From assembly GCA_041389025.1 (NCBI GenBank), contig JAWKSP010000001.1:256002-320001 (forward strand): a stretch of 64,000 nucleotides of DNA, read 5' to 3'. Made by a program: the position numbers and the translations under genes. The notes below the pieces were generated by a model, which did no database searches, was not told where the DNA came from, and saw nothing but the letters and a program-made list of their open reading frames with translations. This document shows positions 1-64,000 of the stretch, piece after piece (the first letter of the stretch is position 1; each line of letters begins with the position of its first letter). Source of the DNA: Minisyncoccota bacterium. Its GTDB lineage: Bacteria; Patescibacteriota; Minisyncoccia; Phycocordibacterales; UBA918.

Positions 1-279
1 AAACCTCCAATTAAATAAATAGAGAGCAAAACTAAACCTTGTTTAATATGAAATAAAATAAACGGTTTATCACGATTAGTTAATATAGGTATAAGTACCA
101 ATGGTCCCAAATAAGACAATCCGGCCATAACTGTGGTGTAGTTTACAATGAATTTTTCTTGATTAGTCTCTTTTCCGCCATGCTGTCCGTCTTGGTTGTT
201 GTTCGTCGTTGTGAAACTATTAAGTTGCTCGTTACTATTACTATTTTCCTGATTATTATTTGGTTGGTTGTTTTCCATA
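1..279 (-). CDS. DUF4870-like small membrane protein (partial, runs off window start)
   Basis: Minus-strand ATG at 277-279 gives MENNQPNNNQENSN...FILFHIKQGLVLLSIYLIGG. An N-terminal N/Q-rich tail is followed by a hydrophobic core with an FxxFHxKQ-like motif typical of DUF4870 proteins. The ORF is open to position 1. Confidence 0.45.
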
Positions 280-361
280 TAAAGTTAAGTTTAGCTCTAA
301 TTTTCAAGAAAAACAACATTTTTTCGTGAACTAATTTATGGTGATATACTGATTATAATTT

Positions 362-1153
362 ATGAAAATATATTCGTGGAACGTAAATGGTATTAGAGCG
401 GTATACAAAAAAGGAGCTCTACAAGATTTTATCGAAAAACATCAACCTGATATCCTGTGCTTGCAAGAAACCAAGGCAAATCATGATCAGATTGAGATTG
501 ATTTGGAAGATTATGAAGAATACTGGTGCTCTGCCGATAGAAAAGGTTATTCTGGAACGGCTATTTTTACCAAAGAAACACCAGAGGAAGTGATTTGTGG
601 CTTACCCGAGTCGATTGAAAAACAGTTTAACCTTGAAGATGGGTATGGACACACTGCGCGGGAGGGTAGGGTTATCGTAGCTGAATTTGAAGGTTTTTAT
701 TTATGTTCGGTTTATACTCCAAATGCTAAAGATGATTTGACTCGTTTGCCAATGCGTCAAGTTTGGGACGAGGCGTTTCTTACTTATATGAAACAACTGA
801 AAGACCAAAAACCGGTTATTTTTGGTGGTGATTTAAATGTGGCTTATACAGAAATGGACTTAGCTAGACCAAAGCAGAATAAAGGTAAAAAGGGTTTCAC
901 CGAAGAAGAGAGGCAGGGGTTTGGCAAAATACTAGAAACAGGTTTTGTTGATTCGTTTCGTCTGTTTGAAAAAAACAACGGGCATTATACATGGTGGTCA
1001 CATTTTGCAAACGCTAGAACACGAAACGTCGGCTGGCGCATTGATTACTTTATGGTAAGTGAAGAGTTGACTCCTTTGATTAAGTATGCGCGCATCCATG
1101 CTGATATTATGGGTTCAGATCACTGTCCGGTTTCAGTAGAATTAAGCCTCTAG
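362..1153 (+). CDS. xth: exodeoxyribonuclease III (AP endonuclease, ExoIII/APE1 family)
   Basis: Protein begins MKIYSWNVNGIRA and contains LCLQETK, the C-terminal SDHCPV motif and WWS...R; length 263 aa. These are the canonical ExoIII/EEP-fold signatures. Confidence 0.9.
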   Translation: MKIYSWNVNGIRAVYKKGALQDFIEKHQPDILCLQETKANHDQIEIDLEDYEEYWCSADRKGYSGTAIFTKETPEEVICGLPESIEKQFNLEDGYGHTAREGRVIVAEFEGFYLCSVYTPNAKDDLTRLPMRQVWDEAFLTYMKQLKDQKPVIFGGDLNVAYTEMDLARPKQNKGKKGFTEEERQGFGKILETGFVDSFRLFEKNNGHYTWWSHFANARTRNVGWRIDYFMVSEELTPLIKYARIHADIMGSDHCPVSVELSL

Positions 1154-1172
1154 TATGTTGAAAAATAAGTGT

Positions 1173-1210
1173 TTTTAGTCCCTGTCCTTTATAAAGGACA
1201 GGGACTAAAA
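1173..1210. terminator. perfect 38-bp palindrome (bidirectional intrinsic terminator-like) downstream of xth
   Basis: Sequence ttttagtccctgtcctttat/ataaaggacagggactaaaa flanked by T-runs. A degenerate second copy of the core (gtcttttataaaggacat) follows at about 1225-1265. Confidence 0.6.
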
Positions 1211-1877
1211 GTTTTCCCCAGTTATTCACATATATGTCCTTTACAGTCTTTTATAAAGGACATACTATATATGCAGGCCCAGAGAGGGCGAGCAGGAATC
1301 TCCAGAGTTTTGCTTCAAACAAGAGTTTGATACAAAACCCTGGAGATACCTCTTAAAGAGTACATTATAAAAACAATTGAGTATTACCTCCAAAAAACTC
1401 AAAAAATTAAACGTTCATAACAATCCCACCTAAGAGAAATCTCCTTACACCAAAGTTTATAAACTCTATAAACTAAAGAGTAAGAGACAATGATTTCTCA
1501 AACAACGTAGAGCTTTGGATAAAGGTTAGCTTCAAAAATATTTAAATAAGCGCCAACTTGGGTACAATACCCACCAAATATAAAGCTCAAAATTAATTCA
1601 AGGCCTGAGGGCATCGACAGTGAAAAGAAAATATCTTCACTTTCGATACCCCCAGGCCTTTTTTATTTTAGTAACTTATTTCTGTACTTAATAAGATGTC
1701 CCGCATCTCTAAGTACTTTAGACATTCTTTGGTTTGTTGTTTATGCCATATGTTTCAATATACAACTTAGTGTTGCAGAGGTATTGAACCATTACGGATT
1801 TATTGAAATATTGTAGAATATGTGTTATAATTTAAAGAGATATATAATTAAAATCCATTAAAATAAAGGAGATATAG

Positions 1878-2063
1878 ATGAATGATAGAATTTCAAATAT
1901 CGGTAAGAGAGTCGTATTAATATTTGACGAAGGTATAATCACAAAATGGATTTCTAATAATGATATTTATCACGTTAAAAAAGATAATGGTGAAATTGTA
2001 GCCTGGCCTGCAAATTATATCGCTGCCAGTGATTCAAACAGCTTACCTAGATTTAAAAATTAA
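1878..2063 (+). CDS. hypothetical small protein (61 aa)
   Basis: ATG preceded by an AAGGAGA ribosome-binding site at the correct spacing. No recognisable domain. Confidence 0.45.
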   Translation: MNDRISNIGKRVVLIFDEGIITKWISNNDIYHVKKDNGEIVAWPANYIAASDSNSLPRFKN

Positions 2064-2212
2064 TTATCTTAAATTTAGCTGAAAATCCTAAACCTATTTA
2101 GTATAGAGTTTAGGATTTTTTTATATTTGTAATTATTGCAATACTAAATTCTATTTTTACTCCTCCCGCATGCTTGTCATCTCTTATTTTGTAATGTGTA
2201 TACTGGTAATTA

Positions 2213-2485
2213 ATGGAAAACCTAAAATTCAAAGAAGAACCTTTGAAAAATAAAGCTAAATTAAGCGGGAGAGAAAGAGTTTCTATTGAGGAAGCGTTGG
2301 CTATACAATCGAAATTACGTGAATACATGACTCCACCCGAACTTGCTTCATATCTTAAATCTGATCCTGACTTATTGAACAGTTTAATTCTGCGATGGAT
2401 AGATAAATATGCTGCCAGATTTAAAGATTATTGTAATCTAAATGCTGATAACGATATTTTAATGCATAAAATTACTCATAAATGA
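2213..2485 (+). CDS. hypothetical protein (90 aa); possibly continues in the +1 frame to about 2605
   Basis: Clean ORF. Immediately after the stop, the +1 frame encodes NNEDFNSIREFLEQSSEDGLGGSFFTPEELQEFLEQNV with no start codon. This suggests a frameshifted C-terminal extension. Confidence 0.45.
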   Translation: MENLKFKEEPLKNKAKLSGRERVSIEEALAIQSKLREYMTPPELASYLKSDPDLLNSLILRWIDKYAARFKDYCNLNADNDILMHKITHK

Positions 2486-2656
2486 GCTAAATAATGAAGA
2501 TTTTAATTCTATAAGAGAATTTTTAGAACAATCATCAGAAGACGGGTTAGGTGGTTCTTTCTTTACTCCTGAAGAATTACAAGAATTTTTAGAACAAAAT
2601 GTTTAATAAGACTATTTGGCACCTGTGCTAATTAGGAGGTCATGTAAAACAAAGAA

Positions 2657-2724
2657 AATAACAGAGGTGCGACCTTGAAGAGGAGCGGTAAGCAACGGAA
2701 AAAGGTCGTTCCTCGGTTATTTTC
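2657..2724 (+). repeat. structured repeat element, copy 1 of 4 (hairpin AATAAC-GAGG-CGACC...GGTCG-CCTC-GGTTATTTT)
   Basis: aataacagaggtgcgaccttgaagaggagcggtaagcaacggaaaaaggtcgttcctcggttatttt. Homologous to 9018-9087, 27729-27797 and 57784-57850. Lies 3' of a + strand gene and ends in a T-run. Confidence 0.7.
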
Positions 2725-2794
2725 TATGTAAATTAATTAACATAGGTTCCATATTTCTGTCTGTACATATTATATTTTTTATGGTAAAAAATTC

Positions 2795-3292
2795 TTGGAT
2801 TATTTTTTATGGGATTATTTAATGGATAACTCAATTTTTCCTGTTTTTACATATCTACACAATGATCAGCCGCGAAAAATACAAGGGTCACGTATTGATG
2901 AAAAGTCTATAGTAATTTACAGCACTGACATAATCATAAGTCATGATATTCGTGATAAACGTGCTTTAGTAATATTTGATGGTGATATACCTTGTAATGG
3001 TTTACCTAGAAATGGGGTACAGATAGCTATGCTTGGTGAGCAAGGAATTCCTGTTAAAGGTAATCATTTTCGTTTATCAAAATCGTATGAAATGGAACAT
3101 CCTTTAGCTGAATATTTTGTTACAAATAAGTCTTATTTATTAAAAAGAAGAGTGCTTTTACTACCGGCGGGCAGGCTACAGTTATGCGCATTTATCGTTC
3201 CCAGTGGTTTGGCGGTTTGGTATTGTGTGATTGATGTTTCGTATAAAAATAACAAACCGGTTGTTTTGTTTTTAAGAAATAGCAGTTATTAA
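2795..3292 (+). CDS. hypothetical protein (165 aa)
   Basis: ORF only; no recognisable motifs. Confidence 0.35.
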   Translation: MDYFLWDYLMDNSIFPVFTYLHNDQPRKIQGSRIDEKSIVIYSTDIIISHDIRDKRALVIFDGDIPCNGLPRNGVQIAMLGEQGIPVKGNHFRLSKSYEMEHPLAEYFVTNKSYLLKRRVLLLPAGRLQLCAFIVPSGLAVWYCVIDVSYKNNKPVVLFLRNSSY

Positions 3293-3339
3293 TAACTTAG
3301 TTTAAATATTAGCCAGATATTTAATTAAATATCTGGCTA

Positions 3340-4813
3340 AACATTTATTTACTTACCTTGTGCTCTCTAGCTATCTCTTTATTGTACTCAGCTTCTTCTT
3401 CAGCTTGTTTTTCCTTGCCAGCGTCAATGAAGATTTCGCAATTCCTCTTCAGTATTATAGAGCTTAAAACCTTGGTTTCTAGGTGGTCTTTGGTATTTTT
3501 GGTCGGATCATTTTAGCACTTCCTCTAGTAGGGCATGAGTACATACCCAAGCTTTGCACGGTTTCATTAGTTATTTCCATAATCCTAGTGCCATTCTCTT
3601 CAGCATTTTGACTGAGATTGGATCACGAAGTGCTTCGTCCACCATAGCTTTATATTTGCGGAATCTAAATGGTTGTTTCTTTTGGTCTGCCGGTACCGAT
3701 ACGGTCACAAACACACGTAAGTTAAGGAGATTTTTGAATCTGATCTTCCCCGATTCGGACAATAGTGCGACGTACCGCTGATAAAGTGTAATTTGATTGG
3801 ATCAGAAAAACATGTGTAACCGTTCATTTTTTCGATAATTTGAGCTTCTTCACGTGGATATTTAAGGCGATCAAAGTTTTCTTGATCATTCTCGCCCCTA
3901 CCACTTCGTGTCCAAAGAAAGTATACATTTTGTTCTTACCTCCAGTTCGTCTAGTGGCTGGCTTACCTACATCGTGTAGTAAGGCGGCGATACGCATAGA
4001 AGTAGAATAACCTTTGTCAGCCGCAGCTTGCATGGTGCATAGGAGGTGTTCAAATACATCATAAGCATGAATACCGCCCTGCTCAACCAATTCCCTCTTC
4101 CAGCTCCAGAGATAATATATTCAAGTAGACCAAGTCATACAAGAAAATAATACCTTGCATTGAGTTGTGGAATCAATGATCCTCACAAACTCTGTGTTGA
4201 TTCTTTCCAATAGCGATTTCTTTGAGTAAAGCAGCGTTCTTAGTAACACCAGCAAGGGTCTCGCCTTCTATAGCAAATCAGCTCAGCTGCTAGTCTAACT
4301 GCTCGCATCATGCGGAGAGCATCCTCAGAAAAGCGCTTATCTGGGTCACCAACTGCTTTTAGTCTTTTTACTTTTAAGATCCTCAGAACCACTACATGTA
4401 AATCAACGTTTTTTGGTCTTTTTATGCGGTAAGCGATGGCATTGACGGTAAAGTCTCGTCTAGCCAGTCTTCTTACGAAACACCAAAAGTAACGCTGTCT
4501 GGACGTCTTTTGTCACTATACTCCCCTTCACTACGGTACGGAGTAACTTCTACTACCTGTGAACTACTTTCAGTTTCTTCGTCGTTATTTTTACTCCAAC
4601 GGTACCGTAGTCATTGTTACAAAAACTATCAGGAAAAATAAGCTTGAATTTGCTCGGATGAGCGTTGAGGTATGGTAAAGTCCCAGTCTTGGCTTTTTTA
4701 CCCAAAAGTAGGTCGCGAACACAACCGCCTACTAAATAAGTATCAAAACCAGCTTTTTCCAGCTCGTTTCCAACTCCACGTACAAATAATGGTATATCTT
4801 GAGGATTAATCAT
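3340..4813 (-). pseudogene. cca: CCA-adding enzyme / tRNA nucleotidyltransferase, fragmented by multiple frameshifts
   Basis: Minus-strand fragments sit in different frames. The N-terminal head (4553-4813) carries GGCVRDLLLG. The RRDFTVNAIAY motif is encoded around 4400-4440. Around 4230-4330 lies GDPDKRFSEDALRMMRAVRLAAEL. The HD domain (3824-4090) carries LLHDVGKP...FFGHE. Further C-terminal pieces occupy 3340-3780. No single open frame spans the gene. Confidence 0.7.
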
Positions 4814-4879
4814 GTGGCCATTGTAGCAGAAAATCGTTGCTTTTTCCTATATTTGCCGTATGATGTTAGACACACAACT

Positions 4880-4949
4880 GCACCCGTGGTGAAATGGATA
4901 TCACAACTGACTTCGGATCAGTCGTTCTGGGTTCGAGTCCACGGGTGCA
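4880..4949 (+). tRNA. tRNA-Arg(TCG)-like, atypical shortened T-arm (possible pseudo-tRNA); no CCA encoded
   Basis: Acceptor GCACCCG/CGGGTGC, D-arm GTGA-AATGGATA-TCAC, anticodon arm ACTGA-CTTCGGA-TCAGT (anticodon TCG). The T-arm TGGGTTCGAGTCCA is about 3 nt short of canonical. Total 70 nt, followed by a hairpin terminator at 4955-4990. Confidence 0.5.
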
Positions 4950-5196
4950 CAGAAAGGTTAAAGACCAGCGTTTTGGCTGGTCTTTAACTTCTGTCACACC
5001 CACCAGTCTGGGAACACAAACGATAGTGGAAGAAAAAGCCGTAGCACGACTCGAAGCCCGATTGAGATATTTTGTGAGTGAAACGAAACAAAATATCCAA
5101 TTGGGGTACTGAAACTGTAAGTTTCGAGTCCTGGCGAGAAATTCCTTTTATAACGTAACTTATATTAAGAAAAAAAATTCATGCTACCATAAACCC

Positions 5197-5874
5197 ATGA
5201 ACGAATGGCTTGATCTAAAAACTATTGCGCATTACGCAGAAAAAGCCGTTGATAGAGATTGGGCTTGGTATGAGTACGAGGTCAATTTTCCTGATCTTGT
5301 GAAACTATTGCCGGCCGATGTTGGATCAGTGTTGGATTTTGGTTGTGGAACAGGAGAATTTACTTCACTACTAACTGAAAAAGCAGACAGTGTCACAGGA
5401 ACGGATGTATCACCAATGATAGATGTGGCAAGGGTTAAACATCCAGAGATTAAGTTTGTGGTCTGGGATGGTAATGACTCTGTTCCGAGTGAGTTGGGAG
5501 TATACGATGTTATTTTTGCAAAACTTTCACTTCAGTTTATTGAAGATTTAGAATCAACTGTGAAACGTCTTTATAAAATAACCAAAACTGATGGCTATCT
5601 AATAGTTTCAGTTCCCAATCCAGATAAAATCAGTAAACAGTTTTCTTTTGAGGGAGTTGAAAACAAACGTTATCAAGACGAAATTGGCGATACAGGTATA
5701 AAAATAAATCCTATACACCGATCAGAGGCTGAATATTTTAGAGTATTTAGAAACGCAGGTTTTGATGTGTTTGAAATATCAAAACCAATGATACCTGAAA
5801 AACTTTGCCTTAAATATAACGCTAAAAATGGCGAATACTCTAGTCGTTTGAATTTGAAATTAAGGAAAGTGTAG
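5197..5874 (+). CDS. class I SAM-dependent methyltransferase
   Basis: Motif I VLDFGCGTGEFT with a downstream acidic residue and methyltransferase-fold spacing; 225 aa. Confidence 0.8.
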   Translation: MNEWLDLKTIAHYAEKAVDRDWAWYEYEVNFPDLVKLLPADVGSVLDFGCGTGEFTSLLTEKADSVTGTDVSPMIDVARVKHPEIKFVVWDGNDSVPSELGVYDVIFAKLSLQFIEDLESTVKRLYKITKTDGYLIVSVPNPDKISKQFSFEGVENKRYQDEIGDTGIKINPIHRSEAEYFRVFRNAGFDVFEISKPMIPEKLCLKYNAKNGEYSSRLNLKLRKV

Positions 5875-6093
5875 TAAATCCCCCTCAACTTTGTTGTAGA
5901 ACATATATAGATTTCTAAACTACTGTTCCCTATCTATTTCTCCTCTATGAAACTCCACTTTCTAATCCAAGCACTCACGGTAGGGGTAGGTAAAAAATAG
6001 TATTTTTAGCTAAATTTTAAGCAAAAGACCTTGAAGGTTTTTGTTTTATAAGTGAAACACAATATTAATTGTTATTTATGATAAAATTTACGT

Positions 6094-6366
6094 ATGGAAC
6101 TCTCCGAACGTTGCATTCAAACCCTAGAAAAAGAAGGTTTCATAACTATCTACGAGGAAAGTGAGACTTCGGGTGCTACCCATGAAACACATATACATCC
6201 GTACAACGTGGCGCTTTTTGTAACCGAAGGTGTCCTCAAGGTCACGATAAACGGTGAAACAAAGGAACTGAAGGCTGGAGATCGAGTTGATATTCCTGCT
6301 AATACCCAACATTCTGCTGTAGCAGGTACGGATGGTTGTCAGTATGTGGTGGGAGAAAAACATTAG
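6094..6366 (+). CDS. cupin domain protein
   Basis: 90 aa. His-containing beta-barrel motifs (HETHIHPY...GDRVDIPANTQHS) match the cupin_2 pattern. Confidence 0.6.
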   Translation: MELSERCIQTLEKEGFITIYEESETSGATHETHIHPYNVALFVTEGVLKVTINGETKELKAGDRVDIPANTQHSAVAGTDGCQYVVGEKH

Positions 6367-6469
6367 TATCATCTATAAATTTTAAACACTAAAATTTATT
6401 GTGTTTATTTAAATATAATAAAAAGCACTTGCGTTTGATGTAAATCTCACGCAAGTGCTGCTCTGGTCC

Positions 6470-6507
6470 GCCCGTATGTGCGGTGTTACAAGTAGGATCA
6501 CCTCCTT
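6470..6507 (+). other. orphan 16S rRNA 3'-terminal fragment (helix-45-like plus anti-Shine-Dalgarno tail)
   Basis: gcccgtatgtgcggtgttacaagtaGGATCACCTCCTT. It matches the universal 16S terminus GGATCACCTCCTT exactly over 13 nt and resembles GCCGTAT..GTGCGG of helix 45. No 16S body lies upstream, which is a cupin gene. Confidence 0.5.
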
Positions 6508-6650
6508 TATTTGTGTGAGTTTTAGAAAACCCAGAAATTTCCTAACCTCACACAGAGACAACCTGACACAAATGTATCATTTTATCGGTAAAATTCAATA
6601 ACCTAGATAAATATCGTCTCAAATATAAATTTTGTGACATAATAGAATTA

Positions 6651-7148
6651 ATGCTAATGATGAATAATTTTAGTAAAAACAAAGAACTCACTCATAAGGT
6701 CTTTATTGTTTCTATTGCTTTTAAAGGTCTAAATGGCATTGCTGAGATCATTGGTGGCCTCGTCGCTTTTTTTGTGACTCAAGATACGGTATTGCGAATT
6801 GTAAATTTCTTAGTGAAACAGGAATTAGTTGAAGATCCTGGCGATATAATTTCCCAATTTCTTATTCATACCGCTAGCACTTACACATCCACGGCTCAAA
6901 CTTTTGTAGCCCTTTACTTACTATCACACGGAGTATTAAAAGTTTTCCTTGTTCATAATTTGTTTAAAGGAAAGATGTGGGCATATCCGGTAGCGATGGT
7001 TGTGTTTGCTTTATTTGGAATATCGCAAACCATTGCTATTTTACATAAGTTCAACCTTGGTTTATTAATCCTTACCATTTTTGATTTAGTTATTATCCTG
7101 TTAACTTACCTTGAATATCGACAGGTAAGGCAGAAAAAATATGATTAA
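6651..7148 (+). CDS. hypothetical integral membrane protein
   Basis: 165 aa with several hydrophobic helices. Confidence 0.5.
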   Translation: MLMMNNFSKNKELTHKVFIVSIAFKGLNGIAEIIGGLVAFFVTQDTVLRIVNFLVKQELVEDPGDIISQFLIHTASTYTSTAQTFVALYLLSHGVLKVFLVHNLFKGKMWAYPVAMVVFALFGISQTIAILHKFNLGLLILTIFDLVIILLTYLEYRQVRQKKYD

Positions 7149-7190
7149 AAAACCCAAGAATAACCGTAAAGTTAAACTTGGGTTTTTTGA

Positions 7191-7493
7191 TTACAACCAG
7201 TTTAGCAACAACAATAATAGAGAAAGTAGAATTGTCGCCAGTGCGCTTATAGAAACAGCTAGCACAAATCTATGTCTACCGTGTGGGATAAACAATATTG
7301 AGAAAATATATGAGCTTATGCTCGTACTAAGTAAACAAAGAGATGTGACGTAATACAGTTTTACAACAGTTTTATCTGGCATAAAATGAAAACATGTCAC
7401 CAGAACAAATGGCAATATACACCATATCCATATGCAGACTTTGTAGATCCTGTTTATTTTTTGTTCTTCTTCCCAATAGTCCTCACTACGCAT
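7191..7493 (-). CDS. small membrane protein (100 aa)
   Basis: Hydrophobic ORF, first of three small membrane ORFs in tandem on the minus strand. Confidence 0.4.
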   Translation of the reverse strand: MRSEDYWEEEQKINRIYKVCIWIWCILPFVLVTCFHFMPDKTVVKLYYVTSLCLLSTSISSYIFSILFIPHGRHRFVLAVSISALATILLSLLLLLLNWL

Positions 7494-7779
7494 GATAACC
7501 TCCTTGGATAAACAACACTAAAACAAAGAATATGGTGAGTGAAACACTAAAGATAACTAGAGGTATAAACCTTTCTCTCCAGTCGGCTAACCAAAATAGT
7601 ATGGTCATAACGTATGATCCTGTAGCGTTTACTCCTAAAATATAGATTATTGTAGGAATAAGCCCTATAGGTTTTGGAGGGGCATAGTATAGACACGTCA
7701 TCAACACGCAAAATTGCATGAATAAAAGATATGCTTCCATGTTTTTACTTAGTACCCAGTTATATTTTTTAATCATCAC
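7486..7779 (-). CDS. small membrane protein (97 aa), paralog of 7797-8066
   Basis: N-terminus MMIKKYNW resembles MIVNKYKK of the neighbouring ORF; about 3 transmembrane segments. Confidence 0.5.
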   Translation of the reverse strand: MMIKKYNWVLSKNMEAYLLFMQFCVLMTCLYYAPPKPIGLIPTIIYILGVNATGSYVMTILFWLADWRERFIPLVIFSVSLTIFFVLVLFIQGGYHA

Positions 7780-7796
7780 TTACCTCCTTTATTTAG

Positions 7797-8066
7797 TTAC
7801 GAACAGTCCAACGAAAAAAGCATTAGGATGAGTATGATAATAATCCAATTTATCATTACAAACCTAATGAAAGAAGCTCTGTCGAATTTAGACACAAAGA
7901 ATAAGACCGCAATAGTGCTTTGACCCAGTAATGCTCCAGAAAGTGTATAAGTTATGTAGTTACGTTGTATTTCAAAGTGCGCTACCAGCAGAAAAATTGA
8001 AAGTGCAATGGAAAACTGCACGTACAACCACCACCCGTCAAACTTTTTGTATTTATTCACGATCAT
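7797..8066 (-). CDS. small membrane protein (89 aa), paralog of 7486-7779
   Basis: See previous entry; tandem paralogs. Confidence 0.5.
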   Translation of the reverse strand: MIVNKYKKFDGWWLYVQFSIALSIFLLVAHFEIQRNYITYTLSGALLGQSTIAVLFFVSKFDRASFIRFVMINWIIIILILMLFSLDCS

Positions 8067-8200
8067 CTCCTTTTCAATAACAATTAGTCAAAGAACTTCT
8101 TGACTAATTACAATTTTATTACTTAATAACAAATAATGTCGAGTATATATAAATTAATTATACAAAATTCTATATTTAACCTTTAAACATCAACAAAAAG

Positions 8201-8213
8201 TTGTCGGTGACAA
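8201..8213. promoter_or_regulatory. palindromic operator-like site TTGTCG-G-TGACAA upstream of a TrmB-family gene
   Basis: ttgtcggtgacaa lies 29 bp upstream of the start at 8242. The same TTGTC(G/A)...(C)GACAA half-sites occur at 9955-9974 and 56452-56465, upstream of two other TrmB genes. Confidence 0.45.
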
Positions 8214-8241
8214 ATCCACAACAATTTGCTAAGATAGGTAA

Positions 8242-8997
8242 ATGATAAAAGAAATATTAGAAGAATTAGGTTTTTCTGAAAAAGAAGTAGAGATATATTT
8301 AGCTATAATTAAGTCAGATCAAGCTACTGCTTCACTGATAGCCAAAGAGACCGATGTAAATCGGACGACGGTTTATGATATTTTGGAAACTTTAATGCAT
8401 AAAGGAGTGGTTTCTAAGATCAAAAAAGCCGGTAAAACCTACTACTATGCCCTATCTCCGGATAAGCTGATTGATTATTTGGAGCGTGAAAAACGTGAAT
8501 TTAGCAAGAAAATTGACCTCCAAAAAGAAAAAGTCAGCAAAATAATGCCAAAATTGATTTCAATCCAAAATCTCCATTCGGTCAACAAACCAAAAGTCCG
8601 CTTTTATGAAGGTGAAAAAGGCATGCGGGAAGCTTATGAGGACTCGTTGCAGGCTGATGGGTTGATACGTGCCTATGCCAACGTAGAGGAAATGCACAAA
8701 GGTCTCCCCAATTTCTTCCCCGAATACTACAAGCGCCGAGCTGAGGCCAATATCCATATTAGAGCTATTCTTCCTCAAAATGAAGCTTCTTTTGACCGCG
8801 CGGCCAAAGATAGTGAAGAAATGCGCACTACTAAGTTCTTGCCAGAAGAAAAGATGACCTTTAGCCCGGAAATAAATGTTTATAACAACAAAGTCCTGGT
8901 AGCGTCATGGAAAGAATCAATGGCGATAGTAATAGAATCCAAGGAGTTGGCGGACTTTCATAAGCTTGTTTATGATCTGTTGTGGGATTCTATGTAG
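8242..8997 (+). CDS. TrmB-family transcriptional regulator
   Basis: N-terminal winged helix-turn-helix LGFSEKEVEIYLAIIKSDQATASLIAKETDVNRTTVYDILETLMHKGVV plus a C-terminal TrmB-type domain. Confidence 0.75.
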   Translation: MIKEILEELGFSEKEVEIYLAIIKSDQATASLIAKETDVNRTTVYDILETLMHKGVVSKIKKAGKTYYYALSPDKLIDYLEREKREFSKKIDLQKEKVSKIMPKLISIQNLHSVNKPKVRFYEGEKGMREAYEDSLQADGLIRAYANVEEMHKGLPNFFPEYYKRRAEANIHIRAILPQNEASFDRAAKDSEEMRTTKFLPEEKMTFSPEINVYNNKVLVASWKESMAIVIESKELADFHKLVYDLLWDSM

Positions 8998-9017
8998 TTT
9001 GTGAGGGGTGGTTAAAA

Positions 9018-9087
9018 AATAACGGAGGTGCGACCTTAAAGAGGAGCGAGTAGCGACAGGAAAAGGTCGTTCCTCGGTTATTTTTTA
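9018..9087 (+). repeat. structured repeat element, copy 2 of 4
   Basis: aataacggaggtgcgaccttaaagaggagcgagtagcgacaggaaaaggtcgttcctcggttatttttt. Sits between convergent TrmB genes. Confidence 0.7.
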
Positions 9088-9133
9088 TGTAATACAAACT
9101 CGATTTCCGTCTTTTATAAAGAAAATAAACCAA

Positions 9134-9925
9134 CTACTTCCCCACTCCCTTCCAAGCTAGTTCAAAAATCATCTTCATCATTCCGTAAATTGTCTCGTTT
9201 TCTATAATAATGCCAGTGATTCGTTCTTTATCAAAAGTGACTACTGAAACCTTGTTTTTGTCGTAGATGGTAAGGTCAGCTTTCCAATTGAAGTCCGCTT
9301 TTGGTATGTAGCGAACGGTCGGAATGATCTTTTTCTTGGCTGTTAAATAGACGGTTTTTTCATAGGAACGGTCTTCTTTAGTGTCGGGAATGATACCTCT
9401 GGTGACTATCCCAATTTTTTCTTTTGCTTTTACGTATTCTCGATAATCTTTTAGAGGTAAAAACTCCATTAGTTCAGCCACGTTTACAAACCCAAGCATC
9501 TCGTACTTTGTTTTGGTCACTAAGTGGTCTTCGTATATAGACATTACCCCCTCAACCCCCTCAAAGTATGACACTTTAGGTCGATTGGTAACTCCGGAAT
9601 AAAGCCCTTCAATTTCCGGAAATATTTCTTGCAGTATTTGCTGGTCTTCTTTGGCGTTAATTATCTTCTTTTCTCCTAGGCGGATAAGTCTTTTTGGATT
9701 TTCTACTACATAAAAGCTTTTGTTTCGTTTTTTAAGTTCACTAACCAAACCTTTGATACTAAGCTCTAGTAAGATGTCGTAGACAGTACTCCTTTTGATC
9801 TTGGTTTGTTTGGCTATATGAGAAGGAAAAGCACCACCTTCCGTGAGCAAAGTCACATAAATAGTCGCCGCTTTTTCTGATAGTCCAGCTTTATGAATAG
9901 TCTTTATTAACCTTTCTTTTTCCAT
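9134..9925 (-). CDS. TrmB-family transcriptional regulator
   Basis: Helix-turn-helix AGLSEKAATIYVTLLTEGGAFPSHIAKQTKIKRSTVYDILLELSIKGLV. The start is taken at MEKERLIK (ATG at 9925); the longer ORF to 9973 would run through the palindromic operator at 9955-9974. Confidence 0.7.
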   Translation of the reverse strand: MEKERLIKTIHKAGLSEKAATIYVTLLTEGGAFPSHIAKQTKIKRSTVYDILLELSIKGLVSELKKRNKSFYVVENPKRLIRLGEKKIINAKEDQQILQEIFPEIEGLYSGVTNRPKVSYFEGVEGVMSIYEDHLVTKTKYEMLGFVNVAELMEFLPLKDYREYVKAKEKIGIVTRGIIPDTKEDRSYEKTVYLTAKKKIIPTVRYIPKADFNWKADLTIYDKNKVSVVTFDKERITGIIIENETIYGMMKMIFELAWKGVGK

Positions 9926-9954
9926 AGAGAAAGCATAACACTTGTATAAATTAT

Positions 9955-9974
9955 TGTCGATATACACCGACAAT
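9955..9974. promoter_or_regulatory. palindromic operator-like site TTGTCG-N8-CGACAA upstream of the TrmB gene
   Basis: ttgtcgatatacaccgacaa, a perfect inverted repeat of the TTGTCG half-sites. Confidence 0.45.
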
Positions 9975-10122
9975 AATTATATAATTTTAAATATACTCTT
10001 AATTTATAGCGTATGTTTAAACAAAGTTGTCGCATACATGCCACAAAAACAGTATTACGTGGTCTAATATCGCCAAGTCAGCAAAGTAGCTGATTAGATC
10101 ATTGATAAAAAAGGAGGTAAAA

Positions 10123-10539
10123 ATGCAAAATGCTGATCAAATGACGATTGCAAGAGCACTTGCTGCTGTTAGGATAAGTAAAAATATTCTAGTCTTTAAT
10201 ACAATTACTGAATCAAAAATTTCTTTCTTTGAACCAAAAGATCTACCTTCAGACGGTGAAATGGTCCTTGGTAATCTTAATAGAAAATTAATAGAGATGT
10301 ATGTCAGTATAAAACTTGAGTATAAACGTATAAAAAAAGAACTATATTCAATGTCTAAGTATGAAGAAAGAGACGGTGTAGAAATGTTGTCTCTCGAAAT
10401 AAGAGGATTGATGCTGGAAGAACTTAGATTTATAAATATGGTCAGAGATTGCTTTGAAGAAAGTTTTATTGAAGATGGAAAAAGGCCTTTCCAAATAAGA
10501 AAAGGGTGGAAAGTTGTCTTTAGCAAAGAAGATCAGTAA
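10123..10539 (+). CDS. hypothetical protein
   Basis: ATG with a GGAGG ribosome-binding site 7 nt upstream. The ORF track's TTG start at 10102 is less likely. Shares a 19-nt leader with the next gene. Confidence 0.45.
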   Translation: MQNADQMTIARALAAVRISKNILVFNTITESKISFFEPKDLPSDGEMVLGNLNRKLIEMYVSIKLEYKRIKKELYSMSKYEERDGVEMLSLEIRGLMLEELRFINMVRDCFEESFIEDGKRPFQIRKGWKVVFSKEDQ

Positions 10540-10602
10540 GCAATTAATATTGATCTGGGCAGCAAACAGATGATTAGATCATTGATAATAGGAGTATTAA
10601 AA

Positions 10603-10968
10603 ATGAAACTTAAATTTACGTTATTTCTTTTTGCGCTCGCACTCACCTTTCCTGTTATGGCTTTGGGTGAAACTAAAGAAGTGAGGTTGGGAGAAGCTGT
10701 TTTTCTGGGTGGAAATTTGATTGGCACCAACCACACAACAATAGTTGTTACAGGGTGTCATGTTGATGAGACTGTACATATTATGCGTTTCTACAGATTA
10801 AGCTCAGGTCTATTTAGTAGTCATGATCTGAGTGACCCAGTTCGTGTAGCTAAAAACGATACATTTATGTTTCTTGACTTCACTAAAGGTGAAAGAAATG
10901 TATTTGTAAAAATTTTAGACATTAAAATTGAAGAAAATGGCTGTACGGTCAAGGTGAAATTTCTCTAA
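10603..10968 (+). CDS. hypothetical secreted protein (signal peptide)
   Basis: MKLKFTLFLFALALTFPVMALGE is a classic signal peptide. The leader tgattagatcattgataa is duplicated from 10090-10108. Confidence 0.5.
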   Translation: MKLKFTLFLFALALTFPVMALGETKEVRLGEAVFLGGNLIGTNHTTIVVTGCHVDETVHIMRFYRLSSGLFSSHDLSDPVRVAKNDTFMFLDFTKGERNVFVKILDIKIEENGCTVKVKFL

Positions 10969-10984
10969 AAATAAGGAGACTAAA

Positions 10985-11926
10985 ATGTTTGATGATATTA
11001 AGAATTATATTGCTACGTTACATGAAGTGTTACTGTTGGTAAGAATATCAATCAAGGCTAAAGCTTGTAAGGATATAAAGGAAGTGATAAATGAAATAAG
11101 AATTTCTCCGCGTGGCAGTAGTATTGTTTCGGTTTGGTTTAAGCGTGCGGAGACATTATGTACACAGAAAGTGGACGGAGTATTGCCACAGATACCTTTC
11201 TCTTATACCCGTGAATTAGTTTGGATGGGTATTGAACACGGAGAACTTGGTAAAAAAGCCTTAATGCGTTTATTGGAACTTCCATTGAATTATGTGTGTG
11301 ACAAATCAATTGAAGCTTATATTTTGTACTATAGGTTAAAGAGTATAAAAAAAGACGTCTCAGATTACTTCAAGCAGATGGCTATAGATCTTGTAAGAAA
11401 AGAAGCAAGTGGTTATAAGTCATATCCAGAAATAAGGCAAGCTCTACTTAAATACCTTTCGGATTGGAGTATGGGTTACTTACGCCTTGGAAGTGCCGAG
11501 CCGCCCGCTGAGATACTTAACGTATGGTATCTTAATATAAATCAACTCTATGAACAGGATGCGCGCATACAAGCTCCGCTATGCACTTCTATTGAAGAAG
11601 CGGCTAAAAAAACACAAAGGTACTATGGCGGAGGAGTTGGCAATAAAATATGGAATGATAGGCTGATTGAGTTAGCTGACGAAGATGCTCAAAGAAATGC
11701 TCCTGAATGTCTTTCATTGGATAGTGCTCTTAAAAAGTATCAGGAATCACCTAAGAGAACAAAATCTCAACAAATCTGGCAAGATAAGGTTATTGAGTTA
11801 GTATTGCGTGAAGCTGAAATTACTAAGGATAGGCTGGTGGTGAAAGAACTTTACGATAAGGTGCCTGATGTTTTGGATGTAAAAAGAAAGCTCTTAATTC
11901 GATTTATGGAATTATATCTTTCTTAA
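10985..11926 (+). CDS. hypothetical protein (313 aa)
   Basis: Long clean ORF with a ribosome-binding site (AAGGAGA); no recognisable domain. Confidence 0.5.
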   Translation: MFDDIKNYIATLHEVLLLVRISIKAKACKDIKEVINEIRISPRGSSIVSVWFKRAETLCTQKVDGVLPQIPFSYTRELVWMGIEHGELGKKALMRLLELPLNYVCDKSIEAYILYYRLKSIKKDVSDYFKQMAIDLVRKEASGYKSYPEIRQALLKYLSDWSMGYLRLGSAEPPAEILNVWYLNINQLYEQDARIQAPLCTSIEEAAKKTQRYYGGGVGNKIWNDRLIELADEDAQRNAPECLSLDSALKKYQESPKRTKSQQIWQDKVIELVLREAEITKDRLVVKELYDKVPDVLDVKRKLLIRFMELYLS

Positions 11927-11932
11927 TATTAC

Positions 11933-11969
11933 AACCTCCCTCACGAAAACTCGTGTAGGGAGGTTTTTT
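11933..11969 (+). terminator. intrinsic terminator
   Basis: aacctccctcacgaaaactcgtgtagggaggtt followed by tttttg. Confidence 0.7.
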
Positions 11970-12036
11970 GTTTGGATGCATTGTTTATAAATTAAAAATG
12001 AACAACTGTGATAATATATAATATACAAACTTTGGT

Positions 12037-12717
12037 ATGATAAATTCACGCGATAAGTATAAAAAAGAAGCTTACGAACAAGCTATAGCTTTCCGAAAGC
12101 GCGGTTTTACTTACACCGAAATAGCCAAGATCTGTGATGTTTCGCGTGGCACGGTCTCAAATTGGCTTAAAAATGAAGAGTTTTCTAAACGTATAGCCAA
12201 GACTAATCTAGATAGAGCACATAAAGACAATGTAGGCCGAATAAAGCTGGTAAACAAAGCGCGAAACGCCGAAAGAACGGCTCAATATAAGGAGATTTTG
12301 CGTTTGGCTAAGACAGAGTATAAGCACTACCTTAATTCCCCATTGTTTGTCTCTGGCCTAATGCTCTATAGGTGTGAGGGTGATATGAAACACAAGAACC
12401 TTATCCGCCTTACCACTGGCCAAACTGAATTGCATAGTATCTTTATAAAATTTGCCATGGAGTTTTTAGGAGTAGAAAAATCATCGTTTAGATTTTGGCT
12501 ACTTCTCTACCCTGATATGGATGAGGTAAAAGCAATGAAGTACTGGAGTAGAAAAACCAAGCTGTCGGTCAGCCAATTTTACAAAAATCAATTTATTAAC
12601 GGTGGTAGTAAAAAGGCGTTGCATTTTGGCGTTGGTAATACTATAATCGGCAGTACGCTTTTGAAGAAAAAACTCTTGCATTGGCTGGAGTTGGCTTCAA
12701 AAGACCTACAAAAATAA
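12037..12717 (+). CDS. hypothetical protein with N-terminal helix-turn-helix
   Basis: FTYTEIAKICDVSRGTVSNWLK is a helix-turn-helix. The remainder is unassigned. A weak LAGLIDADG-like segment (FVSGLMLYRCEGD) is not convincing. Confidence 0.45.
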   Translation: MINSRDKYKKEAYEQAIAFRKRGFTYTEIAKICDVSRGTVSNWLKNEEFSKRIAKTNLDRAHKDNVGRIKLVNKARNAERTAQYKEILRLAKTEYKHYLNSPLFVSGLMLYRCEGDMKHKNLIRLTTGQTELHSIFIKFAMEFLGVEKSSFRFWLLLYPDMDEVKAMKYWSRKTKLSVSQFYKNQFINGGSKKALHFGVGNTIIGSTLLKKKLLHWLELASKDLQK

Positions 12718-12726
12718 ATATAAAAT

Positions 12727-12800
12727 GCGGCCATGGTTAAGTGGTATAATGAGTCCTTGCCAAGGATTAGTCGGGAGTTCGATTCTCCCTGGCCACACCA
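12727..12800 (+). tRNA. tRNA-Gly(GCC), CCA encoded
   Basis: Acceptor GCGGCCA/TGGCCAC, D-arm GTTA-AGTGGTA-TAAT, anticodon arm AGTCC-TTGCCAA-GGATT (anticodon GCC), T-arm GGGAG-TTCGATT-CTCCC, then A-CCA. Confidence 0.85.
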
Positions 12801-12973
12801 ATCAGCAGGTTTACCGGCTTTTTTCTATGCAGTGTGACAGAGCACAGTGCCTGCGCACCGTGCGTGGAGAATCGAACGGCGGAACGATGTATTTTGCTCC
12901 TCCCAAGAGCAAAAAACGAGTGAGCCGCGTCCAGCTGCGCTGAAGAGCAAGGCGATTCGCTGCGACAGCGGGA

Positions 12974-13003
12974 CGATTCTCCCTGGCCACACCAATCAGC
13001 AGG
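12974..13003 (+). repeat. 30-bp direct repeat of the tRNA-Gly(GCC) 3' end (att-like)
   Basis: cgattctccctggccacaccaatcagcagg is identical to 12781-12810. The intervening 163-bp GC-rich spacer contains GGAGAATCGAAC, the exact reverse complement of the tRNA T-arm. Confidence 0.75.
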
Positions 13004-13219
13004 CCCGGAAAGTGGATACTTTTTGGCCTTTGCCGTTGGTAGCAGTCAAGGAGAATCGAAAAGAGTTCCGTGCGAAGCCTGATTTTGAGGTACGAAAAAA
13101 TCAGAGGGAACAACGGGGTCGCGTAGCACAATATTTTGAAGACCTTTTGGTCGAGCAAAATATTGATGCGTATGTGACCGACTCTCCCACAATTACGAGT
13201 GTAAAAGTAGTTTAATATA

Positions 13220-13510
13220 CTACAACAAACCACCTACTTCCCTAGCAAAATCAATGTCCAAGGTGGTTATTTTGTCACCAGCTTCATGGGTGTTTATTAG
13301 TAATTCAACCTTACTATAAGTATTCGTTATTTGCGGATGGTGATTTAATTTATCAGCTATTTTTGCCACTTTATTTATAAAGTCAATTGCTTCTTTAAAA
13401 TCCTTAAAAATAAGAGTCATATGCAAGGCATCTCCGGCTAATCCCCAACCTCTTAATTCGGATAGTTTTTCACTTATCTCACCTTTGTTTAAAATATTAA
13501 AATTTGTCAT
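13220..13510 (-). CDS. pterin-4a-carbinolamine dehydratase (PCD/DCoH)
   Basis: MTNFNILNKGEISEKLSELRGWGL...FKDFKEAIDFINKVAKIADKLNHHPQITNTYSKVELLINTHEAGDKITTLDIDFA matches the PCD signature. Confidence 0.8.
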   Translation of the reverse strand: MTNFNILNKGEISEKLSELRGWGLAGDALHMTLIFKDFKEAIDFINKVAKIADKLNHHPQITNTYSKVELLINTHEAGDKITTLDIDFAREVGGLL

Positions 13511-13699
13511 GATTATTAACAAATAATAACAAAAAAGTCTAAAACTGTGGAAAACTATGTGTATAGGTGGATAAAGGACAAATAATTTTAAAAGACACAT
13601 GTAAAAAGTAAACAAGACACCTGTCTTTTAGTTTAAAGCAATATTTTTAAGCCTTAAACAAAATTAATTAATGATTTTATAAAAATAATATTAAAAAAC

Positions 13700-13713
13700 G
13701 TTTCACGTGAAAC
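13700..13713. promoter_or_regulatory. perfect palindrome GTTTCACGTGAAAC (operator-like), copy 1
   Basis: Lies upstream of the yraN-like gene. An identical 14-mer occurs at 14270-14283 downstream of the gene, and a degenerate copy at about 14245. Confidence 0.4.
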
Positions 13714-13767
13714 AAAATAGTAGTTTCCCGTGAAATGATCATAATTAAGCAGTGTATTAAGTGTATA

Positions 13768-14193
13768 ATGTTACACATGGAACATAGCTATTTAAAAAAT
13801 AAGCAAAATAATAAAAAAATTGGTGAAATAGGTGAGAAAATAGCTGGAAAATATTTAAAAAACAAAGGTTTTACAATAATTCAGTATAACTATCTTAAAA
13901 AATGGGGTGAAATTGATATTGTTGCACGTGGAACTAAAAATATCCATTTTGTAGAGGTGAAAACTGTTTCATATGAAACAAAAAAAGACTTAGAGATGTC
14001 TGTTGCACGTGGAACTTGGCGACCAGAGGAAAATGTTCATGAACATAAGATTAGAAAGTTGTCTCGGGCTATAGAATCGTGGATTATTGAGAATGAATGT
14101 AATTTAGATTGGCAAATTGATGTTATTGCTGTGAAGGTAGTTCCACGTGAAAAGCACGCAACCGTAAAATACATACCAAATGTTATACTTTAG
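13768..14193 (+). CDS. YraN/UPF0102 family endonuclease-like protein
   Basis: GEIGEKIAGKYLKNKGFTII...GEIDIVA...IHFVEVKT matches the YraN (restriction-endonuclease-like fold) consensus. The exact start is uncertain (13735 to 13777). Confidence 0.7.
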   Translation: MLHMEHSYLKNKQNNKKIGEIGEKIAGKYLKNKGFTIIQYNYLKKWGEIDIVARGTKNIHFVEVKTVSYETKKDLEMSVARGTWRPEENVHEHKIRKLSRAIESWIIENECNLDWQIDVIAVKVVPREKHATVKYIPNVIL

Positions 14194-14269
14194 TCAACTA
14201 TATGCGGTAATTCTTTGTATGAAGAAAATAATTGATCTGTGCGTTTTACATGAAACGTTATGTAAAAAC

Positions 14270-14283
14270 GTTTCACGTGAAAC
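14270..14283. promoter_or_regulatory. perfect palindrome GTTTCACGTGAAAC, copy 2
   Basis: Identical to 13700-13713. Confidence 0.4.
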
Positions 14284-14442
14284 ACTTTTCTTAAAAATGT
14301 ATAAAGCGTACCCTTTATTAAATTAGATGTATTCAAGAATAAGTTTTAAAAGTGCTACAAAGTGACTGAAAAATACTTTGTAAGTAGCTGTTGTTGCTTG
14401 TTACTAAGATAGCTAGGTAAGGATAAAAAATTCACTGGACTT

Positions 14443-14467
14443 TTTGTCGGGGAGCCGGGAATCGATC
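14443..14467 (-). repeat. direct repeat of the tRNA-Pro 3' end (att-like fragment)
   Basis: tcggggagccgggaatcga duplicates 14591-14612 (the tRNA-Pro 3' acceptor plus T-arm). The two copies are 125 bp apart. The spacer carries two hairpins and a T-loop-like TTCGATCCC in inverted orientation. Confidence 0.65.
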
Positions 14468-14590
14468 CTTAGGATCAGTACAGGTTGTCGATATTTTGGT
14501 CCATGTATTCCCAAAATATCTGACTAACCTTTTCGATCCCAGCCACAAAGCAAATCAACCGAACAAAATGTTCGGTTGATTTGGCTTTTG

Positions 14591-14661
14591 TCGGGGAGCC
14601 GGGAATCGAACCCGGGCCTCACGGTCCCAAACCGCGTACACTACCACTATGCTACACCCCG
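14591..14661 (-). tRNA. tRNA-Pro(TGG), CCA not encoded
   Basis: Minus-strand read CGGGGTG-TA-GCAT...anticodon arm CGCGG-TTTGGGA-CCGTG (anticodon TGG, G37), T-arm CCGGG-TTCGATT-CCCGG, acceptor 3' CTCCCCG-A. Confidence 0.8.
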
Positions 14662-14812
14662 TTTTTTTGTGCGATGATAATAACACTCATTTTAAAAAAA
14701 AGCGAGTGTCTATAAAATAAGTAACTGCAGAATTGTAAATAAATTTAGTTAAAGTAATAATAAACTTATTTTATTTTGCAAAAGTAGCCTGATAAGGCAT
14801 TATATTGGAACA

Positions 14813-15745
14813 ATGATCACTTATTATTTTCGCACTCTGAAGGACGATTCTTTGAAAGAACTGAAAGAACCACGTTCTGGGGTGTGGGTGGATGTGTATG
14901 ATCCAACTGATGAAGAGTTGGAAAAATTGGTTAAGAATTTCTCATTGGATCCTGATATTGTTGAAGACGCTAAAGATTTATACGAGATACCTCGTATGGA
15001 ACGAGCTGAGAGTATTACTTACTTCTTTACCAGATATCCGCATCGAGCAGAGAATCAAAATCAAGTAGACGTAACAGCACCAATCTTAATTGTGATCGGC
15101 GGTACGTTTGTGATGACTATTCACGCACGGGAAGTGCCACAATTTAATAAAATAATTTCTGGTCAAGAAAATGTTCATACTACGCAAAAAACTAAGTTTT
15201 TTATACATATAATGAGTTTATTAACAAATTCTTTTGACCGAGAACTTAAGCGTTTGCAAAAAGCGGTACATAAAGACCGAGTAAGACTTAGTCGTATTGG
15301 ACCAAAGGATATCGAGCGTTTAGTGGGGCATGAGAACAGTTTGAATAACATGGTAGATGCTTTGGTGCCGACCAATATTTGGTTACAGAAGGTGACGGGA
15401 AGTAAAGTTTATATGCAATTTTATGATGAGGATATAGAAATAATGCAGGACTTAGTGATTGCTAATAGTCAGGTAGTGAATTCAGCTCGGTCGGTCTTGA
15501 CGACAATTCAAAACATCCGTGGCTCAATTGAGGCGATTATGACCAGTCGGCTAAATAACGCTTTAAAAATCCTTACGGTTTTAACTATACTTTTGACTAT
15601 TCCTTTAGTTATTACTTCTATGTATGGTATGAATATTGACTTACCCCTACAAGGTAATCCTCATACTTTTTTCTTTATTTTAGGTTTTAGTGTGATTTTA
15701 CTCACTTCTTTGGTTTTTATTTTCCGTAAAAATGAGTGGTTATAG
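14813..15745 (+). CDS. corA: magnesium/cobalt transporter CorA
   Basis: C-terminal YGMN motif (MYGMNIDLP) followed by a transmembrane helix; 310 aa. Confidence 0.85.
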   Translation: MITYYFRTLKDDSLKELKEPRSGVWVDVYDPTDEELEKLVKNFSLDPDIVEDAKDLYEIPRMERAESITYFFTRYPHRAENQNQVDVTAPILIVIGGTFVMTIHAREVPQFNKIISGQENVHTTQKTKFFIHIMSLLTNSFDRELKRLQKAVHKDRVRLSRIGPKDIERLVGHENSLNNMVDALVPTNIWLQKVTGSKVYMQFYDEDIEIMQDLVIANSQVVNSARSVLTTIQNIRGSIEAIMTSRLNNALKILTVLTILLTIPLVITSMYGMNIDLPLQGNPHTFFFILGFSVILLTSLVFIFRKNEWL

Positions 15746-16385
15746 TATGAAAAAACAATTACTTTACATACATGGTGGTGATTCTTTTTCAAATTACGAG
15801 GATTTTCTTAATGATTTAAGATCTAAGACGATTAGGAATTTACCTAGTGATAACAATGAAGAGTTAAAAAAAATTTGGACCACGTCACTAGAAGAGGATT
15901 TGGGTGAGGATTTTGAGGTTTTTCGTCCCTCTATGCCTAATAAGCAAAACGCTAAGTATGAAGAGTGGAAAATTTGGTTTGAGCGACATTTTGAATTTTT
16001 GCATGACGAAGTGGTTTTACTCGGTTGGTCTTTGGGTGGAATGTTTTTGGCTAAATATTTAACTGAGAATGATTTTCCAATAAAAATTAAATCAGTCTAT
16101 TTACTTGGGGCCCCATCGGGAGACATTGAACCTGACGAGACCGGAAATGATTGTGGAGATTTTTGTTTTTCTAATAATAGCCTAAGTTTTTTAGTTAAAA
16201 AGGCTAAAAAAATTAATATTTGGCATTCGGAAGATGACTTTGTGGTGCCGTATACTGAGTTTTTGAAGTATCGACAATTTCTGGATGAAAAAACAGTCAA
16301 TTTTGTTTCTTTTAAGGACAAAAACCATTTTTTATTAACTGAGTTTCCTGAGCTTATTACTTCTATAAAGGCTGATTTTCTTTAG
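15732..16385 (+). CDS. alpha/beta hydrolase (YdeN/RBBP9-like serine hydrolase)
   Basis: YIHGGDSF...LLGWSLGG nucleophile-elbow motif. Overlaps corA by 14 nt, so likely an operon. Confidence 0.65.
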   Translation: MSGYSMKKQLLYIHGGDSFSNYEDFLNDLRSKTIRNLPSDNNEELKKIWTTSLEEDLGEDFEVFRPSMPNKQNAKYEEWKIWFERHFEFLHDEVVLLGWSLGGMFLAKYLTENDFPIKIKSVYLLGAPSGDIEPDETGNDCGDFCFSNNSLSFLVKKAKKINIWHSEDDFVVPYTEFLKYRQFLDEKTVNFVSFKDKNHFLLTEFPELITSIKADFL

Positions 16386-16461
16386 TTAAAAAATTTTAGT
16401 TTTAGACAGTTTTTTAGTAAGAATTGGTTTATTGGCACGTCTACTTGTATAATGGTCTAAC

Positions 16462-17046
16462 ATGGCGGACCAAAGACCGATAGAAGATATGGAAGAAAGC
16501 CAAGAAGACCGTTTTTTGAAAGCTTTCGACGAATATAATGACGCACTTTTTCGTCATGCTTTTATTCGCGTAAGTAATCGAGAAAAGGCTGTCGATTTGG
16601 TTCATGACAGTTTTACCAAGGTCTGGACTTATATTCGTTCTGGGCACGAGATAGATTCTTATCGGTCATTTTTATACAAAGTACTAAATAACCTAATAAT
16701 TGACGAGTATCGAAAGCGAAAAGAAATTTCCTTAGACGCTTTATTGGAAGCTGATGGGGTAGATGAGGGAGCTTTCTCAGACTTATCTGAAGATACAGTT
16801 GAAGCTTTGGCGGCTACTATTGATGGACGTAAAGCTTTTGATCTTCTTAACCGCTTACCGGATATCTATCGAGAAGTCATTACATTACGATTTGTTGACG
16901 GACTCGGCCCAAAAGAGATAAGTGATTTAGTGGAGGAATCAGAAAATGTAATTTCAGTAAGAATACACAGAGCTTTAAGGTTACTGAGAAGTGAAATAGA
17001 GAAACAAGATAATAAAGCCAAAAAGAAGAGGGGCGGTGACAAATAA
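16462..17046 (+). CDS. ECF-type RNA polymerase sigma factor (sigma-70 family)
   Basis: Region 2 (FRHAFIRVSNREKAVDLVHDSF) and region 4 helix-turn-helix (EISDLVEESENVISVRIHRALRLLR). Confidence 0.85.
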   Translation: MADQRPIEDMEESQEDRFLKAFDEYNDALFRHAFIRVSNREKAVDLVHDSFTKVWTYIRSGHEIDSYRSFLYKVLNNLIIDEYRKRKEISLDALLEADGVDEGAFSDLSEDTVEALAATIDGRKAFDLLNRLPDIYREVITLRFVDGLGPKEISDLVEESENVISVRIHRALRLLRSEIEKQDNKAKKKRGGDK

Positions 17047-25556: not shown

Positions 25557-25574
25557 CGATTCTTCTCACCCGAG
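25557..25574 (+). repeat. direct repeat of the tRNA-Gly(TCC) 3' end (att-like)
   Basis: cgattcttctcacccg repeats 25358-25373, with a second degenerate copy cgattcttttcacc at about 25612. The spacer contains GAAGAATCGAA, the reverse complement of the T-arm, and is homologous to the tRNA-Gly(GCC) spacer (GAATCGAA..gcgga.cgatg). Confidence 0.7.
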
Positions 25575-25656
25575 TTACTAAAAGGAAACAAAATAGCATG
25601 GTGACCGTCAGGACGATTCTTTTCACCTTCAACTGTGTGACACTACCATATAACTT

Positions 25657-26127
25657 TTGTATATTATGTTTATGAAGTTTTATAGGAAACATGGAGCTAA
25701 TATAATAATGTCAGAAAACCTAGTAAGACTGGCTGGATTTGTTTCCTTTGGAGATGAAGGATCAAAAAAAGCAAAAGCCGCAGCTTTCTTCCCATTTATT
25801 TTTGTAAAGAGCGAAAAATATATTACTCCAGTATTCATAAATCATGAAAAAATCCATTTCAGACAACAGTTGGAGACATTATTCCTGGGAATATTTATCT
25901 TGAACGTTATAGAAGATATATATTCAATGTTATTTTTAAAATTACAAGGTCAAGATAGGTATCTTTATCGTGCGTCTGAACAAGAGGCTTATCGAAATCA
26001 ATTGAATTTAAAATATTTAGAGAAAAGAAAAATCTTTAGTTTATTTAAATTCATAAAGGATAAAAGGAAGTTGCAATTCATAGAAGGTAGATTGCCAGAA
26101 GTTATAGTAGGCGAGCGATGGTATTAG
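25657..26127 (+). CDS. hypothetical protein with HExxH motif (putative small metallopeptidase-like)
   Basis: The only recognisable feature is INHEKIHFRQ (HEKIH). Confidence 0.35.
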   Translation: MYIMFMKFYRKHGANIIMSENLVRLAGFVSFGDEGSKKAKAAAFFPFIFVKSEKYITPVFINHEKIHFRQQLETLFLGIFILNVIEDIYSMLFLKLQGQDRYLYRASEQEAYRNQLNLKYLEKRKIFSLFKFIKDKRKLQFIEGRLPEVIVGERWY

Positions 26128-26208
26128 TAATTTATTAATTTCCTATATAGACTAGAATTGAAAATCAGTCACAACAAACTCAATCCCAAAAACTGCTATA
26201 ATATTCCA

Positions 26209-27088
26209 ATGGAAATTTGGTTTGTGGCGGCTGTGGCGGGAGCGGTGTTGGCTGGAATTAGTAACTTTTATTTTAAAATAGCGGCCAGTCGAGATTTACA
26301 ACGCTGATGTGTTTATATTTTACGGCGGATTAAATGCTTTTGTGCTCATCGCGTTAGCTGTTTCTATTTTTGATTTTTCACTATGGCAGTTCAACTTTTT
26401 TACCTTTGTCATGATGGTTTCCGGCATGGTAGCGTCTTTGGCGGCGATTATGAAAGTTCACGCTTTACGCCATATTGACTCCACGATATATTTTCCTCTT
26501 TTTAAGTTACTTTCTCCGGGGTTGGCGATTGTAATTGGGATTTTATGGTTTAAGGAAAGTTTTAGCTCAACTGAGTGGTTCGGTATGATACTTGGTCTGA
26601 CAGTACCGTTGATGCTTATTTCAAAAGCTGAAAATGGAAGACAAAATAATTTAAAATTAGGATTAATATTTGTCGTTCTCACGGCTTTTACTTCTGCTCT
26701 GGCCGCCGCTTTAAGTAAGTTTGTAATTGACGCGGGTACTTTGGTTATCATCGGACTCCTTTATTCTTCACTAGGAGTTTTTTTAGGAACTGCCCTCACA
26801 ATAATACTAAAACAGGGCATCAGGCCTGCTTTTAACCATATAAAAAATGATACTGACACCGGCCTTGTCATACACGCTACTTCACGAGCGATTCTTATTG
26901 CTATGTCTTTTTATTTTATACTATACGCATATTTTGCCGGTGGTACTTTAGGAGTAGTTCAAACTATCCACTCATTATACATACTAATACCGATTGTACT
27001 TTCCGTTATTTTTTATAATGAGCACTGGAACCTACAAAAAGCTGCTGCCATTGCTTTATCAATATTGTCATTGATGTTGCTTGGGTAG
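26209..27088 (+). pseudogene. EamA/DMT-family transporter carrying a frameshift near 26270-26305
   Basis: Frame 1 reads MEIWFVAAVAGAVLAGISNFYFKIAASRDLQR then stops. A 259-aa remainder with nine more transmembrane helices (start listed at 26309) continues in another frame. Together they make a 10-helix transporter of about 291 aa. Confidence 0.55.
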
Positions 27089-27218
27089 GTAACGGTTTTT
27101 CAAAACATTTTAGCCACTATTGCTAGCCATTATCATTTAGAGTAAACTATTTTTACACTGAGCCGGAGACAACGCGTCTTGGCACCTTTGCTAAAAATTA
27201 TTAAATAATCAATCAAAT

Positions 27219-27650
27219 ATGGAAGGAGTACCAGAATGTTTTTATCGTATTAGTGTCAAAGCGCTTGTACTTAATGAGACTAGAGACAAATTTCTTATCG
27301 CCAAAGAAGAAAATGGTCGGTGGGAATTGCTTGGCGGTGGGCTTGATTGGGGAGTTGCTCCACAGGAAGATTTAAAGCGTGAAATTAAAGAAGAAACCAA
27401 TTTGAAGACAACTTGGATCGCAGAAACTCCGACTTATTTTTTGACTGATCAGCGCGATACTGATGGACTAATGATAGCAAATGTCTTGTATGAAACTGAG
27501 CTTGAAAATTTAGATTTTATTCCATCAGATGAGTGTGTGGAATTAAAGTTTGTTAATTTTGAGGATTGTAAAAATCTAAATGTTTTTCCCAATGTTCTTC
27601 AATTTGCAAAAATGTTTGATCCAAAGAAGCATAGTAAGACTAAAATATAA
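27219..27650 (+). CDS. NUDIX hydrolase
   Basis: Nudix box GGGLDWGVAPQEDLKREIKEETNL. Confidence 0.85.
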   Translation: MEGVPECFYRISVKALVLNETRDKFLIAKEENGRWELLGGGLDWGVAPQEDLKREIKEETNLKTTWIAETPTYFLTDQRDTDGLMIANVLYETELENLDFIPSDECVELKFVNFEDCKNLNVFPNVLQFAKMFDPKKHSKTKI

Positions 27651-27728
27651 AAATAAACCCGCATTACATATGCGAGTTTAAGCAAATTTATTACACTATA
27701 ACTAATTAAAATCAAGGAAAACAAGGGA

Positions 27729-27797
27729 AATAATGGAGGGGCGATTTTAAAAAGTAGCTACGAGCAACGAGAAATGTTCGTTCCTCGGTTATTTTTT
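27729..27797 (+). repeat. structured repeat element, copy 3 of 4 (divergent, compensatory changes)
   Basis: aataatggaggggcgattttaaaaagtagctacgagcaacgagaaatgttcgttcctcggttatttttt. Confidence 0.6.
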
Positions 27798-27838
27798 ATA
27801 TAGATTAATTAGTATAGATTCTTAGCTACCGCCGTTTC

Positions 27839-28714
27839 CTAATCAATACCTTGTGAACACTTGATAACTGATAAAGGTGTCTCTAAGTTTAAACCAAAGT
27901 GATGACGTTCTTCGTTATACCACTTTAGATAAGCCGGTAACTTGCGATTGATTTCTGATACTTTTGGCCACCTAAGATCAACTTCAGTCTGCAAAGTACG
28001 GTTGAAACGTTCAAGGTGAGCATTGTCATTTGGTCTTCTGACCCGAGAATGACGATGTAGCTGAGGTATTCTCTCGGTGAAATGAGTACTAAACTCAGGA
28101 CCATTATCACTTTGTATCATATAGAAAGTGAAACAAACTTCAGCTTGAGCTCTCTTTAAGAAATCAATAGCATTTCTAGTGTTGGGACTGGTATAAGCTC
28201 TAGCGTATGTCCACCTGGAATAAACATCTAAACAAGTGAAGATATAAACTCTAGTTTTATCTGTTCTCATTAGGTGAATAGTGTCTACCTGTACCAAATC
28301 ACCAAGTTTTTCAATGTCAGGGCGTGGTACTGACTGATGGAACCTCTTCCAGGGTGAACGTTTTCTAAGTAGTCCTCTACGGTCTAATGTTCGCTTAACT
28401 GAAGATAAGGATACTTCTATACCTTGTTCATCTTTTAATCTTTTGTGTACCACCTCAGCTGATCTGTTATGTTCCAATCTAATATCTACGATCTTATCTG
28501 TTATCTCCTCAGATAACTCTTTAGGATGATGTTTGGGACGACTACTTAGGGTTGGTATAGGATGAAGACCGATCTTCCTTGCTTTATCCCTCCAAACACA
28601 GATAGCACCAGGAGAGAATCCAAAGTGTCGAGCTGCTTTACGGACTCCGTGCTTATCTGTGAAAAGTACTGCGTCTCTACGAATCTTAGGCATGTTTGGG
28701 TTTGATGTGTACAT
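27839..28714 (-). CDS. IS481-family DDE transposase (rve integrase core with N-terminal helix-turn-helix)
   Basis: DVYSRWTYARAY...IQSDNGPEFSTHF...RPNDNAHLERFNRTLQTE, with the DDE triad spacing. Confidence 0.85.
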   Translation of the reverse strand: MYTSNPNMPKIRRDAVLFTDKHGVRKAARHFGFSPGAICVWRDKARKIGLHPIPTLSSRPKHHPKELSEEITDKIVDIRLEHNRSAEVVHKRLKDEQGIEVSLSSVKRTLDRRGLLRKRSPWKRFHQSVPRPDIEKLGDLVQVDTIHLMRTDKTRVYIFTCLDVYSRWTYARAYTSPNTRNAIDFLKRAQAEVCFTFYMIQSDNGPEFSTHFTERIPQLHRHSRVRRPNDNAHLERFNRTLQTEVDLRWPKVSEINRKLPAYLKWYNEERHHFGLNLETPLSVIKCSQGID

Positions 28715-28753
28715 AACACTACTATTTTAATAGAAGTGTTCATAAGGTATTGA
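27843..28753 (-). mobile_element. IS481-family insertion sequence (about 0.9 kb) with about 20-bp terminal inverted repeats
   Basis: Left inverted repeat tcaataccttgtgaacactt (27843-27862) matches the reverse complement of aagtgttcataaggtattga (28734-28753). Encloses a single DDE transposase ORF. Confidence 0.7.
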
Positions 28754-28844
28754 ACCATAACGTACCGCTTGACCGCTTAATGCGGTTGTAGTATTAAGGT
28801 TATAGGCAGTTTTTGTTGTTTTTCTACTTTATTGGAGAATTGTT

Positions 28845-29081
28845 ATGAAGAAAGTCTTAGTCACTCTTTTGGCATTTTTTATGGTTTTATTTTCCTCAGC
28901 ATGTGTGGTTACTCCTCCTGTGTATCGTAGTAGTTATGGGTATGGTGGTGTTTACTCTGTGTATCAGCCTAGTTATTCATACCAGATGCTATATCTGGAT
29001 CCGATTCTGGCTGGATTTGCATCAATAATTATCTCAATGCTTTTTGGGGAGGTCATCACCATCATCATTAAGAGCAAATAA
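28845..29081 (+). CDS. small Tyr/Ser-rich putative lipoprotein (78 aa)
   Basis: Signal peptide with a lipobox-like LFSSAC, followed by a YGYGG/SYSY-rich segment and a C-terminal hydrophobic helix. Confidence 0.4.
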   Translation: MKKVLVTLLAFFMVLFSSACVVTPPVYRSSYGYGGVYSVYQPSYSYQMLYLDPILAGFASIIISMLFGEVITIIIKSK

Positions 29082-29170
29082 ATACAAAAACAGGTTTTGT
29101 GTAGTAATCAAAACCTGTTTTTATATTTTGGTAAAAACACATTACTTAGTTTTTTTGGTATACTGATTAT

Positions 29171-29749
29171 ATGCAAATAGAATACGAAGCTACATTTACT
29201 AATATAGACAAAAACAAAATCAGAAATAGATTAAAAGAATGTGGAGCGACTTTAGAAAAAAAAGAATTTCTGCAACGTCGTACTGTTTTTAATTTACCCG
29301 TCAGTAATCCAATAAAAGGTAGCTGGATACGCGTACGTGATGAAGAAGATAAAATCACCATGAGTTTGAAGATAGTTGATGGTGATAAAATTGAAAATCA
29401 AAAAGAAATTTGTCTGATTGTAGATAAATATGATGATGCTGAAGCTTTCCTTAAAACAATTGGCTGTCAGTGGTGTGCTTATCAAGAAACAAAAAGAGAG
29501 TTATGGACATTGGATGGTGTTGAGATAACTATAGATACTTGGCCATTTTTAGAACCGTTTATTGAAATAGAAGGTGACTCGGAAGAAAGAGTAAGGAAGG
29601 TGGCTGATAAATTAGGATTTGTCTGGAATATGGCGAAATTTTGTTCGGTCGACACTCTATACAATGAAAAATACGGTATACCAATAGAGATAATAAACGA
29701 CCATACACCAAAGATTGTTTTTGATATGGAGAATCCTTTTGTAAACTAA
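29171..29749 (+). CDS. CYTH-domain protein (CyaB-like class IV adenylyl cyclase / triphosphatase fold)
   Basis: The N-terminal MQIEYEATF carries the ExExK motif; acidic patches follow further on. Confidence 0.6.
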   Translation: MQIEYEATFTNIDKNKIRNRLKECGATLEKKEFLQRRTVFNLPVSNPIKGSWIRVRDEEDKITMSLKIVDGDKIENQKEICLIVDKYDDAEAFLKTIGCQWCAYQETKRELWTLDGVEITIDTWPFLEPFIEIEGDSEERVRKVADKLGFVWNMAKFCSVDTLYNEKYGIPIEIINDHTPKIVFDMENPFVN

Positions 29750-30507
29750 ACTTTATTACTTTTAGGACAAAAGTCCCACATATATTGAAACCAGATGCGG
29801 TAAGAGTCAGCTAGGTTTTGGTTTTGGATAACGGTGAACATAATTTCATCCACCTCGCCTACTTGCCCTAAATACTGATGATGCATAATATTCACCCGAT
29901 CGCCAAAAATATCTATGCCGGAAGAAGTAGCGTATTTTTTAGGTAAAAATTTGTACTTATTGCCTACGTGTTGCAGTATTGGATGATTGACTTTTTTTAC
30001 TTCATAGTCAAATAGGTGGTGCATTTCTAGTTTGTTTTTCTTGATTTGCTCTAAAAACCCAGGAATAAAACTCTTTATCCGTTCGTCGAGCCAAGCGCCT
30101 TGGGCACCAATAGAATAGAAAGGCTTATTAACCAATAAAATATCTTTCATGTATTGTTTCCAGCCCTCTTTTCCTTTGTAGGTTTGTACACGGTATTCAC
30201 TTGGAGTATTAAAGTACAATTTATCCAAAAACGGTAGGGCGGTTTCTAACGCCAAAGTTTTTTCGGCCAGTATCTCTTGTAGTTTTCGTGGTTCAACTGC
30301 TTGGTAGATGTTTTCTTTGGTGTCAACAATTTCTATTACCAACCCTTTTTCCATAAGACGATTTAAAGAGTCGTAGACGTTACGGCGATGTACGCCCGAT
30401 TTTTCAGAAATTAGACTCACTGAAGAGTTACCTTTGCGGACTAAGGTCTCATATATTCTGGCTTCGTTTTTGGCTAAGCCAAGTGATTGTAGTAGGGTTT
30501 GATATTC
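29746..30507 (-). CDS. TrmB-family transcriptional regulator
   Basis: MEYQTLLQSLGLAKNEARIYETLVRKGNSSVSLISEKSGVHRRNVYDSLNRLMEKGLV. Confidence 0.7.
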   Translation of the reverse strand, partial: EYQTLLQSLGLAKNEARIYETLVRKGNSSVSLISEKSGVHRRNVYDSLNRLMEKGLVIEIVDTKENIYQAVEPRKLQEILAEKTLALETALPFLDKLYFNTPSEYRVQTYKGKEGWKQYMKDILLVNKPFYSIGAQGAWLDERIKSFIPGFLEQIKKNKLEMHHLFDYEVKKVNHPILQHVGNKYKFLPKKYATSSGIDIFGDRVNIMHHQYLGQVGEVDEIMFTVIQNQNLADSYRIWFQYMWDFCPKSNKV

Positions 30508-30615
30508 CATATTTATAATTAATAATGGTGATAAATACCACTCGTGAGTGATATTTGCCACTCTTAATGTATTTGTAAGTATAGCTGTAGATATTTTTTA
30601 GTCAAAGAGAACGTT

Positions 30616-31041
30616 ATGAATAATCTACACGAATTTCAATCAGCTGTTTGGGCAATAGTAGAAAATGGGGTCTTGATTCCTAAAAACGGTAAGCAACCAA
30701 TAAAAATGGCTAAGAGTGACGCTACGGCTTTACCACTTCTGTTTGATGGTAGTGGTGAAAAACCATTTGGAGCTAGTTTGATACGCTTTACCTCTGGTGA
30801 AAAAGTGGACTTGCATACACATATCGGGTCTCATATTTTGATTGTTACCTACGGACAAGGACTATTGACCTATTTTTCAAAAGAGATAAAGCTAGGAGCG
30901 GGTATGATGTACTTGATTCCAAGTGAGGTACCGCATGCAATTAGGGCTTTATCAGAATTGGTCATTATTGCTGTCGGTAATGATTTTCGAGCTGAGGGAA
31001 GTGAAAACAGGCTTAATTTAGTGAGAGAAGACAATGGATAA
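30616..31041 (+). CDS. cupin domain protein
   Basis: GEKVDLHTHIGSHILIVTYGQG...LIPSEVPHAIRA, the two cupin motifs. Confidence 0.6.
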   Translation: MNNLHEFQSAVWAIVENGVLIPKNGKQPIKMAKSDATALPLLFDGSGEKPFGASLIRFTSGEKVDLHTHIGSHILIVTYGQGLLTYFSKEIKLGAGMMYLIPSEVPHAIRALSELVIIAVGNDFRAEGSENRLNLVREDNG

Positions 31042-31714
31042 ATTATTGGTACACAATATCGCTGGCTTTAAGGTGGTGCGTGGAGACTTAGTAAATGGCG
31101 GAATAAAACGGTTGGCATTAGAGCGAGCTTTAAGGTTTGTGAAAGAAACTAGAGTCGCTTGCTCAGTGCACGAGTATGGCCACTCGGGATTAGCTTTAGC
31201 AATAGCTGCTAGGGAGACAGGAAAGGAAGCACATATATTTCTGGCCGGTAAGCCAAAAGACACTTACATAACTGAGTATCTAAAAGATTTTCCAAATGTT
31301 TCTTTTCACTTTGCTGATAAAGTTAAAAGACAACATGAGATTGGAAATTTTGTAGAAAGATGGGTAGAGGAAAATCAAGCTTTTTATTTACCAATTGGTT
31401 TTGATTGTGAGTTGTTTAGAACTGAATTGGTAGAATTGGCTAGAGAAACTGTTCCTGATCCTAAGGAGGTGTGGGTAACAGTTGGTTCCGGTACTACTTT
31501 TGGTTGTTTAAAAGAAGCTTGGCCTAAAGCCAATATCCATGGAGTTAATTTGGGTTTTTTATCACATGATGTTGTGCATAAGGTGATTGAAGAGCTAGAT
31601 GAAGTAGCTAGAGAATTTCCACCGTATCCTTCAGCTCCTTTTTACGACGCCAAAGTCTGGCGGTTTGTGAAAAAATATGCTAGCAAAAGAGCGGTTATTT
31701 GGAATATTGCTTAA
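31034..31714 (+). CDS. PLP-dependent enzyme, ACC deaminase/D-cysteine desulfhydrase-like (short)
   Basis: NGGIKRLALE resembles the GGNKxRKLE phosphate-binding motif. At 226 aa it is shorter than typical members. Confidence 0.35.
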   Translation: MDKLLVHNIAGFKVVRGDLVNGGIKRLALERALRFVKETRVACSVHEYGHSGLALAIAARETGKEAHIFLAGKPKDTYITEYLKDFPNVSFHFADKVKRQHEIGNFVERWVEENQAFYLPIGFDCELFRTELVELARETVPDPKEVWVTVGSGTTFGCLKEAWPKANIHGVNLGFLSHDVVHKVIEELDEVAREFPPYPSAPFYDAKVWRFVKKYASKRAVIWNIA

Positions 31715-31864
31715 TACTAAAACCCTTACTTAATTTACTTTAAGTAAGGGTTTTTAAAATTTAATTACATAAAGAATTCACTCCATGACTTTTTCTAGAT
31801 AATATCTCATAAAAAACACCACAGATAAACAAAAGTTTATCTGTGGTGATGTATGTTTTAACCT

Positions 31865-33172
31865 CTATTTGGAAGATTTGTAAACGAAGATCATTCTCTG
31901 TAAGATTATCTTTTGAGCTTCAGAAATTGGATATATTTTTTCATAAAGTCGTGCAAGTTTAGTAATCTTATCTGTTTGTTTGCATGCGTTACAAACAAGC
32001 ATATTGATTTTTTGTAAACATACTTTATGTAAATTATGATACCCTTCACTATTACGTCTGACATATTTAGCATTTGTTAAACATGCGTATGCTTCCATAG
32101 CTTCTGATACGTTAGTACATACTGCAATCAACTTTTTGATGATAGCAACACGATAATCTTCTCCATCAGAATCGTACTGTTTTAGATATAATTTATGAAA
32201 AATATCCAATATCTTCCTAACTTTTTTAAATGTTGTTGCTACTTTTAACTCAGATTCGAGTTTCTTAAAAAGAATAGAGTTTGTTTTTTCATAATTATAC
32301 CTTTGCTTAAATTTCAGCATTTCAGAAAGTGTATCCAGACCACCCATTTCTTGTTGTATGACTTCATTTAGACGTTCATCTAATCTGAGTAGTTTACACG
32401 CATCTTTGTCGGAAGATGTACACCATCCGTGTATTACATTAATATCATTCTCGGTAAAAACTTTATCTGCCGAAACTCTTGGTGCGATTACTTTTTCAAG
32501 CTTCTCTATCATGCTTTGTAACTTGATTTTATCGACTGGGAAGTGATCAAAACGAAGTGTGAGTAACTCATAAGCTGAGTACACTTCTTCCACACTATTT
32601 ATACTGTCTTTATTTATGGAAAAAAGCTTGAAGGCAGCGACCATAGCTCTTCCTTCTATATCTTCTTTCTTTTCGTATTCAAATAGTGTTTCCTTTGTTG
32701 GATATTTTTCACTTATACAACGAAACTCACTAAGTAATAATTCAAAACTATTTATGTTAGTGAATTTTGGTAACAGCTTAATATACTTTGATAATGCTTT
32801 TTTATATCCACGGTATCCTTCATGTCTACCCACATAATAAGCTTCTCTAGCCTCCACAAGGGTTTTTATAAGGTTTACCCGTCGTCGATAAGCTACTCTG
32901 ATAGCTTTATTTGAAGTCCCAGCTTTCTGAGCTCTAATGACCAGATCTATATCATCAATAGAGTCAATAGTTGTCTTAATTAAAAAATCAACCTTCTTCT
33001 TCACGGCCTCAATAACAAGTTCATCGGAATTGGCGTGCATGGCCAGTAACCCAATAGCACTTTCCAGAGATAATTTTTGTGAGTTTTTACTATCAAAATC
33101 ACCATTAGATGCTTCAAATAATATAGGAGGTATACCTGTTTTCTTAGCAAGTTTTTCATAAAGGGTTGTCAT
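31865..33172 (-). CDS. hypothetical alpha-helical protein (435 aa)
   Basis: Long ORF with no recognisable domain. Hairpin terminators lie at 31720-31760 and 31812-31850. Confidence 0.5.
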   Translation of the reverse strand: MTTLYEKLAKKTGIPPILFEASNGDFDSKNSQKLSLESAIGLLAMHANSDELVIEAVKKKVDFLIKTTIDSIDDIDLVIRAQKAGTSNKAIRVAYRRRVNLIKTLVEAREAYYVGRHEGYRGYKKALSKYIKLLPKFTNINSFELLLSEFRCISEKYPTKETLFEYEKKEDIEGRAMVAAFKLFSINKDSINSVEEVYSAYELLTLRFDHFPVDKIKLQSMIEKLEKVIAPRVSADKVFTENDINVIHGWCTSSDKDACKLLRLDERLNEVIQQEMGGLDTLSEMLKFKQRYNYEKTNSILFKKLESELKVATTFKKVRKILDIFHKLYLKQYDSDGEDYRVAIIKKLIAVCTNVSEAMEAYACLTNAKYVRRNSEGYHNLHKVCLQKINMLVCNACKQTDKITKLARLYEKIYPISEAQKIILQRMIFVYKSSK

Positions 33173-33337
33173 TATCTTCTCCTTAAAGTTTAATATAATT
33201 GATTACAAGGTGTTTCTGAATGTCTTATATCATATAATTTAATCCAGTACAATGGATTGGTAATTTGGAACATTGCTTAGGTAATTTAAAACCCCGCGTC
33301 TGTTAGCAGGGTTTTGATTTGCAAAAAAAGAGACGAT

Positions 33338-33835
33338 TTATAATCCTTTGCTAATTATGTGATTTAAAAGAAAGTGTGGACCTTCCTGTAGATCAGCGGA
33401 CTCTAGTTCTGCAATACTTAACCATACTTCATTATGTTTTTTAGTTTCTTCCGTTGCGACTTCAATTTTATTACTATTTTCTGTAAGTTTAAAGAGAAAA
33501 CATTGAAAGTGAGCTAGACGGTTTTCACCTTTTGGTCCATGCCAAAACTTAGCTTTGTAAGATGGAAGTGGACTAACAAAATGTAAATCAGTGTAGCCGG
33601 TTTCTTCACTCACTTCAGCTCGTGCAGCACCTTCGGCTGTTTGTCCATTTTCTATTCCGCCGGTTACAAAAGCCAACCAATTAACATCTTTCCACTTTAG
33701 TAACAGATATTTATCGTTTATTGGGTCTCTAACAATAGCAGTAATTGCATTTCTTTTTATGGTTGGTTTATTATCACGCGGAGTATCATCTCCAGTAGCT
33801 ACAAATAATAGTTCTTTATTAGTGTTTATATTCAT
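33338..33835 (-). CDS. NUDIX hydrolase
   Basis: Nudix box TGGIENGQTAEGAARAEVSEETGY. Confidence 0.8.
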   Translation of the reverse strand: MNINTNKELLFVATGDDTPRDNKPTIKRNAITAIVRDPINDKYLLLKWKDVNWLAFVTGGIENGQTAEGAARAEVSEETGYTDLHFVSPLPSYKAKFWHGPKGENRLAHFQCFLFKLTENSNKIEVATEETKKHNEVWLSIAELESADLQEGPHFLLNHIISKGL

Positions 33836-33983
33836 AAATGTACCTTATTATTTAAAATTAATAACTTAAATAAACCTAGCGGTACTTAAACATGTTAAAA
33901 GTATTTTTGCTAATTAAAGTATAAATAAGACACTATTATTAAATCTAATTGGTTCTTACACACTTTAATAGTCTTTTGTATTT

Positions 33984-34796
33984 TTATTCTGTAGCTTGTT
34001 TGAAATAAGATTTGGTTTCAAAAATATCATCACCGATTTTTGTTTGGTTATTTTTAGCAAAATTTCGTTTTTGGGTGATGAGCTCGATAAAGCGAGTGTC
34101 ATCAAGTCCAGAACCTCCTCGTACTAAAGCGGTCTCACCGTCTTTTAGATCACGAAGCTTTTCAACGTATGGTAATTTACCATAGCGGGTTTCAGTTTCT
34201 CCGTCGGTGCTTATTTGGTCGGGAGTGAGAGTAGTCTTGCAGTTACCAAAATTATCTATACACCAGATAGCTGATGGTAATTCTGGTATTTCTTGTAAGT
34301 CAAAAGAAGTACTTGGAACATGATTGCCAAGCATCATAAAACTACCAATTCTGGGGGTAAAATCAAAACTGCGAAACTGACTGAAAGGAATACGTGTGGC
34401 TTCAGCTTCGGTGATGAAGTTTGCTTCTTGCATAGTTTTGGTAGCTTCATGAATATCAAATATATTTACTGTCTCAGTCAGGTTTAATTTTTTCACTGCT
34501 GAAAAAGCATAACCATCAAGTGAAGAAACCACTAAAGTTTTTTTGTACCAGAAGTAGGCGAAAGGCGTACCGTTTTCCCATTTAGCAGTTTTGTCACCAC
34601 GCGGAGCAACGTTAACCAATATCACACCTTCTTGACCACCAGTAGCGTCTAGAATATCAATCATATTCATACTGGCTTCTAAGTCGCTATCTACACCAAT
34701 AAAAGCAGGTGTAATTTTTAATAAGGAGCTAATGCGACTAGTTTGACGAGCACGAGCGTTATCGTCACGGCAATCATTTATGATGGTGGCAAACAT
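33984..34796 (-). CDS. hypothetical protein (270 aa); weak resemblance to the SAM hydroxide adenosyltransferase (DUF62) fold
   Basis: The N-terminal TIINDCRDDNARAR and VNVAPRGD weakly echo the TDFGxxDxYVGxMKG and VVDPGVG motifs. Not secure. Confidence 0.3.
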   Translation of the reverse strand: MFATIINDCRDDNARARQTSRISSLLKITPAFIGVDSDLEASMNMIDILDATGGQEGVILVNVAPRGDKTAKWENGTPFAYFWYKKTLVVSSLDGYAFSAVKKLNLTETVNIFDIHEATKTMQEANFITEAEATRIPFSQFRSFDFTPRIGSFMMLGNHVPSTSFDLQEIPELPSAIWCIDNFGNCKTTLTPDQISTDGETETRYGKLPYVEKLRDLKDGETALVRGGSGLDDTRFIELITQKRNFAKNNQTKIGDDIFETKSYFKQATE

Positions 34797-35084
34797 GAAA
34801 TAATTTTAATAAGTAATATTAAATCTTAACAAGACAAGTCTATTGGTGCAATTCAGTAATTTTATAAATGGTCGAAAGCTTTAGCTTTCGACCATTTATA
34901 AAAAATAAAACCCCTTGGCTGAAAGGGTTTTATTTATTGTGATGGGAAATAGCGAGGAATACTCTGTATTTCCACATAGCGTATTACCTCCGCTACTTAA
35001 GTATTATAACATACTGAAATTATTTTGGTCTTGGGGATAATATAAAACCGCCGGCTTTAGCCGGCGGTTTTATACGCAGTGAAT

Positions 35085-35357
35085 TTATTTCACTGAATCC
35101 TTTAGTGCTTTAGCGGCTCGGAATTTTGGTACACGCATAGCTGGAACGGTGACCGTTTCACCGGTTCGTGGATTTCTGGCTTCACGTTTTGCTCGAAGCT
35201 TAGCTTCAAAAATACCAAACCCAGCTACTGAAACGGCGTCACCGTCTTTCATAGCTTTTTCGATGTTACTAAAAACTGCATCGACTGCTCGTTCGGCATC
35301 AGCTTTGGTTGAACCAAGTACTTCGTGTACAGCACTGATGATGTCTGCTTTATTCAT
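35085..35357 (-). CDS. hup: DNA-binding protein HU
   Basis: MNKADIISAV...GFGIFEAKLRAKREARNPRTGETVTVPAMRVPKFRAAKALKDSV, the HU/IHF signature with its beta-arm. Confidence 0.9.
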   Translation of the reverse strand: MNKADIISAVHEVLGSTKADAERAVDAVFSNIEKAMKDGDAVSVAGFGIFEAKLRAKREARNPRTGETVTVPAMRVPKFRAAKALKDSVK

Positions 35358-35508
35358 ATAAGATTCAGATTTATTCTATGAGTGATAAAATGTGAGTGAG
35401 CAAAAAACTTACTCACGATGCCTGTATGGCTCAGGTACTATTATATAGCAACGTTTTTAAGCTGCCACGTCTTCCGAGGGGATTATTTTTGTGTTCTAAT
35501 TGATTTAT

Positions 35509-35545
35509 GTAAAAAGTGGTTTGGCGAAGCCAAACCACTTTTTAC
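35509..35545 (-). terminator. intrinsic terminator of rny
   Basis: gtaaaaagtggtttggcgaagccaaaccactttttac. Confidence 0.7.
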
Positions 35546-35565
35546 ATTTTAAACTTTGATAAATC

Positions 35566-37095
35566 TTATCGAGCGTAACTAATTACTCTAGTTTCTCTTA
35601 TCACATGAACTTTAATTTCGCCCGGATAGCGTAGATTCGATTCGATGTTAGTAGCAATCGTTCTAGCTAAATTGTGAGTATCAAAGTCATTTAGCTCAGT
35701 TGGATTTACTAGTACTCGTACTTCTCGACCAGCAGCAATAGCAAAAACTTTTTCTACTCCTTGAATGGTGGCGGCAATGGCTTCTAGGTCAGTTAATCTT
35801 TTTATATAGTTTTCAATCGAGTCTCGTCTAGCGCCTGGTCGTCCACCAGAGATAGCGTCAGCTACCTGAACTATAATGGATTCTGGTGTTTCGTATGGAT
35901 ACTCTTCATGATGGGCTCGCATTGCTAAAATAACTTTTTCATCAACACCGTATTTTTGTAAAATACGAATACCAATTTCAACATGAGTGCCGGCTACTTC
36001 ATGACTAACAGTTTTTCCGATATCGTGTAGTAAGGCTCCTGCTCTGGCAGTAGCTACATCAGCACCAATTTCTTCAGCGATAATAGCTGATAGGTGAGCC
36101 ATTTCGACCGAATGCCAAAGTACATTTTGGCCATAACTAGTACGGAAGTGTAGTCGACCAAGAATACTAACTAAGTCTGGATGAAGGTTTGGTACGTTAG
36201 CATCATAACAAGCTTTCTCACCCATTTTCTTTACTATTTTCCCAACTTCTTTACGAGCATTTTCAACTTCTTCTTCAATTCTGGCTGGTTGAATTCGACC
36301 ATCTTTTAGTAAAGCTTCCAAGGCTACTTTGGCAATTTCGCGACGAATGGGATCAAAAGAAGATAATACTATATAACCTGGAGTTTCATCGATTAAAACA
36401 TCAACACCAGTAACTCGCTCAAAAGCGCGGACATTTCTTCCTTCTTTTCCAATTACTTTACCTTTTAGGTCGTCACTTGGTATTTCTACGTTGGCAGTCA
36501 TGACATTAGTTGGCATGTTGTTGCCTACTCGATGTATGGCTGCGAGAAGAATATTTTGAGCTTTCTCTTCAAAATATTCTGTACCCAGACGTTCTATTTT
36601 TTCTAAATGAAGTCTTAAGTCTTCCTCTCTGTCTTTTTCTATTTTTTGTACAATAGAAGTATAAGCTTCTTCAGTGGTTAGACCAGCTACTTCTTCTAGT
36701 TTTTTTTCTATATCAGCTTTTCTTTCATCCAATTGGACTTTGATAGACTTAACTTCTTGTATTTTTCCTTGTAAGGCTTCTCGTTGTGAATCAATATCAA
36801 TTTGTCGGTTGTCTAAGAGTTCCTCTTTTTTTAAAAGACGATCTTCCTTAGTGGCTAGTTTTTCTTCTTGAGTTTTTCTTTCGGTTTTAGCTTCTGTTTC
36901 AATTTTGGTTGCTTTATCTTCAGCTTTTTCTACTATCTCAATCGCATGTTTTTCAGCTTCAACTAACTTTTCCTTAATTTCAATTTCAATTGATGATTTT
37001 TTGGATAAGGCTTGGAGATATCTTAGGTAATTTCCGGCTATAACTCCTAAGCCAAATACTACAACGAAAGCCAACCCTGTAATCAATGGTGACAT
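35566..37095 (-). CDS. rny: ribonuclease Y
   Basis: N-terminal transmembrane helix, coiled coil, KH domain (GKVIGKEGRNVRAFERVTG) and HD domain (LHFRTSYGQNVLWHSVEMAHL...LLHDIGK). Confidence 0.9.
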   Translation of the reverse strand: MSPLITGLAFVVVFGLGVIAGNYLRYLQALSKKSSIEIEIKEKLVEAEKHAIEIVEKAEDKATKIETEAKTERKTQEEKLATKEDRLLKKEELLDNRQIDIDSQREALQGKIQEVKSIKVQLDERKADIEKKLEEVAGLTTEEAYTSIVQKIEKDREEDLRLHLEKIERLGTEYFEEKAQNILLAAIHRVGNNMPTNVMTANVEIPSDDLKGKVIGKEGRNVRAFERVTGVDVLIDETPGYIVLSSFDPIRREIAKVALEALLKDGRIQPARIEEEVENARKEVGKIVKKMGEKACYDANVPNLHPDLVSILGRLHFRTSYGQNVLWHSVEMAHLSAIIAEEIGADVATARAGALLHDIGKTVSHEVAGTHVEIGIRILQKYGVDEKVILAMRAHHEEYPYETPESIIVQVADAISGGRPGARRDSIENYIKRLTDLEAIAATIQGVEKVFAIAAGREVRVLVNPTELNDFDTHNLARTIATNIESNLRYPGEIKVHVIRETRVISYAR

Positions 37096-37244
37096 AATCG
37101 ATGTTTAATTATTAAAAATTCTTTTTCTTTCTCTCGTGACAGTGAATCAGGCCTACCCTAGCAAAATTATAACAGGTTGTAAAACTAATAACTATGGTCA
37201 ATAAAAGCCCCGCGCCGTAGGCGCGGGGCTTTTATTGAGGTAAA

Positions 37245-37853
37245 TTATTTATAAATTTTATCAATAATGCCATATTTATGAGCTTCTTCAGCATCCATAA
37301 AGAAGTCTCGTTCAACATCTTGTTCGATCTTACTTAGTTTTTGACCAGTGGCTTTGGCTAACATTTTATTTAAACGGTCACGTATCTTTAGAATTTGCTT
37401 AGCAGTTATATCAATATCAGTCGCCTGTCCATGAGCTCCGCCCATCGGTTGATGAATCATTACTTCAGCATTTGGTAAGATAAAACGCTTGCCTTTGGCG
37501 CCTTGCGACAAAATCAGTGAACCCATAGAAGCGGCTAGACCAACACATACTGTCGCCACATCGGCTTTTACGTGATGCATGGTGTCGATGATGGCCATGC
37601 CGGCCGTCACACTACCGCCTGGGGAATTTACGTAAATAAAAATGTCTTTTTTCGGGTCTTCTGCTTCTAAAAAAAGTAATTGAGCTACTACTAAGTTAGC
37701 CATATGGTCTTCAATCTGTCCGGTAATAAAAATTATACGTTCTTTTAAAAGACGTGAATAAATATCAAAAGCCCGCTCACCACCTTGGGTTTTTTCAATT
37801 ACCATCGGTACCAAGGTAGCTTGTGGCAAATCTCTTTTTGTATTGTTTTCCAT
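37245..37853 (-). CDS. clpP: ATP-dependent Clp protease proteolytic subunit
   Basis: [13 protein letters not shown]...[19 protein letters not shown]...[11 protein letters not shown], the Ser-His-Asp triad context. Confidence 0.9.
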
Positions 37854-38005
37854 AGATTTGGTAATCTTAGCAAAAGTTTTTAATAGTTACTAGATGCTAA
37901 ATGATTAATCGCCGCCCTATGATTAAAGGCGGCGATATGTGTTGGTAGGTATGGAATAGAAATTAATCGCTGGAATCTGCATCTTTAGCTTAAACCTGTA
38001 TCATA

Positions 38006-38266
38006 TCAATTTCTGCTTCTATTTTTCGCTCCTGTAGGTTTAAAATAACAATAACCAATGTCAGCTTTTTTGTTCAAATACCACTTACCGTTTTTGCTAG
38101 AACAAGCATTCTTACCCTCAGATGTATTCTTAAAAAATATTAATGAGTCTCCTGGTTCATGAGGTAATCGATTATTTGAATAATCGTAGGATGTTTTAAG
38201 TAATCCTACCGCAAGTATTACTAGCGAAATAACTGCCACCAAGAATCCTACAGCATATTTATCCAT
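38006..38266 (-). CDS. small membrane-anchored hypothetical protein (86 aa)
   Basis: N-terminal transmembrane helix; no motifs. Confidence 0.4.
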   Translation of the reverse strand: MDKYAVGFLVAVISLVILAVGLLKTSYDYSNNRLPHEPGDSLIFFKNTSEGKNACSSKNGKWYLNKKADIGYCYFKPTGAKNRSRN

Positions 38267-38323
38267 TTTGAACCTCCTCCTTTAAATTAGGCTCGTTTGA
38301 TTTTGTAGCATTATTTTAGTGTA

Positions 38324-38368
38324 GTGTCAAAAAGCTGGGCGCCCGTAGGGCGCCCAGCTTTTTGACAC
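38324..38368 (-). terminator. intrinsic terminator of tig
   Basis: gtgtcaaaaagctgggcgcccgtagggcgcccagctttttgacac. Confidence 0.75.
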
Positions 38369-38371
38369 ATA

Positions 38372-39538
38372 CTATTTTGATTTAGATTCTTCCTTATCCT
38401 TTTTCTCTTTTGTATCTCTCTTTTCTTCACCACCTTCAAGCATTTTTAAAACTGCTTCATTTATCAAAATGGTAGAGACATAAGTTCGGACTCGATTCAC
38501 ATCTGCGTCTTTGTACATTTCTAATAATTCTTTTACTTGTCCTTCGACTAGGTCTTGGTTTGGTTTAATATCTTCTTTTTTAGCAATTTCATTTAAGATT
38601 AGTTGCAATTTAGCTCTTTTCTCAGCAGCTGGAGTCCATTCTTTTTGTAATTCTTCTTTAGTTTTTTTGATATGAGTTAAGTAGTCATCCATCTTTAAGT
38701 TAGAACGTTTTAAATCCTCTTCCATTTGCGCCAACATTTGTTGTAGTTCAGAGTCAATCAAAACCTGTGGCAATTGCATATCAGTCGCTTCAATAATTGC
38801 GTCGGTAATTTTGGCGCGGTGTTCGGTTTTTACTTCACGGGCTTTTTCGATTTCTAAATGTTCACGAAGTTTATTCTTAAAATCTTCAACTGTATTAAAT
38901 TGTCCTGGTTGACCAAGTGTCTTTACCAAATCATCAGTTAATTCTGGAATTTTTTCTTCATCATCTTTTTCTACTGTTTCTGGAGTCGGTAAGTCTGTAT
39001 CAGAGGTATTGGCAGAGGCTTTCTTTTGTAGTTTTTCGTAAGCCATCTTTTGACGTAGGATGTCTTTTATTTTAGTTTCCAATTCTTCATCGGTTACCTT
39101 ACTATCAGCTTTGTTCTGGTTAAAGCCGTCAGCAATATTTTGGTAATTTGGTAAATCAAATTTCGGTAAAATGGCCACAGTGGCGGTAAATGCTAGAGGG
39201 TTATTAGGAGCCATTTTGGTGATTTCAATCTTTGGATGACCAATCGCATCTATTTTGTGAGCTTCTAGGATGTGTGGGTAGAAATGTGACAAAGCACGTT
39301 CGGCCATTTCATTTAAAATAGCCATCTCACCGATGTGTTTTACCAAAACCGCTTCCGGTACATGACCTTTACGAAAACCATCAAGTTCAACATTCTTTCC
39401 TAAAGCTTTGATGGCGGTGCTTCTTTCTTTTAATAATTCTTCATAAGCGATTTCACCAGTTATTTTTACTTGTGAATTTTCCTCTTCAGTAACGGTAAAA
39501 TCCTTTTTAAAATCAATATTGTGTTCATGTGTAGACAT
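38372..39538 (-). CDS. tig: trigger factor
   Basis: Ribosome-binding N-domain, PPIase-like middle (DGFRKGHVPEAV) and C-terminal arms. Conserved tig-clpP order. The start may lie at 39592 (longer ORF). Confidence 0.85.
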   Translation of the reverse strand: MSTHEHNIDFKKDFTVTEEENSQVKITGEIAYEELLKERSTAIKALGKNVELDGFRKGHVPEAVLVKHIGEMAILNEMAERALSHFYPHILEAHKIDAIGHPKIEITKMAPNNPLAFTATVAILPKFDLPNYQNIADGFNQNKADSKVTDEELETKIKDILRQKMAYEKLQKKASANTSDTDLPTPETVEKDDEEKIPELTDDLVKTLGQPGQFNTVEDFKNKLREHLEIEKAREVKTEHRAKITDAIIEATDMQLPQVLIDSELQQMLAQMEEDLKRSNLKMDDYLTHIKKTKEELQKEWTPAAEKRAKLQLILNEIAKKEDIKPNQDLVEGQVKELLEMYKDADVNRVRTYVSTILINEAVLKMLEGGEEKRDTKEKKDKEESKSK

Positions 39539-39604
39539 AGTATGGGCTAGTTTACGCATATCTCGTATAAATGCAACTATTTTATTTTTCAATTATTTAT
39601 TTAA

Positions 39605-39940
39605 TTATTCTCCCAATTCTCTTTCTATAGTTTGTAGTTCTAGAGTAAGTGAATCTAGGTTGGTGCTGTTTAGGTCAGCTTCAATCGCTTCTAGTTCATC
39701 GGAAGGACTCATAACTTTAAGACTATCTACTTGGGCGTAAGCAGTAGCGCTTTCTGGTTCTTTGTTTATTTCTGGAGATGGTCTCTCAGGAAGTATTTTA
39801 CTGATTGGTTGATTAGGTTTATCGGCCATTTTTATAATAAGTGTAACTAATATTAAAATAACAATTATCGCAAAAATTATTAGTTGACGCTTGGTAATTT
39901 TAAATTCAGTGAATTCATCGATTTTAATTTTTTCTTTCAT
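39605..39940 (-). CDS. hypothetical membrane-anchored protein (111 aa)
   Basis: Single transmembrane helix; no motifs. Confidence 0.4.
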   Translation of the reverse strand: MKEKIKIDEFTEFKITKRQLIIFAIIVILILVTLIIKMADKPNQPISKILPERPSPEINKEPESATAYAQVDSLKVMSPSDELEAIEADLNSTNLDSLTLELQTIERELGE

Positions 39941-39944
39941 GTAT

Positions 39945-40691
39945 TTATTGTTCTGATTGACTTACTTCGGTTTCTGAATATTCCTCTACGGTACTGTTTA
40001 TTTGAAATGTTTCGGCTGCTGGGGTTTGTTTTAAATCATTAACGATTTTTATTAATTTACTTTGATTTTCTAATACTATTTTTTCAGTGGCTTGGTATGA
40101 GGTTTTGGGTACTGACCAAGTCTCTTTGGGTTTATCTGAGGTGACAGCCTCGTATACTTCAAGGTTAATTTGACTCATAATTGATTTGGCTTCAGTTAAA
40201 TTATCTTTAATTAAAGTTAGTTCTAGTCTTGCTTCACTAACATTTCGACCGGTTTGTTCTAGTTTGTTTATTCGTCTTTCTAATCTAGTAATAATTTTTT
40301 CATGACGGTAGAGAGCGGCGTCCAAGCGGTTACTTACATTGGCGGCGAGGTTTAAAATCCGTTTTTGTTTTTCAATGTCTAAAGCAGATTTTGTTACAGT
40401 CGTTTCGTCCAAATTTTCTTTTGGTAGTGGAGTTATTTCTTGGTTTTCGGATTGATTTTCTGTAGTGGTAGCTAAACCTTCACTGCTAGTATTGGTCGTG
40501 GTACTGGTTTCTTTTGTTATTTCTATTGTTTCTAATTGTTCATTTTTAGTTACGTCCTCAATGGTATCTGTAGTAGTAGATATTTCTTCCGCTTGACTGA
40601 TGAGGGTAAAGTAAAAAAATATAAATATAGATAATAAAACCAAAAAAAATGTTAACAAAAGGCGGTTTGATTTTAAGTTATTTTTGTTCAT
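39945..40691 (-). CDS. hypothetical secreted/membrane coiled-coil protein (248 aa)
   Basis: N-terminal transmembrane/signal segment, T/S/E-rich low complexity, coiled coil. Confidence 0.45.
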   Translation of the reverse strand: MNKNNLKSNRLLLTFFLVLLSIFIFFYFTLISQAEEISTTTDTIEDVTKNEQLETIEITKETSTTTNTSSEGLATTTENQSENQEITPLPKENLDETTVTKSALDIEKQKRILNLAANVSNRLDAALYRHEKIITRLERRINKLEQTGRNVSEARLELTLIKDNLTEAKSIMSQINLEVYEAVTSDKPKETWSVPKTSYQATEKIVLENQSKLIKIVNDLKQTPAAETFQINSTVEEYSETEVSQSEQ

Positions 40692-40823
40692 CTTTAAATT
40701 TTAACAAGGATATCAATCCTTGCAAAAATATTTTAAGTGACAAAAATTTAAGGTAGATAATTTGAATACATAAAGGCCGGAAAGCTTCGCTTTCCGGCCT
40801 TTATACTTTTCTTCAAAAGATTA

Positions 40824-41345
40824 TTATTTCTTACTTTCTTTGTATAGTTCACGACTCTTATCAAAAGCTTTCATAGCTTCATCCTTGCCGTGCCAAGCTC
40901 CGATTGATACTTCTTTATTTTGAATTTTTTTGTAGGTCTCAAAGAAGTGAGTCATTTCTTTAATGAAATGCTTATTGATATCTTTTAGGTCATTTATTTC
41001 TTCAAAGCGCGGATCATCGGCCGGTACCGCTACTACTTTGTCGTCTCTTTCGCCACCGTCAGTCATCTCCATAATAGCGATTGGACGAGCTTTGACCAGT
41101 ATACCGGGAGCTAATGGGTAAGTGGTTAAAACCACTACATCCAAAGCATCGCCATCATCAAACAAAGTTTGTGGCACAAAACCATAGTCAAATGGATAAT
41201 CTTGAGCGGTATGCATCACACGATCAAGAGCAATCATACCAGTCTCTTTATCAATCTCGTACTTGTTTTTTGAGAATTTAGGAATTTCGATAATAACGTT
41301 CATTATTTCCTTAGTACCTGGAGCAACATCGTGTAGTAAGTTCAT
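40824..41345 (-). CDS. ppa: inorganic pyrophosphatase (family I)
   Basis: IEIPKFSKNKYEID...DYGFVPQTLFDDGDALDVVVL...DDKVVAV, the PPase active-site acidic residues. Confidence 0.9.
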   Translation of the reverse strand: MNLLHDVAPGTKEIMNVIIEIPKFSKNKYEIDKETGMIALDRVMHTAQDYPFDYGFVPQTLFDDGDALDVVVLTTYPLAPGILVKARPIAIMEMTDGGERDDKVVAVPADDPRFEEINDLKDINKHFIKEMTHFFETYKKIQNKEVSIGAWHGKDEAMKAFDKSRELYKESKK

Positions 41346-41358
41346 AGTTTGTTTATTA

Positions 41359-42750
41359 TTAGTTTTTTTCTAATTCTGCTTCTGCTTCTTCTGGAGTATC
41401 TATTTCATCGGCTTCATCGTCATCAGGGTTAGTATCACGGTCGCTAGTTGGTTCGTCTTCATCTGGTAATTCTGGTTTGGTGGTGGTGGCGTCTTCATTT
41501 TCTAGCACGTCTTCGTCGCTACCAACTGGAGTATCTTCATCGGCTTCTAGTTCTACATTACCACTTTCATCAGCCGTGGCTAATTCTTCACCACCTTGAG
41601 CTGAAATGATATCGATTTTCCAACCGGTTAGTTTGGCAGCTAGACGTACATTTTGTCCACCACGGCCAATTGCCAAAGATTGTTGGTCGTTAGTAACGGT
41701 AGCAATTGCGTGTCCTCGTTCATGATTTTTTTCATCCGGTTCAGCAACGATTTCTATTCCTATCACTTGAGCTGGTGATAAAGCATCTTCGATAAACTCA
41801 GCTGGATCAGCCGACCATTCAATGATGTCAATTTTTTCTCCACCTAATTCACTCATCACGGTAGATACTCGTACTCCACGCTGACCAACCATTGAACCAA
41901 CCGGATCGATGTGATCATCGTTAGCAAAGACCGCAATTTTTGATCGAGAACCAGCCTCTCTAGCTACCGCTTTTACTTCTACGGTGCCATTTTGTAGTTC
42001 TGGTGCTTCAATCGCAAACAAACCAGTTAAGAAATCAGCGTGGGCGCGAGAAAGTTTAAGGAAAATTCCGCGCGGAGTTTCTTCAACGGCTAGCAAAATA
42101 GCGCGAATTCTTTCCCCTGGTTTAAATCGTTCGCCAGGAATTTGCTCGTCATAAGGCATGACGGCCGTTACTCGTCCTAAATCAACATATAAATTTCCAC
42201 GTTCAAAACGCTGTACATGACCAATTACGATGTCGCCAGCTTTTTGGCCAAACTCAGCTAAAGCTGATTCTTTTTCAGCCTCACGAATTTTTTGTACAAT
42301 TACTTGCTTGGCAGTTTGGGCGGCGATACGACCAAAATCGTCTTTTGATTCCAGTGGGAAAGTTAATTCTTCACCAGCCCCGACATCTTTTTTGATCATG
42401 CGAGCAGTATTGAGCATAATATGCTTTTCTTCATCAAAGCGGACACGAGTGTCTTCCTCGTCACTTTCTTCTTCTGTTTTTGCTTCAGTACTAGCTGTTT
42501 CGTCATCTTCATCTTCGTCAGCTTCCGGCTTGAGCATACTCTCATCTACTACTATCTTTACTTGCTCGAAAGTCACATCACCGGTATTTAAATCAAAGTC
42601 GGCGGTAATAATCTGACCCTTTTTACCAAATTCTTTTTTGTAGGCGGTAGCGAGAGATTGCTCGATGGCGTCGATCATCTTTTCTCGCGGAATACCGCGT
42701 TCTTCTTCCAATTCAGACAAAACAGAGTTAATTACTTTTAAGTCAAACAT
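41359..42750 (-). CDS. nusA: transcription termination/antitermination factor NusA (with acidic C-terminal tail)
   Basis: N-terminal domain, S1 domain (GDIVIGHVQRFERGNLYVDLG), and two KH domains (GQRGVRVSTVMSELGGEKIDII; GRGGQNVRLAAKLTGWKIDII). Confidence 0.9.
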   Translation of the reverse strand: MFDLKVINSVLSELEEERGIPREKMIDAIEQSLATAYKKEFGKKGQIITADFDLNTGDVTFEQVKIVVDESMLKPEADEDEDDETASTEAKTEEESDEEDTRVRFDEEKHIMLNTARMIKKDVGAGEELTFPLESKDDFGRIAAQTAKQVIVQKIREAEKESALAEFGQKAGDIVIGHVQRFERGNLYVDLGRVTAVMPYDEQIPGERFKPGERIRAILLAVEETPRGIFLKLSRAHADFLTGLFAIEAPELQNGTVEVKAVAREAGSRSKIAVFANDDHIDPVGSMVGQRGVRVSTVMSELGGEKIDIIEWSADPAEFIEDALSPAQVIGIEIVAEPDEKNHERGHAIATVTNDQQSLAIGRGGQNVRLAAKLTGWKIDIISAQGGEELATADESGNVELEADEDTPVGSDEDVLENEDATTTKPELPDEDEPTSDRDTNPDDDEADEIDTPEEAEAELEKN

Positions 42751-42936
42751 AATCGTTATTTAAATTAATAAAATCAATAAATTCAAAAAAATTCCTAAAT
42801 CTCCACGAAGAATGCCCGGCGGACGCCGAGCATTCAATCAGTAGTTGTATTATAGACTAATTTTAAGGAAAGTAAAGTACGACTAAAATATTGACGGCTT
42901 TGACGCAATAAGTGATATTAGGCTAAGGAAAGGAGT

Positions 42937-43260
42937 TTGTTTATTAAAATTTGTGAGAGTAGAGAAATGAACGGTAATCGATTTTCTGTTTTTCTAAGAA
43001 CTATAAATACTGGCGTGGTTGGTTTGTGGCCGAGGTTTAAATTTAAAAGAGCTTTTCATCGGATTCAATTAGCTTTATTCAACTTGATGTTTTCTTTTAT
43101 CACGATTGAAAAAGACAAAAGGGAACGCCGTAAAAAATATGGTAGAGCGGTAGCGCAAATTGCTAAAGGTTTTTCTTATATCTTGATTATCATTTTTTTG
43201 ATAACTATTATCCCAGGTTCATTCGTATTTATTGGTTCGTTGATAATTGTACTGTTTTAA
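42937..43260 (+). CDS. hypothetical small membrane protein
   Basis: 107 aa, two hydrophobic helices. Confidence 0.35.
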   Translation: MFIKICESREMNGNRFSVFLRTINTGVVGLWPRFKFKRAFHRIQLALFNLMFSFITIEKDKRERRKKYGRAVAQIAKGFSYILIIIFLITIIPGSFVFIGSLIIVLF

Positions 43261-43313
43261 AAAACCGCTTTGGACAAAGTCCAAAGCGGTTTTATTAAAT
43301 TTTCTTAAATAAT

Positions 43314-44033
43314 TTACAGTACTTTTAACTCTAAACTGTAAAAACCAATTAAAAAGAATATTAAAGCCAGAGTAGCTAGCCCTAAAAAGACTACCAGCGC
43401 GGCCTTAGATCCCGTTTTCTTTTCATAGTTTACTATCGAGAAAATAGTTGAAGCTAAGACCATAATAAAACCTGAAACTAAAAATTTGTTGTATACATTT
43501 AAACTGTACAAAAATGGTACAGATGTTAAAAAAAACAACAGTATATTGGTCCCAACCAATATTTCCGGTGAATCTGCTAGACTTTTATACCGCTTAGTTT
43601 TAAACAGGTATAACAGCGATAAAAAGTAGATGGATAAGCCTCCTGTTGCTAATAGGGTAATAAATAAAATGACGTTAAGAGTGGGCTCGCTTTCAGATAT
43701 TTCATAACCAACTTTGATTATTTCACTGCTATCAGTTTGGTATTTGTATTCCTGCCATGAACAAATTTTTTTAAACTTCACCAAATCCACTTTTTCATTC
43801 AGGCATTGCTCATTATGGTAGATAATTTCATCAGGTTTACTCAAAGCCTCTATTATAGTAGTTGGCTTTTGATTGATTTCTTTTGGTACTGTTACCTCAG
43901 AAACCTCTCCGTAAAGTATCACTTTTTTTCCGTTAATATCTTTTCCTACCTTAACCTTTGTTTCAGCTATAACAGTAGGACAGATAAGGAAAAATACCGA
44001 AAACAATAATACAAAATTATATTTTTTCATCAC
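43314..44033 (-). CDS. hypothetical membrane protein with signal peptide (239 aa)
   Basis: Signal peptide, extracytoplasmic domain, then 3-4 transmembrane helices. Confidence 0.45.
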   Translation of the reverse strand: MMKKYNFVLLFSVFFLICPTVIAETKVKVGKDINGKKVILYGEVSEVTVPKEINQKPTTIIEALSKPDEIIYHNEQCLNEKVDLVKFKKICSWQEYKYQTDSSEIIKVGYEISESEPTLNVILFITLLATGGLSIYFLSLLYLFKTKRYKSLADSPEILVGTNILLFFLTSVPFLYSLNVYNKFLVSGFIMVLASTIFSIVNYEKKTGSKAALVVFLGLATLALIFFLIGFYSLELKVL

Positions 44034-44222
44034 ACTTCTCCTTGGATGATTTTATAGAGGAACTACTTTAGAAGCTTTTTTAGCATAGTTATTATAAAAC
44101 GACAATAGTTACGTAAGTTACGTAGTTATGTTTTTTATTAGTAATTGAAATCTGTGTAAATTTTTGGTTAGTAAGAAAACTTTAATGTTAGAATAAAAGA
44201 GTAAGAAGCTCTAAAAAGCTCT

Positions 44223-45986
44223 TTGGGAATTGTTGTGCGTATAAAAGATGAACAACTTAAACGGTTTGTCCTGGACGCTAATCTGGTAAAAAAGTCCGAC
44301 ATTGAGTCAGCTGAGAAAGTAGCTAAGGAAGAAAGACGGACTTTGGCGGAGGCTTTGATTGCGGAAGGACATATGACCGAGGACGATATGCGACGAGTGG
44401 AGTCGTACGTGCTTGGTGTACCTTTTATTTCTTTAAAAGATGAAAAGATAGATTTTGAAGTTTTGTCACTGATTCCTGAGCCGGTTGCTCGCACTCACAA
44501 CATCATTGCTTATAAACTAAACGACAAACAGCTTGAGGTGGCTATGTTGGATACTGCCGATATGCCGGCAATTGATTTTGTAAAAAAGAAAGTCGGCTAC
44601 AAAATTTTGCCTCGCCTAACTGATAGTGAATCAATGCGAACGGCTTTGCGTCAGTATCAGAAAACTCTAAAAGATGAGTTTGGCGATATTATAATGAAAG
44701 ACGCTTCCGCTCTTAAGGTGGTAAGAGAAGAGGACGGGGAAGAGCTAAGTGAAAGTGATTTGAAGAAAATCGCTGAAGATTTGCCGGTGGTGCGTATTGT
44801 TGATACTTTACTTAGACATGCCATTATTCAAGGTGCGTCCGATATTCATATTGAGCCAGGGGAAGAGGAGGTGATTGTCCGATATCGTATTGATGGTATT
44901 TTAAATGATGCAATGAAACTACCCAAGCACGCTGCTGGTACTATAGTGGCTAGAGTTAAGGTTTTATCAAACCTTAAGTTAGACCAAAAACGTCTACCGC
45001 AAGACGGTCGATTTAAAATGAAAATGGACGGGCAAAAGGTTTCTTTCCGAGTTTCGGTTTTGCCGGTGTTTTACGGTGAAAAGATAGTAATGCGCCTTTT
45101 GCGAGAAAATCGCGCTGGTTTTTCGTTGGAAGGTATTGGATTTCACGGCAGTACTTTAGAGCGGGTACACAAAGCCACTCGCGCCACCACTGGAATAATT
45201 TTAGTGACGGGACCAACTGGTTCCGGAAAATCCACCACTTTGTATACGGTACTGGATATTTTAAATACTCCGGAAGTAAACATATCTACTATTGAAGATC
45301 CGATTGAGTATCAAATGGCGAGAGTAAATCAAAGTCAAGTTAAGCCGGATATTGGCTTTACTTTTGCGGCCGGCTTACGTTCTTTGATGCGTCAGGATCC
45401 GGACATTATTATGGTTGGTGAGATTCGTGATGAAGAGACTGCCAGTCTAGCTATCAACGCCGCCCTTACCGGCCACTTGGTTTTGGCTACTGTGCATACC
45501 AATTCTGCTTCCGGTACCGTAGCTCGTTTGATTGATATGGGAGTGGAATCTTTCTTATTGGTTTCTACTTTGCGAGTAGCGGTTGGGCAACGATTGGTGA
45601 GAAGATTGGCTGATGACAAAATCGCTTATACTTTAAGTAAGGCAGAAAGAGATGAACTTGGTGAGCATGTTGATTTGGACATTATTATGGATACTTTGAA
45701 GGAAGAGAAGATTGTTAAAGAAAATGCCACTTGGAACGATATTCAATTCTTTAAACCTAAAGAAAAAGGAGAAACAGAAGATGGTTATCATGGTCGAATG
45801 GGGATTCATGAAGTATTAGAGATCTCTTCTACTATAAAAGATATGGTGATCACCGGCAAAACCAGTGACGAGATTGAAAAACAAGCTCGTAAAGAAGGCA
45901 TGCTAACCATGATGGAAGACGGTATTTACAAAGCGGCTCGGGGACTAACCAGTATTGAGGAGGTGTTTAGGGTAATTAACGAATAA
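44223..45986 (+). CDS. pilB: type IV pilus assembly ATPase PilB / GspE family
   Basis: T2SE N-domain, then GASDIHIEPGEEEVIVRYRIDGIL, Walker A GPTGSGKSTT, and the Asp and His boxes. The start is non-ATG (TTG/GTG), so the exact start is uncertain. Confidence 0.9.
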   Translation: MGIVVRIKDEQLKRFVLDANLVKKSDIESAEKVAKEERRTLAEALIAEGHMTEDDMRRVESYVLGVPFISLKDEKIDFEVLSLIPEPVARTHNIIAYKLNDKQLEVAMLDTADMPAIDFVKKKVGYKILPRLTDSESMRTALRQYQKTLKDEFGDIIMKDASALKVVREEDGEELSESDLKKIAEDLPVVRIVDTLLRHAIIQGASDIHIEPGEEEVIVRYRIDGILNDAMKLPKHAAGTIVARVKVLSNLKLDQKRLPQDGRFKMKMDGQKVSFRVSVLPVFYGEKIVMRLLRENRAGFSLEGIGFHGSTLERVHKATRATTGIILVTGPTGSGKSTTLYTVLDILNTPEVNISTIEDPIEYQMARVNQSQVKPDIGFTFAAGLRSLMRQDPDIIMVGEIRDEETASLAINAALTGHLVLATVHTNSASGTVARLIDMGVESFLLVSTLRVAVGQRLVRRLADDKIAYTLSKAERDELGEHVDLDIIMDTLKEEKIVKENATWNDIQFFKPKEKGETEDGYHGRMGIHEVLEISSTIKDMVITGKTSDEIEKQARKEGMLTMMEDGIYKAARGLTSIEEVFRVINE

Positions 45987-45996
45987 TTATACATTT

Positions 45997-47223
45997 ATGC
46001 CTATTTTTAAATACACTGGAGAGGACAAAGAAGGAAACAGGGTAATTGAAACGGTAGAAGCGGACGATCGGTACGCGGTTTATGACATAGCCAGACAAGC
46101 GGGACATAGAGTTTCTGGTGTGGAAGAGGGTGGTGGTGGATTTAGAAAATTTATTGATGTTGAAAAAATAAATTCCTACCTAAGTCGTGTGTCGGCTGAT
46201 GAAAAAATAATTATTACCAGAAATCTGGGTTCAATGATAAGTGCTGGACTTACTGTAACCCGCGCTTTGTCAGTGATACAGCGACAAACCGAAAACCCCC
46301 GTCTTAAGCAAATAATATCTAAATTAATCGAACAAATAGAAAACGGAAAACAGTTTTATGAAGCTTTAGGTGATTTTAGAGACACGTTCGGTGACATGTA
46401 TATTGCCATGGTAAAGGCTGGTGAGGAAGGTGGAAAGTTGGCGGAAGCTCTACAGACACTGGCTGTTCAGATGGAGCGCTCCAACAATCTGACAAAAAAA
46501 GTAAAAGGAGCAATGATTTATCCGGCTATAGTTATTCTAGTCATGATAATCATAGCAGTCTTGATGATGATTTATGTAATGCCACAAATTACTGGTGTGT
46601 TTAAAAACATGAATATGGATTTACCGGCTACAACTGTGTTTTTAATTGGCACCAGTGATTTCTTTGTTGAACATACGGTTTTGGCTTTAGGTAGTATTGT
46701 GGGAGTGGTAATCGGATTTATTTATTTTTTACGCAGCCAAATCGGCAAGTTTTCTATGTCTTGGCTCGTTACTAGGTTACCTGTCATTGGTACTATGGCC
46801 AAAGAGACCAACGCCGCCAGAACCGCTCGTACTTTGTCTTCGTTACTTAACTCCGGAGTGGATGTGATGCAGTCAATAGAAATTACTGAAGAGGTTGTGC
46901 AAAACGTATTTTACAAACGAATATTGAGTGAAGCTCGAGCTAGAGTAGAAAAAGGTACGCCATTATCAGAGATTTTTATTGAAAGAAAAGATTTGTATCC
47001 AGTTTTGGTGGGTGAAATGATTCTGGTAGGAGAAGAAACCGGACAAATTTCCGGTATGTTGGGAGAGTTGGCAGTGTTTTATGAAACGGAAGTAGAAAGA
47101 AAGACTAAAGATTTATCGACCATCATTGAACCACTCTTGATGGTGGTAATTGGTGTAGCGGTTGGTTTCTTTGCTTTGGCATTAATAGCACCTATCTATT
47201 CTATTTCAGACGGCTTGCAATAA
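45997..47223 (+). CDS. pilC: type IV pilus inner-membrane platform protein PilC / GspF
   Basis: Two T2SF repeats with transmembrane helices (MIYPAIVILVMIIIAV...). Confidence 0.85.
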   Translation: MPIFKYTGEDKEGNRVIETVEADDRYAVYDIARQAGHRVSGVEEGGGGFRKFIDVEKINSYLSRVSADEKIIITRNLGSMISAGLTVTRALSVIQRQTENPRLKQIISKLIEQIENGKQFYEALGDFRDTFGDMYIAMVKAGEEGGKLAEALQTLAVQMERSNNLTKKVKGAMIYPAIVILVMIIIAVLMMIYVMPQITGVFKNMNMDLPATTVFLIGTSDFFVEHTVLALGSIVGVVIGFIYFLRSQIGKFSMSWLVTRLPVIGTMAKETNAARTARTLSSLLNSGVDVMQSIEITEEVVQNVFYKRILSEARARVEKGTPLSEIFIERKDLYPVLVGEMILVGEETGQISGMLGELAVFYETEVERKTKDLSTIIEPLLMVVIGVAVGFFALALIAPIYSISDGLQ

Positions 47224-47230
47224 AACCTAT

Positions 47231-48973
47231 ATGTTTAAAAAAACGTTAAGCAAAAAAGGATTCTCATTGGTAGAGGTTTTGGTGGTGTCTGCGATATTGG
47301 TGTTGGTTTTTGGTGGTTTGTTTACCGCTTTTAATCATTCGTTAAAACTAATTGCCGAATCGCGTGCTAAGTTGACCGCTTTGTCTTTAGTTACTGACCG
47401 TTTAGAGTATCTTCGCTCTCTACCGTACGACGATGTTGGTACTGTGTCTGGGATACCGACTGGTTTGATTCCACAGAATCGTACGATAAATTTAAACGAT
47501 TTGGATTTTGATGAGCGAGTTTTGATTGAATACGTTGATGATCCGGCTGATGGTACTGGTGCGTCTGATAATAATGGTATTTTAGCTGACTATAAAAAGA
47601 TAAAAATTGAATATTCTTGGACAATAAACGGCACAAATCATTCCTTTTTTATGATCAGCAACGTAGTCCCACGTTCTATTGAGTCGACGGCCGGTGGTGG
47701 TTCACTCAGGGTGAATGTGTTTGACGCTAATGTATCTCCTTTGTCTGGGATTGATGTGCGTCTATACAATAACACTACGACTTCCACTATTGATGTTACT
47801 AGAAGTACTGACGCAAGTGGAGTTGCTTTGTTTACTGGTGCTCCGGCGGCCTCTAATTATCAAATATTTGTATCAGCCAATGGATATTCCTCCGATCAAA
47901 CGAGACAAGCCACTACATCATTACCAAACCCTAGTACTTTACCAATTTCAATTTTGGAAGGTGACGTTTCAACGATGAATTTTCAGGTCGACAAAGTTAG
48001 CGATTTAAGTTTTGAATTATTGACTAACCGTTCGATTATGAGCGAAATCGAGCAATTTAATAATTTTTCAGGTACTTCGGTAGTTTCAAGTACGACGATT
48101 TCCGGTGGTAACTTAGTCCTAACTGACAATAGTGGTATCTATGATAGTTCTGGTTATGTTATGCTTGATCCGAATACTCCAAGTTCTTTAGTGAATTGGG
48201 GAGTGGTAGGAGTTACCGCTCTTACTCCAACTGATACTGATGTTAAGATAAGATTTTATACGTCAACCTCAACCAGCGATTTGGTGCCTGATGGTGATTT
48301 ACCTGGTAATTCAATTGGTTTTTCTGATCGATATATTGATTTAAGAGAACTTGATCCTGCAACTTATCCAACTTTAGTGGTCGGGGTGTTTTTGAGTACA
48401 TCTGACACATCAGTATCACCAACTGTTGATGAAATTAATCTACCTTACGTTGATAGTGTTAGTTATTTGTCTGGATTTACCGCTAATATAAGAGGGGATA
48501 AAACCATCGGTACTTTAGTTGATGCTTCACCGGTTTACAAATATGATATTAGTACTACCACTGATACATTGGGTAGGATTGATTTAAAAGATATAGAGTG
48601 GGATGTCTACACATTATCACTCGGTGGATTTTATGTGGTAAAAGATGCTTGTCCAGCTAGTCCATACAACTTATCTCCAAATACAGCAGAGCAAGCCACT
48701 TATCTGTTGTCACCGACTACCGCCAATAGTTTACGACTTAAAGTAGTTGATGTGTCTGGTGATGCAATAATTGGTGCGACTGTCGAACTAATTAAGTCTG
48801 GATTGTCACAAGGGTTCGCGTACACCAGTTGGTGCGGACAAGTTTACTTTGATGGATTAGCTAGTGATACCGATTATGAACTTAATATTTCTGCTAATGA
48901 ATATATTTCACAAAATATTTCACCTTATTCAATAAGTAACACACAAGTTGAAGAAATTATTTTGTTACAATAG
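47231..48973 (+). CDS. large prepilin-type protein (class III signal peptide, 580 aa)
   Basis: KKGFSLVEVLVVSAILVLVFGG is the prepilin peptidase cleavage/N-methylation motif (G/FSLVE). Long T/S-rich extracellular domain. Confidence 0.75.
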   Translation: MFKKTLSKKGFSLVEVLVVSAILVLVFGGLFTAFNHSLKLIAESRAKLTALSLVTDRLEYLRSLPYDDVGTVSGIPTGLIPQNRTINLNDLDFDERVLIEYVDDPADGTGASDNNGILADYKKIKIEYSWTINGTNHSFFMISNVVPRSIESTAGGGSLRVNVFDANVSPLSGIDVRLYNNTTTSTIDVTRSTDASGVALFTGAPAASNYQIFVSANGYSSDQTRQATTSLPNPSTLPISILEGDVSTMNFQVDKVSDLSFELLTNRSIMSEIEQFNNFSGTSVVSSTTISGGNLVLTDNSGIYDSSGYVMLDPNTPSSLVNWGVVGVTALTPTDTDVKIRFYTSTSTSDLVPDGDLPGNSIGFSDRYIDLRELDPATYPTLVVGVFLSTSDTSVSPTVDEINLPYVDSVSYLSGFTANIRGDKTIGTLVDASPVYKYDISTTTDTLGRIDLKDIEWDVYTLSLGGFYVVKDACPASPYNLSPNTAEQATYLLSPTTANSLRLKVVDVSGDAIIGATVELIKSGLSQGFAYTSWCGQVYFDGLASDTDYELNISANEYISQNISPYSISNTQVEEIILLQ

Positions 48974-48994
48974 AATTGAAGTAAGGGTTTTATT

Positions 48995-49630
48995 ATGAAT
49001 ATCTCTAAATCAAGTTTTTTTGATAAGTTAAACTTAAAAAGAGGATTTACTTTAGCTGAGACGATAATTATCATCAGTTTGTATACCATATTGAGCTTGG
49101 CTATCTTTAGTGCTGTTTTTTATCTATATCAATCAAATTCATACACCATAGATCAGTCAAATGAAGTAGAAAACGCCAGAAAAGGTCTTTATGTGTGGTT
49201 GGATGATGTAAAAGAAATGAATTTTGCCGATGATGGTGCTTTTCCGTTGGCTTTGATGGATACCAATCAGATGGGTTTTTATAGTGATATAGATGATGAT
49301 CCGTCGGTTGAATACATCGAGTACATATTATCTACCACCACTCTTTATAAACGGGTGTATGAGGCTTCCGGCTATCCACCGGTTTACAATTTTGCTACAT
49401 CATCTAAGGTTGAGACTTTATCAGAATACGTACAAAACATTGACCAAGGAATTGAAACTTTTACTTATTTTGATACCGATGGAGTGAAATTATCTACCAC
49501 CACCGGCCTTCTGACTGACGTTAGATACTTTGAGGTAAATATAGTGGTCAATATTGACCCGCTTCGCTCGCCAGGTGAATTTCTTTTACAAAGTGGGGCT
49601 GTGCCAAGAAACTTAAAAGATAACCTATAG
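48995..49630 (+). CDS. minor pilin / pseudopilin (prepilin-type N-terminus)
   Basis: LKRGFTLAETIIIISL. Confidence 0.7.
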   Translation: MNISKSSFFDKLNLKRGFTLAETIIIISLYTILSLAIFSAVFYLYQSNSYTIDQSNEVENARKGLYVWLDDVKEMNFADDGAFPLALMDTNQMGFYSDIDDDPSVEYIEYILSTTTLYKRVYEASGYPPVYNFATSSKVETLSEYVQNIDQGIETFTYFDTDGVKLSTTTGLLTDVRYFEVNIVVNIDPLRSPGEFLLQSGAVPRNLKDNL

Positions 49631-49641
49631 CAAATTTTTAT

Positions 49642-51084
49642 ATGCAAACAAAAAATAACAACTCAGATACAGAAAACACTAAAAATTTAAAACGAGGTTA
49701 TCTTCTGGTCACTGTCTTGGTTTTTGGTTCAATATTTTTTGTTATAATAGTTTCTTTTATTGGTTATATCATTACTCAAAACCACCTAATAAACCAAAAA
49801 GTGCAGATACAAAAAGCTGGTGATATCGCTGAGGCTGGACTTAATTACTATAAATGGTATTTAGCGCATTATCCGGACGATACCACTAACGGCACCGGTT
49901 TGCCCGGACCATATGTACATACTTATAATGATCCGGAAGGAGGAGTGATTGGCGAATTTTCCTTAGCTATTTCCAGTAGTACATACTGCGGGGACGTGGC
50001 CTCAATTGATGTTTATTCAACCGGAATTAGTTATGAAGACCCTTCGGTACACAAAACCATAGTAGCTAAGTACTCCCGTCCAACAGTGGCTGAGTATTCA
50101 TTCATTATAAATTCAAACGTATGGGCCGGTGCCGACCGAAATATCATTGGCCCTTATCACTCTAATGGTGGTATTAGAATGGACGGCACCAACCATTCTA
50201 TCGTTACTAGTGGCCAAACTAGCTGGAATTGCACCAGTAGTTTTGGTTGTTCCCCAGATTCGACCGAAGACGGTGTTTTTACTACTGTTAACGGAAATGC
50301 TTCATTGTTTTCTTTTCCTTCGCCACCAATAAACTTTACAGGCTTGACAGTGAATTTGTCACAAATGATGGATAGGGCGCAAAATGCTGGTGGTACCTAC
50401 ATACCACCTTCAAGCACTTATGGCTATCGAATAACTTTTAATAACAATGACACAATAACTGTCGATGAGGTAACCAACACAAGTCAGTATTGGGGTTATA
50501 CATCAGCGGGTGGTTGGCAACTGGAAAGAAATGTAATATCTGGAACGTCATTTGTTGGCACCTACAATATTTCCTCTGATTGTCCATTAATTTTTGTTGA
50601 AGATAAAGTTTGGCTTGAAGGTACGGTTAATGGGAAAGTCACTTTAGCGGCGGCTGATGTAAATACTGCAGGTGTTGATCCAAGTATTGTACTAAATGAT
50701 CACATCACCTATACCTCAGCTACTTCTTCAGGACTTTTAGCGATTGCTGAAGAAGATGTTCTGTTTGGTCTTACGGTACCGAACAACCTTGTTCTTAATG
50801 GTATATTTATTGCCCAAAACGGACGAGTGGGACGCAATCACTACAGTAGTGCATATTTACCAGGTTCTTTAGATCCTTATGTATTTAGAAACTCTGTTAC
50901 CATGACCGGAACAATTGTTTCAAACGGACGAGTTGGTTCACAGTGGACAAGTGGCGGGATACCTATTTCCGGTTTCTTAAATCGGCAAAACAACTATGAC
51001 AGAAATTTAGTCAATGCCCCACCACCTTTAGTGCCTAACACCTCGGACGTTTTTGAAATAACCGACTGGCGAGATGTTAAGTAA
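49642..51084 (+). CDS. pilus-associated protein with pilin-like N-terminal transmembrane segment (480 aa)
   Basis: LKRGYLLVTVLVFGSIFFVII is a non-canonical prepilin-like segment. Lies in the pilus locus. Confidence 0.5.
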   Translation: MQTKNNNSDTENTKNLKRGYLLVTVLVFGSIFFVIIVSFIGYIITQNHLINQKVQIQKAGDIAEAGLNYYKWYLAHYPDDTTNGTGLPGPYVHTYNDPEGGVIGEFSLAISSSTYCGDVASIDVYSTGISYEDPSVHKTIVAKYSRPTVAEYSFIINSNVWAGADRNIIGPYHSNGGIRMDGTNHSIVTSGQTSWNCTSSFGCSPDSTEDGVFTTVNGNASLFSFPSPPINFTGLTVNLSQMMDRAQNAGGTYIPPSSTYGYRITFNNNDTITVDEVTNTSQYWGYTSAGGWQLERNVISGTSFVGTYNISSDCPLIFVEDKVWLEGTVNGKVTLAAADVNTAGVDPSIVLNDHITYTSATSSGLLAIAEEDVLFGLTVPNNLVLNGIFIAQNGRVGRNHYSSAYLPGSLDPYVFRNSVTMTGTIVSNGRVGSQWTSGGIPISGFLNRQNNYDRNLVNAPPPLVPNTSDVFEITDWRDVK

Positions 51085-51115
51085 CTTATATCCTCTGTGA
51101 TACAATCAGTGACAT

Positions 51116-51889
51116 ATGAAAAAAGTAAAACCATTAGTGGTAGCTAATTGGAAGCTTAATCCCACTAAATTGACTGAAGCCAAAAACTTATCCTCAGATA
51201 CTAAAAAGAAAGTAGTAAAATTGAAAGAGGTAGAAATTGTGATTGCCCCACCAATGATTTTTGTGTCGGAAGTGGCAAAAATATTACAAAGAAGTGAAGT
51301 GAAGCTTGGAGTACAAAATGTATTTTATGAAGAACGCGGTCCATTTACCGGTGAAGTGGCGCCAGGGATGGTGGAGCAATTTGGAGTCAGGTACGTGATT
51401 ATCGGTCATTCTGAGAGACGAAAGTTGGGAGTAACCGATAAAGATGTAAATTTAAAAATTAAAGCGGTTTTGAAAAAAAAGATGACACCGATTGTGTGTA
51501 TTGGTGAACGAAGTCGAGATAATGAAGGAAAATTTTTTGGGGAAGTGGAAAATGAAATTAAAGCTTTGGCAGAAGATTTAACACTAAATGAACTTAAAAA
51601 GATTGTAATTGCTTACGAACCGATTTGGGCGATTGGTACCGGAAAAACCGCTACTGCTGAAGACGTAAAAGAGATGCAGTTATTTATTGTCAGCACTTTA
51701 ACCAAGCTTTACGATAGAAAGACAGCTGAAAAAATAACATTGCTTTACGGTGGATCTGTCAAAGCTAGTTTGGCCAAAAACCTCCATGAACAAGGTGGTA
51801 TGAACGGCTTTTTAGTAGGGGGCGCTAGTCTTAAGACCAATGAGTTTGCCGGAATAATTAAAGCGGTAATTGAAGTTGATAAAAAATAA
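51116..51889 (+). CDS. tpiA: triosephosphate isomerase
   Basis: VVANWKLN, IGHSERR, AYEPIWAIGTG, GGSV. Confidence 0.9.
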   Translation: MKKVKPLVVANWKLNPTKLTEAKNLSSDTKKKVVKLKEVEIVIAPPMIFVSEVAKILQRSEVKLGVQNVFYEERGPFTGEVAPGMVEQFGVRYVIIGHSERRKLGVTDKDVNLKIKAVLKKKMTPIVCIGERSRDNEGKFFGEVENEIKALAEDLTLNELKKIVIAYEPIWAIGTGKTATAEDVKEMQLFIVSTLTKLYDRKTAEKITLLYGGSVKASLAKNLHEQGGMNGFLVGGASLKTNEFAGIIKAVIEVDKK

Positions 51890-51898
51890 ATTTTCTGT

Positions 51899-53035
51899 AT
51901 GAAATTAAAATTGATAACGGAAGTAGAAGATTTAAGAGGTAAATACGTATTAGTGCGATCGTCACTAAATGTGCCACTTGATGGTGAAAAAGTACGTGAT
52001 GATTTTCGATTGAAAAGAGCAATACCGACTTTGCAATATTTACGTGACCAAGGAGCTAAAGTGATAATTATTTCCCATATCGGTCGAGAAGTAGATGAAA
52101 CTTTAAAACCGGTATTTAATTATTTTAATAAGCCGGAGATATTGCCAATGACTTGGGGTGGTAAGATCACCGACTCAGCTTTCATTGAATCCAAAGATAA
52201 TATGAAGGAGGGAGATATCGTCATGTGTGAAAACTTAAGGCAAGATAAGCGCGAGGAGGAAAATGATGAAAATCTGGCCAAGTTAATCGCTGATTTTGGT
52301 GATATATACGTAAACGACGCTTTTGCTGCTACTCACCGCGAACATGTATCCACCTATGGTGTAGCAAAACTTTTACCGGCTTATGCTGGCATTACTTTAG
52401 CTGAAGAAGTGACTGAGTTGACCAAAATGATGAATCCTTGTCAGCCTTCAATTCTGCTTTTAGGTGGCGCAAAATTTGAAACTAAAATGCCGTTAGTAGA
52501 AAAATACTTAGAACTTTACGATCATATTTTTATTGGTGGTGCTTTAACGCACGATATTATGAAAGCTCGTGGTCTTGAGGTCGGTAAATCTCTTGTATCA
52601 GATGTCTCTTTAGTGGATAGTCCATTTTTGTGGAGTGAGAAACTTCTTATACCAAAAGACGTAGTGGTAGAAAATTCTACTGGTGAAAAAATTACTAAAT
52701 CAGTTGATGTAGTGTTGCCAGATGAAAAGATTTTTGATTTAGGTGAAAAAACAATTTCCATGTTGAAGCCTTATTTGGAGGAAGCTTGTGCTGTACTTTG
52801 GAATGGGCCATTTGGTAATTACGAATTTGGCTATAACGAAGGAACGGAAGCGGTAGCTAGAATAGTAGCTGATGCAAAAGGAGTTAGTGTGATTGGTGGT
52901 GGAGATACAGTGGCTTCAGTCAATAAACTGAACTTGGTAGATAAGTTTGAGTTTGTCTCTATTGGTGGCGGAGCTATGTTGACTCTTTTAGAACATGGTA
53001 CTACTCCGGTGATTGAACTTTTGCGAAAAAAGTGA
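51899..53035 (+). CDS. pgk: phosphoglycerate kinase
   Basis: N-terminal LVRSSLNVPLDG...RLKRAIPTLQYL; C-terminal GGGDT and GGGAMLTLLE. Confidence 0.9.
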   Translation: MKLKLITEVEDLRGKYVLVRSSLNVPLDGEKVRDDFRLKRAIPTLQYLRDQGAKVIIISHIGREVDETLKPVFNYFNKPEILPMTWGGKITDSAFIESKDNMKEGDIVMCENLRQDKREEENDENLAKLIADFGDIYVNDAFAATHREHVSTYGVAKLLPAYAGITLAEEVTELTKMMNPCQPSILLLGGAKFETKMPLVEKYLELYDHIFIGGALTHDIMKARGLEVGKSLVSDVSLVDSPFLWSEKLLIPKDVVVENSTGEKITKSVDVVLPDEKIFDLGEKTISMLKPYLEEACAVLWNGPFGNYEFGYNEGTEAVARIVADAKGVSVIGGGDTVASVNKLNLVDKFEFVSIGGGAMLTLLEHGTTPVIELLRKK

Positions 53036-53113
53036 GCAACAGTATAGGATACACTTGTTTTGTTACTGTTGATGGTCGTTGATAAAGAAATAGGTGTGTT
53101 GGGCATACAAAAA

Positions 53114-53163
53114 AAGAGTGGGCGGTAAATCACAAAGTGATTTACCCGCCCACTCTTTTTTTG
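53114..53163 (+). terminator. strong intrinsic terminator after pgk
   Basis: agagtgggcggtaaatcacaaagtgatttacccgcccactct followed by ttttttt. Confidence 0.8.
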
Positions 53164-53258
53164 TATTCCAAAATTCCAAGTACACCACAATTAAAATCCG
53201 ATTTTAACACCACACGACAGTTAATAAATGGTAAACAAAAGTCTGATAGAATTAATGA

Positions 53259-55631
53259 ATGTTTGAGAAACCTAAACATAATTCATTAGAAAATACGCAT
53301 AAAAACGATGATTCATATTCTGAATGGTCGGATTCATATAGAATAGCTGAATATGCACATACTGGAGACGCTTCTTGTTTAACTCCGACCTTGGCTCGTT
53401 CAATGAAGATTGGTTATGAACAAATGCTAAAAGTTCCTGGTGTAACAACGGAAGATGTTGAGGCGGCTAGGATTTGGTCAGAGGAATTTGATTTTGAGAC
53501 GGAAGCAGTAAACCAAAAGATTTTGGAAAATTATGGTTTGGATAAAAAAAGCATAGAAAATTTGACTGAAGAGGGAACCGAATCTTATATAAAACATCTT
53601 TTTGAAACGGCCAGTCTATCTATATCGATAGACAACATAAATGAACAACTTCAAGATAGAGAGATTGCGGTCAAAGCATATGACATGATTATTGATTTTT
53701 TAATGAGTGAGGAAGGTTGTGTTAATAACCTTTTTTCGGTGGTAAGGTATACAAGTTCGGAGGGGGTAAGAGATATACAAATTATAAAAAAAATTTTTCA
53801 GGACATACATCAAAAGTTTATTTTATTATCTAACACTTCTGATATTTCAGAAGAAGAAAAGAGGTTGGGTAATAAATACGCTCAGATTTTGAATGAGTAT
53901 GCCGAAATTACAAATTATTTTTCAAACATCGAGTCTGTACCTAGTGATATTAATTACTTAACATATAGCTATCTCAATAATTTTTGTTTGGAAAGAAGAT
54001 TTACTGAACCGTCTACTATAGATAATGAAGAGTTGTGGCTAGCAGATCAAATGATCGGTCTGGAGCGGCTGGCTGATTTCAATAGAGATACTTTAATTCC
54101 GTTTGAAATAGAAAGAGGACGAATAGCTATTTTTGATTGGAACAGTACTGCTTTGTATACACATAATAAAAAAAATCCAGATGAATATTTACACTACATA
54201 GACAATCTTAAATCACAGATAGAATATTCTGTAAAAGGACAATATTTTGCGCGTCGTATTGTGGCTGATATACCACCTGAGTTGATGGACGAAGCTGACT
54301 ATTTGATTGACGCTGGAGAACAGGTGGGTTTGGGTAGTACAAAAGATATTTTTGTTAATCAGGAACAATTGAGAGATTACTTACATCTGTTACGTGCCGA
54401 CATGAGGGAGACGATAGAAAATGATTTCAATTTCTCTCTAAAGGATTTATCGATTAAGGAACAGGTCTATTTCTTAACTTATCTGCAAAAATCGTCTGTT
54501 GAAAAAGCAGAGTCTGTAAGTAATTTAGTTTCTTCCTATGGAGTTTCTGGTATGCGCACCTTCCTCTCTCTTGAGCAGGGCGATGAGTCTTTAGGAAACG
54601 ACATAGTGGAATTTGGGCAGAATTTTGGCGATGCGGATAAAATCTTTTCATATTATGGAGAGCTTTTAGACAGTGCTGACAACGCAGAAGAATTAGTAAA
54701 AGAAGCGGTTGATTGTGACAGTGTGGAATGTTACGCCTTTATAGAGCAAGTACGAGAAAATATTTTAAATCGAGCTCAGAAGGATTTGGAGAAAGCGGTA
54801 CGAGCTAAAGATTTGAAAAATCTTGAGCAAAGTTTGGGAAATTACGTGGCAGAGGCTAAAGAGTATGTGGCTTTACTGCAGGAAGTTGGAAGAAGTAATA
54901 TAGAGAAAGTCTCAGCCAATTCCTTATCTGAAGCTGACAAGAAGTCCATGGCTGAACTTCTTATAAAAAATTACGAAGCAATCAGTCCCGGGGAAGATCA
55001 GGCAGGTTTTAGGGAGGCGGTTTTGAGTTCTTTAATCAATAGTTTTGATAATCCAAATACTGAATTTAGAATTTTACGTGACAAAGATAAAATAGTCAGC
55101 TTCAATCGTTTTGATACCGTTGTAGACGAAAGAGGGAACGAGATAACTTACTTTGGATCCTTTAACGCTGATCCGACTTATAGTGGAGTGGGTGGAGTGG
55201 TACTTGAAGAAACTATTAAAGATAGACTAAAAGACGGTCGGCCAATGCAGGCTCACACTGACCCCAACCAACCGATAACTAAGAAATATATCAATAGTGG
55301 ATTTGTAGTTACAAACATAGAACAGAATTACGCTAATACTGGTCGTATGATTTTCGAGATCTGGCAATCACCGGATGTAAATAATATATTAAAAACTAAA
55401 CAAGCTGGTGATGATGAGCTCCTTAGTATGATAGGGAGTGAGGATGGTGAGGTGACAGTTAGAGAGCAAAGGGAAAATGACAAATATGAAGAAATAGATA
55501 GCGGAATGGTGCTAACCCGTTATATCAAAGACAAAAACAAGACCTATCTAGTATTTGAGAAATACACTTTTGGTGCCAGAGAAGACGGCGTTGATAACGA
55601 AAACAAACTCAAGGAAAAAGAAGCGGCTTAA
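53259..55631 (+). CDS. large hypothetical protein (790 aa)
   Basis: Long clean ORF; no recognisable motif. Confidence 0.5.
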   Translation: MFEKPKHNSLENTHKNDDSYSEWSDSYRIAEYAHTGDASCLTPTLARSMKIGYEQMLKVPGVTTEDVEAARIWSEEFDFETEAVNQKILENYGLDKKSIENLTEEGTESYIKHLFETASLSISIDNINEQLQDREIAVKAYDMIIDFLMSEEGCVNNLFSVVRYTSSEGVRDIQIIKKIFQDIHQKFILLSNTSDISEEEKRLGNKYAQILNEYAEITNYFSNIESVPSDINYLTYSYLNNFCLERRFTEPSTIDNEELWLADQMIGLERLADFNRDTLIPFEIERGRIAIFDWNSTALYTHNKKNPDEYLHYIDNLKSQIEYSVKGQYFARRIVADIPPELMDEADYLIDAGEQVGLGSTKDIFVNQEQLRDYLHLLRADMRETIENDFNFSLKDLSIKEQVYFLTYLQKSSVEKAESVSNLVSSYGVSGMRTFLSLEQGDESLGNDIVEFGQNFGDADKIFSYYGELLDSADNAEELVKEAVDCDSVECYAFIEQVRENILNRAQKDLEKAVRAKDLKNLEQSLGNYVAEAKEYVALLQEVGRSNIEKVSANSLSEADKKSMAELLIKNYEAISPGEDQAGFREAVLSSLINSFDNPNTEFRILRDKDKIVSFNRFDTVVDERGNEITYFGSFNADPTYSGVGGVVLEETIKDRLKDGRPMQAHTDPNQPITKKYINSGFVVTNIEQNYANTGRMIFEIWQSPDVNNILKTKQAGDDELLSMIGSEDGEVTVREQRENDKYEEIDSGMVLTRYIKDKNKTYLVFEKYTFGAREDGVDNENKLKEKEAA

Positions 55632-56458
55632 ACAATATCTCCACTACTTAAATTCCACATACTTTCAAACAAGTATTTATGGGTATTGGCTATGTATTGA
55701 TCGGTGATGATTATTCCTACTAAATAATTATCGGTAAGGGTAATATATGACACTTTTTGGTCGTAAATCTGCATAACGGTTTGGAAATTTGGTCTTTGAC
55801 CAGTTTCTTTTATTAATTTTACCGTAGTAACTGCGTGATCATATGACTTTAGAAAATCTCGGCTTATCTTAGAATCAATTACCAAAGCTCTTTTCTTTAT
55901 CTTTTTATCCTCCCGCATTACTGAATATTCAGCGTTTAATTCAGGTATATATTTTTCAATCGCCTCTAAGTCGGCATAGGAGAGAATTTCTTCGGTAGAA
56001 GTGAGACTGTCCATTAGAACTTCCCATACCCCGTCTTTTCCTTCGTAAAACTGCATACCGGGCTTGCCTGAGGTGAGATTAAAGAGTGAGGAAAGTTTGC
56101 CGGAAGTACTTAAAAACTCTTCCTTAGTCCGTTCAACGCGGGCTTTTTCGGCGTCAATGGCTTTGTTTATAGCTACCGGATGCTTGGGGGCGAAAGTCGC
56201 CACCTTACCTTCCGGATCTTTCTTTTCTGCTAAATCTAGTCGGATCAATTCTTCCAGCACCTTATAGACTAGTGGTCTGGATAGGGAATATTCACCAGGG
56301 ATGGCTTTCGAGATAGTGCTAGCCGGTGATTCTCCAAGCTTCAAAAGTGCTTCATAAACCACCGCCTGCTCTTTGGAGAGGCCGGCAGAAGCAATGTTTT
56401 CGGTATATTCAAGGTTTATCATATCCCTATACAATAGCATATTATTTGTATTTGTCAC
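55628..56458 (-). CDS. TrmB-family transcriptional regulator
   Basis: LSKEQAVVYEALLKLGESPASTISKAIPGEYSLSRPLVYKVLEELIRLDL. GTG or an internal ATG start. The palindrome TTGTCACATGACAA at 56452-56465 sits in the 5' region. Confidence 0.7.
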   Translation of the reverse strand: MTNTNNMLLYRDMINLEYTENIASAGLSKEQAVVYEALLKLGESPASTISKAIPGEYSLSRPLVYKVLEELIRLDLAEKKDPEGKVATFAPKHPVAINKAIDAEKARVERTKEEFLSTSGKLSSLFNLTSGKPGMQFYEGKDGVWEVLMDSLTSTEEILSYADLEAIEKYIPELNAEYSVMREDKKIKKRALVIDSKISRDFLKSYDHAVTTVKLIKETGQRPNFQTVMQIYDQKVSYITLTDNYLVGIIITDQYIANTHKYLFESMWNLSSGDIV

Positions 56459-56939
56459 ATGACAATTACAAAAATATGTTGATAACTAACAAAATAAATG
56501 TCTAAAAACAAGGATTTTATACTAAATTGTATTAAAACTGTACAATAAGATTGACAATACACCAAAACCCTGTTATGCTATACACAGTTAAATAAAGACC
56601 ACAACGGTCAAGGAGAGAGTACCTTCAAAGGAATCATTAGAAATGACTAAGAGCCCAACCTTCGCTCCAGCCCTCGAAAGCGAGAGCAGGACGGTGACCA
56701 CAGCCGAAAGTGTGGCAGACAAAGAAGGAAAGGGAATCACTCTTACATTAAATCTAGATGATTGTTTGCACGATACTGGAGATAGGCCGCAAACCCATCT
56801 CATATATAAGGTATCACCCGTGTAACTCCAAACTTAGGTTTGGAAGGACATCGGCTGGAAACAAAACCCTAACCAAGTTTTGTTTTCAGAAATGTCCTTT
56901 TCATACAGACGAACGCAGTGAGGACAATATAAAAAGAGA

Positions 56940-56981
56940 CCCAGCACCACTTTGGTGCCTTGGCACCAAAGTGGTGCTGGG
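56940..56981. other. perfect GC-rich 18-bp-stem hairpin inside a 600-bp non-coding gap
   Basis: cccagcaccactttggtgc-cttg-gcaccaaagtggtgctggg. Confidence 0.6.

Positions 56982-64000: not shown

Follow-up and report, generated by a model that had tools for sequence, protein, structure and literature searches.

tRNAs require a 3′ CCA end. The closest described relatives of the gene examined here are the class II CCA-adding enzymes with a C-terminal HD domain, which carry the motifs GGxVRD, DWDF, RRDF, EDxxRMxRAxR and HD...GHE. All of these are matched by the cca gene of the window, the whole 64-kb stretch of DNA that was analysed. The order of domains is also shared, as seen in a Nomurabacteria orthologue (P0001) and, for the head and neck, in the solved enzymes 6ibp and 1miv. 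In the window and in the locus that encodes P0001 (L001), a tRNA-Arg(TCG) gene lies divergently upstream of cca. The window gene differs from these enzymes in having no single open frame and 45 indel events.

Broken genes of this kind are familiar from reductive genomes. Pseudogenes of Rickettsia, Mycobacterium leprae and insect endosymbionts show relaxed constraint, a deletion bias that includes larger deletions, and far more substitutions than indels. The window shares with them multiple frameshifts in a recognisable gene, and its organism has a small host-associated genome. It departs from them in three respects: the pN/pS of cca is 0.11, indels do not exceed 3 nt, and their frequency equals or exceeds that of excess substitutions.

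Frameshifts that fragment or pseudogenise genes are also a recognised product of long-read assembly (PMC12007338; PMC9716684). In long-read and hybrid assemblies, small indels together with some substitutions break a conserved gene while its substitutions still follow the pattern of a functional one, which is seen against an intact orthologue (PMC12007338, PMC8518188, PMC9716684). The window looks the same in this regard. Such errors are elsewhere scattered at homopolymers across the contig, whereas those of the window lie in one ~1.7-kb patch at a density like that of raw reads.

Taken at face value, the locus would belong to a bacterium with CCA-less tRNA genes but no CCA-adding enzyme, a striking claim of host dependence if true. 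Because the damage bears the statistical signature of sequence error, such a claim should not rest on this record.

The cca gene, tRNA-Arg(TCG) and their intact relatives

The remnant of cca, a class II tRNA nucleotidyltransferase with an HD domain, occupies 3345-4813 on the minus strand, as identified by motifs, alignment and domain scores. Its start ATG is at 4813 and the stop TAA of its last frame is at 3345-3347. No single frame reads the gene. This interval contains short ORFs only, and the fragments examined are 50-88 aa long. An 86 aa fragment (4553-4813, minus strand) runs from the N-terminus into the beginning of the head domain, with GGCVRDLLLG, and scores 27.3 bits against PolyA_pol. 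DWDF is present in the cca fragments as well as GGCVRDLLLG. A 50 aa fragment (4240-4392, minus strand), identified by ORF calling and translation, contains the AVGDPDKRFSEDALRMMRAVRLAAEL motif, and RRDFTVNAIAY and EDALRMMRAVRLAAEL are found in this ORF and its neighbour. The HD domain (LLHDVGKP, FFGHE) lies in an 88 aa fragment (3824-4090, minus strand) with a score of 35.8 bits. Finally, a 63 aa fragment (3571-3762, minus strand) was assigned to the C-terminal tail domain (QPFRFRKYKAMVDEALRDPISVKMLK) by alignment to P0001. The longest cca ORF is 88 aa, compared with an expected uninterrupted frame of ~490 codons.

A rough conceptual join of the fragments matched the solved CCA-adding enzymes 6ibp (E=5e-39) and 1miv (E=5e-33), along with thousands of Patescibacteria proteins that have the domain set PF01743 + PF12627 + PF01966. 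The top match was P0001 (MCB9811191.1 / USN87432.1), a 491 aa protein from Candidatus Nomurabacteria. The gene was also projected onto this orthologue with the indels taken out. In this projection the protein has 90% identity to P0001, with scores of 100.6 bits for the head domain PF01743 (PolyA_pol), 41.8 bits for the neck/RNA-binding domain PF12627 (PolyA_pol_RNAbd) and 38.9 bits for the HD domain PF01966. The earlier note had identified the gene as a CCA-adding enzyme, and this holds, with all of the named motifs on the minus strand and all three domains scored in the projection. From the names of the homologues and the CCA-less tRNAs of the window, we infer that the specificity would be CCA-adding rather than poly(A)/A-adding. 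The note was also right that no product is possible from cca as written, given 45 indel events and no single readable frame. It placed the motifs in at least four frames; they are indeed in different frames, but the strand has three, with ~42 switches among them.

The closest intact orthologue of cca is P0001 in L001, a locus of a Nomurabacteria MAG that is syntenic with the window. L001 carries the same methyltransferase gene, TrmB-like genes and Exo_endo_phos gene around cca, and the flanking DNA is 88–92% identical between the two. The six flanking genes common to both (4641 nt) have equal lengths and align with 0 gap columns. Their pN/pS is 0.02–0.20, and pS is 0.28–0.37 in most neighbours. 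The methyltransferase adjoining the damaged patch shares 100% identity with MEZ4103915.1, an NCBI protein of a Candidatus Paceibacterota MAG. Using tblastn with P0001, cca was found intact, as a single HSP with no stops, in 82/82 other loci, and only the window copy is fragmented. A scan of genome_contigs produced 80 intact cca loci, which are more distant (≤82% amino acid identity to P0001). In metagenome_contigs, exact-pattern scans with one pattern from within cca and another from the conserved spacer detected no near-identical strain with an intact cca. The window is low in GC (~0.36) and its ORFs are dense and mostly long. Within its 64 kb, neither a second cca nor another shattered gene was found, and coding density outside the damaged locus is normal.

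The tRNA-Arg(TCG) gene (4880-4949, plus strand; 4879-4950 by ARAGORN) is divergent from cca, 70 nt long and without an encoded CCA. It was recognised by Rfam with an RF00005 score of 47.1 bits, above the gathering threshold of 29. This is the lowest score among the four tRNAs of the window, and the orthologues score 52–64 bits. The lesion lies in the 3′ strand of the T-stem (4939-4941, plus strand), which reads CCA where L001 and 52 other loci have 5 nt (CCTGG, CCCTC...), and amounts to a 2-nt deletion plus one mismatch. The T-arm reads CTGGG TTCGAGT CCA and does not provide a 5-bp T-stem on a 7-nt T-loop. A 5-bp T-stem is present in 53/53 relatives, in which tRNA-Arg(TCG) also lies beside cca. 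The T-arm defect described in the earlier note is therefore real, but the arm is 2 nt short rather than about 3 nt (70 versus 72 nt in the 53 relatives). A partial copy of the tRNA-Arg 3′ end at 5124-5138 still reads TTCGAGTCCTGGCG. MFE folding returned a cloverleaf from neither the window tRNA-Arg nor the intact L001 tRNA. The terminator hairpin of tRNA-Arg (4956-4988, plus strand) retains a perfect 13-bp core. Comparison with L001, L003 and L004, where the outer stem is perfect over 17–21 bp, revealed that the outer stem in the window is broken by independent indels in both arms.

CCA is encoded in tRNA-Gly(GCC), and it is not encoded in tRNA-Pro(TGG), tRNA-Gly(TCC) or tRNA-Arg(TCG). The first two of these CCA-less genes had already been taken as a sign that the enzyme is needed. 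Both do lack CCA and tRNA-Arg(TCG) can be added to them. With 3/4 tRNAs of the window lacking an encoded CCA, the organism needs a CCA-adding activity. Given these CCA-less tRNAs and an intact cca in 82/82 relatives, loss of the gene should be strongly deleterious.

Indels and substitutions in cca

Positions 2600-5900 of the window were globally aligned with L001, in which the cca coding region is 10001-11476 (1476 nt). The comparison generated 45 indel events in cca (28 deletions, 17 insertions), of which 42 shift the frame. Thirty-four are 1 nt, 8 are 2 nt and 3 are 3 nt in length, and none is larger than 3 nt. The density of events is ~1.9% for deletions and 1.2% for insertions. The six flanking genes have 0 indels in 4641 nt, compared with the 45 in 1476 nt of cca (Fisher p ~1e-28).

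All four bases occur among the inserted and deleted bases, with no common sequence context. Natural slippage would cluster in homopolymer runs, and natural decay usually brings larger deletions. Bases outside any homopolymer account for 43% of those deleted and 58% of those inserted, compared with a background of 52%. Runs of at least 4 contain 23% of the deleted bases versus 10% of the background. The distribution of the indels along the gene is compatible with uniformity (KS p=0.16). Small indels that disrupt the frame are absent from two stretches. One comprises 238 nt at 4700-4937 (p ~3e-4 under a uniform rate), where the window and L001 differ in length only by a 21-nt gap in the spacer between cca and the tRNA. 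The other comprises 200 nt at 3886-4085, inside the ORF at 3824-4090.

The substitutions were examined separately. There are 202 mismatches between cca and L001, and they fall on codon positions 1, 2 and 3 in the ratio 35/23/144. With the indels removed, pS is 0.46, pN is 0.050 and pN/pS is 0.108. Under relaxed selection the codon-position profile would flatten and dN/dS would approach 1; cca has kept its third-position bias. This bias, and a pN/pS of 0.108 that is within the range of the intact neighbours, indicate that purifying selection acted on cca for practically the whole of its divergence from L001.

Changes were polarised with eight outgroup cca genes, using 788 sites that are nearly invariant among the outgroups. 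Here 33 changes are derived in the window and 9 in L001 (binomial p=3e-4), although 13/33 window changes lie no more than 3 nt from an indel and could reflect alignment noise. The excess of substitutions in the window gene is ~1.5–3% (~12–24 at the 788 sites), compared with ~3% indel events, which gives at least one indel event per excess substitution. Among the window-derived substitutions GC>AT changes predominate by 19 to 10 and transitions by 23 to 10. Bacterial mutation-accumulation and pseudogene data put indels several-fold to ten-fold below substitutions. With indels at a tenth to a fifth of the substitution frequency, no more than ~9 would be expected, and the probability of 45 or more is ~1e-17. 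A natural indel spectrum, with fewer indels than substitutions, a focus on repeats and some larger deletions, was not found in cca. The codon-position profile, the outgroup-polarised ratio of indels to substitutions and the homopolymer context, each taken against a close intact orthologue, provide a test of artefact versus decay that does not require reads.

Sources of the damage

The indel-rich patch, as delimited by alignment to L001 and by its clean bounds, extends over ~1.7 kb at about 3355-5016, with approximate limits. It is bounded by a perfect 30-nt palindromic terminator (3310-3339) on one side and by 49 nt identical to L001 (5018-5066) on the other. We infer, with a probability of roughly 0.8, that this patch is unpolished low-quality consensus in a long-contig MAG, which would be the technical cause of the damage. 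If corruption after assembly is counted in, an artefact becomes slightly more probable still. Under the preferred reading cca and tRNA-Arg(TCG) would be an ordinary housekeeping pair, functional until recently and found side by side across this Patescibacteria clade. The deposited ~1.7 kb would hold random errors at ~5–6% per base, made up of ~3% small indels and ~2–3% substitutions. The stretch would derive from a single long read or a few that were left uncorrected, or polishing would have missed the patch in some other way. The frameshifts and the short T-arm would then be properties of the record and not of the organism.

Several observations favour unpolished consensus. The spectrum of changes is error-like, is confined to one block with accurate flanks and ignores gene boundaries, with an uneven density inside the block. 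Since cca, the T-stem of the tRNA and the outer stem of the terminator are all damaged, the damage is not confined to a gene that might be under relaxed selection. Outside the patch the record is accurate, as a 942-nt gene (10985-11926) is 100% identical to that of the independently assembled L001. Deletions at ~1.9%, insertions at 1.2% and substitutions at 1.5–3% resemble raw or very low-coverage long reads and not a polished consensus. The length of the contig, 622,966 bp from an uncultured community, suggests long-read data. The nearest relatives include the HK-STAS-PATE genomes, which were generated by Nanopore plus Illumina hybrid assembly, and contigs from error-prone long reads were hard to polish fully in complex metagenomes according to the authors (PMC8518188). 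Some features count against an artefact. Nanopore errors are usually more homopolymer-centred than the 23% versus 10% in runs of at least 4 observed here. The density is uneven, with indel-poor stretches at 4700-4937 and 3886-4085. The lean toward GC>AT changes and transitions would equally be seen with natural mutation in an AT-rich genome. There is also no obvious reason why only 1.7 kb escaped correction.

The earlier note had left a choice between a decaying locus and a patch of poor sequence. Poor sequence is favoured by the pN/pS of 0.108, the indel ratio of at least 1 and the clean flanks, and decay is the less likely of the two. A genuine and very recent pseudogene, in which cca was inactivated, tRNA-Arg(TCG) was damaged and small indels accrued unusually fast, is unlikely, as is its corollary that CCA addition would then be performed by a second gene elsewhere in the genome or by the host. 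The 33 versus 9 changes at conserved sites on the window branch, with their GC>AT and transition bias, are in keeping with such decay, and the two damaged genes are adjacent members of one pathway. The neighbourhood has been rearranged by a 2.2-kb window-specific insert (1154-3340) directly downstream of cca, and Patescibacteria are episymbionts with reduced genomes. However, a pN/pS of 0.108 indicates constraint over nearly all of the divergence, and a ratio of indels to excess substitutions of at least 1, with none >3 nt and a weak homopolymer preference, is unlike known bacterial decay. The gene is intact in 82/82 relatives, three CCA-less tRNAs are present in the window alone, and its 64 kb contain no second cca, no other shattered gene and a normal coding density. 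It is more doubtful still that the sequence is correct and that the lineage has just lost the window's only cca together with tRNA-Arg(TCG), despite its CCA-less tRNA genes. In that case CCA activity or mature tRNAs must come from the host, or an unrecognised enzyme must exist, and an unusual mutational process must have made dense, random indels of 1–3 nt.

Damage introduced after assembly could take the form of in-silico corruption, a mis-merged consensus of two strains, or a raw read pasted in by scaffolding or gap-filling. We give it a small chance as a separate cause; in practice it would be a sub-case of the preferred reading and likewise not biology. The near-uniform positions, the geometric-looking sizes (34/8/3) and the nearly homopolymer-blind indels would suit it, and the gene that is 100% identical to the L001 lineage is consistent with related strains in a common habitat. 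Against it, nothing else in the window looks synthetic. A consensus mixed from two strains was rejected: it should lower the divergence from L001, and pS in the patch is 0.46 versus 0.28–0.37 in most neighbours. Expression of cca as a cryptogene, through programmed recoding or insertion/deletion RNA editing, can be given almost no weight. In its favour, the amino acid motifs between the frameshifts are well preserved. The changes nonetheless do not resemble U-indel or C-insertion editing, nor slippery-site frameshifting; they also reach the tRNA and the non-coding terminator, and no such recoding or editing system is known in bacteria. Programmed frameshifting and RNA editing were rejected on the basis of ~42 frame changes that involve all four nucleotides in runs of 1–3 with no common context. 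Unpolished consensus remains the preferred reading, and the result serves as a quality flag on the record by pointing to a stretch of a public MAG in need of re-polishing.

A tRNA-linked RNA element and other features of the window

A family of RNA elements linked to tRNA genes is probably a more interesting lead from the window than the damage to cca. A conserved element of ~100 nt (5045-5145, plus strand) lies immediately downstream of tRNA-Arg and its terminator. A search of 5018-5145 against Rfam yielded no family at gathering or E-value thresholds, and no relevant description of a tRNA-linked RNA motif in Patescibacteria was found in a search of the literature. Thirteen copies were collected by hand. 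Their consensus fold has 26 pairs, and 19 of these show compensatory double changes. When the window and 81 other loci were searched with a covariance model built from the 13 copies, 41 matches were obtained. They include a second window copy (14444-14542, minus strand), 48 nt downstream of tRNA-Pro, L001 9636-9736, L003 5690-5789, L006 5702-5803 and ~35 more. In the alignment of the 41 sequences, which was fitted to the covariance model and so leans towards structure, 95.4% of cells pair and 25/26 pairs covary, compared with ≤52% paired when the partners are slid. Judged by its covariation, the element appears to be an undescribed, strongly covarying structured RNA family linked to tRNA genes.

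The architecture is a three-helix junction with an invariant 5′ GAC..GAA, a GUAC junction, a hairpin with a UGUAAG loop, and a 3′ CGAGUCC or its equivalent. About 28/41 matches lie 41–134 nt downstream of a tRNA on the same strand, after the terminator of that tRNA. The tRNAs upstream of the element are Arg-TCG, Arg-CCG, Pro-TGG, Gly-GCC and Leu-CAG. At least 20/41 matches end in a 15–24-nt exact copy of the 3′ end of their own tRNA, from the T-loop to the discriminator, and the 5′ strand of the closing helix within the element is the complement of this copy. The element may be a small RNA that resembles a tRNA minihelix, a relic left by integration into the 3′ ends of tRNAs, or a mobile element of miniature size.

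Two tandem elements of the same architecture are found at L001 1230-1600 (minus strand), with tRNA-Gly(GCC) on their upstream side and a DUF3800 gene directly after them. The T-arm sequence of tRNA-Gly makes up their closing helices, and an inner hairpin (28 nt) is identical to window 5068-5095. Between the tRNA-linked element and the methyltransferase gene, L001 (9030-9640) has ~560 nt more than the window (~5150-5196), and this extra stretch contains a called 68 aa ORF.

On the other side of cca, the window-specific segment at 1154-3340 places ~2.2 kb between the Exo_endo_phos gene and the cca terminator, where the corresponding interval in L001 is only ~0.7 kb. Its ORFs of 61, 90 and 165 aa have no Pfam match. 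An intergenic repeat of ~75–120 nt is dispersed over the window at 2655-2731, 9016-9092, 27702-27821 and 57783-57850 and is also present at L001 5134-5210. The copies are 75–88% identical to each other.

The 942-nt ORF at 10985-11926 encodes 313 aa and does not differ at any nucleotide from L001 2503-3444 (100% identity). The L001 copy has no Pfam domain on record. Such identity amid neighbours with a pS of 0.28–0.37 suggests recent recombination or transfer between both lineages. In a gap of ~0.7 kb at 56486-57209, no convincing ORF and no Rfam match at the gathering threshold were found. Beside this gap lies a pair of genes of 85 and 70 aa (57210-57707, minus strand), which looks like a candidate toxin-antitoxin module.

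Follow-up and report, generated by a model that had tools for sequence, protein, structure and literature searches.

The sequence that follows tRNA-Gly(GCC) in the window (the whole stretch of DNA analysed, 64,000 nt) is the first unit of a two-unit array, made up of a GC-rich spacer and the second copy of a direct repeat (12810-13003). It is also a full-length member of a family that is widespread in Patescibacteria. Units of this family are about 110-200 nt in size, contain no genes, are tightly folded and lodge at the 3' ends of tRNA and tmRNA genes. We regard the unit, with a probability of about one half, as a non-autonomous insertion element that targets the T-loop and is mobilised in trans. 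A sequence-only reading of this locus had described an attL/attR-like structure around a remnant, or a miniature, of a tRNA-targeting integrative element. The repeat does act as a duplicated 3' end flanking an insert, and the insert (164-206 nt) lacks an integrase, as that reading had said, but it is neither a decayed remnant nor a singular mini att site; it belongs instead to a family with a covarying three-way junction, whose helices include the downstream copy as one strand.

The tRNA itself is intact (12727..12800, forward strand, as are all features of this locus; found by ARAGORN and by the Rfam tRNA model at 59 bits). Its acceptor stem has a C2.A71 mismatch that is not seen in relatives; L035 and L121-L123 have TGGCCGCA at this position. 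The first repeat copy, S1 (12780..12809), runs from C56 to A73 and includes the encoded CCA and 7 nt of trailer. The 30-nt repeat CGATTCTCCCTGGCCACACCAATCAGCAGG recurs exactly at 12974-13003 (S2), as had been reported, and has no match in 100 shuffles. The spacer between the two copies (12810-12973) measures 164 nt and 56% GC, rather than the 163 nt and about 60% GC given earlier; the window as a whole has 37% GC. The GC-rich island extends to about 13190, because a second unit comes next. L001, a Logan assembly made independently from run SRR28338157, matches window positions 10425-12809 with 100% identity and ends precisely at the final base of repeat copy 1, as k-mer assemblers do at true repeats. 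Thus, the repeat is real and is not an assembly artefact, a possibility that the sequence-only reading had allowed for.

Unit 1 can be followed from its 5' end. A weak hairpin (GCAGG/CCGGC) followed by a T-run lies at 12805..12825; it was read from the sequence, was not called by the terminator scanner and sits where an intrinsic terminator is found in other units. A P2-type hairpin (AGCAC..CUGC..GUGCG, 12841..12865) is located just 5' of the guide, and the same AGCA...UGCG hairpin is present in L007, L021, L029, L011 and L070. Guide A, GGAGAATCGAAC (12866..12877), is antisense to tRNA positions 53-64 and crosses the 55/56 boundary; it is complementary to the T-arm (12777-12788) at 12 of 12 positions. 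This antisense sequence had been noticed before, and what can be added is that the guide is family-wide and covaries with the local tRNA. The unit 1 core (12878..12973) is identified by folding and by covariance-model matches of 45 bits (R1) and 56 bits (R2). It contains helix P_B (GGC/GCC), which carries the previously noted hairpin TTGCTCCTCCCAAGAGCAA at 12894-12912, seen by sequence reading, and helix P_D (GUCC...GGA), which C56 of S2 closes and which has a hairpin of its own. S2 (12974..13003) provides the 3' strand of the unit 1 junction helices, and it doubles as the left arm of the long hairpin of unit 2. Three ORFs called in this region had been taken for artefacts, and rightly so: all of them overlap the tRNA or the structured element, and the two that were scanned with Pfam have no match.

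The second tandem unit at tRNA-Gly(GCC) occupies 13004-13191. Its guide (13025..13060) is a diverged antisense copy of the whole 30-nt repeat and ends in GGAGAATCGAA (13050-13060), an 11-mer with three copies in the window against 0.02 expected. The core (13061..13178) is class A-like, of the GGGGUCGCG...UGUGAC type, and scores 36.5 and 36.3 bits; it is followed by S3 (13179..13191, CGACTCTCCCACA), a decayed third copy of the tRNA 3' end recognised by sequence reading and by the covariance model. The lineage-specific A71 variant is present in both repeat copies, and the 10 nt beyond the ACCA end are the left arm of the unit 2 long hairpin, in which the antisense copy of the 30-mer is at 13025-13058. 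Therefore, the repeat is local sequence that has been duplicated. Judging from these sequences, it was duplicated as unit 1 came to lie between the tRNA and unit 2, and was not imported with a foreign element.

The same downstream layout is found at all four tRNAs in the window. The sequence-only reading had suggested a search for further copies of the spacer, and self-comparison of the window shows that part of the GCC spacer resembles sequence 3' of tRNA-Gly(TCC) (25304..25375, forward strand; ARAGORN and Rfam). Here, an intrinsic-terminator-like hairpin with a T-run (25390..25414; terminator scan and fold) comes after the tRNA and is the apex of a long hairpin that pairs the tRNA 3' end with its antisense copy. 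The guide of the TCC unit, recognised by sequence reading and folding, is split (25416..25462): the anti-acceptor CGTGCGGGTGA (25416-25426), antisense to the acceptor 3' strand, is separated by a P2 hairpin (25427-25451) from GAAGAATCGAA (25452-25462), which is antisense to the T-arm. A class-A three-way-junction module at 25450..25572 is the best match in the window (88 and 86 bits); it includes the S' copy of the tRNA 3' end, CGATTCTTCTCACCCG (25557-25572), and a degenerate third copy, CGATTCTTTTCACC, lies at 25614..25627. All of these are on the forward strand. The R1 and R2 covariance models give 86-88 bits at 25450-25567, 45-56 bits at 12864-12984 and about 36 bits at 13048-13189, and no other match above 15 bits in the remainder of the 64-kb window.

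The other two tRNAs are followed by units of a different class, D. On the reverse strand, the unit after tRNA-Pro(TGG) (tRNA 14590-14661) spans 14442..14589; it contains a terminator hairpin, the guide GGGATCGAAAA at 14540-14530, a junction of class D and, at 14464-14442, a 23-nt copy of the end of the tRNA (3'). On the forward strand, the unit after tRNA-Arg(TCG) (tRNA 4879-4950) spans 4951..5131 and is built alike: terminator hairpin, guide GACTCGAA at 5048-5055, junction of class D and, at 5123-5131, the partial copy TTCGAGTCC of the tRNA 3' end. The T-loop of this tRNA-Arg has the variant sequence CGAGTCC, and the guide GACTCGAA matches it. The unit at 13004-13191, the tRNA-Gly(TCC) unit and both class-D units had gone unnoticed in the sequence-only reading.

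In general, a unit has four parts: the tRNA 3' segment from C56, a guide, a three-way-junction core and a second copy of the 3' segment. Since the first part is the tRNA's own 3' segment from T-loop C56 onward, the tRNA is left intact; a hairpin or terminator usually follows this segment. The guide is antisense to the T-loop and the T-stem; in some units, its complementarity includes the acceptor 3' strand. The second 3'-segment copy pairs with the guide and closes the junction, and the downstream copy is in this way a strand of a helix.

When 23 units of class A are folded together with RNAalifold, a three-way junction results. In helix P_A, the guide GGAGAAUCG is the partner of G57-C64 in the downstream copy. 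Helix P_B consists of GNC...GNC, carries both a GGA/GA internal loop and a variable hairpin, and is followed by a GG linker. Helix P_D pairs GGUCG with UGAC plus C56 and runs on into the long hairpin. In the MAFFT alignment of class A, 95.7% of the cells are paired, compared with 78.9% in shuffles. For covariation, the score is 0.472; shuffles give 0.150, with none of 500 attaining the observed value, and slid partners give 0.06-0.10. Compensatory double changes occur at 17 of the 30 pairs. One G.U pair is invariant, and this places the fold on the tRNA-sense strand. The outer P_A pairs (columns 3/149 and 4/148 of the class-A alignment) covary with the type of tRNA; thus, the guide follows the local T-stem. 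Class D, which includes the tRNA-Arg and tRNA-Pro units, has an equivalent junction that uses GUACUG; the 3' strand of its last hairpin is G53-C56 of the downstream copy, and 24 of 36 pairs covary among five sequences. Folding the spacer and testing it for covariation against the TCC copy had been proposed in the sequence-only reading, and the conserved, covarying fold emerges at the level of the family.

The guide is complementary to the uninterrupted target over the 55/56 boundary and puts an A opposite U55. For the conserved AA of the guide, which is AAC(UC) in Clostridia, only an intact T-arm offers a pairing partner. Guides complement the genomic trailer, not CCA. In predicted folds, the guide can pair with either copy of the 3' segment, giving two mutually exclusive conformations; long hairpins between the tRNA 3' segment and its antisense copy are predicted as well, with perfect arms of 25-26 bp in L003 and L046. 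Of 20 units whose two copies are not identical, 15 have a guide that pairs further with the tRNA copy; conditioning on a difference biases this test, and the result only shows an absence of compensatory changes toward the downstream copy.

To collect the family, a structure-based pattern (GTTCGATTCT N{65,95} AGAATCGAA N{80,110} CGATTCT) was scanned against one genome per species, which returned at least 119 loci for an estimated chance expectation of less than one. By record titles, about 95 of the matches listed (at least 119) are from Patescibacteria, about 21 are a variant from Clostridia of gut and rumen lineages and three are singletons. The Patescibacteria listed include Saccharibacteria-labelled MAGs, Paceibacterota, WWE3 and Yonath-, Taylor-, Kaiser-, Campbell-, Vogel-, Nomura-, Falkow- and Yanofskybacteria; of the records listed for Patescibacteria, two are single-cell genomes and three are complete chromosomes. 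At least 11 types of tRNA are found 5' of units: Gly (with three anticodons), Pro, Leu, Trp, Cys, His, Thr, Phe, Glu, Lys and Arg. In L046 and L049, the upstream gene is tmRNA.

The tie to the 3' ends of these genes is close. The downstream sense copy begins at C56 in about 95% of the units, its identity extends to the discriminator plus 1-2 nt and its usual length is 19-21 nt; in Clostridia, where CCA is encoded, the copy takes in the CCA. A covariance model run on 100 loci finds 110 copies, of which 91 are located no more than 160 nt 3' of a tRNA or tmRNA on the same strand and a further nine are the second unit of a tandem array. A sequence-independent test gives a similar picture for 158 Patescibacteria tRNAs, a sample enriched by construction, in which non-index tRNAs are occupied only in a minority of cases: a sense copy of at least 10 nt of the tRNA's own 3' end is found downstream of 94 and upstream of one, and an antisense copy is found downstream of 91 and upstream of none. 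The spacing between copies peaks at 150-250 nt, and a second peak at 300-400 nt corresponds to second units. A terminator often lies between the tRNA and the element.

The presence of units varies between relatives. The protein gene upstream of tRNA-Gly(GCC) has relatives in three metagenome contigs (47-57% amino-acid identity, so that the presences and absences are between genera-level relatives and not strains), and in each contig the same tRNA comes next. One contig, L122, is empty: the same upstream gene and the same tRNA, with a single 3' end, are followed directly by a NUDIX-like gene, with no module. This is the empty site, one tRNA 3' end and no spacer, that the sequence-only reading had proposed to look for. 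In L121, two units are present, one of class D and then one of a class that resembles window unit 1; the T-arm of this tRNA has the variant GGGGT/ACCCC, which is matched by the unit 2 guide GGGGTAATCGAAA and by the 3'-end copies of both units. L123 has two decayed units after tRNA-Gly(GCC), and L035, a complete genome with a nearly identical tRNA, has yet another class. Because the orthologous loci are empty, doubly occupied by other classes or decayed, we conclude that units are gained, lost and turned over, rather than that a single structure is vertically conserved. It had been suggested that the same arrangement under selection in relatives would argue against an integrative origin; one half of this is found, in that the structure is conserved, and the other half is not, in that occupancy is variable. 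Exact-protein look-ups for strain-level relatives return one short contig or none. The HTH gene upstream was considered as a part of the element and rejected, given that it is a conserved neighbour of tRNA-Gly(GCC) even at the empty L122 locus.

Arrays also show how units decay. Internal 3'-end copies are often shortened by indels, and in L118 the downstream copy derives from a different tRNA. Identity over positions 63-73 is bimodal, with 58 units perfect and 27 units at 6/11 or less. The model score is unrelated to this identity (rho 0.09), and therefore the junction core persists once the distal part of the copy has been lost. Such persistence fits selection on the element in place; a host function would explain it too. 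It also counts against a mobile element that diverse classes are found together in one genome and that a recent burst is not apparent.

A host function is in fact the main rival to a mobile element. The module could be a cis-acting domain of the tRNA trailer, co-transcribed by read-through and used in maturation, termination or quality control, for example as an entry site for RNase P or RNase Z, or as a switch whose guide has two possible partners, the 3' segment of the tRNA itself and the downstream copy as a decoy. The two exclusive guide pairings suit such a switch, and further observations speak for a trailer domain: the structure covaries, the module lies always on the tRNA-sense strand immediately downstream, all four tRNAs of the window have it, and the core is kept when the distal part of the downstream copy is gone. 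The distribution speaks against it: the orthologous tRNA in L122 has no module, relatives have other classes or decayed copies, most non-index tRNAs in the loci are unoccupied, and tandem and truncated arrays exist. Furthermore, a terminator often comes before the module, and the need of a processing signal for an 18-21-nt copy of the tRNA end is left unexplained. On balance, we think that a host trailer domain is unlikely.

Another possibility is a separate gene for a tRNA-derived small RNA, tRNA-like and with the acceptor and T-stem sequence of the neighbouring tRNA, released by RNase P and 3' processing, acting in trans as a mimic, decoy or antisense RNA and spread by duplication of tRNA genes. 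This idea draws on an upstream copy of the acceptor 5' strand, which 22 of the 97 units have, where permuted controls give 4.9 +/- 1.9; it usually lies 25-30 nt ahead of the guide, with a hairpin in between. These units can form an acceptor-like helix of 7-8 bp with the tRNA 3' segment, and the acceptor copy, one hairpin and the T-stem 5' strand are then in the order of a tRNA. Most units have no acceptor-like helix, however, and deletions often remove the acceptor part of the downstream copy but spare the core. In the window, there is no promoter-like site between terminator and module. CCA is somewhat commoner after the downstream copy (10/59) than after the tRNA copy (4/59), but the excess is not significant; the same counts were considered as the signature of a retro-element, which was rejected. 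A small RNA gene is thus quite improbable in our estimation.

Next, the module can be compared with known families. Scans with Rfam 15, at the gathering threshold and at permissive ones, covered the window, canonical modules of Patescibacteria and both subclasses of the Clostridia variant, and place no family on the module. The only Rfam matches in the scanned sequences are tRNA, tmRNA and Gut-1, the last of which lies beside a module, not on it; the best score on a module is 17.5 bits for Clostridiales-1, on the opposite strand and against a gathering score of 48. A group I intron was rejected: there is no RF00028 match at E up to 10, no omega-G and no boundary U.G pair, the base before C56 can be C, G, A or T, and the tRNA is contiguous. 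Model scores and missing hallmark nucleotides rule out readings as hammerhead, hairpin, twister-sister, RNase P or tmRNA. In the searchable literature, the module is not described, and the nearest items are a paper on group I introns in tRNAs of Patescibacteria and general papers on tRNA fragments and att sites. As far as Rfam 15 and the searchable literature reach, the element is undescribed, and it fails the defining features of each compared system that could be tested.

Williams is said to have defined, in 2002, sublocation classes of integration into tRNA genes, and integrative elements that use the T-loop of tRNA and tmRNA genes, among them prophages, ICEs and genomic islands, are a system for comparison. 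As in those elements, an intact tRNA is found at one end and a partial 3' copy at the other, with identity from the T-loop to the tRNA end; tmRNA is also a target, and relatives have empty sites. The units here differ in being about 100 times smaller (~110-200 nt), with no integrase or other genes, and in having a conserved single-strand fold and a guide antisense to the target. The locus could still be the ordinary remnant of an integrase-mediated island or prophage, an attL and an attR with the interior deleted. A direct repeat from the T-loop to the tRNA end is typical of tRNA T-loop integrators and their classic footprint (PMC9897764, PMC1762012), mycobacteriophage Ms6 integrates in tRNA-Ala (PMC1762012), and the empty L122 site agrees with such an origin. 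Random deletions, however, would not share a size of ~190 nt or a covarying fold across classes of Patescibacteria, and would not carry a guide tailored to each tRNA; moreover, integrase-bearing relatives were not found in the loci, viral contigs or phage and plasmid records. An island remnant is therefore very unlikely, and a chance repeat or assembly artefact, for which nothing speaks beyond the small size of the repeat, is already refuted by the lack of any shuffle match, the break of L001 at the repeat and the homologous loci in single-cell and complete genomes.

CIMEs are att-flanked, integrase-less derivatives of ICEs, and IMEX elements rely on host Xer recombinases. Like these and like MITEs, the element is small and gene-less, would depend on functions in trans, forms tandem accretion arrays and has many copies per genome. 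It targets the T-loop of tRNAs and not dif or a random site, and its family is defined by structural covariation instead of conserved protein-binding ends. In the units that were read, conserved terminal inverted repeats like those of MITEs were not seen, and the duplicated stretch measures 18-30 nt, where a MITE has a short, fixed target-site duplication of 2-10 bp. For a CIME, one would expect an autonomous relative that shares its att sites; none was found in viral, phage and plasmid collections, in which mobile elements of Patescibacteria are poorly represented.

Folded single-strand recombination sites are known from integrons (attC) and from the CTX phage (the attP(+) hairpin). The likeness to these sites comes from folds predicted from sequence, as DNA or RNA. 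An imperfect palindrome on one strand, formed by the 3' segment and its antisense copy, could rebuild a duplex target; structure is conserved above sequence, the size is about 60-200 nt and the arrangement is strand-specific. Unlike attC, the units have an additional three-way-junction core, and the T-loop sequence GTTCGAT is only loosely like the integron core GTTRRRY.

Several mobile elements choose their target by base pairing, through the internal guide sequence of group I introns, the EBS/IBS pairings of group II introns or the bridge RNA of IS110. Group I introns also occupy the T-loops of tmRNAs in Bacillota. The element shares with these systems an internal guide complementary across the insertion point, and guide-target covariation. 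Its core is far too small for either of these intron ribozymes and has no Rfam match to group I or group II introns; in contrast to IS110, there is no adjacent recombinase gene. Because the element leaves the tRNA uninterrupted, unlike an intron, no splicing is needed. For guide-bearing mobile RNAs, tRNA genes of Patescibacteria are a favoured home, with group I introns at position 35/36 (PMC13011429).

We now return to the explanation that we favour, a non-autonomous insertion element. Such an element would find the T-loop by base pairing with its internal guide; recognition by pairing is inferred because the guide spans the 55/56 insertion point. Insertion would be accompanied by a long target-site duplication, and since this gives the tRNA a second 3' end, the tRNA would stay functional. 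Movement would be in trans, by a putative enzyme and through a single-stranded intermediate of RNA or ssDNA, perhaps a circle of ~190 nt that contains the 3' segment once, paired with the guide. When such a circle with one 3' segment is modelled, each segment has a partner, and the hairpin or terminator becomes the apex of the rod formed by the 3' segment and the guide. Compared with shuffles, folds of the circular permutation have z = -11 for the TCC unit, -6.7 for GCC unit 2 and only -2.7 for GCC unit 1. This modelling suggests a circular single-stranded intermediate. A terminator between the tRNA and the element is awkward if transcription from the tRNA promoter is required.

Searches for the moving parts were directed at collections in which mobile elements of Patescibacteria are poorly represented. 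In phage and plasmid collections, blastn finds no match to the element, and pattern scans of viral contigs give either none or three chance matches within GC-rich coding sequence. The loci, viral contigs and phage and plasmid records yielded no mobilising enzyme, no autonomous parent and no free form of the element, and kb-size versions with cargo were not seen in the loci examined. Distant copies of tRNA 3' ends were considered as cargo-bearing versions and rejected; they are other tRNAs with similar T-arms.

A stronger version of this explanation, which we offer tentatively and consider doubtful, is that the units represent a new kind of mobile element: protein-less and viroid-sized (~190 nt), recognising the T-loop of tRNA and tmRNA genes by a guide and inserting with duplication. 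Such an element might have a circular RNA or ssDNA intermediate and might rely on ribozyme catalysis or on an RNA-guided host enzyme. It would be common among Patescibacteria, and gut Clostridia would have a parallel lineage.

Should the element be mobile, this would be a case in which something with no genes targets an essential single-copy gene harmlessly, with its specificity given by base pairing, and would be relevant to programmable insertion. If it is a host RNA, it would represent a lineage-specific and undescribed layer of tRNA biogenesis. The Clostridia variant occurs in gut and rumen lineages that are nearer to cultivation, which makes experiments feasible. For sequence analysis, some consequences are more immediate: the element breaks assemblies, as where L001 stops at the repeat, its GC-rich islands give rise to spurious ORF calls, and the partial tRNA copies that it leaves may mislead annotation pipelines into calling genes. 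Finally, the tiny genomes of Patescibacteria appear to retain many copies of the element.

In the tRNA-Gly(GCC) gene of the window (12727-12800), the acceptor stem contains a C2.A71 mismatch (TGGCCACA), whereas the stem is paired in relatives, at comparison loci L035 and L121-L123 (TGGCCGCA). The variant A71 is carried by both copies of the 30-nt direct repeat at this tRNA (12780-12809 and 12974-13003). Directly upstream lies a gene on the plus strand (12037-12717) for a 226-aa protein with an N-terminal HTH_23 domain; this neighbor is conserved in L121-L123, and because L122 is an empty site, the gene is outside the element. The C-terminal part of the protein has no domain assignment and includes an LYRCEGD motif reminiscent of LAGLIDADG-type endonucleases. 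Elsewhere in the window, which averages 37% GC, further stretches of at least 50% GC occur at 58100-61500 and 63160-63420; no RNA genes were found in these two regions with Rfam.

The module, a gene-less structured element of ~110-200 nt, also follows tmRNA genes, in a complete Campbellbacteria genome (L046, 3515-4105) and in a single-cell Patescibacteria genome (L049, near 2146-2350, minus strand). In both cases, the tmRNA T-loop and 3' end are copied within the module. At another locus, L118 (JAKAMX010000037.1), the downstream 3'-end copy in the module (CGATTCTCCCCGCGCGCA) comes from a different tRNA than the one upstream, which hints that modules at different tRNAs exchange sequence.

Two further loci show a nested arrangement of tRNAs, L083 at about 5650-5900 (minus strand; orientation as displayed) and L065 at about 6950-7200. 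The 5' and 3' halves of a tRNA-Gly (or tRNA-Pro) are separated by about 170-190 nt, and within this stretch lies another tRNA, which is complete and belongs to the amino-acid family of the split one. A module comes after the nested arrangement; in L083, the inner tRNA is the one that the downstream copy in this module matches. Such nesting may be the equivalent, at the anticodon loop, of what the modules represent, or else a rearrangement.

The Rfam family Clostridiales-1 RNA weakly matches a module of structural class A, full-length on the opposite strand (L026, 5418-5527, minus strand), with 17.5 bits vs a gathering score of 48 and E = 0.1; this is probably a mere hairpin resemblance. Gut-1 RNA, an Rfam family without a known function, is found a short way downstream of the tRNA-Glu module in Clostridia loci. 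The two such loci scanned with Rfam gave matches of 55-70 bits: in L038 (5573-5646), Gut-1 directly follows the 3' copy of the module, and in L086 (4813-4885, minus strand), it is located past an intervening tRNA. The Gut-1 RNA consists of hairpins in a row with ATGAAAT between them.
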